The notes below the pieces were generated by a model that was not told the DNA's origin, searched no databases, and was given only the letters and a program-made list of their open reading frames with translations. A stretch of 62,683 nt of DNA, filler included, from Atractiella rhizophila (Eukaryota), in NCBI GenBank assembly GCA_021432655.1. It is 4 parts of 4 records of this genome, joined end to end, with 100 filler letters (N's around TTAATTAATTAA, not from the genome) between each part and the next. Parts side by side here need not be neighbours in the genome. Positions count along the whole stretch, not along the records: positions 1 to 29,332 come from MU271722.1; 3 more parts are not named here. One strand, 5' to 3'. Below are positions 1-62,683 of the stretch, in pieces. The position numbers were made by a program, and so were the translations under genes. The stretch's first letter is position 1. The number at the start of each line of letters is the position of its first letter.

Positions 1-95
1 TCCGATTCATAATCGATTCCATCCGATTCATAATCGATTCCATCCGATTCATAATCGATTCCATCCGATTCATAATCGATTCCATCCGATTCATA
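1..95. repeat. 21-bp tandem repeat (TCCGATTCATAATCGATTCCA), at least 4 copies
   Basis: Directly visible; codes DYESDGI on the minus strand. Confidence 0.95.
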
Positions 96-794
96 CTCGG
101 ATTCATCTGAATCATACTTGAAACCGGAGCTTTCTGGCTCTCCGTCGTCATGATGCCAAAAGTTGAGGTCAACTGGACTGATAAAAACGGGTCAATGATA
201 GGCAGGACTAAGGCATGACCGGAAACCAGGAGCCGGTATTTCTAAACGTTACTGTGCCTGTGGGGCCTCGAAGAATGACGCTCTAGCCGGATTTATCAGG
301 CCAGATTCGAAAGGCAGAGGGAAACACACAGCTTCATTCTCAAGTTCTTTTTGGCTACTCACTTTCATCCCCTTGCCATCTTCTCTAATTATCTCATAGG
401 TCACTTTTCCAGCCTCGGCTCCCCGAAAATCCACCTGCAGGGGCAGTGTTAGGTTGTGCATAAATGAAACTCCAGCCTGAAGTGTTTTCCACGCAAACAC
501 ATCGCAGGGCATCGGTTTATTCGACTCGAATGCTATTTGTTCTGCCTCTAATTCTGCTAATTCTGCTTTCACTTCCTCTGGCGTGGGGAATTCAGTCTCC
601 AGGTCAGATTCATAGCAGACCCGTCGCCCAAGGGGTCGGAGTTGGTCGGCGATAAAACTGGTCGACCAGTTTTGACCTGCTTTTTGGCTTGCAAATTTTC
701 TCAAAATTGAAGCGCAAAACCATTTTTCGCTTGCGGCCTCCGGCCGCTTGCGCAAACCCCTGGGGGCGACTAGTTTGCCCATTCTAGCTGTCAC
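1..794 (-). CDS. Hypothetical spliced gene, partial; 5' end cut by a TIR element, acidic DYESDGI-repeat tail running off the window
   Basis: ORF 249-794 joins in frame across a GT..AG intron (252-178) to an exon reading HPVDLNFWHHDDGEPESSGFKYDSDESEYESDGIDYESDGI... Confidence 0.5.
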
Positions 795-1344
795 TAGAGA
801 GGGTTAGGAAATTCAAACAGCTTGTTTGAATTTTCAAAAATGTTGTAGAAATGCAATAGAAATCTTTGGGCACCCTCACTGAATCTGGAAATGTGCCTCT
901 TTACTCTGGGCAACTTACGGAAGGCAAGGGATAACGATTTGATGTTGAACGGATGTTGGCTCGAACTTGGGTCACGTGCAGCACGTCCTGGTGGCTCACA
1001 TCAACTCAACTGCCTCAGCTCAGCTCCTACAAGCTCACAGAGGCTTCTGAGACATCAAATTTACTGTTATATGACCATTACGACCTTTCTTCCACTCAAA
1101 TTTCAGGTTTTCCAAGTGCGAGCATTTTCACAATAGTACACTACAGAAAGAACCAGAGCATAACTACAGCTTTTGCCCTTGTCATGAGCTGTATCTCATC
1201 AAAGCTCCAATTAAGGATCTTTGGAACCACTTTATATGCATCCAGGGACCTCAAATACCTACCAGGATACAAAAAAGGACTGTTGAATCTTTTGAATTTT
1301 CAACCTCCAAAAATCTCAAATTTTGAATTTCCTAACCCTCTCTA
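795..1344. mobile_element. 550-bp non-autonomous TIR element (MITE), TAG...CTA termini, possibly hAT-like
   Basis: 23-bp perfect terminal inverted repeats TAGAGAGGGTTAGGAAATTCAAA (795) and TTTGAATTTCCTAACCCTCTCTA (ending 1344); no recognisable coding interior; no TSD seen. Confidence 0.8.
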
Positions 1345-1880
1345 CTGAAGACTGGTTCATTCAGTCCCGCACAGCCTATAGTTCTTCTCCTTATTTTTTA
1401 AGAGGCTCAAAGAGACCGGAGGCTCAGGAAAGGAGGGATGTCGGTCATGAGAATGGAGGAGTGGTGCTCTTTATCGACCCTTCCCTCAAGTCCGGAGTTG
1501 AAGGTGTTGCATCTGTGGTTGAAGCTCTCTGGGAAGCGTCTCGCATTCGTGTATCTTCCTCCGTCTTTCTCGAATGCTCGCTGTCGGCAACTCCTCTCTG
1601 AACTCCCCCCAGTCGATCTGGTCGCCGGCGACTTTAATATTCGATTCAACTCAACTGTGTCCCCCTCTGATAGGGTTTCCTGCATCGTCACTTGGATGGC
1701 AATGCGTCAGCTGTTTGTCTCTTCTCCTCAGTCTACTCATCCCGCTCTCCTCAATCCCCTCGATCACATCTTCACTTCGCCTTCAACTCCTGTCCACTCA
1801 CTTTCACTCATTCATCAGTCCTCCTTATCTATCTCCTCCGACCATCCTCTCCTCCTCTGCCAACTCTCTCTCCCTCTTCT

Positions 1881-2827
1881 NNNNNNNNNNNNNNNNNNNN
1901 NNNNNNNNNNNNNNNNNNNNNNNNNNNNNNNNNNNNNNNNNNNNNNNNNNNNNNNNNNNNNNNNNNNNNNNNNNNNNNNNNNNNNNNNNNNNNNNNNNNN
2001 NNNNNNNNNNNNNNNNNNNNNNNNNNNNNNNNNNNNNNNNNNNNNNNNNNNNNNNNNNNNNNNNNNNNNNNNNNNNNNNNNNNNNNNNNNNNNNNNNNNN
2101 NNNNNNNNNNNNNNNNNNNNNNNNNNNNNNNNNNNNNNNNNNNNNNNNNNNNNNNNNNNNNNNNNNNNNNNNNNNNNNNNNNNNNNNNNNNNNNNNNNNN
2201 NNNNNNNNNNNNNNNNNNNNNNNNNNNNNNNNNNNNNNNNNNNNNNNNNNNNNNNNNNNNNNNNNNNNNNNNNNNNNNNNNNNNNNNNNNNNNNNNNNNN
2301 NNNNNNNNNNNNNNNNNNNNNNNNNNNNNNNNNNNNNNNNNNNNNNNNNNNNNNNNNNNNNNNNNNNNNNNNNNNNNNNNNNNNNNNNNNNNNNNNNNNN
2401 NNNNNNNNNNNNNNNNNNNNNNNNNNNNNNNNNNNNNNNNNNNNNNNNNNNNNNNNNNNNNNNNNNNNNNNNNNNNNNNNNNNNNNNNNNNNNNNNNNNN
2501 NNNNNNNNNNNNNNNNNNNNNNNNNNNNNNNNNNNNNNNNNNNNNNNNNNNNNNNNNNNNNNNNNNNNNNNNNNNNNNNNNNNNNNNNNNNNNNNNNNNN
2601 NNNNNNNNNNNNNNNNNNNNNNNNNNNNNNNNNNNNNNNNNNNNNNNNNNNNNNNNNNNNNNNNNNNNNNNNNNNNNNNNNNNNNNNNNNNNNNNNNNNN
2701 NNNNNNNNNNNNNNNNNNNNNNNNNNNNNNNNNNNNNNNNNNNNNNNNNNNNNNNNNNNNNNNNNNNNNNNNNNNNNNNNNNNNNNNNNNNNNNNNNNNN
2801 NNNNNNNNNNNNNNNNNNNNNNNNNNN
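1881..2827. other. Assembly gap (N run) inside the LINE
   Basis: Run of N. Confidence 0.99.
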
Positions 2828-3802
2828 TTTCCCTCGCCTCCACTCGACACTCTGGTCGTGGTTCGACCGCCTTCGCGAGCGCTCCCCCTTCATCCGGACA
2901 CCGCCTCCTCCGTTCAAAGGTCGCCAGTCACCTATGGGCCGATAGGTCCTCTGACACTCAAACTTCACGACCCTCCGGCGGTCGTAAGGCCCTCTCCTCC
3001 TCGCAGCTGCGAGCAGCGTTTGTTAGGTCATCACTTTCTCAGGGCGGGGGTACCAGACTTTACCCTGCTTGCTTCCACGCCATTTACCGGTTCGCCTGAT
3101 CAAGCAAGGTTGGTAAGGGTTGGTGGACCTCCGAGGAGTCCTTCGCCAGAACGAACAGGCTGAAGAGGTTTTTCGGTCCGGAGCTTCAGTTAGGGCAATC
3201 CTGGGGCTCTGTGTACGGCTCTATGAACCGCGACGACTGGACGACTTAACCTCACGGCAACTATGTTTCTCACTGCCCCTTCCCCCGTTGTCGAAATGTA
3301 AAACCCTATAACTCGAAGTAGGGCAAGACTACTCTGGTGAAACGATTGACATAGCTCGACTGCGACCGGAAGTAGCTGTCAAAACCCCTACGTCCGTTAC
3401 AGCAGCCGTTTCCTCCCTCGTCTCTGTTCCCTTCTTCGTAAACCGCCCTCTCCTCTCTCCGCTGACCCTCGAACTCCCACTACCGACCCTCCGCTCCTCT
3501 CCTCTCCGTTCACTCGTTTCCTCCTCGCCCAATTCCTCCGTCTGTTCACCCCAGTTACTTCTCTAGTTTCTCGTACCCTTACTAGCCTGGTGGGACACCC
3601 ATCGGCGCTACTTACCGTTACCCTTCAACCGCGAGCGGCAACTGATGCTAACAACGGTATCGTAATACTCACGTTTCAACGGTCTACTCGAGCGCATATC
3701 GACCACCTCGTGGAGCTCTGAACTTCAACCGCAGCCGTTACAACACAGCTTGACTGCCTTTCCGTGCAAGCTTCAGGTCCTTCTAGCGTTATCCCGCGAC
3801 CT
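2828..3802. other. Mirror-reversed (reversed, not complemented) reverse transcriptase segment of the LINE
   Basis: Reading the + strand letters right to left gives FLDFERAFPSV (from 3782), RGYPQGG (3608-3588), FADD (3411-3400), KYLG (3227-3216) and IYRTFVRP (~3086-3063), in canonical RT order. Confidence 0.93.
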
Positions 3803-5147
3803 CCCGCTTCAACCCAGCCCTCCCCCTCGTTGTGTCCCCCTGGCCAACCGCTCCCACTAGCTCAGACATCGTGCCACAAATCCAGTCTTGCGAACTGTTT
3901 GCTCGCTTTCTCAATGCTCAGGCCAACGAGGAGGTCAACGGTTACGTTCTCACACTTCAGGCATTCCTTCGTTGCGAACGGCTTCACCTCCTGAGCTCAT
4001 CTGAGCTTGTTGGCACTCTAGGTTCCCTCATCTCACCGCTCCAGCGGACGGCTTCTCTCGTGGACAGGATTCTCCTTATTCCTGATGATGCCTTGCGGAG
4101 GCTCGTCATCAAGTGGAGGGTGGGATGTTTCGGGTTCAACCGCCCTTGCTCTCATGGTCTCCCTTTTTCTCGCGGTCATGTTAGCTGTTTGATTCATTCT
4201 TAGGTTTCTTTTCTTCTGCTAATTCTCCCTTCATGGATCTCTCTTTCTTTTCCAAAGTGCCTCTTCCCTCTATTCCCAACTCCTCTCTCTTAGATGCTAT
4301 CATTGGTCATAGAAATAGTACTTTCTCCTCCATAGCCTATCAGACCCTTCTTGTTTGGTCTGATTTCTTACACAGATAACTTGTAGTCGTAGTCGTACTC
4401 ATCTCCTGCCAATCCATTCTTAAACCCCCCCCCCCGTTCTCTCACTTTCACGACTAACCGTCGACCACATCTGCTGGCGCATCATCTGCGTATCAAATCC
4501 AACGCAATTGGCAACGCTTCAAGTCGTTACGACGCATATCTGAAAATGAGTTATTCTGCCAGACTCCGAGAGGTGAGGAGGGCTTTAAATCCTTATAGCT
4601 TTATCCGCTCTCGCTGCTCCCATCGCTGTGAATCTTCCCTTTCAGTAGAGGTCCGCAGCGGCTTTGCTATCACCGGTTGGATTTCCTCTATCTCTTGTGT
4701 TCTCTACGTGTCAGGCGTCGCCTTTCGACAGGAGGGGATAAGGATAAGACTTATTCTTGAGGTCACTGCCCCGCCACGGTCGTCATCCGTTGTCCCGCTC
4801 AAATTTCCTGGGAAGACTCTACTCCATCAAACGCTGTCAGCACTTTGCAACGCCTTAGCAGCCATCCCAGCTTCGATTGCCTCGCATCCCGACATTCCTC
4901 ATCGCAGCAGGCAAGAGTTTACTCTCACTGAGATTGTGCTTGCCGCCACGGGTTGTGTTTTCTTCATCGTCAGCTCCACAACTTCCATTTTCACCAGGAG
5001 CAGAGAAGGACGAACCAAGTAAGTTCGTGGAGAAGCCAAACAATTTGGGCTCCAAGCGTGCGTTGATGAAGTTTGACTACGTCTTTTCTCAGATTGAAGC
5101 TAACTTTGGTCCATTTATATCTTGTCTAGTGTTTCAATCAACCGTAG

Positions 5148-6145
5148 ATAAATATCTTCGTAAAGCGCAGGAACGGCAAGAACCCAAAGATATTGCTCCC
5201 TACCAACGAATTGAGATTTCGAAGAGCTCAGTGAGTGCTGGGCGAGAAGGAGGAAGGAGTTTGAAGAAACGATTAGGAGGACTCGTATCTGTATCAATGT
5301 TCGCCATCCCTTTGTTCTTGAGCGACATGGGACAGGGTGTTAAGTCCATGATTCGCTTGAATGTGGATGAAACCGTGGTGAAATATGCTTCATGGGAAGT
5401 CTCAAAGGAGAGTACGGTCACTCGAGGTCGGTCTACGAGAAGGCCCTTGACGTCTCTCCGGCTGAAATAAAGGTGTAGATGTCATATACGGAGATGGAGC
5501 TCACAGCGCGTAACATTCAACACGTGCAACGTCTTCGATCGAGCTTCACCCTTCTCCCCCATTTGGACCAGCTCTGGTACAAATACGTATTCCTTGAGGA
5601 ACTCTTGGGAAATGCGAGCGGCGCTCGGCAGATATTCAAGCGCTGCTGGGAGCCAGATGAAAGGCTTGGAGCGCATATATCAAAACGGAGGTAAGGTATG
5701 GGGAGTTGGACCGTGCAAATAATGTTTATGAGAGGTTGTCAATTGTCATCTGGGAACAAGGATATGTATTAAATGGGCAAAGCTTGAGGAGGTCCATGGG
5801 ATGTTGGATCGAGCGATGGAAATCTTTCAGATGACGATGGAGAAGCCGAGTTGGTGAAGGCTCAATCTGTTTACCATGCATTTGCAAAGCTTGAAATCCG
5901 GCATAAGGAATATGAGAGGGCCATGTGGAGAGCACTTGAACAATAGTATGGGGATGTAGATTCATTGGCCGAGGTGGAGGCAAAGACGCAATGCATTGTC
6001 CGGGGGTATAAGGATGAGAATGCACAGGTGTCTGGAGATCAGTGCTTCCTTCACCGAATGTTCGTTTCGCATTATCTGAGCAATGTTTGGCCAGGAGTAG
6101 ACAAATAATAACAGTAATCCGCAAGCAGAGTCTCGAATCATGGAG
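5148..6145 (+). pseudogene. CLF1: CLF1/crooked-neck (HAT-repeat splicing factor) pseudogene fragment
   Basis: [51 protein letters not shown] and [21 protein letters not shown] match the Clf1/Crn N-terminus; several frameshifts and stops. Confidence 0.85.
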
Positions 6146-6169
6146 GGCTTCAAGGTGTGCGAATCATGG

Positions 6170-8433
6170 TAACTTCCTGCACCGATGCATGTGCGGAAGC
6201 AATGAGACCCCCTAATGGAGGAACGTACCGGGACTTGCGTATCATCGACGACAGCCTCCACCTGGACATTATCCTCCATCGGAGTCCTGATATACTCGAG
6301 CATCTCTGCTTGAGCCTTCTTCTCGGCTTCCACGACGTGCTGTCTCCTGGGCTGCAACCAGGAGCTGGACTTCATGAACAAACTAGTGCCTGGATGAAAT
6401 CCTGCCAATGTAGCAACCCGAGACGCTGCTGCTCCATCGTTCCCTGTGGGAGGCTAGGAGGATTCGATTTCCTCAACTGTGAAAGAGGGAGAGGGAATAT
6501 AGTATCGTCCTGTGAGGTACTCGATGTCAAAGATGTGTTGTCCGCCTGGTGGCGACAGGGGTTGGAAGAAGTCTCCTTTGGCGGAGAGATGTCGGTTACG
6601 GGTGATGGCGTCGAGGCTGAGGATGTGATCTTTCGAAGACCGAAGAGTTCGCCCGCGACTCGGGCGGACGATTCTGCTCCGACGAAGAAGCAGTGGATCT
6701 TGAGGAAAGAAGGACTTGAAGGATCCAGGTCGGATCTGGGCGGAAAACTCCAGCGGGAGATCTTCTTCTCTGGCGAGCAAACGGACAAGTTCACCGCTCC
6801 AGATTTTTTCCGCTCTATTTTTGCCAATCCACAGACTCTGTAATGCGAGTGCGTAAAGCGTCACAGCGGTATAAACGTCGCCTATATCCTTGATGGAAGT
6901 CCTTACGTCCTTCTGTTGCTTCTCATCCCAAATTGCTGCAATACCTTTCGGAGTCCTCAGCTCCAACTCAAACAGCTTATTATTCGGCGGATGGGCCAAC
7001 CTGTTCCATCACATTGCATCCAATCAGCGCATCTTCCGCCAACCAATTTCGAGAGGGTAGACGGAGAGGGGAGAGGACGGACCAAGGCAACAAGCTGTTC
7101 TCTTCGACTTCCAAATCGTTGTCTGCTGCGAAGAGGCGTACCGAGTATTCCGAATTCCAAATCCCTGCCGAGCCGCTCAACTTGCTCGTTTTCTTGAACA
7201 CGACTGCGGGCCAATGGGTGATGGCGAGTTCCTCTGCGTCGTCTTCACTCTTATTCTCGCTCCCGATCCGCACCCCCAACCTGACCCAAACGAGCTCCAA
7301 CTCCCTAAACATTCCTTCCGCCACCCTCAAATCCTTCGCCCTATCCTTCGACAGGCTCTTAGACAGGTTTGGGACGGTCCTGCCCTTTGACCTTTCCACA
7401 ATACTCTTATCAGGCACGGGGAGGAGCTTTCCATCCCTCCTGAGCCGCGCAGCAATCTTTCCCCACTTCGATCCGCTCTTCCTCTCCGGATCCTTGAGCC
7501 CCAACACCTCCCTGTTGACCACCTTCTGCGGCTCCCGATGTCCAGTCTTCGGGCCGCAGTATATGCATTCGCAGACTTTGGAGGCGGAGAGCGGTTGAAG
7601 AAGCCAGTAAGCGTGAGCAACAAACTCGTTGGGAGATCTATAGATCACATTAGGACGACCGTACAGGTAGGCGTCTGATCGAACTTTGGTGGGATCTGTC
7701 GGGTCCCCGCTCTTCCTTCGAGTTTTGGTGAAGATGTTGTATCCGGGAGGGAAGGCTGCGAGCGCGTATGTCTTCCTGTCTTTTCCATCCCAACAATCGT
7801 CCCAACCCAACCGACCGGACGAAACAAAAAGAATCCATGATCCGCTCGAATGGGAAGGAAGAAACGCACTCATATCGAGTTCGAGCAGCTTTGCCACAGA
7901 GTCGCCGAGCTTCTTCAGCCACATCTCTAACGTCTTCTGCTTGGACCGAGTAATGTTTTCAAACGGGCCATCCTGCGTGCTCGGCCAATGAGACTCGTTC
8001 CCGTCTGTGGCGAAGATGTGGATGCGATAGATCTTCTCCTTCTCGTTGTATATGATCCGATACATCTCTTCCTCCTCCGCCTCCGCCTCTGCATTCGCAT
8101 CCACAGTCATACCCACATCCTTGAGTGACGGAGCAGGCCGGTACTGAACTGACAAGTTCAACTGAGAGTTTCCAGCAGTTGGAATCGGGGGAAAGGTTGA
8201 GGATGCTGATGGCAAGAGACGCGTGCGCTTGATCCCATTAGCACTCTTTACCGCATACGATGAGACGTTTTTTGGTGATACATTCCGAGAGGTCAAGGAT
8301 GGATTTTGAGAGGTGGAGGGTTGAGGAGAAGCTGAGCAAGAACGTCGTTTGTTAGGGTCGTGGGGGTTGGATCGGGTTCTGTGGAGTCGGAGGGAGGAAG
8401 GAAGTGACTTTAGGCACTGTCGTCCAGCATCAT
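6170..8433 (-). CDS. clr2: Clr2-like transcriptional silencing protein (cryptic loci regulator 2 domains); in-frame TAG at 6454-6456, possibly a pseudogene; ends approximate
   Basis: FPPGYNIF..RSDAYLYG..YRSPNEFVAHAYWL..CECIYC resembles the Clr2 N-terminal domain. FRELELVW..ITHWPAVV, AEKIWSGELVRL and GRYY resemble the C-terminal part. Confidence 0.75.
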
Positions 8434-9289
8434 TTTGATGACAGAGCAGAGACAGAGGTGAATAATGTAATAGCTTGTTATGGGATACGCAAGTACAGGA
8501 TGACATGGAAGGGTATTGGCAGTGGCCATCGGCTTGTTTATAATGGGCACGCTTTTGGGCATCGCAACCAGTTCTGAGCGCATACATTATGAGCGCAGGC
8601 GATGTTTTGATCGTGTTCGAAGGACCCAGGTGCTGTTAAGCAAAGAAGACTTACCTGCGTCTAATGGTGGGGCTTTTCTCATTATCCCTACTTCTTGCGT
8701 ATGTTTAGTAATACTTTCTCACACGAATGAAATCCCGTATGACGCTTTTGGAGCGAAGAGAGAGAAGTAATCGAGTAATCAAAGGAACCTGGCGTTGGGC
8801 GGTGTTCGCGTTGGTTCCAACTACACGGCAGGTTGGGTACGGAATCCAAGGGAGCTCCGTCAGGACTGTGAAGCAGAGAGTCCCAGCGCAGCTCCGTTTG
8901 CGGTCTCTAGGGACTCGAAAACGAGTTCGATGTAGTTACTCCTATCGTGCGTCCCTCCGGACGACTCCCTGGCGACTCATTTTAATGAATCTAATTTGAA
9001 TCCCTGGGGGATCGACTGGAGGCTGCTGATATCCCTCAGCATGCAGACCTTTCAAAATGCTTTTGACAACACCTCTAGGCTTACTGATGCTGAGTTCTTC
9101 ATCGGAATGATATCAGAGAGCGAAATCCCTGAAGAAGTCATAATAGCTATAGAAAGACGACCCACGAGACGGCAAGCGAAGAAGATGTTGTTATTGTGGA
9201 ATTGCAATGATTATTATTTCGCCTTTTTGAGTCTTTATATACTTGTAGAAACATTATTCTAGAACATTCAAGAAAAAGTAAGATAGTGA

Positions 9290-12240
9290 GAAACCAGAAA
9301 ACACGAGACCAAGTAGGAATATTCCAGAACAAGTAATGACCACTCAACTGAGATGGCAGGATGAACCGAGAACAACAGAAGATGAGACACTGGGGCCAGA
9401 AAAATGCCGCGTGAATGGAACTGGATGGGAAACGATGGAACAAAGATGGGAAAGATTGAAGGATCATTTTGTGATTGGAGATGGAAAGGAAGCCTCAAAC
9501 CTAACCGAAAATCAGAGACAACAAGTCACGAAAATCCTCAGAGATCACGTCGACGTATTCGCTACCTCAATCGGCGACATGTCTCGAGCTGACATCATCC
9601 AGCACTCAATAAAGCTCAAGCCAAACTCGCCTCCAACATGCTCGTCATTCCAACAAGCTCTTACCCCTCCACAGTGCGAATTTATGGACAACGAAATCAA
9701 CGCCATGCTGCGTGACGACGTCATTGTCCAGCTTCTAACTTCCGAATATCAACCTCCTCACATTGCACACCTCAAAATCGTTCCCAAACCAAATGCGGAC
9801 AATAAACCATTCGATATGTCCCTCGACTCCCTTCAATTAAAGGTGTCCCAGGTACTGGCGAGGCTAGAAGGAAAGCAGGCAACCGAATCTCCAGAGAAGA
9901 TAGAAGATCCGGGGAGGCATGAACTCCCATCGAGACCAAAAGGCAAAATGGAGAATGGTAATAGCATTTCTGGGACTCAATGATGCAACAGAATTATCTC
10001 CATTTCCGGCTGCAGGGTTCAACCAAACAGCAGCAGAAATGGCAGGAAACAAGTTTTATTTCTGTGTGGACATGTGCAGAGGTTTCTATGCCATCTTCAT
10101 GCGAGAAGAAGACATCGAAAAGACAGCTTTCTATGCTCCTGGAAGAGGAATGTTCGCTTTCAAGGTAATGGTGTTAGGACTCACCGGATCCCCCCGCACG
10201 TACTGGGAAATGATGGATCACGCGTTTGGAGCTCTCTGACAGAAACACAGAGGGTGGCTAGGTTGGTGGGTTGACGACGTGCTGGGAGGAGAAAAGACTT
10301 TTGACAAGACAATACTGCTCCTCAGAAAATTCCTCCAACGATTCTGAGCAGCGAAATTATCGATCACAGCGTCGAAAGGACCGTTGTTTGTCTCTCGAGT
10401 ACGATGGTGTGGGGTAGTGTAGTGGCAGAAGATGGAGTAAAGGCGGATGTAAGCAAGATCGATGCTATCATGAGTATGCCAGAGCCAACAAACCCAGCTG
10501 AAATGATCAGGTTTCCTAGCACAGCTGGCCCCAGAGGACTCCAAAACCTCATCCCCAACTTCGCGAAAATTACACAGTGCCTTCGTCCCCTTGCACTCGC
10601 TGCACCTCTGACTCCAGCAGACAAGTGGCCAGATGGAAAGCACAAGCCAGGGGCTATCAAGCAGGCACTAGGGCAGTTACCGCCTGGGTAGAAGCTAATT
10701 GATGAGCATAGACATGCCATTAGCTCCTTAAAGCTTGCATTATGCAGCGCTCCGGTCTTACGATCTCCACACTTCGCTCCAGATTCAGAATTCGTTGTCC
10801 AATCAGATACATGTCGGCACGGGTTCACAACCACACTCAGCCAACGATTCGACGACGGCATCATCCATCCAGTCGGATATGCATCTCAAAAGACAACACC
10901 CAGCGAATCGCTCTATTCAGCCCTGCTGCTTGAACTTGCATGTCTCAAATATAGATTAGACTATTGGAGAGACCTGACCCTGGGATTCCCAATTGTCATC
11001 ACAACCGATTGTCGCTCACTCCTAACCATCCTCAAAAATGAGAAGCTGAGTCCTGCGCATGAGCAATGGAGGGAATGTCTATTCACCCACAACGTCTGCC
11101 ACGTTGAACATGTCTCAGGTAGTGTGAACTATTGCTGTGATATGATGTCCTGGGCACCTGTGGGAGAAGCTAGGAAGGAGATATCAGAATCGTGGATGGA
11201 GACAGAAGGGTTAAAGGACGATTCGTTCCAAGAAGCACTAGGGGGGAAGCAATGGGCGACAATGGTTCAGGAGGATCCGGAGGTAAAGGGGTTGCTCAAG
11301 AGATTTGAAGGAGATGAGGTATTCAAGGGAGTACTTCCCCTAATCCTATTCCTCTCACTCAAGGACGGAACTCCTGAACACCTGAAAGACATCCGGTCTG
11401 CAAGGTGGCGATAACATGCAATCACTTCACTGGATTTCAATGGGCCGTAATGTTGTCGAATGAGAAAGCTGAGCTTGGGGTCTGCATCTTCAACAAAGTC
11501 ATGAACCATGCCGGTCCACCACTTCATGCGATGTTCGATGGAGGTGGAACCTTCAACAACGAGGAACTGAAAGCGAGAATCAAGGAAGTTGGGATGATTG
11601 CACACTTCACACCGGCTCTGCAACCATCGACGAACGGGTTTCTGGAGAACAAAAACCACATCTACCTAGAATGGTGCAGGAAAAATGCAACTGTGGGGGA
11701 AACGGACCCACGCAGCACCTGGGCCCTCAGGTTGGACGAAGACATAAACTCCCTCAACCGAGACAAGATTAGAAGCCACGGATTCATGTCCACGGAGCTA
11801 CTCCATGGATGGAACTCATTGGACCGGCACACACTTACACCGAAGGATGTGAGGGACCTGGTCAAGGGTGAAAAGGAACCGACAAGAAAGGATGTCATGG
11901 TATATCTAGGACAGTTGGAGGCAAAAAGGGAACAAGCATTCACTAACAGGGTCAAGTACACGGCAAAGATGAACGAGAATTTTTGATAAACATGCAAACC
12001 CAGTCATGGAGCTGGACAGCACTATCCACATGCAACACTCGCGAAAACTGGAAGCCAGGTGGTTTGGACCGTTCAAAATCGTCGGGAAAAGAGGAAACAT
12101 CGATGGAGAAGAATCAGCAAATGCACAGTCCTGGATTTTGGAAACATTTACCGGAGTGAGAATAGGTGGATACTTCCACAACCAACGCCTTAAACACTTT
12201 CACATGAGGGATCCTGAAGCAGAAGGGGCTTAGCCACAGT
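9290..12240 (+). mobile_element. Degenerate Ty3/Gypsy LTR retrotransposon pol (RT, RNase H, integrase)
   Basis: VDMCRGFY..KTAF..GLTGSP..WVDD (RT); FVVQSD..HPVGYAS..LELAC..TDCRSL (RNase H); integrase region 11405-11986; SRKLEARWFGPFKIV. Many stops and frameshifts; no LTR pair recognised. Confidence 0.9.
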
Positions 12241-12414
12241 ATTATTAGATTGTATCTCATATTTCTTATCATTTCACTCACCTCATATCACCCATCTATT
12301 TTCATCTTCTTCGTGAGCCGGCACCTGTGGCAGGCACAAATATGTGCAATCCATAGAATGAAACTAACATATACATCCACCATCTCCACTCATGTCCCAT
12401 CCCCACATCGAGAA

Positions 12415-13214
12415 CCGCTACATCGATAGCCTATCGACTGGGGAAGTTTTCAGCGAAATTGCACTTTCCACACCCCCTCTACACCAGTGTCGATAACCTA
12501 TCAACCGGGGACGTTTTGAGTGAAATTGCACCCCTCAGACCAGAACGCCCACAGTATAAAGGCCCCTCTACACGTGGTGTCGACAACCTATCGACACGGG
12601 CTACTCTCAACAAATTGCACCCCTCAGACCCCTCTCTACCTGATGTCAATAACCTATTGACATGAGCCAGTTTCAATAAAATTGTTCTCCTCAAACCCCT
12701 CTTCGACTGTTGTCAATAACCTATCGATCCGGCGCCGTTTCGCCAAAATTGTACTTATCGTTAATAACGTATAGAGAATACATGTCTAAACCGGTACAAA
12801 TTAATTTTGCAACTCTGAATGTACTTTGTTTAATTGGAGGTATATGCCAAATATGAACCAGAGCTGTCCAATGAAGCAAGGACTTCAATGGATAAGGGAT
12901 TTAAGATGTGTCTTAGAGAGGACATTGCCTGTGCCTGTGAGTGTTTATGTGTACATGACATTTTGACTGGATTATAATTCCTATCTGTGGCAGGGTTCTA
13001 CCTAGGTTGACTAAGAGCCAACAGTTTCATGATGATGCTGTTTTTGTTTTTATTGGAGGCAGGGTCGCACCCTGGGTACCTAAGAGGCAAGGATGTAGCC
13101 AGGATCTTGTTCCTGACGGAGGTAGGGTTTTACCCTAGACAGCCAGGAGGCAAGGATTCAGCCTGGATCCTGTTCCCAACAGAGGCAGGGTTGAACCCTA
13201 AAGTACTGTTAGTA
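12415..13214 (+). repeat. Dispersed repeat (partial non-autonomous element) with ~60-bp satellite arrays; homologous to 21400-22267
   Basis: Tandem units containing the palindrome GTCGATAACCTATCGAC, then a shared block (GAGAGGACATTGCCTGTGCCT), then GAGGCAGGGTT..CAAGGAT units, ending AAGTACTGTTAGTA. Confidence 0.8.
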
Positions 13215-13620
13215 GGTATTTTGCTTGGCTTTGTCAAGTATTTCTGGCGAGAGAGTTTCAATGGGTTGTCCAATGGCCAGAAAACTCTTGTCGCTGACCC
13301 GAATGGACTTGGATGTTCCTCTCCACGAGGAGAACACTCTGGTGCAATATGCTCAGAGCTTGGTTGGCACAGACTTCCGTATAATAGCCCAACTAGCTAT
13401 TTTTGCACTTCATGATCTTGTCTCACAGCTTCAACTGGATGCTTGCGTTGCTTTGGGTCACTTGTGTCGGCTAGTATGGCGTCCATTGATTTCTGATATA
13501 GGTCAGTATTGCCACAAACTTAAGACTGTGATCCATCATTTTCTAAACAAAACTGCCCTCCTGTCTCCCCAATGGTTTAACAAACGCAAATTCCATCTTC
13601 TACTTCATCCTCCTACCCAT
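13215..13620 (+). mobile_element. Fragment of a CACTA/CMC-like basidiomycete transposase
   Basis: ILLGFVKYFWR, TLVQYAQSLVGTDFRIIAQ and PQWFNKRKFHLLLH resemble this transposase family; cut on both sides by other repeats. Confidence 0.6.
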
Positions 13621-13624
13621 ACGC

Positions 13625-14130
13625 TAGAGATGTCAACGAGTATGGTACTCGTAGGTACTTGTGCCACAGGTACCCATGCGCAACAAGTTACAAATCAGCG
13701 ACAGAGGGTTAATTTTCATCAGGGGCATCTGTTTGTGTTCCCTGCTAAGTACCTAAGAGTACTCGTGAGCATATGTCCTGCAATGGCAGGAACCCGTGGG
13801 GTACTCGTTTGAAAGAAGAGAGTTTTATATCAATTTTTGATCTTTTTCACATTCAAAATGGCTCTATCTGGCTCTGAGATACAAGTAATAGTGGTGTTTA
13901 AGCCATAAGTAATGTATAATAAGTCATCTATTTAAACTAATGTGCCTAAACTGTAAAATTATGTTGATGAGTAGAGTCTAAGTTAATACAAGGGTATCCA
14001 TGAATAGTACTCATGAGTACAAGGGTACCTGTGTCAAAGGTCACACCAAGTTACAAATCAGGCTCTAAGCTGATCGATACTCGTGAGTAAGGGTACCCGT
14101 ACTCACAAGTACTACTCGTTGGCATCTCTA
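13625..14130. mobile_element. 506-bp MITE, copy 1
   Basis: Terminal inverted repeats TAGAGATGTCAACGAGTA / TACTCGTTGGCATCTCTA; GTAC-rich subterminal motifs; near-identical to 19289-19794. Confidence 0.9.
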
Positions 14131-14554
14131 TGTTAGTCCCATCTTCATCCCTAACCCCAGTTTTCTCTGCAAACTTTCACCACACTATGGCACAAAACTA
14201 TTTTGAGGGAGTGACCGAAGGCTGTCTTTGCAAATTCTTGGGGGCAACCAGTTTGTCCATTTCAGTGAAAGCGGCCAGTATCTTGTCCTTTTCAGATTCG
14301 GGCTTGATGTTGGGGGTTAAGAGACAGATTATGGCACCCTATATGCTTGCCCCTTTCTGAACCTGCAAGGAAATTTTATTCTGAAGGGTAGAAAAATGCG
14401 CCTCACATGAGTCACCCTAGGGTTCAAGGGGCCATGCACCTTGCGAGTGGGTTGGGGGGCCTGAGGGACGAAGGCCGCTGATAGACTTGTTGACAGAGAA
14501 ACTGCAACCATAAATCCATCTCGCCCAGCTGAGCTTAGCTTCAGACTCAACATC

Positions 14555-17233
14555 ATGCAAGTAGACGGGGAAGAAAAACACTCTAACGCCTACCGTTATC
14601 GTGACCGCGCCCGACAGGACGCCTTCCCCCCCTCGAACCCCAAACAAGAGAACGGCAGACGATGCAGGATTTACCACAAACCATGCAGGGTTCACGCCAA
14701 ACAAGAAAGCTCCCTCTCTTTTCAACCGCGTAGCGCGATTTCAGCTGCTCAACAGTCGAATCGAATCCGAATCTCCCCTTGTCGAGGTCAAGGGCTTGCG
14801 TCCGAAAGTCGTCAACCCGAAATACAACGATCTATCTAAAAACAAAGCATTGAAGTTCAATCCTAACGATTGGAAGAGTGAAACCACGCTGATACCATTT
14901 ATGAAGCGCTTATTCAAGGTAAGCACGTTATCACGTTTTAACGCTTTGCGAGAATTGGGTACGACGAACTACTTCAGGTCGTTCTGCCGGAATCCGAATC
15001 CCGATACCGCAAAGTGGACGCGAGTCTCCACTTATCGGGCAACGTCACCCAGCGCGATTCTTTGAAGATGGACGCAATGATCACTTCCTGCAAATTTGAT
15101 GATGTTGTGACTGCATATTCTTGCGCGGTTTGCGGCATAGAAGTGAAGACGGGTGAGTCCTCTCAAGCCGCAGAGGGGAAGAGGCAACTGGGTCGCGGCG
15201 CTGTTTATACACTTGGGGCGATACCTCGCACATTTTTCTGGGGTCTCTTGGTCGATGGACCGCTCGAGAAAAAGAAGTTCTGCTGGAACTTTCACGCCCG
15301 TGGACTGAGGAGCGGGTCGGAGATGCGGGAACTGAAAGAGAATTATGATGAGCTCCTCGCTGAATTGTCGACGCTCATCGTAGGAGACGAGAAGGAGACC
15401 GGCTTCCTCGATATTTTCGACCACGACGGCACAGTAATTTTTAGCTGGGACCTTGCCGTTCCTCTAGCTCAGGATTCCCGCTCTCAAAATCGACCAGCAA
15501 TTAACTCGCCGTCTCAAGATGCATCCTCCCCTAGCGATCTATCTCAGGTAACGCTGGCGGGGGAATCCTCCGGGAAGGACGCACTCGTGACAGAATCTCC
15601 TCGCTCTCCCTATCCCGCTGCACAAGAATCCGCCTCTGACGGTCAAACTCTGGCTAAATCCTTCTCTAAAGTCTTATCGCCATCTATCTCTTCTCCGCTT
15701 TCGGAACCTGCGTCTCCAGCGCAATCATCGACTAACTCTTCTACGCTTTCGGACCCACAATCGTCCTGTTCGCCGTGGCCAGGATTCAAACTGGATCTTG
15801 CTGGACGCTTACAAGACTGCGAAGTTACGGGATCGGGCTTCATTTCCAACCTGGTGGCGGAAGGGCTGTTTCAGAAGTACTCCATTACGGGTAGTGGAAC
15901 GCAGGTCTGGGCATGCAAGTTTGAGGGTGGGACAGGATACGGTGCCATCAAGCACGTATGGCTGGACCAAACGCTTCTGGAGAGGATGAAAGATCACGTA
16001 GAGAGTTTTAGCCGCTGGACGGAGGAGCTGAGGAAGGGCAAGTTGCAGGAGTTCAATGGTCGCAAGCAAGTGTGGCAGTGGCTTGAACATGTTCCTCGTG
16101 TCCTGCTTTCATTCCCCGAGTATTCGACAAGCAAGATATTAGAAAAGTATGCGTCTTGGAACAAACAAAAAAACCCAAAGGTCGAGATGAAAGAGCTTAT
16201 TCCCGTCATAATCTACCACTCGACCATAGGCATTCCTCTTGGAGCAGCAAAAAATGCTGAAGAGGTTCTGGATACATTTGTTGGTGTTCTCAGGCGTGAG
16301 TCTTATACCCCTCTCTACTGATCTCACTGTCTTACGAGTTGCGACAGAATTGGAGACTCTGAATAATCAAGACTTTGTCCATCGTGACGTTTCTTACGCG
16401 AATATATTTATGCGCCAGTTAATACCCGGGCAAGAAGACGAAACTGCGCCTACTGTTGGTTGGTTGAACGATTTTGATTTCTCTATCAACTTAGCCAGAA
16501 CACCTGCCAGATCTCCAGAAGGTGGAGACAATCGCGAGAACAACGAGCATGCTCAGATCTCCGTCAGTGATATCTCAATTATAGTACGTCTTGTTGATGT
16601 CGCTTGCTCAAGGGAACGTTCCCATTCCTGTCCCGACGTGCCTTGCAGGCGGTCTTAAACCAGGAGGACAGCACCGTACCGCCGTACCGACAGACGATTA
16701 TGGACGACGTGGAGTCGACTCTCTTCTGCCTTTACTCTTTTTTCACCGATTTTGTCCCTCAGGAGGCAGGAGAGACTGGGCCATTCTACTTGCGGAGCTG
16801 GAGTGGCAAGAATGACACCTCAATGGGACAAGCCTCTGGGAAGCTTTGGGGAGACACCGACCCAACTTCCGTCCTTGGTGTCAAGCCTCTTCTTCTTGAA
16901 GGCCGCTCTCCACTCTCTCCTTGGTTCGGCGAAACCGATCGAGCGTTGAACTCGAAGTTGTTGCTTCTTCGCTCTGGGCAAGTAAAAGCGACATTCGACA
17001 GAAATGCTTCAAGACTGCTGGACACCAAAGACGAGAGTTGGAAATGGGATCAAGAGAAGGTATTATCGCTTCTTTGGGATGTCTCCAAACCGCTTCTGCT
17101 TTCTATCGAAGATGTAGAAAACTTTACGCCTACGTTTCCTGGAGGCGCTAATCAGAAGATAGAAGTTAGCAAGGTAGTGAATAGAATGGTCAAGGCTTTG
17201 GAAGATGGAAAAGAGAGTTTGAAGAAACGGTAG
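14555..17233 (+). CDS. Fungal-type protein kinase (FunK1/Pkinase_fungal-like), spliced; start approximate
   Basis: FVHRDVSYANIFM, GWLNDFDFS, GTFPFLS, DDVES. GT-AG introns at 14919-14977, ~16296-16348 and ~16564-16611 join the ORF-track frames. Confidence 0.85.
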
Positions 17234-17349
17234 ATGGTCCACGTTTGAATCCAACAATGGATGCCGAAGTTATTCGATAAGATACACACGTGACTCGAGA
17301 CTACCCGCTGGGAATTGGAAGTGTAATGCTTTTGGCTCGTGGTGGTGAA

Positions 17350-18790
17350 CAAGTTGTCATTGCAATTTGATCTTGAGGTGCAAACAATTTTTCGATTGCA
17401 ATACATCAGTTCCCGGAAGTTCACGGGAGGAGGGAACCGTGTGCAGTGAGGAGGTGGTATTGAACCCAGTGGAAACCTGGGGCAATTGATGGAATGGGAG
17501 ACACAGAATGTTGACTCGGAGAGTTAGCAGAATCTCTCCTTCCTTCTGAAGAAAGTGATGTGGTCCGTTCAGTGGAATGCAACGGAGAAGGAGGATTTTC
17601 AGAATTCCTGTCACTTGATGTCCTTCAGGTCAAATCTCCCAATCTTGGCGCGTTGGATGAGCTGACTTCGCAAACGTTGGAGTGGGGCAAAGACATTGTA
17701 GAGTTGATGTGGTTGGTAGATGTGGCTGGCAACATGACATTAGCAGAATACCACGATAGCAAAGAATAACGTCTGGACCTTCCTCAACACCCTCCATATT
17801 GATGATCGCCTCTTGAGTAGGCCGTGGTGATTCAGCACTTTCCTCTTTCTGGCATCCTCCCAGTTCATTCTGGAATGCACGTCCTCGTACCAACTTCTCC
17901 AATTCTCCTAATATTTGATTGAGAGCCGGGTTGTCCTCATGAAGATGGCAATTTACTTTGTCAGGAGACAGTGGCAGAGGGGAACGAAGGGGCAGGAATG
18001 CAGAATCTGTTGAAATATGCGATACTGAGCCCAATGTGAGTGAAGGTCCACCGGTTCGAAACCAGGGGTACCTTCTGCTGGAATGTTGTGTGTCGAAGCT
18101 TGCATTTCTGGACGAAAACAGAAAGGTAAAATGTATCAGCAGGGAATGCAGCACAAAAATTATGTTCAACCTTGAATGATAGCAATTGAACTATGGGCAG
18201 ACCTGGAAATTGATCCATCCGCTTCGTCATGGGGTGAAATTGGCTTTATGTCTGTCCAGTAGTCTGCAGAGGAATATGAAGGACTTGAAACTGCGCACCC
18301 TCCTTCAGCCTTTCGACGTGTTTGCCTTTATCACTTGCTGAAATTAATGTTAGAGCATGATATAAAAACTCGGAACAGGGTAATACATACACGAGCTAAC
18401 CTCTTGGATGCCTTCACCATGGTCCTAATAACTAATAAGTTGCAGAAACTGACCATCATTTGTTAAGTGCACTAGCCTTCTTGTTGAGGTGCATTCCCTC
18501 CACTCTTTCTAAAAGACCATCTCAACGATGAGTTTGTAGAGGCACTCATCACCGAATAAGCAGATCGGCTACCTACAGACAGGTCTGTCACATTAAAACT
18601 CTTCTGTCAACATTCACAGGATGTGTGGGCAATGTGCATACCGCGTCTGGTAGAAGGCTCAGTATCAATTAATCTATCCCCTTCTTCTTGTTCTAAATAC
18701 TCTAACCAAGCATTGGTATCAATAACCTCTATAAAACTATAAGACTTCCTGCTAATTAAATCTAAGATGCTCACCATGGTTGAAAGTGAA
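17350..18790 (-). pseudogene. Degraded spliced gene remnant of unknown function
   Basis: Intron-like GT..AG segments and codon-like stretches interrupted by stops; no family recognised. Confidence 0.3.
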
Positions 18791-19288
18791 TGCAGCTTTT
18801 TCTAATCCAGAAATCGGCTCATAAGGGATGTTATCCAACCTCCCTCGGACAGGTTCAGAGCAGATGATGTTCAGTCTGCGAGCATGAGAAGTCCGACGCT
18901 ACTGAGACTGAACTTGAGATTGGGGAGTGCGAGAGCTTAAAGGGTGCTCAGGAAGATTCATGTTGGACACTGGGTTCATTCTTGCTCTTTTGATGGTAGG
19001 GTGGGATGATACTTGGCTTGTCCAACTAGCTCAAGAACTTATAGATGCCTCTGTATGCTGGATTAGCAAGTCGACATAATTATCTAGAACTATACACCAT
19101 GGGCTTGGCTACGGGTTCTTATCGAGGGGACAATAGAGACTGGCTTCGGTGGATTTTGCTGCTCTTCTCCTTCAGTAGACTGATCCTCAGGAGCTACAAA
19201 TCCCATCAAACAAACAACTTGAAAAATATATGAAGGTACCCCTTGTCGATCAGATGGCTATGACGTTCTCCAGGTTTGTGCTCTAGTA

Positions 19289-19794
19289 TAGAGATGTCAA
19301 TGAGTATGGTACTCATGGGTACTTGTGCCACAGGTACCCGTACACAACAAGTTACAAATCAGCTACAGAGGGTAAATTTTTATCAGGGGTACCTGTTTGT
19401 GTTCCCTGCTAAGTACCTAAGAGTACTCGTGAGCATATGTCCTGCAATGGCAGGAACCCGTGGGGTACTCGTTTGAAAGAAGAGAGTTTTATATCAATTT
19501 TTGATCTTTTTCACATTCAAAATGGCTCTATCTGGCTCTGAGATACAAGTAATAGTGGTGTTTAAGCCATAAGTAATGTATAATAAGTCATCTATTTAAA
19601 CTAATGTGCCTAAACTGTAAAATTATGTTGATGAGTGGAGTCTAAGTTAATACAGGGGTACACGTGAGTAGTACTCATGAGTACAAGGGTACCTGTGTCA
19701 AAGGTCACAACAAGTTACAAATCAGGCTCTAAGCTGATCGATACTCGTGAGTAAGGGTACCCGTACTCACAAGTACTACTCGTTGGCATCTCTA
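19289..19794. mobile_element. 506-bp MITE, copy 2
   Basis: Same termini, length and orientation as 13625-14130; about 18 substitutions counted by eye. Confidence 0.9.
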
Positions 19795-22267
19795 CGCGAA
19801 GCCAATAGTGCTCTGGCAACGTCCTGTTCACATCTGCAAAGCCAGGAGTGCTGAAGCGAACACAGTCTCACTCTCGCAAGGTCCAGTTCTCATCTGCAGC
19901 ACAGGAGTGTTGAACCGAAGTGAGACTGCTCTCCCACCATCCTGTGTATATCTGTGAAGCTAGCAGTGCTGATGTGAACACATTCTTATTCTCACAACTT
20001 ACCATTCGCTTCGGCAAAAGGAGTAGCATTATCTGTGAAACCAGGAGTGCTGACTGGAAGTGAGACTGCTCTGGCAACTTCCTATTGCAGTTATTTCCTG
20101 TACCAAGGAGGTCATCCCCCGAAATGAGTGACCTTTGCATGTTGTAGACCCACAACAGTTATTTCGCTACAGGAGGTGCACTTTGCAGGTCATAGCCATC
20201 TGCCCATTTCAGCCTGTTGCTTATGTGAAATTGTCATTCTGTGGCAGGAAGTACACTTTGTAGGTCACAGGCATCCGCTTCCCAAAAGTGGTTATTTCGC
20301 GAGACTTTGCTGGTTGCAGCCCACTGCTGATCCAAATTGGTTATATCGTGACTGGAGGGCACTTCACAAGTTGCAGCCAAAGCATGTGAAGCGAAAGTTG
20401 GGACAGAGGGTGGACTTTGCATGTTGCAGCCAGCCAGCAGCCTGAAGTACTGCCTTCACAATGAACCTTGCATGTTTGAGGGCATTCGCATCAGCATCGG
20501 GGCTGATCTCACCCTCACAAAACAATTTGGCCATCATGTCTGAGCTGACGGGACTCAACAGTGCGTTCTGTCCCGTCAGTTTCATTCCGTCAGTCAGAGC
20601 TTCACAACTGGGCTGATGGGACTCACCCTGGCCCTGACCCTAACTCCGTTTCCCAGCCAAATTGACTGACGGAACAGCTCTGTCACGAAGGAATAGGAGT
20701 GATCGTTAGGTTATCCACATAGGTGCAGACGGGGTCATAAAAGTGCAATTTCCCTCAAAATGTCCCCAGTCGATAGGTTATCAACACAGGTGCAGAGCAG
20801 GTCTTAAAGTACAATTTCGTTTAAAATGTACAGTCAATAAGTTATCGACACAGGTTCAGATGGGTTATAGAAAGTGCAATTTACTTCAAAATGTCCCCAG
20901 TTGATAGTCTAACAGAAGAGGTGGCTAATAACGGTGTGCAGACACTTTATGTATGAATGATATAAAACTGCCAGCGAGATCGCCCCGCTGTACACGCTTC
21001 ACTTGGTCCTTAACATTGCATCCTTTACATTATTACACTCCTTTATCTCACATTGAATGGTAGATGGTGTTAAAACCATGTGTATAACAATAACAACATC
21101 TTTTACAACAGCATATTATACACTTGTGGTCATATAAAATCTTTCTGTAATGAACTTTTTATCGGTGCTAAAATCAGTATTAATGGTCCACGTATCGTCA
21201 TCTTGTATCATAATTTATTCACAAAAAGGTCTGTAACAGGTCACAATTATCAAATTGTTGTCAACATGTTTTTACTTTAATTGTACTACTATTTTCAGTA
21301 TTGGTTATAAGTTCAAGTTTATATACATACCAAATTGATTCAAGCATTACCTTCAGCACAGTATCAATATGTCTATGGTTGTAACTGCTTTTGAGCTGCT
21401 GTCAATAACTATCGATATGGGCCAGTTTCACCTAAATTGCACTCCTCAGACCCCTCTTCAACTGGTGTCGATAACCTATCAACATGGGCCAGTTTCAACC
21501 CCTTACACCCCTCTCAGCTGCTGTCGATAACCTATCGACATCAAGCATTAGCAATCAAAATTTCCCCATCCACTGCCTCTTTTTGCAGCTTCCTCAATTA
21601 AGTGCTGTAGTATGCTTCATTGCAATTACATTCTCAGATCTAGCCCTGGGCATACATACATTCATCGTATATAGGAACAGATGATATATAAATCATGTGT
21701 ACAATGTATTGACACCGCATGTCTCAACTGTCATAAATTAATTTGTGCAACATTCAATGTATCTGTTTACTTGCAGATGTATACTAAATATGAACCAGGG
21801 CAGTCTAATGTGGTAAAGATTTCAACGGATATGTGATTGGACATGTGTTTTGGAGAGGACATTGCCTGTGCCTCACAGTGTTCACTAGTACATGAGATTT
21901 TGACTGGATTCGTTTTCTTATCTGAGCCAAGGTTTTACCCCTGATTGGCTGAGAGGCAACTTTTTGGTCAGGATCCTGTTTCTGTCAGAGGCAGGGTTGT
22001 ACCCTGGTTGCCCAGCAGGCAATGATTTGGCAAGGATTCTTTTCCTCTGATAGGCAGGGTTGTACCCTGGGTGGTGGCAACATTTTGGCCAGGATCCAGT
22101 TTTTATCTGAGGCAGGGTTGTATCCTTGGTGCCTAGAAGGCAAGGATTCAGCCAGGATCCTGCTCCTGATGGAGGCAGGGTTGTACCCTGGGTGGCCAGG
22201 AGGCAAGGATTCAGCCTGGATCCTGTTCCTAACAGAGGCAGGGTTGAACCCTAAAGTACCATTAGTA
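19795..22267. repeat. Composite repeat region with several degenerate satellite arrays; probable non-autonomous DNA transposon
   Basis: GAAGCCAGGAGTGCTGA-type units (19800-20075); GTCGATAGGTTATC units inverted at 20720-20910 and direct at 21400-21540; ~60-bp GAGGCAGGGTTGTACCCTGG array at 21925-22255. Confidence 0.7.
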
Positions 22268-22739
22268 CTCCCACCTTCGTCCCTAACCCTAAGGCTCAAA
22301 GATCCCTTAGGAGTTTCCATCAGTGTACAATGGACATCTCCACCATCCTAGGTGAGTACTTAGCCATTAATCTGCTCGTGGGGGTTACACGAACATCAGC
22401 AAGTACCGTTAGTAATATATCAAATGTTATATAATTTTGCATTCATCTCATTGTTTAACGTATTGCTATCACTTAGGCAACCTATGAAAGACTGATGGCC
22501 ATGTGTTGGGATCAGATTGACAGATGATGAGTCTGCAGTAAACCTCCAAGTTGCTTCTTGTGGGCTACATTTCCTCGTTATGTAATTCATAAGTTAAATC
22601 TGATCTCCCAAACCCCTCTAAGTTTCCCTTGCCCCTCTACCTTATTGTCATCACACTCTTTCATCATCCTCCTGCCAAGCAAGATCTCCTCCTCAAGCCA
22701 TTCCCCAAAAGCAAGACAAGATATAGCCTGCCGGACACC

Positions 22740-23485
22740 TGCAAAGATGAATCTCTGAGTTGCCTCGTTGCATCCCGATCCCCATAGAACCAGCAGATGA
22801 AATCCGAGAAAGGGATCCAATCTACCAAACAGTGCCGAATGTCTACTATGATGATTGCTGTAGCATTTTTGAGAGTCCTGAAAACCTGAGGTGAAACAAG
22901 ATTTGAGGCTTTCTCGGCACCCCTGAGAGTGAGGTCTTGAAGCCATGTGAGGTGTGATAAGTCGAGCAGAGTGAGTAAGATGGAGGCGCTTTCTTTAGGC
23001 GTGGAGTAAAAAATTTCAATTTGCAAAGTGTCTAGAAGAGGAGGCCGTTAGGAGCTTGAGAACATGGGAGGGAACAGACATAAAACCAGATTCAGATCCC
23101 TGATCATTTGTGCGAGGGTGAGTGATGAGAGAGGTGGGTATCAATTAGGCATGATTGGATGAGCCAAGGAGGTAACCGAAGATCTGCTGATGCTGAAAGG
23201 GCCAGGGAGGAAGCATGATCGACGGCACAAAGATGGAGGCTTCTGATCCTCTCACGCATCCTCCACATAAAGTTCCCCACCTCCCTCTTCGTCCAAGCTC
23301 TGCAACCAGCATAAAACCAAATGTCCTCCACTCTTGACAAGTCTTCAATCGCATTCAGCACGATCTCCGCCTCCTTTTCATTCCACAATGCCCGAATCCG
23401 CACTGTCATAACATTTGGTAAGCCAGAGATAAGCTCTTTTACCATCCCTATACGAATTCCAGGACATGGCTTTGAAATGATCATC
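22740..23485 (-). pseudogene. LRR/F-box-like lineage-expanded family, copy A (disrupted)
   Basis: LDLSHLTWLQDLTLRGAEKASNLVSPQVFRTLKNA..FSDFICWFYGD is paralogous to copies B and C; frameshifts. Confidence 0.55.
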
Positions 23486-23779
23486 CAAAGTCAGGTTTCA
23501 TTCACAATTGCTGTCAAATGCAGATTCCTCTATTGTACATTTACTCAACAAATCTACTCTTGTTTGAATATCAGAGTAACACATTTGATGTCCCAATGCA
23601 GTGGTATTGTCCTATCTCGCAATCTAAGCATTAGACCTGGCTAGCGAGATCAGTTGAGTCCCCTATGTGTTCGGAGGTACGTCTGCAGTTGTGGGCTGCT
23701 GAGAGCTATATGTGTGGGGATCCAGTAGCTCCGGAGAGATTGGACTGTGCCTTCTATTTTGTTCCTCCCCCTCTCTAAG

Positions 23780-24660
23780 CTCCCAAATGCCTGACCTGTT
23801 GTACTTCCCCATCATACTCCTCACAGCCATGATCTCACTCTCCAAACAATAAACGAACCTCAACACGTTTCCCTATCTGCTCTCCATCCTCCAGATGACC
23901 CTTCTCAATCCCCCTCACCCACCAATCCCTGAAGAACCAGCGGATGAAGTCTGGGAAGTCGAATGAGTCCACCACACAGTACTTGAGTGTTATCTTATAA
24001 ATTGCCATTGCACTTTTGAGGGTGCTGAAGAACTGGCGAGAAACGAGGTTTGATGTTTCTTCGCCCCCATCAAGGAGCAGTGTGATGAGGTGTGCAAGGT
24101 GTGATAAGTTGAATGGAGTGGGTAGGATAGAGGTTTTTCCACTAACAGAGAAGGGGGCAAACACAAGTGTGAGGTCTTGTAGAAGAGGCGGCAGAGGGGA
24201 CTCTGAGATGGAGGAAGGGAGAGGACACATATTTGAGAGACGCAAGTAGTTGAGGCTAGGTGGGAGGGAGAGCGATGGGAGCGGTGGGTTACCGTAAAGG
24301 CGGAGGTATTCAATGTGCGAAGATAAGTGAAGCCCTGCTGGGGCTGAAGCAGGAGAGTCCTCCACATTCTGAACCTGAATCGTCTGATCCTGTCACCCAT
24401 CCTCTGCATAAAGTTCTCAATCTGCTCCTTCCTCCACCTTCTCAAACCCCATCATGCAAACGTGACGTCATTCACCCATTTCAAGCCTTTGATTGCATCT
24501 AGCAAAATCTTCACCTCTTCTTCATTCCAAAATGTGTCCATCTCCACTTTCCTAACATTTGGCAAGCTAGCAATGATATCCTTCGCCATCCAAATATCCA
24601 TGCTTTCGTTCAAGCTCAGTTCGTTCCACAGTAGTCTGGCACTAGGATACCATTTCAACC
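23780..24660 (-). pseudogene. LRR/F-box-like lineage-expanded family, copy B (disrupted)
   Basis: IEYLRLYG..LNYLRLSNM..LQDLTL..LSHLAHLITLLLDGGEETSNLVS leucine-rich repeats; in-frame TGA at 24452 and a frameshift near 24370. Confidence 0.65.
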
Positions 24661-26129
24661 GCTCATAGAATCAGGTTCATCCCAATACACAGCTGAAACT
24701 AGGAAATAAGTATATCATTCGCGCCTGCTGGGAGTAAGGAACAATAGCTACTATCCCGAGATTCTTGTGAAGGACGAAAGAGAACGAACTCTTTGAGCGC
24801 GTTCGCAAACAGTGTGAGGATCATGTCTTGGTAGATGGATGAGCAGTCCGCTGGCGACGAAGAAGACGAATGCAATGATCCATCTAGACAACATGCAACA
24901 CGTCAGCCTCGGCTGCAGTTTGGTAAGACATAGGATGGGAACGAGGGCTGAGGTTGACATACTAAGGTTCCCAAGTGGTAAGGCATTTTCGAACCGTCCT
25001 TCCAAGTCCTTCCACGCAATTCTCTCCCATTCACCCCTGCAAAGTGAAGTCTCTAATGACCATCCAATCATTTTCGTCTACCCGTTATCCATATCCTTAT
25101 TACAAAACACACTATAGGGGATAAATCTTAGTTTGCGAGTCCGTGGAGGAACGAGTGTGATGCTGCCAGCAGATTTGAGGAAGGTCTCCTTCCGACTGGC
25201 CCATTGAATCCACGAATAAGTTGAGAGTGATGTTAACACATTGACGCATTCGTAACAGCCTCACGCCTGTCCCTCCTGTCTGGAGGCGGAGTGCCAGACT
25301 GGAGTAGGAGGGAACCAGGGTCCACGAGGAGGAAGACCCGTACGATAGCTCGAGTGTAGACACGGAGGATGAGGCAGAACTCTTCATTGTGGAGGGAAAG
25401 GTGTGATGCTGGGTGGTGTCGCACTACCCAAATCTGCTCCATTCCGAAGCGGAAGGGATTTGGTGTAGGAGAACAGCGACCTTGTTGGTGGGACAATCGG
25501 ATTGGCTTGGAGAGGCTACCGTAGGTGCCTGGCTTCTGTTACTTCTGCTTCTTCGGCTCAGGATCTGTTTTGTATGTCGGAGGGGGTCATAGGGTGAGCG
25601 GAATGGGTCGACAAAGGCCATGCGGGGGATGCGGTTGGAGAGACAATTTGTTTTATGGCCGTACACGGAATTGATGGCTGTGGATGGAGAGGTAGCGGGA
25701 AGGAGGAATCGCCATCAAAAGTTGCTCCTAATCCATGCAAGGTCACTTTCCGAATTCATCTCGTAACAGCGCAACATCAATGCAGACCTGAACAAAAAGA
25801 CGATAATCCGGCGAAAGATGACACTCTGACAAAAGGGCTCGCTAAAGGAGTTGGCGCTGGAGAAGGGGGAGTGTTATATAACCTCTGACAGGAATCGTGA
25901 CGAGGGCATGAGTTCTGATGGATTGTTGAAACATGGAGCTGTTTCGTGCTTTGATATACATTGATATGCGAGTGGCAGCATTGAACCTTGAATGGCAGCA
26001 GGAAGAAGTGTTAGGTGGGCCATCCTTCGAATGGCCTTCGGATGGGCCGCTTGCCAGTGTCTGAGTGCAGCCACTGTCCACTTGTCCTAGAAAATCGTAC
26101 AAACTGTGGAGTTCGTCTTTTCATGCTCC

Positions 26130-27500
26130 TACCCGATCCTACCCCCTGACATATGTGAATATCAGGGGGGAGGCCGGCACTGCTGGCAAGAAGGTGGGAG
26201 CAGTCCTCCCTTTGGAAAATGCGGCAGAGATTCGACAATATCAGCGTCCGCGCCATGCTCCATCGTATCGCATGGGATCAGTATTATGAAGGCGAAAGAG
26301 GGTTAGGTATGGAAGGCTGACAGCAAAGCAGATTACACGTTTCATCCCCATCCCTCATTCGTCGACCAGAGCGCCACCCAATCGTCATCTCATCACATCA
26401 CGCTCGCTAGTACACGTCCTTCCGAAAGAAGCAGCGCCAATGCTGCATTGGTTCTCTTCCATGCCACCTCCCATCTCGACTCCCTTTCCTCCTCTATACC
26501 CTTCTTCAATCCGTCCTCATCCTCTCGTCCTCCCATTTCCTCGACATCACTCTCCATCTCAACATCTGCTCCCGCTTTCCATGAAGTTACCCTCCTCCTC
26601 AATTCCGGAATCCCACCCTCACCTCTCGTAACAAAGTCATTAGAGAATGACAAAGCCCTTCCTCGAATGGTTCCAGCAAGCCGGCTGGGGGAAGTCGGAG
26701 AGATGAATGTCGAAAGTGAAAGTGGGTCGCCGGACGTGTCCTTCGCGAAGTTTTCAAAGTGGAAGGAAGGAGGATAGGGGAGGGCAGGATGTTAGGTGTA
26801 CAGGTTGAGGAGAGAGGCGCCCATGCTAATGTTCTACAGAGAACTGGGGATCGGCTGAGCGATGCCCTGCAGGCGAAAGAGCAGACGGACACTAAGTGGT
26901 GCGATGTTGTCCGCTCCTCTCTCGCACCCCTACGGTTCTCACCCTCCCCAGCGCAGCGCTCCTTCAAACAAAACCTGCCTGCCTTCCTCCTCCGCTTTCT
27001 TCCTCACCAAGCCCACCTCGACTGATCCATCTCGCTGTCCCTCCACCTCCCTCTGCCACCTTCGAAACCGTCTCGTTGGCAAGACTGCTCCATCGACTCT
27101 ATCGGGACAAAAGGGAAGGAGGACGGAGAGGGGAAGAGGAGAGATGCTGCAGCATTCGTTCCACGGTGCACGTAGATCCGCTTCGTGTGGGAGCATTTGC
27201 AGCACATCGAGTGTAGCATGTCCCCCAGCGAAAGTGAAGGCCAAGGTGACGGTATAGAAGGTGTTGGAGTGGAGGTAGGATTTAAGTCTGGAGAGACTCG
27301 GAGGCAGTGGTTGTTGAGGAGTCAAAGAGTGGATCAAATTTGCGTGGGTGAGAATGGTGGGAGGGATGAAGAGGAGCCATGGGTAGTGGTAGGGGAGGAA
27401 GGGAATGGCAGCAGTGGAACAAGTTGCGGTTCAGAAGGTCGAGGCGGCGCGCGGTGGGGGCGAATGGTAGACCTGGCTGGAGAACGTCGGAATCGAGGGG
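26130..27500 (-). pseudogene. Decayed gene fragment, possibly the C-terminus of an SLC12/Vhc1 cation-chloride cotransporter
   Basis: NTFYTVTLA../LGDMLHSM..HTKRIYV and ARTLILSNLC..RTA loosely resemble the fungal Vhc1 C-terminal domain; nonsense codons at 26834-26836 and 26792-26794. Confidence 0.35.
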
Positions 27501-28959
27501 AGACCTTGGCGCTATGGTGCTGAGGAATGAGTAACGCATCGACTTTTGAATGCTTGAATGACGTCGTTGATCCCGCTTTCTGCGCCGCAAAGTTAGCCGC
27601 TCCACTCCTCCCCGGCTTCACCGATCAAGTTCCAAAGCCGCACAAAGTGTCGTCGACATCATGCGGACGATGAACTGATTAACTTATTAATGAAGGAGGA
27701 GTAGACAGGAGGAGTAGATACTGGTAGTATGGTGCGAACCCCTTTCTACGATTGAGCAAGTGCGAACTGCAAGTTAGCCTGGAATCTTCAGCCCTCTTGT
27801 TGGTTTGGTTTATCGGCGACATTAGACTGGTGACGAAGGGGAATAAGGACATGAAGCTGTTCGTGTTTTCCAATTTGTGGGCATAGGAATCTGAAACTTG
27901 CCAGTACACGCTCCTTGATATTGCTCGATGAATGTATGCCAAGCGCCTCTTCCCTCCTTCCCCCTCACTCCCATAACGGATAACTCCACAATGCAGCCGC
28001 TCGCATAAAGCCTACGTATCCCCCGCAAGCGCCAGACCCTCAGTTCCCCCCCTCCATCAAGAAATCCAGAGCCTTCGATTCCGTCGATCACCAAGTCCAA
28101 GATCCGATACTCAAAATACCATTACACACTCGCGCTTGCTGATGACGAGAAAGCAGAGAAGCTCTAGCAGAGTCTCCATTCGGGTAAGTCCTCTCTCGAG
28201 TTGGCAGTGTTGGCCAGAGTTGGAGTGATGGGAACGATTGGGGAAGAATGATAAGTGCACCAAGAGGAGTGTGTTGTGAGGCTTGTTGGACGGGATTATG
28301 TATGTATGCAACATGCACATCGATTCATCATATTTTTCGCACTGAAGTGATGTTACCGAAGAATCTGTGGTCGTTTGGTCGTTTTATCGAGCACACCAGG
28401 CGCAAGGTCTGAAAGCTTTACTTTGGTTGATCTCACTCAAACAATGACTCAATCCGAGAAGAGCGCTGCTATCTCCCCAACTTAGCGGCAGAGCAGGGAA
28501 CCTTGCATGGAAGTATTATATACTAGGCAAAGAGCTCGCCTGCTAGTAAGGAGAGTGTCGCCAGCTCAGGTCCCGAGTTCAATGCACCACTCTTCATTCT
28601 TCAACTCATATGTAAGGCAACAGTAAGAAACTCCAGGCATCCCGTCCTTCCGTCCCATCACGGTTGTTCTTTGAACGACATACATTTAAAATCTCTTACA
28701 TGCGCGCTACCTTTAATCCTTTGGACTCGATCCTAAGAAGAACAAGAGTCCTCATCCCTTTCACTCACGATGCCAGCGGTGTGAATGATGCCTCATTTCG
28801 GATTTGCGGCAAGGCGCCACTCTCTGTTGCCCTATGCAGCAGTTGATGGCCGGTACCTGGTACAATCCCAAATCGTCGCAATCTAAATGGTAGCATGGTG
28901 GGTTCTGTCGTGTCCAGAAACTGAGAGTGAGAGTGACGAGTCCGGAGTCCGACGTCAAG

Positions 28960-29332
28960 CCCCATGGTCCCCACGACTACTCCTCCCTGCCCAGCCTCCG
29001 AAACACCTGACCACTCGCTCGATGCGCACTCTCCCATTGTCCTCCGCGCAATCATGATCTCTTCCTCGCTCCACTCTCCAAAGAATAAACGGACCTCAAG
29101 ATGTTTCCCCATCCCCTCTCCATCAACCCGATTCCCCTTCTCGATCCCCCTCACCGCCAATCCCCAAAGAACCAGCGGATGAGGTCTGGGCAGTCGAACG
29201 AGTCCACCACACAGTACTTGACTGTTACATAATCTATTAATGTGGCAGTTTTGAGCATGCTGAAGAACTTGCACGAAACGAGGTTTGACGTTTCTTCGCC
29301 CCCGTCGAGGATCAGGCGAGTGAGGTGCCTGA
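28960..29332 (-). CDS. LRR/F-box-like family copy C, 3' part; runs into the gap and is probably disrupted
   Basis: Near-identical nucleotide blocks to 23830-24090 (GAGTCCACCACACAGTACTTGA, GAAACGAGGTTTGA.GTTTCTTCGCCCCC). Confidence 0.65.
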
Positions 29333-29432
29333 NNNNNNNNNNNNNNNNNNNNNNNNNNNNNNNNNNNNNNNNNNNNTTAATTAATTAANNNNNNNNNNNN
29401 NNNNNNNNNNNNNNNNNNNNNNNNNNNNNNNN
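29333..29432. other. Scaffold gap with artificial TTAATTAATTAA linker (also at 58720-58731 and 61412-61423)
   Basis: Identical 12-mer centred in three ~100-nt N runs. Confidence 0.97.
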
Positions 29433-31224
29433 AACGGAATAGACATTCTGCTCACATATCAGATGTTTTCTCGAACGGCTAGAGACAAATACAAACCTTC
29501 AAAAACACGTCTCCGACAATCCAATCTGGCGTTCCTGAAGAGCTGGGCAGAGTGAAGAGTCCGCCAACGCACCTGGTCGAAGAGACCTGACCGACGAGGA
29601 AGTCGTCCGCATTAATCGTCCAAGTCGTAGAAGAACCACCGAACTGGAATGCTATGGAGCCGGTAAAGTCACAGGGGACAGTATAGTAGCCTTGAGCACG
29701 AGAGTAAGGAGCAGAACCTGGAATCTGTGCATAGATCGCGGCTACATCGTCAGTAGGGCCAGCAATCAGGGAAGTTCCTCTACAGACAAAGAATAAACAA
29801 TCCGGATGATGAGGTATAGAATGAAGAACTCACGTATCGATGGCTGCGTTTTCGGACTCGACCGAGATGCTGGTACCATCAACCGAGACGCCAGTGACGG
29901 GGATCAACCAGTAAGTTCCCTGGTTCGCAAGTGGCTTTACCCCAATTCATCAATCGGCACCCTCGTTACAGAGCAATCAAAGACTCACATATTGGGTGAT
30001 TTGTCCAGTAAAGAGGTTCGGATCCGTCCCACCGAGCGTCATGAGCCCTCCAGGTTCGGTCAAGTCCCTCTGCCCACTGTTGTCATTGAATCTAGTAAAC
30101 GCAAAAGCGACAACGGGAGAATCCAGCACGCCATCCTCCGCGAGTTGTTGAGCAAGAGGCGTAGCTCTTGAGGCCGCAATGGTTTGGAAAGCCAGGCCCA
30201 TCAGTCCCGAGAGCGGTGAGTTTAGTGTTCCTGAAGCAACGGTATCAGCAACTGCGAAGATTTGATTGGTTATCGTTTGGTTGGCCAGCGAGACGGTATC
30301 TTGTCCTAAAGTGCCGGTTGCGGATCCAGAACCATAGCGGATGCTGAATGACTTGTTGAGGTTCTTAAACGTCGAGCTTGAGGAAGGGTTAAATGTGGTC
30401 ACTCCTGAACACTCCTGAACAACCAGAGTTGCAGGAGGAACCGGCGAGCCAGAGATCAGATGAACCTGTGTCGAGGACGACGAAGAACGTCTGCTGAGGT
30501 GTCCCAAGCGATACTGGGTACAGGCAAAATTAGTACGGTTCGACACTCCTATCATTGGTTCTTCTGCATTTCAATAAATGCAAAATTATGTCTCATTGCA
30601 GGTGTGAGACTTGAACGTTCGTCCCGAATTGATATTATAATCGCGTATATCCACTGCAAAAGACGACGCTTCCATCCATACCTTGATATGTAGAACAAGT
30701 TTCTCAATAGAGAAGAATAGAGGAGGGGCTGTACACCCACTCGGCTTTGAGTGCACGTCCGGATGAATGCAAACCCCTATTCACGCCTTGCTGTCGCCAC
30801 CATAAACCAAATAATCAAATGTAATGAACAAATCCATTCCCTTTCATGGGATCTCTCTCCTCGTCACTTTGCCTGAATCCAAAAAGGAACGAACCAAAAA
30901 CACACCTTGTCCAAAATAGACCGTATCACCCTGATTGAAAAGGTAATCTGCTCCTTTCCCTCTCCTAACTCGCTCCCTCTCCCTCTCCCTCTTACTCATC
31001 CTCCGCTCACTCTCCAGAGCCTTCCCATACTTATCGCCCACACCCTGTCTGAGAGAGTTCATCCAACCATCCATGTCAGTCTGCCTCTTCTTGAGCCGTT
31101 CCCGGCTGCTAGGGCGGTAAATAGGCATGGATATCTTCGCTGCATTTGCTTGTGGAAAGGGTAAAAGGTCGAAGGAGGATGCGAAGAGGAGAAGTGAACT
31201 GATTGTGTTGAAGTTGAAAAGCAT
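29433..31224 (-). CDS. Secreted pepsin-like (A1) aspartic protease; 3' end in gap; frameshifted by a 10-bp duplication
   Basis: Signal peptide MLFNFNTISSLLLFASS; both catalytic motifs VVLDTGSSDLW and AAIDTGTSLIAGP; FSIRYGSGS flap; WIVGDVFLK. Confidence 0.93.
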
Positions 31225-31625
31225 CGTGTAATCTATACTGATGAACTGAAGTCTTTCGTAAAACGATACTGGATAAGGCTAGGCGAAGCGGTTTGAGGGA
31301 AGAGACCAGGAAAGAGACTCTTTTATATAACTTGGCCGGAATAAGGTAATGTAATGTGAGCCAAGATATCCTTGTCGATGACGAATGTCCTCCTTGTCCT
31401 TTCGCCGAAAATCCTCTCCGGGCTAGCCGGACTAAACAAAGCAGCAGAAAAGCAAAAGTAGCTATGCAGTAACTCTAGGGAACTTGCAGAAAGGTCGACA
31501 GCGAATGTGCAGACAGGCGAGTGAACAGGCAGTTGGTTAGATGAATATGGATGATGATTTTGGTTCCGCAAATAAGGCAGCCACGTGACTCAGGAACGAC
31601 CGCGACTTCTTATATTTCACCCTGG

Positions 31626-32878
31626 ATGTCCCTGGATAGCCTTCCACTTGACAGAAAGCGCTGTTTACGTCGAGGCGAGCAATATCTTGTTCTTTTTGAC
31701 GCGTTCTAATAGGCATACAGCTGGATACTCAAGTGCATCTTCCCTCCTCCTTTCGCCCCCTGCAGTGATTGCACACCGCGCAGGACTGCCTGTAGAATCG
31801 ATAAGAGAATGTCTTTCACTTATATCGAAGCCGTTCATTGAGGAAGGAGAAGTGAAGGGAGACGAGGAGGAATGGCTGGGCACGGGAGATGCGGCTTTGG
31901 ATGAGCTTCTAGGTGGTGGATTGAGGATCGGAACTGTACTTGATATCGCTGGAGAAAGGTGTGTGGTTCATTTTGTCTTTAAAAGTGGAATGGGAATGAA
32001 AGTGGGAGGAAAAGTGGGTCGGGAAAGTCAACGTTGGCGGCGCACCTCACCATTGCTACCTCTCAAGCTAATCATTCCTCTCTACTGCTCTTCACAGAGT
32101 CCCGTGCACCACCAATATCCAATTGGGCTTCAATACTCCACCCTTCTCTTCCCAACATAACCACACTAACTGATCGAGTCTCCATCCTCGCCCTCCCCAC
32201 CCTTTCTGTCTTCGAAAACCTACTCGACTTCCGCCTTCACTCCATACTCGCCTCCCTCTCTCCTCCTCCCCGACTTCTAATAATTGATTCGCTCAGCGCA
32301 TTGCTGAGAACGGAATTCGGGACGGGGCCGGGAGAACTGAAGAAGAGAAAAGAGTGTCTCGGCAGGATAGCAGAGGCGCTGGGCCACGCGGCACAAAAGT
32401 TTGGATTGGCAGTGGTGACGGTCAATCAAGTCGCGGACGTATTTGAAAAGCCGATATATGGGCAGCCTATCATCATTCCTTCAGTTGCAGGGACGGGAGG
32501 GAAAGAGGAAATTCCATCCTTGCATGTGGACCACCAGCTTCCGTATTTTGACGGTAGGTCCCTCTCCTTCAATGTTCACTCCACCTCACATTTTCCATCT
32601 GAAAACTACCAGGTCGAACCATTTACACACCACGCACGCACGTCGCACTAGGACCTATCTGGGCTGACCACTGTGACGCTCGGTTGATACTCGCGAGGAC
32701 AGATAGGAAGATGAACGATGGCGAAGGGTCCCTCAAGAGGAGAATGGAGGTCGTCTTTTCGCCGTTTGTGCGTCCAGGAGGCAGGGACTTTGTGATTGAC
32801 GGCGAGGGATTGAGAGTTGTACGAGATGATGATGTACAATGTGCTAAGCAGGGAGAACTGGAAAGCAGTCAGGGTTGA
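31626..32878 (+). CDS. RAD57: Rad51 paralog (Rad57/XRCC3-like), spliced
   Basis: LGTGDAALDELLGGGLRIG; Walker A (GE..GKST, split by an intron); Walker B RLLIIDSL; AVVTVNQVADVF. Confidence 0.8.
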
Positions 32879-33133
32879 CGGATACAGACGAGGGAAGGGT
32901 CGGTTGTTCGTATAGCATGTTCTATTTTTCATTTATGTGGTTGTATTCGTCTGTAACCTCAGCTGAAACGATAGCTCCATCCATTAGAGCTCCGACGTCA
33001 ATTATTGCGCATACTTTGGAATGCAAAACAGGATATGAAACTATTGTAATCAGTTGCAGCTTATAGAAACAAACATGTAATACATCAAGCACAGCATAGC
33101 TCTATCAATAAAACCTTAGCTAATACAACGCCG

Positions 33134-35414
33134 TCAGCTGGGTACACCGAGTTGAAGTGCTTCCCAAGCAGCCAATCCATTCTGCTCGACCCTCCACTTC
33201 GCACCGTTGAGCCAACGAGTCACCAGAGGAACATCGTCCTCCTCACTCCGATCGAGCACGTCAAGGTATCCCTCACCGTCCAGAGCCATAACGCTCCAAC
33301 CGACAACGATCAGTCCTGGTGGCTTCTGGCCCACTTCCTTCATCGCTTCTTCGACATTAGCAAGAGTACTCATGACTGTCCTCGCGTCCTTCATGCCTGC
33401 CCTCTCCACGATCGCGATAGGAAGATGAGGAGGATAAAGTCGAGCATTTCCGCCTAACCTTCCTCCCATTCCTTCCGTGATAGCTTTCACGACCTCTCCG
33501 ATCCTTGCAACGCCCATAAGCATCACCACCGTCTTCTCCCTGTCATAACCCGGGATCTTGACTTCCTTTCCACCTCGTCCAACGCCAGTGCAAATAACAA
33601 CTCCCTCACTTACGCCTCGCTGTGTCAATGGTATACCAGCAAGTAGAGGGCCAGCAAGCGCTGAGGAGAGGCCAGGAACGACGCGCGTCTCTATTCCATG
33701 TTTTCGAAAGTGTAACACTTCCTCTCCGCCTCGTCCGTAAATGTAAGGATCGCCCTGCTTCAACCTGATCACGGTCTTCCCTTCCTTCGCCTCTCGGACC
33801 GCAATTTCCATCAGTTCACTCTGAGCGCCTTCCGCGTTCCCAGGGAACTTCTTCGCGATGACAACTTCCGTGCCTTCAGGGATCAGCTCTAGGATCTCGC
33901 TCGGCACCAGTTTATCGGACAAGACGATCGTGGAAGATGAAGAGGTAGTTAATAATCGATGTGTGAAGACTGGCAGTAGAAGAGGAGATCCGGGTCCAGA
34001 ACCGACGAGGAGAATGACACCTTGCTTTTTCGGCTTCGTAGCGACATGTTGTCCTGGGAAGGGACCGATGGAATGGTGGCGAAGGCTTGGAAGTAAATCT
34101 GTAGATTGTGAAGCCAAAGAAAGAATGCGTGACCTTGCTTCGGTGTCAAAATAAGTCTTAGCGATGTGTTCGAAAGGCCAAAATTCTGATATCTGGGAGA
34201 TCCAACGCATGCGCACTTGGAGGGGATCAGGTTCTGATGAAGCTGAAGAAGCCCTCCTGGCTTTGCATTTCGATGCTGGCACGGGAGACTGTCCGAGTTG
34301 ATGGACAGGCGCATTGAGTGGTGGAGAGAGCGAGAGAGAGACTAGTGATTCTGAATCTTCGATGGATGATGAACTGGAATCGAGCACGAGGCTCGAGGAT
34401 GACGAAGAGGTTTCTGACCGTCTGGTTGTTTGATCTTGTAGTTCCCTCGCCGCCGAACGTAAAAGCCCAACAGCTTCTACCGCTGTACCAATATCATTCG
34501 GAAGAGCCTAAATGATGTTGTGTCAATACCTTGTGATAATTAATACTGCTTGTAAGAGGAGCTTTCTAAATTTTCTCAAGCGAGGTGATTCAAACTGCAT
34601 TCACAAATGGTGCAGGTATATTTGCTTGCCTGGCTCAAAAACATTCTCGGCTGGTAAAAGGAGTAAGAGTTAAAGGAAGGCAGAAATGCAGGGGGGTACG
34701 TAATGCCCAGTAAAGAAATGTGGAATCGTAAAACGAACCAGTTTCTGTCTCTACCTCCCTCTGCAACGGAATGAGAAAGCTCACCTGCTTGATCGTATCA
34801 GCAATTCTCCTCCCGAGTCTACACGCCTTCCGTCCAGTATCAACCGCCACCATCAAACTACTCTTTTGTCTCTCCTCATCATTCTCAACCATCTTCTTCC
34901 TCTCATCGACGACTTCCCATCTAAGCGTAACAGGCCATCCCACCGCACTCAATTCTGGCAAATCCGCAACGGAACACAACACCCTCGTCTCTCGACACGC
35001 TTCTGCGATCGCCTTCGCTGAGTGATAAGGCCGTACGTAAGGGGATGACAAGCTGTTGGGAAAGGGAAGGGTGTCGGTGACGCAGAGAAGGAGAAGAGAA
35101 GAGTAGAAATTCAATGTCCTTAAGAAGATCGCCCATTCCTCAACGGTTTCTGCTTCTGGCACTGGCAGAACAGTTATTTTGCCGTTTTCAGCCGCACCCT
35201 TGAGCACAGGATCCCATTCGCACTCCACTACTTGATGTAGAGGATCTAAGGTTGAATCCTTATTTGCTGATGAACGCAAAGAAGGGATAACCGCGACGCG
35301 ATATCCTGCATCGAGCAAAGCGATGCTCCTATGCCTCGCGAGCGTAGAAGTGCCTATTACTACGGCATAAGAGGGGAAGAGCGGAGAAGGCGAAAGGGAA
35401 AGAAGCAGAGACAT
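33134..35414 (-). CDS. MET1: Uroporphyrinogen-III C-methyltransferase (Met1, siroheme synthesis), spliced
   Basis: [63 protein letters not shown]-terminal dehydrogenase-like exon. Confidence 0.93.
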
Positions 35415-35633
35415 GCTGGTGGATTTGTGAGAAATTCATGGTAAAAGGCGTAAAAAGAGATGGTGTGATCGGTTTTGCTTGCAGGCGGTCGGAGTTGCTG
35501 ATGAGGAAAGTACGTACATTGGAGGTACCAGCACGCGTACTCTGCACCAATATCTTACGCGTTGCATTGGACGACTACACTTCTGCTCAGTGCTTCTGCT
35601 GCCTCTTAACGCTTCAGCAAAGTATTTCTCACA

Positions 35634-36790
35634 ATGGCTCGACGTTGTGCGTACCTTTGTATCTTGAAATCTTGGAAAGTAGAGCTGATGTGACGAATCT
35701 AGACGATTCACGAACCACAATATTCTCTCCCGAAGGGCGCTTGTACCAGGTCGAATACGCCATGGAGGCCATCTCCCACGCCTCTACCGTCGTCGGTATA
35801 CTCGCTCCTGGATCCAAGGGGCTTACGACTCCATCTACGAGCCAAGATCCGACAGACACGAAGGATAAAGATACGAAGATGGAGGTGGAGGGAGGAGATG
35901 GCGCTTTCATTCCAGGAGGAATTGTATTGGCAGCCGAGAAGAAGGTTACGAGCAAGTTGCTGGACAAGGAAGTGAGGGGTACGGGGGAGAAAATTTATTT
36001 GATGAATGAGTGTGTATCCCTTCTCTGCTTCCCTGTCAGCATAGGAGTGTGCGAGGTTGAAGTTCATTCTAATACCCTCTGTTATATCAACAGCCATACA
36101 ATCTCCGGTGTCGCAGGTTTCGCAGCTGATGCCAACAGCTTAATAAACTACTGCCGCTCAGCTTCCCAATCTCACTTGCTCAGTTACAATGAGATCATGC
36201 CGGTGGAACAACTCGTCAAGCGTGTATGCGATTTGAAACAAGGATACACTCAATATGGAGGACTGAGGCCGTTTGGAGTTTCCTTCTTGTTTGGAGGCTG
36301 GGACGAGCATTGGGGATTCCAGTTGTTTGCTAGTGATCCTTCTGGGAATTATTCGTAGGCCGTCCTTCTCTCCATCTCACTCCTTCATACCAGATGTAAA
36401 GGCTAACAAGGGCTGATTGATATTGTGATACCAGGGGATGGAAGGCGACTTGCATTGGCTCAAACAACTCGACTGCCACTAGCCTGTTAAGACAAGATTA
36501 CAAAGACGCGCTCAGCCTCGAAGAGGCCAAATCCTTGGCTGTCAAGGTGCTATCAAAGACGATGGATAGCACATCTCTCGACTCAGAAAAACGTTTGTCT
36601 CCTTCCTTTCATCCCTTTCATTTCAGACTGACATTCTCTGCGTGAACTTCGATGGACAGTGGAATTCGCGACGCTCTCCCTGGATGAGAATGGGAAGCCA
36701 GTCGCGAAGATATTCAGTCCGAAAGAGATTGATGAGCTTTTGAAGAAGGAAGGATTGGGGAAAAAGGAGGAGGAGAAGATGGAGGAATAG
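35634..36790 (+). CDS. PRE9: 20S proteasome subunit alpha-3 (Pre9/PSMA4), spliced
   Basis: [63 protein letters not shown]. Confidence 0.96.
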
Positions 36791-36918
36791 TGTACTCCTC
36801 TTTTCAGATGCAATCAGTAAAGCAAAATCAAGGCATCTCAAACCGTCCTGACACCGTCTTTCACATTGCAAAAGTACACAATTATCTGTATTTGTTCTTC
36901 AACCTTGTACAACCTGCT

Positions 36919-38234
36919 TTAAAAGGGTACAATCTCTACCAACCGCCGAACCAAATCCCTAAGATCTCTTGCCCTGATCCGACTCGTCTCAAGGACCTCT
37001 TCATGGTTCGCCTTTTCCGCCGTATCCTCCCGCTCCGTCCAATCGAAACTGATGTTCTCCCCTGCTTTCTCCTTTGCCACTTCCTCCTTTGCGGATCGGT
37101 AAGGGGTCAGGACTACGGCGTTGGTAACGAGGGAGAGAGCAAGGACATTCATCCCCTGTTCAGAATGGTAAATCAGTGCGTAGGACGATAAAAGGTGGAT
37201 ACACGAACCAAGTGCCGTGCTGCGATCACCTCTGGGACAGTGCTCATCCCCACCACGTCTGCTCCGTTTTCCTTCAAGAACCTCGCCTCCGCTCTCGTCT
37301 CATATGTTGGGCCAGTGACCTATCCAACCACCAATCAGCATCCCGCCACGAAACAAGAGTGCGGATTCTGGTATTTTCATCCTTAAATAGGAACATACCC
37401 ATCCATACACCCCTTCTCCAACATCGATCCCCCGTCCCTCGAAATCTAAATCCCTTACAGCTCTAAACACAGCCTTCCTCAATGGCCAGCTATAGGCATC
37501 TGAAACGGCTGTAAATCTTGGCCCTAAAGTATCGTCATTAGGTCCAAAGAGTGGATTGAGGTGTGAAGAGAGGGAGGGAATCCCAATGTGATCACGGAGG
37601 ACGAGGACAGAGCCGACTTTGAGAGAGGAATTGAGACCACCAGCTGCGTTGGTCACTAGTTCAAATGTCAGATAGATTTCTAGAGCATGAACGCGATATG
37701 CCGTACAGATAACAGATTTCACGCCGAGTTTGTGGAAGAGCCGGATGGGGAGAATGACATTCGATGGTGCATGACCCTCATAGGTGTGAAACCTGAAGAA
37801 TCCATCACGTCTTCATCCTTTGCCCAGCCATAAAGAAAGAAGACGCTCACCGTCCTAGCTGACAAATAACTGGAACCCTGTCTCCTCCCTCCGAACGCAA
37901 GTATCCGAAAGCAAAACAAGATCGATGTCCCACAACTACAGGTTTTCAATCTAAGTACTTCCCAACAATGAGAGAGGAAGACGCACCTGTAGCCTTGGGA
38001 AAGTCGTCAAGATCGGAATATTGAATCTCTACTTTGTCTTCAAGGATCTCTTCGAGCAGAGCAAGTCCAGATCCACACACTATTCCCAGTTTGGGAGCGC
38101 CTTGGGGCTACGCATTAGCTTGTCTGCCGTTTAAAGAGGAGGCAAGAAATAAACCAACCCAGCCATGGATACGCCTTATCCTGTGACGGCGTCCCGAGTT
38201 TGGAGTGAAGTAGAGCGGTGATGGAGGAGGACAT
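36919..38234 (-). CDS. PNP1: Purine nucleoside phosphorylase, spliced
   Basis: [53 protein letters not shown]. Confidence 0.95.
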
Positions 38235-38860
38235 GATGGGAAGCCGAAGGTAACAGGCAAGCGAACCTCAAGCTGGGATGAGACTGTAATACGAAAGGTA
38301 ATGGCACTGCTTTGGGTCCTCGGTGATTCTGACGCGCGCTGAAGGGGATAGAGATATCTGGTCGTCGATGCCTCACTAAAAAGGAGATGATGATAAAGCG
38401 GGACGATTGATGCATTTCCGATCTTGATAAACAAACGACGAAGGGGTTTGCATATTGGAGGAACATCAAATAGCGCCTGGTTGTAGGATTTGGCATGCGG
38501 GAAAGCCTTCCTTCGTCCGCGCTCATCCTCTCCTTGGCTATTTGATGGGTCTGAAGTCTATTGGAGTGAACCGAAGAAACTTCCTTAGGTTCTCCCCTTA
38601 TTTACAGTTGTCTCCCATTGCAAGGATTCTTCGATTCCCTCGCAAGGATATTGGTGTTTGGAGGAGTTCTTACATGATCTGCTCTGACGCCGGGTTAAAG
38701 TGGAGAGAGCGAAGGAGACTACCATCAACTGCTAGACGAGATCCCTATTGAAGAGACAGATAAAAGTGCTGAATTGACACTGGATCATGAAAGCGGACGA
38801 ACCTGAAGACACTGCCGACATGAAGCTCCACAAAAGTCGAAAAGTCGAGGAAGATTTCAT

Positions 38861-40714
38861 CTAATTATATGCCTGTACCCAGAGGAGCTGAGTTGCACGG
38901 AGTGTCTTTCGCCGTTTGTTAGGCCGTTCAGTCACCTTTTCTGCGATGTTTAATGCACTATGAAGATGATACCGTCCAATTGTACCATCATTTCCTACCT
39001 GTACTTCGCTCCTCCTCACATGTACCTGCGGAGAGAACCTGAATCTTGATGCTGTCGGTTTTGGTGACGTGCTGAAACAGCTCATCACGCAGATGCGAAG
39101 AGTCTATGATAGGGACCTTGTTGACTATGTCGAGAACAATGTGCAGGTTGTCTCAGGTTCAGAAATACAACGATTTATTCTCATGTTTACAACTGCGAAA
39201 GTTCCAAGAAAACAATTGTATTCTTGTAACGTAACACATCTTACACTGAGGAAGAGAAAATACAGTCAGTTCTACAAGATGCTGAACGATGAGAATGCTC
39301 AACAATGCGTCAAGAATTACTCAGAGACTTGAACGAAACCAAACCAACGTAAGCTTGCACATGCAAGCATCCATATATGTGATGGCAAAGATGGTCACTG
39401 TGAAGAACATAGACTGTTTCCAGTCTCATCAGGTTGCGTATCTTCCGACCTTGAGGTTGAGGCAGCCCGCGATCTATAACGTTGTGATGTCAGATAAAGA
39501 TGTAGTAAAAGATGCGAGAGATTGACACACCCGCCGCCTACCTCTACCACTACGTTCACCTTGCTTAACTTTGCTCTGAGCAGGTCCAACAGCCATTCCT
39601 TCTCTTCTGACGTCAAAGCGCGGGGAAACTTGCACTGCTCCACGAGTCCGTTTGCAAAAGCACCTCCTAATGTGAGAACGTGTTCAGGCGGAGTGCGATC
39701 CTCCGTGTCTTCGTGTCTACGAGCAAACAGGTATCGGTTCCAAAGTTCATCGCGAAGAAGGAGCTGAACAAATCGATCCGCGCCAGGATCCTCGTCTTCG
39801 GCTGGGCCTATGATTGCGGTTAGAAGAAGCCAGCAGCAGAGTTGAAAGCAGGAGACAGACCTTTGCCGCCATATCGATAGTTGGGATCGGGGATCGAAGA
39901 ACGCACCACTACAGGAAATTTTGGCGTCGAAGCGGAATGATAGAGTAAAATACAAACCTTCCCTGACTATCATAATGGCTAATTTGTCTATGAAGGACAC
40001 CATTGCAGTTTCTGGCACGTTGGACGGATCTGGTGAGGAGGGAGGGGATAACATCATGATCCTTTGAAAGGTGAGCAAAGACCTGATTCGAGACATAAGT
40101 TTTGGCATTCTGTAAGAATGGCGTCTCTCCCAGTATTCGTCAAGAGATCGTCGCGTTTCAGCTCGGTGGGCATGGAAATAACCTTGAAGCTTTGTCTTCT
40201 CCTTCTTTATCTTCTTATTTTCTTTCCTCAGGGCGTCAATTTCTTTCTCCAATTTTTGGCAGAGGTTCTTTGCACATCCTAAATCCTTCTCAGCCTGATA
40301 AAGATCCAGCCTAAGGTCCTCCTTCTTGACAGCGGAAGTCACTGACTCGTCGTTTTTCTTCACTGAAGCCTTCCATTCGGCAATCAAGCTTCTCCCCGAC
40401 AAAACTTTGACCCCAGAGACAAACCGGTAAAGACTGGAAAAGTTACGCTCAGCCTCGTTATACATCCTGAAATTATCGTCTCGCTCGTGGCGCAAGCGTT
40501 CGATCTCTTGACGGTCCTCCTCGCGATGAGCGTTTAAAATGGAATCGACTATGCAGATTACCCACTCTTCACGAGGCGATGGAGGCTGCTGGTCCATTGG
40601 AGACGCGGCGGGACTCGGAAGGAGCAGAGAATCAGCTGGACGTTTCAAATTCTTCGGCAGGGTTTCTGATGAAGGGAGAAGTGCGAATGCCCCTGAAGCG
40701 CAGACTTTGTTCAT
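38861..40714 (-). CDS. Hypothetical protein with a coiled-coil region, spliced
   Basis: 474-aa open frame with heptad-like stretch LEKEIDALRKENKKIKKEK, plus downstream exon-like segments. Confidence 0.6.
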
Positions 40715-41213
40715 AAGGTTTAGATGGGACTGAGTTCTTGGACCAAGAAATGGTTTAAAGCGCAGGTGTGAGAGAAAATCGTGGACCTGCAAAGTTTGCT
40801 TTTTAGTTGTAATATTCAATTGATTGAGTGGGTGTGGAATCTACCAAATTGAAAGTATAGGATATTGTCGAGTCTTAGACCGTGAACTCGATCGTGAATT
40901 GTCAACGATACAAGTCCGTTAAAATGTATCTTTGGAGAGGTGGATTGAGTGTTTCTGGGCGATAATCCACATCAAAGCGGCAAGCACTTTTATACAACAG
41001 GTTGAAAGCCCCTTTGCTCCCATCTCCCATGTTATCCCGACTTCACGTGAACAGGACTCTGGGGGCTGGGACTCTGGGGGCGCGACTGTCCAAAACAACC
41101 CTCCATTCAATTGACACCTCCCAAGAATCCTGCTCAGAGTCCCATTCCAATCATTGCTGTTACTTTATTTAAACTGAAGGGTTTCTTGCGAAGCTTTTAA
41201 CCACAATTTCAGG

Positions 41214-42359
41214 ATGTCATCGCGATTGATAATATTGATTCCCAACGATCCTCTCGACCGTCTCCAAAACGCCAACCTCTCTCGCGAGGATATGGCAGAA
41301 ATTCGACAGATACGACAGGATTACGAGGAAATGAACCAGGGATATGAGCGAATTAGGGCTATGGGCGATGAAATGCGAGAGATTCTGCAAAATGTAGAAA
41401 GTGGCGTGCTGTCCGCCATCTCAGAGATGAAAGCCTATAATGAGAATCGGAGGGCTTGTACAGAGCCGATCCATAATGACGAGATTCCAAAGAGGATTCA
41501 GGTGAAGAAGAAGAAAGAAGGTGTGATAGAAGTATGGTTGGAGGCGGAGTCCGGAGGTGAGCTCCCTTTGCCTTGGGAGAGATGGAAGTGATACTTCAGT
41601 CTCAGTCTGGCCGTCAGCCGTTTCTGGATGGAACGAAGAATTCGCAGAGACAACGGAGAAACCTATTCCGTCCCCTTGTAAGTGCTCCTACTCAAGTCTC
41701 TTATTATATTATATCCAAGTTGTAATTGGGGATACAATTGCAGATATCTTTGAAATCGTTCGAGAGCCTCTCTTGCTCAAATTCTTTAACACACCGCATG
41801 GAAGGAATATGTGGCTCCCCTCCATACTGGAACGCTTGAGGCAAAAGTATAACGAAGCCGAAGAGTGCTTTTATTATATTTTCTGGAATGGGACGAAGAT
41901 TTACTTCACTAAGTACACATACGGCCAAGGTTAGTTTCGCCGTCCCCTCTCGCTGGCGTAACTATAATCTGTGGCAGTGCTGTGGTACCATCCCAAGTCA
42001 GGAACGTCTGGCGCCGTCGAGTTCAACGACATACCCCGTTACTGTGAGTTCCTCTCATTCCCCTCCTCCAGGATTACATGCTCAAAGCACAAAACTGGAT
42101 AGCTGGGTATAACACTCGTGCCGGACGAAACGAAGCGCTTCTTCCTTACGCGAAGCCTTCGGACGACATTCCTGACAGAAGGCAGAAGGGTAAAAAACCA
42201 CGTCCGTTGAAGTACAGGATCCTTCGAGCCATCCGCGAGTTGGGACCAATGTCAGCTGCAGATCACATAGAGCTTATGATTGAAGACGATAAGTATATTT
42301 ACGGTGATGACAACGCTTTGTTGTCAACGACGACCACAAGGTCCTCTTCGAGCTCCTGA
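41214..42359 (+). CDS. Hypothetical protein, spliced
   Basis: Successive ORFs (41214-41591, 41557-41934, 42078-42359) separated by GT..AG intron-like segments. Confidence 0.5.
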
Positions 42360-42738
42360 ACTGCCAATTTTGTGTGGTTGCTCACAGCGATCATAATCGA
42401 TCGCCTATTCTTTTCTTATTGGTCTGCTTCTCTTTCTCCTCATTTCATGCTGCACGATTATTCTATTTGATTTGTCTCCTATCTTTATTTCCTCAGCATG
42501 TTGTTGTACACGAAAGCTTCTCAAGTTCACTCGTGATCTTTATATCCATTGCTTGTAGTGTACCTCAAATTAATGCAATTAACGAAGTGTTAAATTAGTA
42601 TCTTCCCGAGGTCCAGTTCGATGTTAAAACTCAAGTCTGAGATCCCGTATTCCAGTCCATCAGACAATCCTCCAACATTTCTAGCATCACGTAGGCAAGC
42701 GGATTGGAGTTGGCTACAATTCCATTGCGCATCGTCGT

Positions 42739-43441
42739 CTACGCAATTTGAATATCAACAACTCCCTCCCTAGTCAACTGATCGTACAGCTCCCTCCCCA
42801 ACTCGTCCTCCCCAAAATCATCCGGTCGTCCATACCTCGCATTCCTTCTCATCTTCAACTCTAATAGTCCCACCTTGATCCTTATCGGTACAGTCCCAAA
42901 GAGGTGTTTCTGTAGCTCGTAATTCTCCACCATGTGCTTGTGCAGAATGTCCTCCATCTCCATCATGTGCCTCAGGTCGGCACCCATTAGACGCTTTGTT
43001 GCCTCGACGAGGGAGGAAGGGGAGGAAGCATGCTCGAGCTGATATCGCGTAGCAGCTCTGAGGCGCATCAAGAGTCAGCATCATCGATTGCTCTTTTTTT
43101 GGTAGAGGAAAAGGAAAAGGCGCAGAGGAGACGAACTTACCTAGCTCCATGTTGTCTACTCAGCCAGTTCCAATCTGCCAGCCAGAGCGGTCCCACGGTG
43201 ACCAAAGTAAAGAGCACCCTCCTGCCTAACATATTCCTCTTGACCATTCGGTCCAACGCAGCTCCATGCGGCGAGTCTGTTTTCGGGAGCGATTGGAGGG
43301 AGGCGGGGAGACGAAAGAGCCAGCGGAAGAGGAATGTGTTGTTGGGAAATGTTGAGGGGGAGCGGAAGAGGAGAGAGCCGGAGAGATAGAGGAAAAAGAC
43401 GGAGGTTAGGCCGCGATGGAGAAGGGTGCGCTCACGACCAT
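42739..43441 (-). CDS. Hypothetical small protein, spliced; start uncertain
   Basis: A GTAAGT..CTCAG intron (~43141-43058) joins ..LSRQHGAR to AATRYQLEH.. in frame. Confidence 0.5.
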
Positions 43442-44487
43442 AGTCTAGACCGTCCTAGAGGAGGGGTTAGACTTGCATTGCAAACTTGTGATCATTCGGC
43501 TGCGCGATACTAAAGAAGTAGTTTCTGGTAGAAAGCTCATAGGATAATTCCTCTTTTTGAGAATTTCGGTTGAGAATGGAGCGCGCTTGAAATCTGCGGC
43601 CCACTCTTACCTCTAACATTACAACTGCCAATCTGGTCATCATTTGTGCCTGACTCTTTGCATAGAAAAGCCACCTTGTTTCACATGAATATTGACGTAA
43701 CGTCGCTAAAGACAATACTATCATATATGACAACAGGTGAAAGAGTTCTCTATACTAAATCGTTTAGGTTTCCGCAATGGTTTGATACAATTGCCTCGCT
43801 GTTTAAGGCAAGTCTAACAAGTGTAAAACCTCTGCTTTGATTCTTCAATTTCGCTGAGCAGACCGCTCTCTAACATGGTATTGCAAACAGGAAGGCTCAA
43901 ATAATATTCGGGCATTGTCCTTCAAAGTATCTTAGCTAGTTGACAGCTCCTTGAGCTATTTTATCATGTGCCCTCAAAGACATTTGGATGGTCAGAGCTG
44001 GGAGCTCACATGAAGCAGGTGGAGGAAACAAGACTATCTATAATAAAAAAAGCGTCGCGAAATGAGGCACGTACAAAATACGCCTTTCTGTCACGTTCGC
44101 TCAAGAAATTACTCGGGAGCGGTGGGAGTTGCATGAGCGAGTGGGGTGTCACTTTTAATTCTTCCTGCCCACCACCTCGCATTCCAGAAAAGTGACTTAA
44201 GTCCGGTGATTGGATGGACAGAGAAGGGCGAGGCGGCTTGGAGTCCATCTTGATTGGTGTAAATTGTAGTAGCGCGGTGGCAATGGCAAGGAAGCATAGG
44301 TGCACTATCCGGTGGTTCAAACTACAGGTCTTGTCGGCGTTTGTCCGGCTGATGATCGGTGATGACACGCCGCATCCCGTAGCGTGACAGAAAGAAGTTG
44401 AAAAAGTTACGCGTAACGAGCTCACTCAGCCAAAGTCCATCTCGCCTCCTCAACTCTGCTTCCATTCCAGCCTGCCTCCACAGCGAC

Positions 44488-47400
44488 ATGATCACCCGAA
44501 TCTCACGCCGCCCGCTTGCTCACCTCCGCCATGCCCAGCTCCAGGCCAGCTTCCACACCATTCCGCCACGCCTCGCGACTCAGCAGACAAGGAGCGTGGG
44601 AGTCCCGAAATGGATCAATGCCGGGCCACTAGCTAGTGCTTCGAATGCACGTTCAAGCTCGTTAATACATGCGGACGCACAGGGTTCGTCTCCTTCGTCG
44701 TTGGGTGGTGTTGGTGGTGGTGCTGTTGGAGGTGGAAGTGGAAGTGGAGAGGGCGACGATGGGAACAGTGGGAAGAAAAAGGGAGAGGAGGTAGAGGAAG
44801 TGGCTAAAGAGGAGAAGGAGGCAGAAGAAGAGGAAACCAAAGAGGTCAAAGAGGTCAAAGAGAAGGCTAAGGAGAAAGAGAAAGAGCCGGAGAAGAAACC
44901 ATCGACTACGGCCATTCAATCGTCGTCATCGTCGCCCCGTCAGCGCTCCCTCATCTCCCCATACACAGTCACAAGTGTGACGGTCGGTCGCACCGTGCAA
45001 CCGGTCCAGGTCCCTGATTTTTACCCTCAAGTCCTCGTTCTGCCTATCGCCAAACGACCCATCTTTCCTGGATTCTACAAAGCTATGATTGTTCGCAACC
45101 CCGCTGTCATCGCTGCCATTACGGAGGCGTTCAATAGAGGTCCCGCTTATGTCGGAGCATTCTTGCTCAAGGACGAAGCAGCCGAACTAGACGTGTAAGT
45201 TGTTCACTCTAACCGTGAGACGAATTTGGGACGAACTTGATGAGATTGCATGATGCTTTATGTTAATATCTGTTTTGTACCTAGAATTGAACGAGTGGAC
45301 CAAGTGCACGACGTCGGCGTTTTCGCTCACGTAACTGCCATCTATCCCTCCGCCCCCAGCGGCTCTTCCGCATCACAGTCCGCCGTCAATGCAGTATTGA
45401 ACCAATCCGACCCCTCTTCCTCCTCTCCATCCGAAACGCCAGAGTCCATCACCTTGGTCCTACACCCGACAAGGAGGATCAAGATCACTGAACTCCTGCC
45501 ACCCAGGGCAGGCAAGGGTGTGGAGAAGGCGGTGGAGGTTATTAGGGAGGAGATTCCGTTGTCGGATGCGAATGCATCGAAGGCGAAGGAAGTGGAGGAG
45601 GGAGAGGAAGGGAGGAAGGAGGAGGATGCTGTGGAGCCAGAAGAATCGACATACCAAACATCGTTCCTGCAAGACTTTGAAGTCTCGATAGCCAACGTGG
45701 AGAACTACGACGAGCTCTCCTCGCCCATTCCTACCGATTTAGACACTCCAGAGTTCCAGACGCAAAGAGCGACGATGGGCGAGATCCTGGAGACTCTGAA
45801 GCAGATGACGACTTACTCCCATCTGCTCAGAGACCAGATTGCGAATTTCTCACAGACCCCAGGCACGACGGAAGTGTTCCAAGACCCGGTCAAGCTTGCC
45901 GATTTCTGCGCAGCCATTTGTCTGGGAGAACCAGCCGAACTCCAGGCTATTTTGGCGAGCACAGACCTGAGCGAGAGACTGAGGATTGCTTTGACGGTAT
46001 TGAAGAAGGAACTCATGAATTCGGAACTGCAAGCGAAGATTTCGAAGGATGTCGAAGGTAATATACAAAAGAGACAGAGGGAATACTTCTTGATGGAACA
46101 GTTAAGGGCTATCAAGAAAGATTTGGGTGTCGAGAGCGATGGGAAGGAGAGATTGGTACAGAAGTTCAGGGAGAAGGCTGAAGAACTCAATATGCCCGAT
46201 CATGTCAAGGTCATCTTTGAGGAGGAACTCAACCGACTTCAACATCTCGAACCAGTCGCGAGCGAATTCAACGTCACTCGCAACTATGTCGATTGGCTCA
46301 CACAGATTCCATGGGGAAAGCATAGCGTGGAGAACTTGGACATCAAGAATGCGGTCAAGGTTTTGGATGAGGATCATTACGGATTGCAGGAGGTCAAGGA
46401 TCGCATACTTGAGTTTTTGGCGGTTGGAAAGTTGAGGGGTAAGGTGGACGGGAAGATCCTTTGCTTCGTCGGACCGCCTGGTGTCGGTGCGTCTTTCGTA
46501 CCATCCTTCTTTTACTCTCGATTGGCTCATGAAGAAGAGCAGGCAAAACGTCAATCGGCAAATCCATAGCGCGAGCTTTGAACCGCCAATTCTTCCGCTT
46601 CTCAGTCGGAGGTTTAACAGATGTAGCAGAGATCAAGGGTCATCGAAGGACATACGTGGGAGCGATGCCGGGGAAGATGATCCAAGCTTTGAAGAAGGTT
46701 CAGGCCGAGAACCCCCTCATTCTCATTGACGAAGTTGACAAGATTGGACGCGGCTACAATGGAGACCCTTCGTCCGCACTACTCGAAATGCTCGACCCGG
46801 AACAGAATGCTAGCTTCTTAGATCATTACCTCGACTGTCCAGTGGATCTTTCCAAAGTCCTTTTTGTCTGCACTGGTGCGTTCCTCACTGCGCTGGAGAT
46901 ATGTTAACTGAAATTTGCTTTAGCAAATGTCCTCGACACCATCCCTGCTCCACTATTGGATCGTATGGAAATCATGGAAGTCTCTGGCTACGTCGCCGAC
47001 GAGAAGATGGCCATCGCGTCTCAGTACCTCGGGCCGCAAGCGAAGGAGTCGACTGGTCTGACCAATGCTTCGGTGGAGCTTACAAAGGAGGCTCTCGAGG
47101 TCCTCATCCGCTACTATGCGCGAGAGTCTGGTGTTCGACGTCTCAAGCAGCTTATCGAGAAGGTGTATCGGAAGGCGGCCTTCAAAATTGTGCGAGATAT
47201 CGATGAAGCGGCAGAGAAGGAGGAGAAGGTGATCAAGGAACAAGGGGAGGAGGGACAAGTCGAGCCTGCAAGTTCGGTGCCTGTTGAGGGAGAAGTGAAG
47301 GAAGAAGTGAAGGAGAGCGAGAAAGTTGAACAGGAGAAGGAGACGGCGAAGGTGGAAGTTGACAAGGTGGAAAGCGCCGAGATTGCGGGCGAGAAGACAG

Positions 47401-48350
47401 AGAGCACAACGGTTGAAGGCGAAAAGACGACGACTACCACAACTGAGAGAAAGCCACTTGACATTCCGGAATCTGTCCAGCTGCGCATCACTCCGGACAA
47501 CCTCATTGATTATGTTGGACCTGCGGTCTACCAAAAGGATAGAATCTACACCAACCGCTGTCCAGCCGGCGTCTCGACAGGCTTGGGATATCTGGGTAAC
47601 GGCTCCGGAAGCGTCATGCCCATCGAAGTTTCGGTTTGTTCCCCTTCCTACTCATGGACCGGTTACTGATTGCACAATAGTCAATGCCAGGGAAGGGCGA
47701 CGTTCAGCTGACAGGAAAGCTCGGAGAGGTCATCAAGGAATCCGCTCAGATCGCTCTCACCTTCCTTAAATCGAATGCGTATGCTTTGGGACTTACAAAA
47801 GAACGAGATGACGATCTCATCTACAAACGGTCAATCCATCTTCACATGCCGGAAGGATCGATAGGCAAGGAAGGGCCTTCTGCCGGCACCGCTATCCTCA
47901 CTGCATTTACTTCCCTCTTTTCTGGGCACGGTCTTCCTTCTGAGCTTGGTGAGTCTTCTTTACACTCCAATCATTGCACCGACATTGATTATTTCTTGTC
48001 TTGTAGCGATGACTGGAGAAATGACGCTCGCCGGTCAAGTGCTGCCTGTTGGAGGATTGAAGGAGAAGATTCTCGCAGCTCATCGCGCAGGGATCAAGAC
48101 CATCATCGCGCCAGCGGCCAACAAGCCTGATATCGAGCACAACGTCCCAGATTCCGTTAAGGAGGGCATAACAATCATTTACGCAAACGATATTCGGGAC
48201 GTCCTCAAAGTGGCATTCGAAGGAACGCCGATAGTCGAGAAATTGAAAAATCTCAAGATGCCTGATAGGGAGGAAGTGAAAGACATTGAGCGCAGGGAGG
48301 CCGTCGAGAAGGGTGAATTTGAGACTCCTATCAGCGATGAGAAGAAGTGA
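44488..48350 (+). CDS. PIM1: Mitochondrial Lon protease, spliced
   Basis: Arg-rich presequence; [14 protein letters not shown]; Walker [25 protein letters not shown] catalytic Ser; PVGGLKEK catalytic Lys. Confidence 0.97.
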
Positions 48351-48743
48351 GTTGGGATATGGAAAGAAGCAACTCTTGCTGCATCCGACACATTTTGTAC
48401 TAACAACAAACAAAACAATCTCAAGGCAATCCTTTCATTGGTGCGCTGACCTTCGCCTTGCTTCTGCTCCCTTCTTTCTTTTTCTTTGTCTGCTGCTTGC
48501 TTGTTCCTAGACGGTTGCCGTGTATTTTTATCCATCATTGGACGTATACTCATTCAGTATCGCATTATATACTCTTGCTTTACTTCGAAGTGACTATTAA
48601 TTGTTGTGGATAGAAGGTGCTAGTGACCCTTTGCAACGCATTCTCCATTCTGCACTACGATTACTGTTACAATACAGAAACTGATACACGACGACACGGG
48701 TTGGTTATTCAAGAATTACTTTCGATTACGCATCGTGGTTCAC

Positions 48744-49641
48744 CTAGGCTTTCAGGAGCCTGGCGATCTCAGCATCGAAAGACTCTGGCTTGGTGGTGGA
48801 AGCGTAACGTGAAACCACTTTCCCTTCCTGTATCGTGGGCTCAGTCCATCACGGCGCTATGCTAGGAAGTAGCGAGACCTACCTTGTCGATGAGGAATTT
48901 CTCAAAGTTCCACTTGACAGAATGGATGCCGAATAATCCAGGTTTCTCGCTCTTGAGAAACTTGAACACTCTGTGGCTTCTCGTCAAAGATATCATATAT
49001 CAGGAACTATTAACGCGAACTCGTTTGCACCATCCCCATTCACATCCGTCTTCTTCATTACGGGAAATGTGACGCCGTAGTTAAGCTGACAGAAGATCGC
49101 ACTACAACATCATCACGCTCCGTTAATTTCTCCAGGCAAGGGACGGTTGGCGCATGGGAGAGCAAACGCACATCTCAGCATCTGATCCAGGCTCTTGATT
49201 GAATTGGTTGGAAGGGAATCCAACTACATCCCACCATAAGCCCTGTTAGATGACTGGAAGGTTGCGTACTGATCTCGAGCCCTGTCTAGACGAGTCAAAA
49301 ATGGTTATTGATCAAACGCAAAGGTGAGAACGCAAACCTTTATCCTTATATTTGTCGTAAACTGCTTGCAAACCTTCGTACTGCGGCGTCGTACTACATT
49401 TACTCGCCACTTTCATAGAAAGGAAATCCCGTTCACCAATTATTATTGCGGCGGTGAGGAAGAAAGTGGCGCACAGTTCACGATGAGGACCACTTTTCCT
49501 CGGAGCTGATCAAAGCTGTACTCATTTCCAGTTGGAGTGTCTGAAGATAGAAAAACAAAATCAAGTTATTACAGTAAATCCATCATGAGGACAGAATGGG
49601 GACAGACGCGCTTTCAGATCGTAGAAGGATGGCTTGCTCAT
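48744..49641 (-). CDS. GPX: Glutathione peroxidase (Gpx/Hyr1-type), many small exons
   Basis: [65 protein letters not shown]. Confidence 0.92.
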
Positions 49642-50686
49642 CCTGAATTCAGTTGTGGAGCTACTGGGAAACTGTGAAAACTCGCAGTCAAAGCGCAAGG
49701 GATGGACAAACAGGTGTTCTTTAGGCTGTACCGTTGAACGACCAGCGGAGTGGACAAAGTTGTTGCGAAAATCTTCGTCGTTGTTTGTTTCGATTGATGA
49801 CGTCATCAGCATGAGCAAGAAAGGAGGATGGCGAAAGGTGTTGAAAAAGTTTGACTAGTCGAAGTGGAACGCTGGACCATACTGATTACTGAGCTTCATT
49901 GAACACATTGTCCGCAGCTTCCTTCCTCCTCTGGCACAGCTCAGAACAGGTAGGGAGACCACCAAATTAACAACCTTCTTGATCACACCTAATACTGTAA
50001 CAGAGGGATGCGAGGAGCTCAACTAGTCGTTAATGGGTCAACACTCGTCACACTCGTCCAAGAATTCCGTCCAAGAATTCACTGCATGATATACCAATCT
50101 CCGCAGTTTCGGTTCACCAACTACCATCAACAACAAATGTCTTACTGCGACTTAGCCCTCTTGTTATCAAACTGGTGTCAGGAATTATGGCTACGGTTAC
50201 GACGAGTCTAACGCTAAAATACTTGGGTGGCAAGCTGCGAAATACTCGTCCATTGAGCCCGCTTCAAATGTGGAAGTTAAGTTCAAAGAACGTCGTACGC
50301 CGCGTAAGGGCCAAGGCTAGTGGTTGAGCAGAGTTAGGATAAGAGACGGGAGGAGGTACTCTCTGTCGTTTACATGATGATCAACAACGCGCCGTGTCCA
50401 TAAAGAACGCGTCGAAAAGTCGCCAGAACAAGACAACATCATACCTACAAGGGAAAAAGGGAAATAAGGGGTCCAGCGTCAAGAGTAGACCAAGCTTGTC
50501 CCGCGTTATTCGAGGTTCTATTTTGTCGAAGGATCCCACAATGGCATGAATAGTCTCAGCAGGTTGTCCCGCGGGCATGCAGCAGAAAGGCACGATCATC
50601 AACTGGCATCATAACTTCTTCCACCCACATCGACGAAGCAGTCATTTCTTTTCTCAGCCTTACAGAGTCATAGAAAAAGTGGCAGA

Positions 50687-53600
50687 ATGTCAGATCCGCC
50701 GCTCAGTGATGTGCAAGGGGAAATTACATCCACCGCACGTCGCCTTGTCCGCACTTTCCCAGTCGCACCTGGTTCCACGCCTGTCACTCATATTGTCCAA
50801 CACCTCGCCGCACCTCATAATCTGTATCCGCTTCCGTCGGGGTTCAGAGTCAGTAGGAATGGAGCGAATGGACTCACGGTCGGCGATTATCTGAATGCTC
50901 AAGGAGCAGAACAGGAGGATTTGATGAGAAGAGCGGTTGGAGCTCTGCAGGGGACTGATTGGTGCGTTTTCTGAAATTCAAGTCATAAGATGGATAGGAA
51001 TAGATTCTCTTTTGTATTGAATACGTTGCGTTCAACTTTCTTGGTTGGAACATGAATTGCCGCAAAAAGACCATGCAGACGCGTTGCCAAAGTCGCGTCA
51101 CGTTCTGTATCTCTTTCAGCCGACATCGTTGTATAGGTCTCACTGAGGCTGATATCTGTAGAGTATCTGGAGCTTACGTTATTGATTAACGTGAAGCACT
51201 TATTGTTCAATAACGAAGCTGGAGAACAGATTTACCGAAGTCTGCCCATGCACTTGCTTTGTAGTCACTTAGAGATAAACGGAATAAAGAATCGCAAAAG
51301 ACTCAGAATGTTCTTATTTGGTTTCATATGTCACATCGATTATTTGTAATTATATGTGGATCATTGTGTTGAAACATGAGTCTTTCCTGGCGGAAGCAAA
51401 TTTGTTTGCGTGTTGATGAATGTGAGGTGCGCAAGTTTGAATCAGTGAAGAAAGTACCTGGGCGATACCTGTAATCACTTATGCCCAGCATTCCCTATAC
51501 TTTCTCGGGTTTTCATTCTCCTCTTCCTGGACCGGTAAATAGAGGAAAGTTTCACTGACACGCCTGCAATAGTCCAATTCGGTCAATTCCCTCCCCGTAC
51601 GCTCTTCCCAACGATCAGCCGTTTCCAACACCGCGATCACTCTCATTTCCAAGCATGCCCAATCTCTCAGCGCGAGTCATGACGGCTCTAAACCCCCATC
51701 CTCCTGCACGACCTCAATCCGACACGAGTGCTCCTCCTGCCTTCCAAATATGGTACGGTGAGCGGGATGTAGCGCAGCAACGCGCAAAAGCGTCGAGCGA
51801 CTTTGATCAATTTCTGGAACGATCCTTAAAACAACGGGAGAAAGAACTGGAGGCTATGCAGATATCTGAAGACATAGGACGGTTTACTTCCCCATCAAAG
51901 TCGCCGTCCACACTTCTACATCCCTTTTCCGCTTCTTCTGCTCTCAGAACACCTCCAGCACTCAGCTCTCCCGACCCTCTCGGCTTTGGAGCCTCCTCTG
52001 GTCCTTCTGCACTCGGCAAGCGGAAGTCTACTTCTGATATCAATCCCAGCCCATCCAAGCGTCAGACTTTTAGCCTTGAAATCCCAATCAGGCCGTCTCC
52101 TCCGACTACCCCTAGGCAGTTCCCAAATGGACGCCCGCATAAAAGCGTTTCATCCCCAAGCGTGCGAGGGACTTTTCCAGTGATCAAGCCGTCGATGCTC
52201 GATGGGGAGTTGAGTAGGAAGAAGGGGGAAATGATGGACTTGGACGAGGAGGGAGGTGCTGAGTCTGTCCAGCACAGCTACCAACTTCCTTCGACTGGCG
52301 CAAGTTATGCCAACGGGGGTGGGCCCACCAACGAACGACTGGAAAAATTTCAAGATACATTGGACGATATTTTTGAGGCCGAGAACTTCCTTGCTTCTGA
52401 CGAGGGATATGCAGAGAGGGCGACAAATTTTTTTGCTGGGACGGAGAAGGATTCTAGGCTCAAAATGAAGGTCGTGAATAAGTTGGATTTGGAGATACGA
52501 GCCACGGAGAAGAAAGGAAGTGTTGCATCCATTGGTGACACAGTGGAAGTCGGCATTCTCCAACGACTTCTGAAGATTCTGGAGAGGAGCGCGTCCTTAA
52601 TTGAGGAAATTGATGTCGTACCACAGGACGTCCTGTTGGGAAAGCGGGTTGTGACTGGGGTAGAGGAAAAGAAGGGCAAAGGGAAAAAGAAGAGCGAGGG
52701 GGTTAATGAAGAGGAAGGATGGTCAGATCAGCAGCAGATTCATGTCGAAGCGGAGTTGGCCAAAGTTCTTGAAGGACTCAGCGCCATCCAATGCCAATTC
52801 TCACTCATGACTACAAGTAGATTTCCGCGATTAGCGCTTTCCGAGGATGGCATAAACGCTGCTTTGAGAGCACTCAAAAAGGTGCTTGAAGATGTGGTGT
52901 ACCCATTCGTTGAAGCTAGCAATACAGGTATGCCCTCTGCCTTGGTAACACTCATTAACAATGCAGCAGAGCGTCATCCTGCTCTTGACCAACCAATAAA
53001 ACGCTCCGCATCGGCCAAATCGCTCGCCGACATCCTGCAAGCTATTTCGTCCATCATCCCGTCTCTCACAACCTTGCTTACAACCCAAGAAATGTCGGAA
53101 GAAATAGTAGTTCCAGCCGTCTTCATTGCCATAGGTCCATTCTTTGTCGAGTCTGCAGCACCCGGCACCAAAACGAAAACGAAGGAGCCTTTTGGTGCGA
53201 CTGCTTTGAGGTCTATCCGACTGTCAGCACTTTTACTTCTCCGGACGGTGAGCGACATGGATTGTTTGACCATTGGAATAACAGTATATTAGATCTATAG
53301 CAAGAGGGAGGATCAGCGTCAGCTCATCATGGAAGAAATCCTCGGTTCGTTGATCAAACTACCGGACCCCAGAAAAGGAAAGGGGCAGTTCAGGTTTATC
53401 CTCACGGTTCAACGTTAGTCGTCCCGAAGCTAACGGCTGAACAGGTTACGAAATGGACGCTCCATCCATACTGTATCCGCACTCCTCCTACATCTAGTTC
53501 AAACTTGTTCTCCAGATGTGTTTCCTTCGTTGAAGAGAACGTTCGAGAAACCTGCACAGGAGGAAGTGGGAGCGGATACAACACCAACCAAGTCCAAACA

Positions 53601-56600
53601 GATTCCACTCGTGAACGAGGATCAACTAATGGTCAGCGCGGGTTTATTGCAATCCTTAATCTGTGGCTGATTGTTTGAACATTATTAGCACACAGCTGCT
53701 CAGAAGATTTTGAGCCCGGTGTCAGAATCAGCGAGCAGGTCTGCTCGATCGATAGTTATGTATCTCCTGAACAAGTGGGTTCATATCACTATTTAGGATG
53801 CACATTGACGTTTAGCCTAGATCTGGAAAAGGTGGTAAGGCCACAAATTCAAACGAGACGGAATATCGCGCCGTTCTCGATAACTTCGTCGCAGACCTCC
53901 TCACCGTGCTGCACCTTCCTGAGTGGCCAGCAGCGGATTTCGTTCTTACCTTATTCTGCAGATCTATGGTTCACTACTATCCTTGTCTATTTGGCATTTG
54001 CTGAAACCAACACACAGATAGCAGCACTGGAAGACACACGCACTTCAGCGGATATTACCGCTGCAAAAACGATCAGCTTGGACCACCTCGGTGCTATTGG
54101 GGCTAGGATACGGCAGAATGTAAAGGAACGAGCTGCCCCGCCGTTCGACCAGTTAACAAAAGTGAGTTCTCAATGTTACGCTCTATATCGGTTAATCAAT
54201 CGAGCTCGACTCTAGATCGTTTCTGATCAAGACACCGACACTTTCTCCCGTCTGGTAAGAGATCAAAAGGATATTATGCGTCATCTCTTCCACTTGTCCA
54301 GAACCGAACCAGGAACAGAGGTGAGAAGCTTGACTCCTTTGTTACCTGCAACTCTGACGCTGAACAGACTGCCGCTGTTTTTCTCGCTGTACATTGGGGA
54401 CAAGATATTTATCACGCTTGGAAGGCTTCATCGTCGATGCTAGAGACCTATTTGCCAGAAGACCAAAACTGCTCAGAGGAGTTTATAAAAGCACAATCCC
54501 TCAACAAGATGCTCCAAGAGGAGTTCGAGAGGTTCTGGGACTTGCCAGACGAGAAAGATCCATTTGGTCCTACGTTGGTTAACCTTTTGTCTCAATAATG
54601 GCGCTTGACTTGTGCTAGTGACTCCGATGAGGACGACCGGCTTCAGGATATAGTGGATCGAATTTCGCAGATTCAGGGGGTACGACTGCTCAAAGATCCC
54701 TTGCTAGATCACGTCCTTCAGGCATCAGATTCCACTGTTGTCACCTTCCGCACAAAAGCTCTTCGAGCGTTAGCTCAAATCGTTGCAGTTGACCCGGAAC
54801 TTTTTGTGCAGGTTAGTTCTCTCTAAACTTTGCGACTTGATCGGTCATGCGTGATGCAGCCCAACGTGAGAAAAACCATTGAGAGTCGGGTGAAAGACAG
54901 CTCGCCAGCTGTTCGAGATGCTGCTATTGAGCTTGTCGGAAAATATATTGTTCAGAAACCCGAGCTGTCACAGCAATACCTCGCCCTGATCAGCGAGCGA
55001 ATAGCAGTATGGCTCTTTGCTGATCTCGCTTTCGCTCCTAATTTTTGTGGTAGGACACCGGACTAAGCGTCCGCAAAAGGGTGGTCAAACTTCTCAAGAC
55101 CCTCTATATTCAGCTTCCTACGACTGAAACACGAGCTGAAATTAGTAAACGACTTCTTAGCCGTGTGATGGATGAAGACGACAATGTGAAGGTATGACAA
55201 ATCTATGCAGTTTAGTGAAGATATTTGAACTGCGCTTCAGGAAAGTGCCATGCAAGCTGTCGAAGAGCTTTGGTTCAATAAAAGTTCGAAGGCGTAAGCT
55301 GCAATATGATTTCTGGGTCGTCTTGCTGACTTACCGCAAGTGACGCGGCAGAAATATCGTCGAGAGCAGCGGTCCTCATGGCTGTGGCAGGAACCTCGCC
55401 TTTGGACGAAGCAATCAAGTTTGTAAGTCTAAGGGGCGACATTTTACGGTCTTACCATTTCACCTAGATCCTCAAGCAGAATGAAGATCAGCAGTCCCCT
55501 TATATTTTTCAAAATATACAGGCCATCTTCGAATCACTCGTTGACATGCTCGTGGACCCTCCTGATGGGACTGAAGTTGTATGCACCGCCCATTAATTTC
55601 GTCAAACTCAGAGATGCGTTCAGGATATTGTGGGATGCATGAAAACCGTCTACATTCTCACTTCGGCCAACCCGGCCATGGTATCCCCTTCTAAAGCTCA
55701 GATGTTGCTTCCGTACCTCAAAAGTGCCACGACGGTCAGTTCCGCGAGCTTCGGTACCCTCGGCTAATGGTTTAATCAGTCTGAGGATGCGGTCATTTCT
55801 GATTATCTCTTGAAGACCTTTCGCTTGTGCGTGAAAAGTATGCCAAAGAGTGCCAGCAAATTTGCACACGACCTGCAAGCGACTTTGATGCCTATGATCA
55901 ACAAGCCGTCTAACATCAACAATAACTTTCAGGTGGGATTTCATATGCATACAACGCAACCTAACTGGCTTACCATTATGTTACAGCAAGGTCTTCAGGA
56001 ACTTATTGCTTGCTTCTGCGCCGTCGTCAATTATCAAACTAAGGAGTACTCGAAGGTTATTTCAGTCTTTAAAGCTTGCAACAGTAAGTCTGTCCCATCA
56101 GAATTCATGTTGACAATGTCTCTCAGAACTTCTCATCAACGATCTCAAGAAACTCAAAGACTCCCAGAAACCTGGCAATCTCAGAAACATGCTTATGGTC
56201 ACCTTCATTGTGTCCTTCGTTTGCGAATACTCCGATCTAGATATGACCCGAAAAATAGACCTAAGTTAGTCTATTCACCCCCAAAACCTCTTATTAAACA
56301 AACTGTCGTCGTTAGCGGTCGCAGCTGAACTTGACACCATCTCAAAGGTGAGTGATGCAGGAATAAAGCTTCAATGCTCGAAACTGATAACATCATCAGA
56401 GACCCATTTCCGATCACGTCTACGATGCGCTCATGGACTTGTACTCCTGTGCCCCTGCTGTCAACTTCAAAGTTGCTGCGCTACAGTGCTTGGGTAACTC
56501 ATTTCTAAACCGTGCTTTCGTGGGCTCACTGTTGTTAGGCTACATCTTTCGATCCCATGCTTCACTCATGTTGAAACCAAAGTCTTTTGAATTGATGGAC

Positions 56601-58142
56601 GGAATCTCTAATGGTGATAAGCCCCAACTATGGGCAACTCTGCTACGAATCTTTCAGGATGTTCTCAGCTCGCAAACTATGACAAGCACAGATCAGGCTG
56701 TATCAGGTACTCCATCGTTACGGTCTAATGTGTGCTCACCGGGACTTAGATTCTGGGAAGGTTGATACTAAAGTCCTTATTGGTGACATTAGCGGCAAGG
56801 GATTCGCTGATTCGGGGTTCGTCGTGATTTAGTCCTCTTCACCGTCTTACTTTGATGCGCAGTGTTGGCTCGGCAATTGTGCAAAGATACACCCAGAGGA
56901 TTTTCCGTTCGGCTCTCTCCCACGAAGGAGGCATTCAAAGGGCAGCGATGGACGTTCTCAGCTTCACTGTGAAACAAGGCTTATGCCATCCTATATCGGT
57001 TAGTATCAAGTCCAAATCGTCTCTCTGTGCTAACCCCCATCAGTGTATGCCAACCATCGTTGCTCTGGAGTCTAGCACCGACAACACAATATCCAATCGC
57101 GCTCTTGCGTTGCATGGCCATCTCCAAAGCAAACATGCCTCCCTCATAAACACTCGCTTTCTCGAGTGCTGTCAGACAGCTTATGAGTATCAGTCATCAT
57201 TTACCGCAGATCAAGTTGTTGGTTAGCACTCATCTGGTTTCACCGAAACCTTACCTGACTTGGACACAGTAGGATACCGTGGAAGCCTGCCAACTGCGCT
57301 GCTTTCAAAATGGTGGCTAATACTGAAGGAAAAGCGGACAACCCGTCTTGATTTCATTGCCGCTCTTGTAAAAGCGTTCTTCGTCGAACCAGAGCAACCA
57401 AGATGCAGTGTCGTGAGTGATTTGACCCAAAAGAGCCACGTTTCGACCCTGACAGCCTTTCAGAAAGACTTGTTGTTTGCTCTTTTTATCGCTTCCAACA
57501 TGTCTGCACTCGAGTATAGGACACAGGAAGATGTTTTCACCGTCCTGTATCGTCTCAATCGCGCGCTGTCAACGAGTGCCTACCAAACTTTACAAGTGCT
57601 TGAGAACGATCCAAGAACTCTGAAGGAGAGTCGCACTTCGGTTCAACAAATCGATTGCGAGGCAATGAGCATATCTTCGGTACATCCTTCCGCTGATTTT
57701 GTTTCTGAAACTGATTTTTTGGCCAGACCCTCTCTCCCCTGTCCAGCCCATCCAAGTCTGTTCCATCGCAAATCAGTGTTGCACCTCCTCGTACTTTGCC
57801 GATACCTTCACTGGAGCTCTGTCGATTATCACAAATAATCATGCTGGCAATGCGACTAAAAAATCATTTGAAAGAGCTGTATGGGATATCGGAAGCGTGA
57901 GCTTGCGAGCATACCTGTAGAAGCAGAAATGACTTTGACTTAGATCTTTGCACAAGTTCCAACCAACGAAAAAGAGTCACGACAAGCCTGCGGTCAAGAA
58001 GAACGAAATCGGTTTCTTCGACTGTACGCTCCATCCTCTAGACACCCTCGAAAGCTGTATTGCACAAAGGGATCGGTACATCGAGGCTATCCAGAGCGAT
58101 GGGACGCTTGCTGAACCTGTATACGAGGAGACAGAGGAGTAG
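50687..58142 (+). CDS. SCC2: Cohesin loader Scc2/NIPBL, multi-exon
   Basis: FRLRNGRSIHTVSALLLHLVQ, DLLTVLHLPEWPAA, FRTKALRALAQIV, DSSPAVRDAAIELVGKYI, GLSVRKRVVKLLK, VKQGLCHP..CMPTIVALE. Confidence 0.95.
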
Positions 58143-59993
58143 ATGCCTTCGCGTATTTCACGTTTTATCGCTTTGTTCTTCGCAAATCATCCATCTCGTA
58201 CTCTGATTCGCAGAGAGCACACCTGTTGCATTTACCCTATAAGCATACTACACACCTTCTATTCAAAGTCAACAGTTTTGTTAACTATCTATCCTGTGCA
58301 TCATTGTGCATTTTGACTCTCTAATTTCAGCCAATGTTTCTTTGTCGTCCACTTACAAATTATATAACAGCTGCCAATGTATCTGAAATCATACGACAAA
58401 TATTGAAGCCACTAGGAGCATCAGGTCGCTAGACACGCTTTTTGACACTTGTTCGTACTCATCATATGATGATCTGATATGAGGGATAGAGTTCAAGTTT
58501 AGACTCCTTCCCCAACTCCAGTTGAGTGCGCCAGTGATTCTGCCAAGCGAGGACGAGCCGTTTATTCTTTATTTCCATAGTAGATCTCCATCCTGCTCAG
58601 GCACTTCTAGGCCATGTCGGCGTTCACATTCAGCTGGACGTTGAACATACTGTAAACATCTCACTCGATCCTCTANNNNNNNNNNNNNNNNNNNNNNNNN
58701 NNNNNNNNNNNNNNNNNNNTTAATTAATTAANNNNNNNNNNNNNNNNNNNNNNNNNNNNNNNNNNNNNNNNNNNNGCCAGCATTGCCGTGCATTTTACAA
58801 CCACTTGTTTCAATTGAAGAGCCTACGAGCCTCAGCTGGTCTTTTTTTGTAGAATTATTATGTTTTGTCAATTCCAGATAAAAAAATTCTGAAAGTCTTT
58901 CCTCACTCTAGCTCGCTATTCAGCCATTCAACTATACCAAACAGATGGGAGAATTCTCGGAAATGTTCCTGGTTACTGATGGCAGGAAATCATGTGCTCA
59001 GATGCCCCGTATTAGGCCAACTTTCAGGAAAATAATGGACAACTGAGCAACAAATACTCTTAACGATGGCGGTCGCTTGAGTCCAGGTACTTTCTCAAGT
59101 AAGCTACTTTTGATCCCGTTCTGCATTACGCCGTTGCAAATTCTTTTTCATTGTCACGCTTCCTGTTCTAGAAGGGACATCGTCGTTTTTTAAGACCCAG
59201 ACACAGTATCTGACCAACATACCACAATTGAATGCCTCCTGATAGTGAGAGATTACCGTAAAACGACGTAGATGGAAATAACAGATTCCTCAAGCGCTCT
59301 CCTTTCACGTTTCAACGTTCAAGCCCCACTTTAACGAGGGATTTGTCATTTAGTACCACAAACAAGTTAAAACATTGCAGTGCTCCAGACAGACAGGGCA
59401 GGATCATCACTCTTTCGAAGCCTCAGTCCTATTGACACGCAGCATTACTCTCCTGAGTATTTGAGAGTCTTTGGAAGAGAGAAGACTCAGTAGGTTACGT
59501 GAGTCCCTCCTCTTCCACCCCGCGGTTGCATTTTGGGTTCTAAAGCTTCTCACACATCTATTCGAGGCTTGGCCGCTCTTCATCCCGTTACCACATCAAA
59601 AGAGAAACGAACCATCCACATTATTCACATATGTATGTCTATAATTTGCAAGCTATCTATATCCCCTGCCAGCAATAGTCCCGGCCTCCTTTATGTCCCT
59701 TCCATTTCTGTTTCCGGCGGAGACCTTGGCTGGTGCTTCTAAAAGGTTCGTCGCTATTCACGGATATGAACCAACACAGGATCAACGAATGTTTACAATA
59801 GGTCTCCAAGGGTAACTTGGTTGTTGAGAGGAAGATATTCGAAGAAGCGTAATTACGTAGTCGCTCTGCTTCAAGGGTCAAACAAAACGACGATCGCACG
59901 ACCCTCAATCGACAACAAGTCCTCTCCCGATAAAGCGATAAGCCAGGGGAAGCATTGGCAGCATAGTCAAGCCTTCGATCAAGTAGACTAAAC

Positions 59994-61367
59994 ATGAATT
60001 TCTTAACCAAACTCGCTAAAGAGTTGACAGTCGACTTGCCCGAGAACTTAGAGAGGTCTATCTTTCACGTTCTGCTAGCTGCGACAAAAATGATCATGAC
60101 TGACAATTCTCTGCGTCGATTGTAGGCTGCACACCCAGGTGGTAACAACTCTGAACCCTAACCGTACGTCTTTTCTATTTCTCCAGGTAGGGATACATGC
60201 AGAAGCCTAGTTGCATTTAGACCGTCACGATGAGGAGTACGAGAAGGAGCAAGACCGGATTCGTACCGAGATCGCAGAGTCGCATCGGTTCACCTCGTTT
60301 GCGCCGGTGAGGCAGGGAAACAATGTGAAGTGGTACATCGACGGTTTGTTCTTCCTCTCTGTTCAGGAAAGGGAAGGTTGAAGTGGTCGGATGGCAGGGC
60401 ATGATTATTTCTGGGCCCTCAGCGAAATGCTGGACAGTGCCAGAGAATGTATCTTCATCCTGGATTGGTGGCTTACTCCTGAACTCGTGCGCACTGCCTA
60501 CCATCTTTGAATTAGACAGGTTGAGAATGAGGAACAGTATCTGAGACGGCCACCGGAAAAACATGAGGATTATCGGCTGGATAGGATCTTGAAGAGGAAA
60601 GCGGAACAAGGAGTAAAGGTGTACATCATCGTTTACAAAGAGGTTTGTTTTCCTCTCGCTATTTGAACTCGGTTATTTGTCTTGATCTGATGGTGTATTT
60701 TTGATCAATAGGTCACTCAAACAATGACCATGTCTTCCGCTCACACGAAACATTTCCTCGAAGATGCCCACCGCAACATAGCAGTGATGAGACACCCTGA
60801 GTCAGTCCCTCATCTCCTTTTCCTCAGACGACCCTAACGCCATGAACAAACATAGCCATATCGGGGGGGATGTGACTCTCTACTGGTCTCACCATGAGAA
60901 AGTGGTGGTTGTGGATAACATCATGGCCTGCATTGGTGGGCTCGACATTTGTTTCGGACGATGGGACACCCACTCTTTGTTCGTCATTACTTACTTTCCC
61001 TCCATCCGTCTTGACTTCTGATATGTGATGAACAGCCCAATGTCGGACATTCACCCCTTCGATTTCTCCCTCACACTCTTCCCTGGCCAAGATTACAACA
61101 ATGCCCGTATCCAGGACTTCCAGAATGTGGATAAGTGGGCAAGCAACCAGCAGAGTAGGACGGAGATCGGGAGGATGCCTTGGCATGGTTTGTCGTCTTC
61201 CCCTACTCTTTACGAATGATGATGACAAGGTGGTTGTAGACACGCATATGACGGTTCGTTCTCCCAATTTTCTTTCTCACAGAGAAATCATGCTGATGGC
61301 ATATTCAGATGGTAGGACCCATTGTGATGGACATTGCTCAACATTACGTCGAGCGTTGGAACTTCGT
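59994..61367 (+). CDS. Phospholipase D, 5' part, truncated by gap
   Basis: HRFTSFAP..VKWYIDG, FILDWWLTPE, LRRPP..RLDRILKRKAEQGVKVYIIVYKE; HKD motif WSHHEKVVVVD..GGLDICFGRWDT. Confidence 0.93.
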
Positions 61368-62683
61368 NNNNNNNNNNNNNNNNNNNNNNNNNNNNNNNNN
61401 NNNNNNNNNNNTTAATTAATTAANNNNNNNNNNNNNNNNNNNNNNNNNNNNNNNNNNNNNNNNNNNNTCTTTCTGGGCAGATCAGAGACGAGGACCAAAC
61501 CGTTATCCACCGCTGGACGTCCTTCACAACTCGGCACTGCATCTGTGATGGCGTCGTCAATAAGAGACTGGTGAAGTAAGAGGGGAACGGAATGCCGCAT
61601 TTGATCACCATGCAGAATCACGGATCTCGTCCGTTGTCAGTTAAGGGAAACAAGTTACTCGGCTCATGGCGTTGACATGGTCCCTGACAAAAAAAAACAA
61701 CATATTCAGCGAGCGCCGTAAAGTCACATCATTGCTAACAGACAATGTATCACTCGCCGATAGTAATCCGAGAGCAGTTAAGTTGCCAATAGCATTTGCC
61801 TGTAGCCTCCTTGGAGAAGAAGATCACGACTATGGACTTGTTGTCGTCGTAGGATACTTAATCACGATTCTACAGCAATGCCAGATGATGATGGTCAAGA
61901 TTCTCATAAAACGCTCTGCAAAACAGAATTAAATCCTCCGAGTTAGATAGACTGGACAGATTTTTATTGATGTTCTTTGAGAGACATCAGGTTTGCTGCA
62001 CTCAAGCTGGTTGTCAACGTTCCGGGCGGATGTGTGGCTTACACCCAATCTCAGATGTCGCGTCAAGCATTGTAAAGTCCACCCTCGAGTCCCTCGCTAC
62101 AGTAAAGGTACTTTTGCTGCTTTAACTCTTCACTTCCCACCATCTTCTCCTTCCCTTCCACCGCCTCGGGGACGATTGTGCTCGCCATCTTTAGTTCGCT
62201 TTCGCGCCGAAATTTTGCTGCTGGTGAGTGTCACTTGTTGCTACATTAAATTCCTCCGTATCTTTTCTCCCTAGGTGCTCTATTGGTTTCGTTAAACCTG
62301 GGAGGAGATCTTTAAGAGATGCACCGAGGTTTGGCAGGACAACCCTCAAATATAGGCCGCTGTTATTGTCCAGATATTCTCCTGATTGATGAACATAGTA
62401 GCAGACGGCTTACCTGAGTTTTCTGCCACTTTCAGGACGCAGTGGTCCTTTTGCTTACTTGATATCAAATTCATTGGCGTTCAGTGCTTCCGGCAGTGGT
62501 TAGTTTCAAGCGGTAGGTGTGACAATCACTTGCTCTTAATCTTCTACCATGTCGCTTCCAATGGGGTTGCAACTGTTTCAGCTGTTATGATACGACAGTC
62601 TGGATAGAATAGATGAGGAGGTGGGACGAGATTTAAAGAGGTGCCAGGTTCGCGTCCAGTCGTGTTCCGTTTCCTTCATTCAA

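What the first reader, a model, noticed from the sequence alone, without database searches (positions are those of the whole stretch)
2828..3802. Hidden mirror-image reverse transcriptase: 975 bp that is reversed but not complemented
Seen: none of the six normal frames makes sense here. Reading the + strand letters from 3802 down to 2828 without complementing gives RPIAIFLDFERAFPSVRH...IVVNG...HRGYPQGGPIIPMLFDLFIDP...FADDIACI...NGMKLNIPKCK...QVSSAKYLGM...LAIYRTFVRPISDHG...GLLPPRERFRQLGAGLTAHLRSL. After un-reversing, the end joins in frame to forward base 3803 (HLRSL-S-RFNPALPLVVSPW) and continues into ORF 3832-4203. Known: these are the non-LTR RT motifs in canonical order, lying between an APE domain and the C-terminal domain, which is exactly what this LINE otherwise lacks. 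Inference: ordinary inversion gives a reverse complement, and I know no biological mechanism that yields a pure mirror copy. The block abuts an N gap and has several 1-nt indels, so a software orientation error during gap extension is most likely. If reads supported it, it would be extraordinary.
Basis: partly seen in the sequence, partly recalled or inferred. Interest (0 to 1): 0.92.

Follow-up and report, generated by a model that had tools for sequence, protein, structure and literature searches.

The report
Back-to-front reverse transcriptase: assembly artefact
A 975-base piece of a fungal jumping gene (LINE) is written back to front without being complemented, which no known DNA process can do; the evidence points to a software slip at the edge of an assembly gap, not to biology.

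Summary
Read from 3802 down to 2828 without complementing, the block encodes the reverse-transcriptase core and thumb of an APE-type non-LTR retrotransposon. All 9 full-length homologues match it (E 3e-16 to 1e-8), and a profile built from them scores E 7e-39. The six normal frames give nothing: no hit at E<=10, best profile E 1.9, and 0 Pfam families for 6 stop-free pieces.

A test that uses no homology agrees. The 4-mer orientation score is -0.068 per base in the block and +0.065 outside it, with a change point at 3784-3866.

Un-reversing the block in place restores one collinear reading. It runs APE, then a gap of the right size, then RT, then the C-terminal domain, across 3802/3803 in 7 of 9 homologues.

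One contig of a public run aligns from 3802 rightwards. To the left it continues with 21 letters that equal window 2849->2829 exactly.

Best explanation: an in-silico letter-order error, probably a leftward gap extension pasted unreversed, inside a degenerate LINE copy. This is not a biological feature. Interest is low, apart from quality control.

The parts
791..1348 (.). Small element with 27-nt terminal inverted repeats, sitting in the 5' part of the LINE copy. It is not part of the mirror problem. The LINE reading resumes at about 1344.
   Evidence: arms 791-817 and 1322-1348, 96% complementary. (P0027 residues 41-103 align from 1344).
1344..1880 (+). N-terminal endonuclease (APE-like) part of the LINE ORF, in normal orientation, with a frame change near 1500-1532. 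It ends at the N run.
   Evidence: Exo_endo_phos_2 E 3.1e-5, 24.3 bits, below the 27.4 cut-off. (9 of 9 homologues align at 1347-1848). (P0027 81-92% identical, in two frames).
1881..2827 (.). Run of 947 N. It stands for the linker and the N-terminal RT motifs of the LINE.
   Evidence: N run; between the end of the APE match and the start of the match on the block the nine homologues have 302-368 residues (906-1104 nt, less about 45 nt of unaligned flank). 947 falls within that range.
2828..3802 (.). Mirrored block: RT motif A to the end of the thumb, readable only from 3802 down to 2828 without complementing. It has two compensating frame changes around the FADD motif.
   Evidence: homology only in the mirror reading. 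(k-mer orientation score inverted). (loose end of a run contig equals window 2849->2829, 21 of 21).
3803..4203 (+). C-terminal domain of the LINE ORF, with a Cys/His-rich end, in normal orientation. It is in frame with the un-reversed block.
   Evidence: 7 of 9 homologues give one HSP from the un-reversed block across 3802/3803 to 4182-4194. (P0014 and P0022 at 4012-4188 as deposited).
4200..4380 (+). Last part of the ORF after a 1-nt frame change near 4192-4200. The repeat ends near 4430.
   Evidence: P0028 residues 48-106 are 98% identical at 4200-4376, in another frame than residues 1-47. table 4 (T put in behind 4192 in part of the contigs) and table 7 (loose ends at 4429-4435).

Best explanation
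The block 2828-3802 is an in-silico letter-order error inside a degenerate copy of an APE-type non-LTR retrotransposon (LINE) of a fungus.

The real DNA most likely reads APE domain, then about 0.9-1.0 kb not assembled (the 947 N), then RT motif A to thumb, then the C-terminal domain, all on the + strand.

The 975 letters directly left of 3803 are placed correctly but written in the opposite order. The letter truly adjacent to 3803 now sits at the gap edge (2828).

This is what results in two cases. Either a leftward extension of the right-hand contig into the gap is stored in order of discovery and pasted without being turned round. Or, equivalently, a minus-strand extension is complemented but not reversed.

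What is shown: the mirror homology, the inverted k-mer statistics, the restored collinearity and frame, and one read-derived contig with the un-reversed letters. What is inferred: which program or script made the slip, and that it happened during gap extension.
For: 1. Homology only in the mirror reading. 9 of 9 RVT_1-bearing homologues hit the mirrored block (E 3e-16 to 1e-8). None hit the deposited block at E<=10. The best of 50 shuffles has E 0.37. The profile of the nine gives E 7e-39 against a best deposited frame of E 1.9. In the whole-window mirror, hits fall only at 2829-3821.

2. Homology-free test. The score is log f(4-mer) minus log f(reversed 4-mer), trained outside the LINE. It is +0.065 per base outside, +0.071 in 1300-1877, +0.051 in 3803-4500, and -0.068 in the block. 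The two 500-base windows wholly inside the block are the lowest of 237 at all four Markov orders. The change point lies at 3784-3866.

3. In-place un-reversal. 7 of 9 homologues give a single same-frame HSP from the block across 3802/3803 to about 4188; the best is P0014 at E 3e-23, against 3e-6 for the C-terminal piece alone as deposited. The 302-368 residues missing between APE and block fit the 947 N.

4. Reads. In run X1 one contig aligns from 3802 rightwards. Its 21 unaligned letters to the left equal window 2849->2829 at 21 of 21. The deposited 3781-3801 differs from them at 17 of 21. That 21-mer occurs nowhere else in the window on either strand.

5. The block abuts an N run.

6. Established knowledge. 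DNA strands have chemical 5'->3' polarity, so breakage and rejoining can only give a reverse complement. No known process copies a sequence in reversed letter order.
Against: - The read evidence is thin: one contig in one run (X1), 21 letters. It comes from a high-copy repeat, so it may derive from another copy of the LINE rather than from this locus.
- X1 may be the sample the window was assembled from, so it is not independent of the organism, although it is independent of the assembly software.
- I could not lay reads on the un-reversed version, because the tool takes unchanged sequence only.
- I could not run Pfam RVT_1 directly on the mirrored translation. The RT call rests on homologues that Pfam confirmed.
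- No whole genome was held, so I could not ask whether other gap edges show the same error.
- The program responsible is not identified.
Confidence: 0.96

Rival explanations
1. The letter-order error was introduced after the assembly was made. Possible routes are a submitter's script that concatenated or edited contigs, or the preparation of this window (including a deliberately planted control), rather than an assembler or gap closer.
For: The window shows other signs of scripted handling. Three 100-base linkers, each made of 44 N, a 12-base stop-in-all-frames word and 44 N, join pieces at 29333-29432, 58676-58775 and 61368-61467. The tool texts say that some stretches are masked as N by the operators, so the 947 N need not be an assembly gap.
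Against: The block starts exactly at the N run and ends inside an ORF with no linker. That fits a one-sided gap extension better than the handling of whole contigs. The flanks of the three linkers have normal orientation scores (+14.9 to +55.8 per 500 bases, against -21.9 for the right flank of the 947 N). This is still an artefact, so the biological verdict is unchanged.
Confidence: 0.1
2. The mirrored order is real DNA at this locus: a segment whose + strand carries the LINE RT sequence in reversed letter order, made by an unknown process.
For: Only that the sequence as given reads so. The single contradicting contig could come from another copy of the repeat.
Against: - No known enzymology can reverse letter order without complementing (established knowledge).
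- The block abuts an N run.
- Its ends coincide, in frame, with what an in-place string reversal needs.
- A read-derived contig shows the un-reversed join, 21 of 21.
- Nothing listed bridges the deposited 3802/3803.
Confidence: 0.003
3. The RT-like reading of the reversed string is a chance product of biased (C/T-rich) composition.
For: The block is compositionally skewed, and long stop-free stretches also occur in some deposited frames.
Against: - The profile gives E 7e-39 over about 250 aligned positions, with motifs A, B, C (FADD), D and E and the thumb in canonical order.
- 50 shuffles of the same composition give at best E 0.37.
- A continuous HSP runs into the normally oriented C-terminal domain.
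Confidence: 0.001

Closest known systems
APE-type non-LTR retrotransposons (LINEs) of fungi; nearest full-length relatives P0015, P0021, P0011, P0014, P0023, P0026, P0003, P0008, P0022 (unnamed metagenome or assembly proteins, 22-36% identical)
   Same: Same order of parts once the block is un-reversed: N-terminal endonuclease, RT (RVT_1 in the relatives), thumb, and a Cys/His-rich C-terminal domain. It is high-copy in the runs laid.
   Different: This copy is broken. It has a TIR-element insertion and frame changes near 1500-1532, around FADD and near 4192-4200. About 1 kb is unassembled, and the RT is written back to front. I did not determine the clade (Tad1, L1 or other).
Near-identical LINE fragments annotated as hypothetical proteins of Atractiella rhizophila (P0001, P0027, P0002, P0028; names)
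   Same: P0001 is 100% identical over 60 residues, P0027 81-92%, and P0028 85-98% to the normally oriented parts of the element. They therefore belong to the same LINE family.
   Different: None of these fragments covers the RT region, so they neither show nor exclude the mirror problem in other copies.
Reversed, non-complemented sequence used on purpose as a null or decoy in repeat searches (passage read in bioRxiv 10.64898/2026.04.14.718546, section 47)
   Same: The same string operation: letter order reversed, no complement. It keeps composition but destroys real homology in six-frame or strand-aware searches.
   Different: There it is deliberate and covers a whole genome. Here it is a single 975-base block inside a sequence presented as real.
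Biological inversion (reverse complement)
   Same: A segment whose orientation differs from that of its flanks.
   Different: An inversion would place the RT on the minus strand of the deposited sequence. No minus-strand hit exists.

Membership tests
APE-type non-LTR retrotransposon (LINE) | N-terminal apurinic/apyrimidinic-type endonuclease domain | tested here: met
   Exo_endo_phos_2 E 3.1e-5, but 24.3 bits is below the curated cut-off of 27.4; 9 of 9 RT-bearing homologues align at 1347-1848 (E 1e-7 to 6e-15). The support is weak at the Pfam level and good at the level of homologues.
APE-type non-LTR retrotransposon (LINE) | Reverse-transcriptase domain (RVT_1) with motifs in canonical order, including the FADD-type motif C | tested here: met
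   Met only in the reversed, non-complemented reading; a profile of nine Pfam-verified RT homologues gives E 7e-39, with FADD in mirror offset 1. Not met in any deposited frame. Pfam itself could not be run on the mirrored translation.
APE-type non-LTR retrotransposon (LINE) | Endonuclease, RT and C-terminal domain collinear on one strand in one ORF | tested here: not met
   As deposited it is not collinear. After in-silico un-reversal it is collinear and in frame across 3802/3803 in 7 of 9 homologues, but still with frame changes and an N run.
APE-type non-LTR retrotransposon (LINE) | 3' tail (poly-A or simple repeat) and target-site duplication | tested here: inconclusive
   The repeat ends near 4429-4435 (loose ends, table 7), beside a run of C. 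No poly-A was seen. The 5' end is not defined, so no TSD could be sought.
Biological inversion | Homology appears on the complementary strand (reverse complement) | tested here: not met
   No hit on the minus strand of the deposited block at E<=10. The deposited minus frames do not appear among the profile hits listed at E<=10.
In-silico letter-order (reverse without complement) artefact | Homology and oligonucleotide orientation bias both inverted in one sharply bounded block | tested here: met
   (homology).: -0.068 against +0.065 per base, the lowest 2 of 237 windows, change point 3784-3866.
In-silico letter-order (reverse without complement) artefact | String reversal in place restores frame and collinearity with both flanks | tested here: met
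In-silico letter-order (reverse without complement) artefact | Read data carry the un-reversed order at the junction | tested here: met
   table 7 (X1, place 3802, 21 loose letters), compared: 21 of 21. This is a single contig and may come from another copy of the repeat.
In-silico letter-order (reverse without complement) artefact | Recurrence at other gap edges of the same assembly (a systematic bug) | not testable with these tools
   No whole genome is held. Within the window, the flanks of the three linkers are normal.

The most novel reading that the evidence does not exclude
The deposited order is real: this locus carries a 975-base stretch of LINE reverse-transcriptase sequence in true mirror order (reversed, not complemented) on the same strand. 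That would require an unknown process able to write DNA in reversed letter order. The evidence does not strictly exclude it, because the one contradicting contig could stem from another copy of this high-copy repeat.
Probability: 0.003. Interest if true: 0.95.

Novelty: not a real feature. Interest (0 to 1): 0.1.

Why it matters
Biologically it does not matter. It is a broken LINE copy with a data error.

As quality control it is instructive. A block that is reversed but not complemented is invisible to every six-frame or strand-aware search. It therefore splits a transposon annotation and looks like 1 kb of sequence with no relatives.

It could also yield false hits in the reversed-genome decoys that some repeat pipelines use to set false-discovery thresholds (passage read in 10.64898/2026.04.14.718546).

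The k-mer orientation score flagged the block without any homology, so it could serve to screen the gap edges of whole assemblies. If the slip comes from a pipeline rather than a one-off script, other gap edges of this and sister assemblies may carry the same error. I guess about 1 chance in 4; this was not tested.

Tried and rejected
- Whole-genome scan of gap flanks: no genome is held for this window.
- Other copies of the block inside the window: none, by blastn or tblastx with the mirrored or the deposited block.
- Word-index protein searches. The C-terminal domain with 'longer' lengths and the APE fragment with 'longer' lengths found nothing. The C-terminal domain with 'near' lengths found only P0028, which does not reach the RT.
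- Long open frames in mirrored readings of the whole window. This was not discriminating, because the RT has frame changes.
- Read cover. Mean depth was 0 in all three runs (X1-X3) in the eight bins 2828-3755, and hundreds to thousands from the bin 3756-3871 onwards. These are contigs, and a filter leaves some records out.
- Shares of words held by the runs were small (0.17, 0.16 and 0.05). I draw no conclusion on strain or habitat.
- Literature. Three full-text searches for phrases such as 'reversed but not complemented' found no paper describing such errors in deposited assemblies. They found only deliberate uses (synthetic constructs, decoys). I read one passage of one preprint and saw the other papers only as search listings. 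Subscription journals are not covered. I recall reports of wrongly oriented entries in barcode databases but found none here.
- Earlier notes of this scan: nothing on this genome. The 'mirror' notes concern phage fibre proteins and are unrelated.
- The tail of P0001 (residues after the APE part) did not align significantly to the distant homologues. So it says nothing about what lies in the gap, beyond showing that other copies continue there.

Full report
**What is there.** The window begins with a broken copy of a LINE-like element. From about 1344 to 1880 the + strand encodes an endonuclease-type N-terminal domain. Pfam gives Exo_endo_phos_2 at E 3.1e-5, 24.3 bits, below the cut-off of 27.4. 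A run of 947 N follows (1881-2827), then the 975 bases of the finding (2828-3802), then an ORF from 3805 to 4203.

**The observation.** I reversed 2828-3802 in a script without complementing it and translated it. The FADD piece lies in offset 1. The last, leftover letter (window 2828) together with 3803-3804 forms a codon in frame with 3805-4203.

Instead I fetched relatives through the normally oriented APE fragment. That search found 26 proteins at E<=0.001.

- Nine of the 26 are full-length (946-1599 residues). Pfam confirmed RVT_1 in all nine, with E 8e-32 to 2e-25 (which scanned 12 proteins; of the other three, P0012 and P0019 had no RVT_1 and P0024 had a sub-threshold partial one).
- In local tblastn, 9 of 9 hit the mirrored block (E 3.1e-16 to 1.1e-8). 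None hit the deposited block on either strand at E<=10. Fifty shuffles of the block gave at best E 0.37.
- A profile built from the nine scores the mirrored offset 2 at E 7e-39 (123 bits), over profile positions 18-97 and 138-309. The intervening FADD segment (positions 117-140) lies in mirrored offset 1. The best deposited frame has E 1.9.
- The block therefore holds RT motif A through the thumb, with two compensating frame changes.
- Six stop-free pieces of the deposited frames matched no Pfam family at E<=1.
- Against the whole window and its mirror, mirrored hits fall only in 2829-3821. Normal hits fall only in 1347-1848 and 4012-4188.

**A test without homology.** Real genomes treat a k-mer and its reverse complement alike, but not a k-mer and its plain reverse.

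- Using Markov models of order 1 to 4, trained on both strands of the rest of the window, I compared each 500-base window with its own mirror. Outside the block the score is +9 to +11 on average (sd about 5; 233 windows). The two windows wholly inside the block score -10 to -18 and are the two lowest of 237 at every order.
- A per-base 4-mer score, trained outside 1300-4500, is +0.065 outside, +0.071 in 1300-1877, +0.051 in 3803-4500 and -0.068 in the block. That is the same size with the opposite sign.
- The cumulative score turns at 3784-3866, which includes 3802/3803.
- The flanks of the three other N-containing joints are normal.

**Does un-reversing in place make sense?** With the block turned round where it stands, 7 of 9 homologues give one continuous, same-frame alignment from the block across 3802/3803 to 4182-4194. 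For example, P0014 residues 915-1320 align at E 3e-23. As deposited, only the APE part (9 of 9) and a short C-terminal piece (3 of 9) align. Between the APE match and the match on the block the homologues have 302-368 residues, which fits the 947 N. The block is thus in the right place, and only its letter order is wrong.

**Reads.**

- One search for public runs found three with small shares of the words: 0.17, 0.16 and 0.05. All three are kept as contigs.
- Laid on 2828-6300, one contig of run X1 aligns from 3802 rightwards and has 21 loose letters on its left.
- A script shows that window 2849->2829, read downwards, equals those 21 letters at 21 of 21. The deposited 3781-3801 differs from them at 17 of 21. 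The 21-mer occurs nowhere else in the window.
- This is direct evidence that sequenced DNA carries the un-reversed join.
- Its limits: it is one contig, from a high-copy repeat, and possibly from the sample that the window was assembled from.

**Mechanism.** If T is the true sequence left of 3803, the deposited block equals T reversed. The same string arises if a minus-strand extension (the reverse complement of T) is complemented but not reversed. It also arises if a leftward extension is stored letter by letter as it grows and is then pasted as it stands. Several things fit this: the position at the edge of an N run, a length of 975 bases, the correct placement, and the in-frame join. I infer a one-sided gap extension. 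I cannot name the program.

The window also holds three 100-base linkers, each of 44 N, a 12-base word with stops in all frames, and 44 N. This shows that pieces were joined by script, so a later handling step remains possible; I give it about 0.1. A real mirror segment would need a process that writes DNA in reversed letter order, and none is known. I give that reading 0.003.

**What the element is.** It is an APE-type non-LTR retrotransposon.

- Its nearest full-length relatives are 22-36% identical.
- Near-identical fragments in the public protein collection carry the name Atractiella rhizophila: P0001, P0027 and P0002 and P0028.
- P0028 shows that the ORF continues to about 4376 after a 1-nt frame change near 4192-4200. 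Part of the run contigs have an extra T behind 4192.
- Loose ends at 4429-4435 mark the end of the repeat.
- A small element with 27-nt terminal inverted repeats (791-1348) interrupts the 5' part.
- The copy is therefore degenerate in several ways, apart from the mirror error.
- I did not determine the clade.

**Literature.** Three full-text searches found no description of reversed, non-complemented blocks in deposited assemblies. One preprint passage that I read describes the deliberate use of a reversed, non-complemented genome as a null for repeat searches. That shows why such a block goes unseen.

**Verdict.** This is not a biological feature. Interest is low, apart from quality control of assemblies.

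Noticed in passing
window 29333-29432, 58676-58775, 61368-61467: Three identical 100-base joints, each 44 N, the 12-base word TTAATTAATTAA (stops in all six frames) and 44 N. The window is therefore several separate pieces joined by script, and adjacency across these joints means nothing.
   Followed up: partly
window 791-1348: A small non-coding element with 27-nt terminal inverted repeats (96% complementary), inserted in the 5' part of the LINE copy, where the LINE reading ...ILAVT / EDWF... is interrupted. It looks MITE-like. The target-site duplication was not worked out.
   Followed up: partly
window 1-116: A tandem array of a 21-base unit, 5.5 copies, 94% matches, at the very start of the window.
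   Followed up: no
window 4192-4200 and 1500-1532: Further 1-nt frame changes in the normally oriented parts of the LINE copy, relative to near-identical proteins P0028 and P0027. Part of the run contigs carry an extra T behind 4192, so this copy or its consensus is degenerate.
   Followed up: partly
window 4435-6300: The sequence right of the LINE is also repeated in runs X1 and X2, with depth in the hundreds and many differing letters and 1-nt indels. ORF 5479-5691 looks to me, from memory, like a piece of a HAT-repeat (crooked-neck-type) gene, but Pfam gave no hit at E<=0.01.
   Followed up: partly
window 10692-11411 (+): An open stretch with the RNase H-like domain of LTR-retrotransposon reverse transcriptases (RT_RNaseH_2 E 3e-19). 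This is a second, unrelated retroelement in normal orientation.
   Followed up: no
window 6983-8587 (-): A 535-residue ORF with a Clr2 transcription-silencing domain (PF16761, E 1.6e-16). It is probably a host gene.
   Followed up: no
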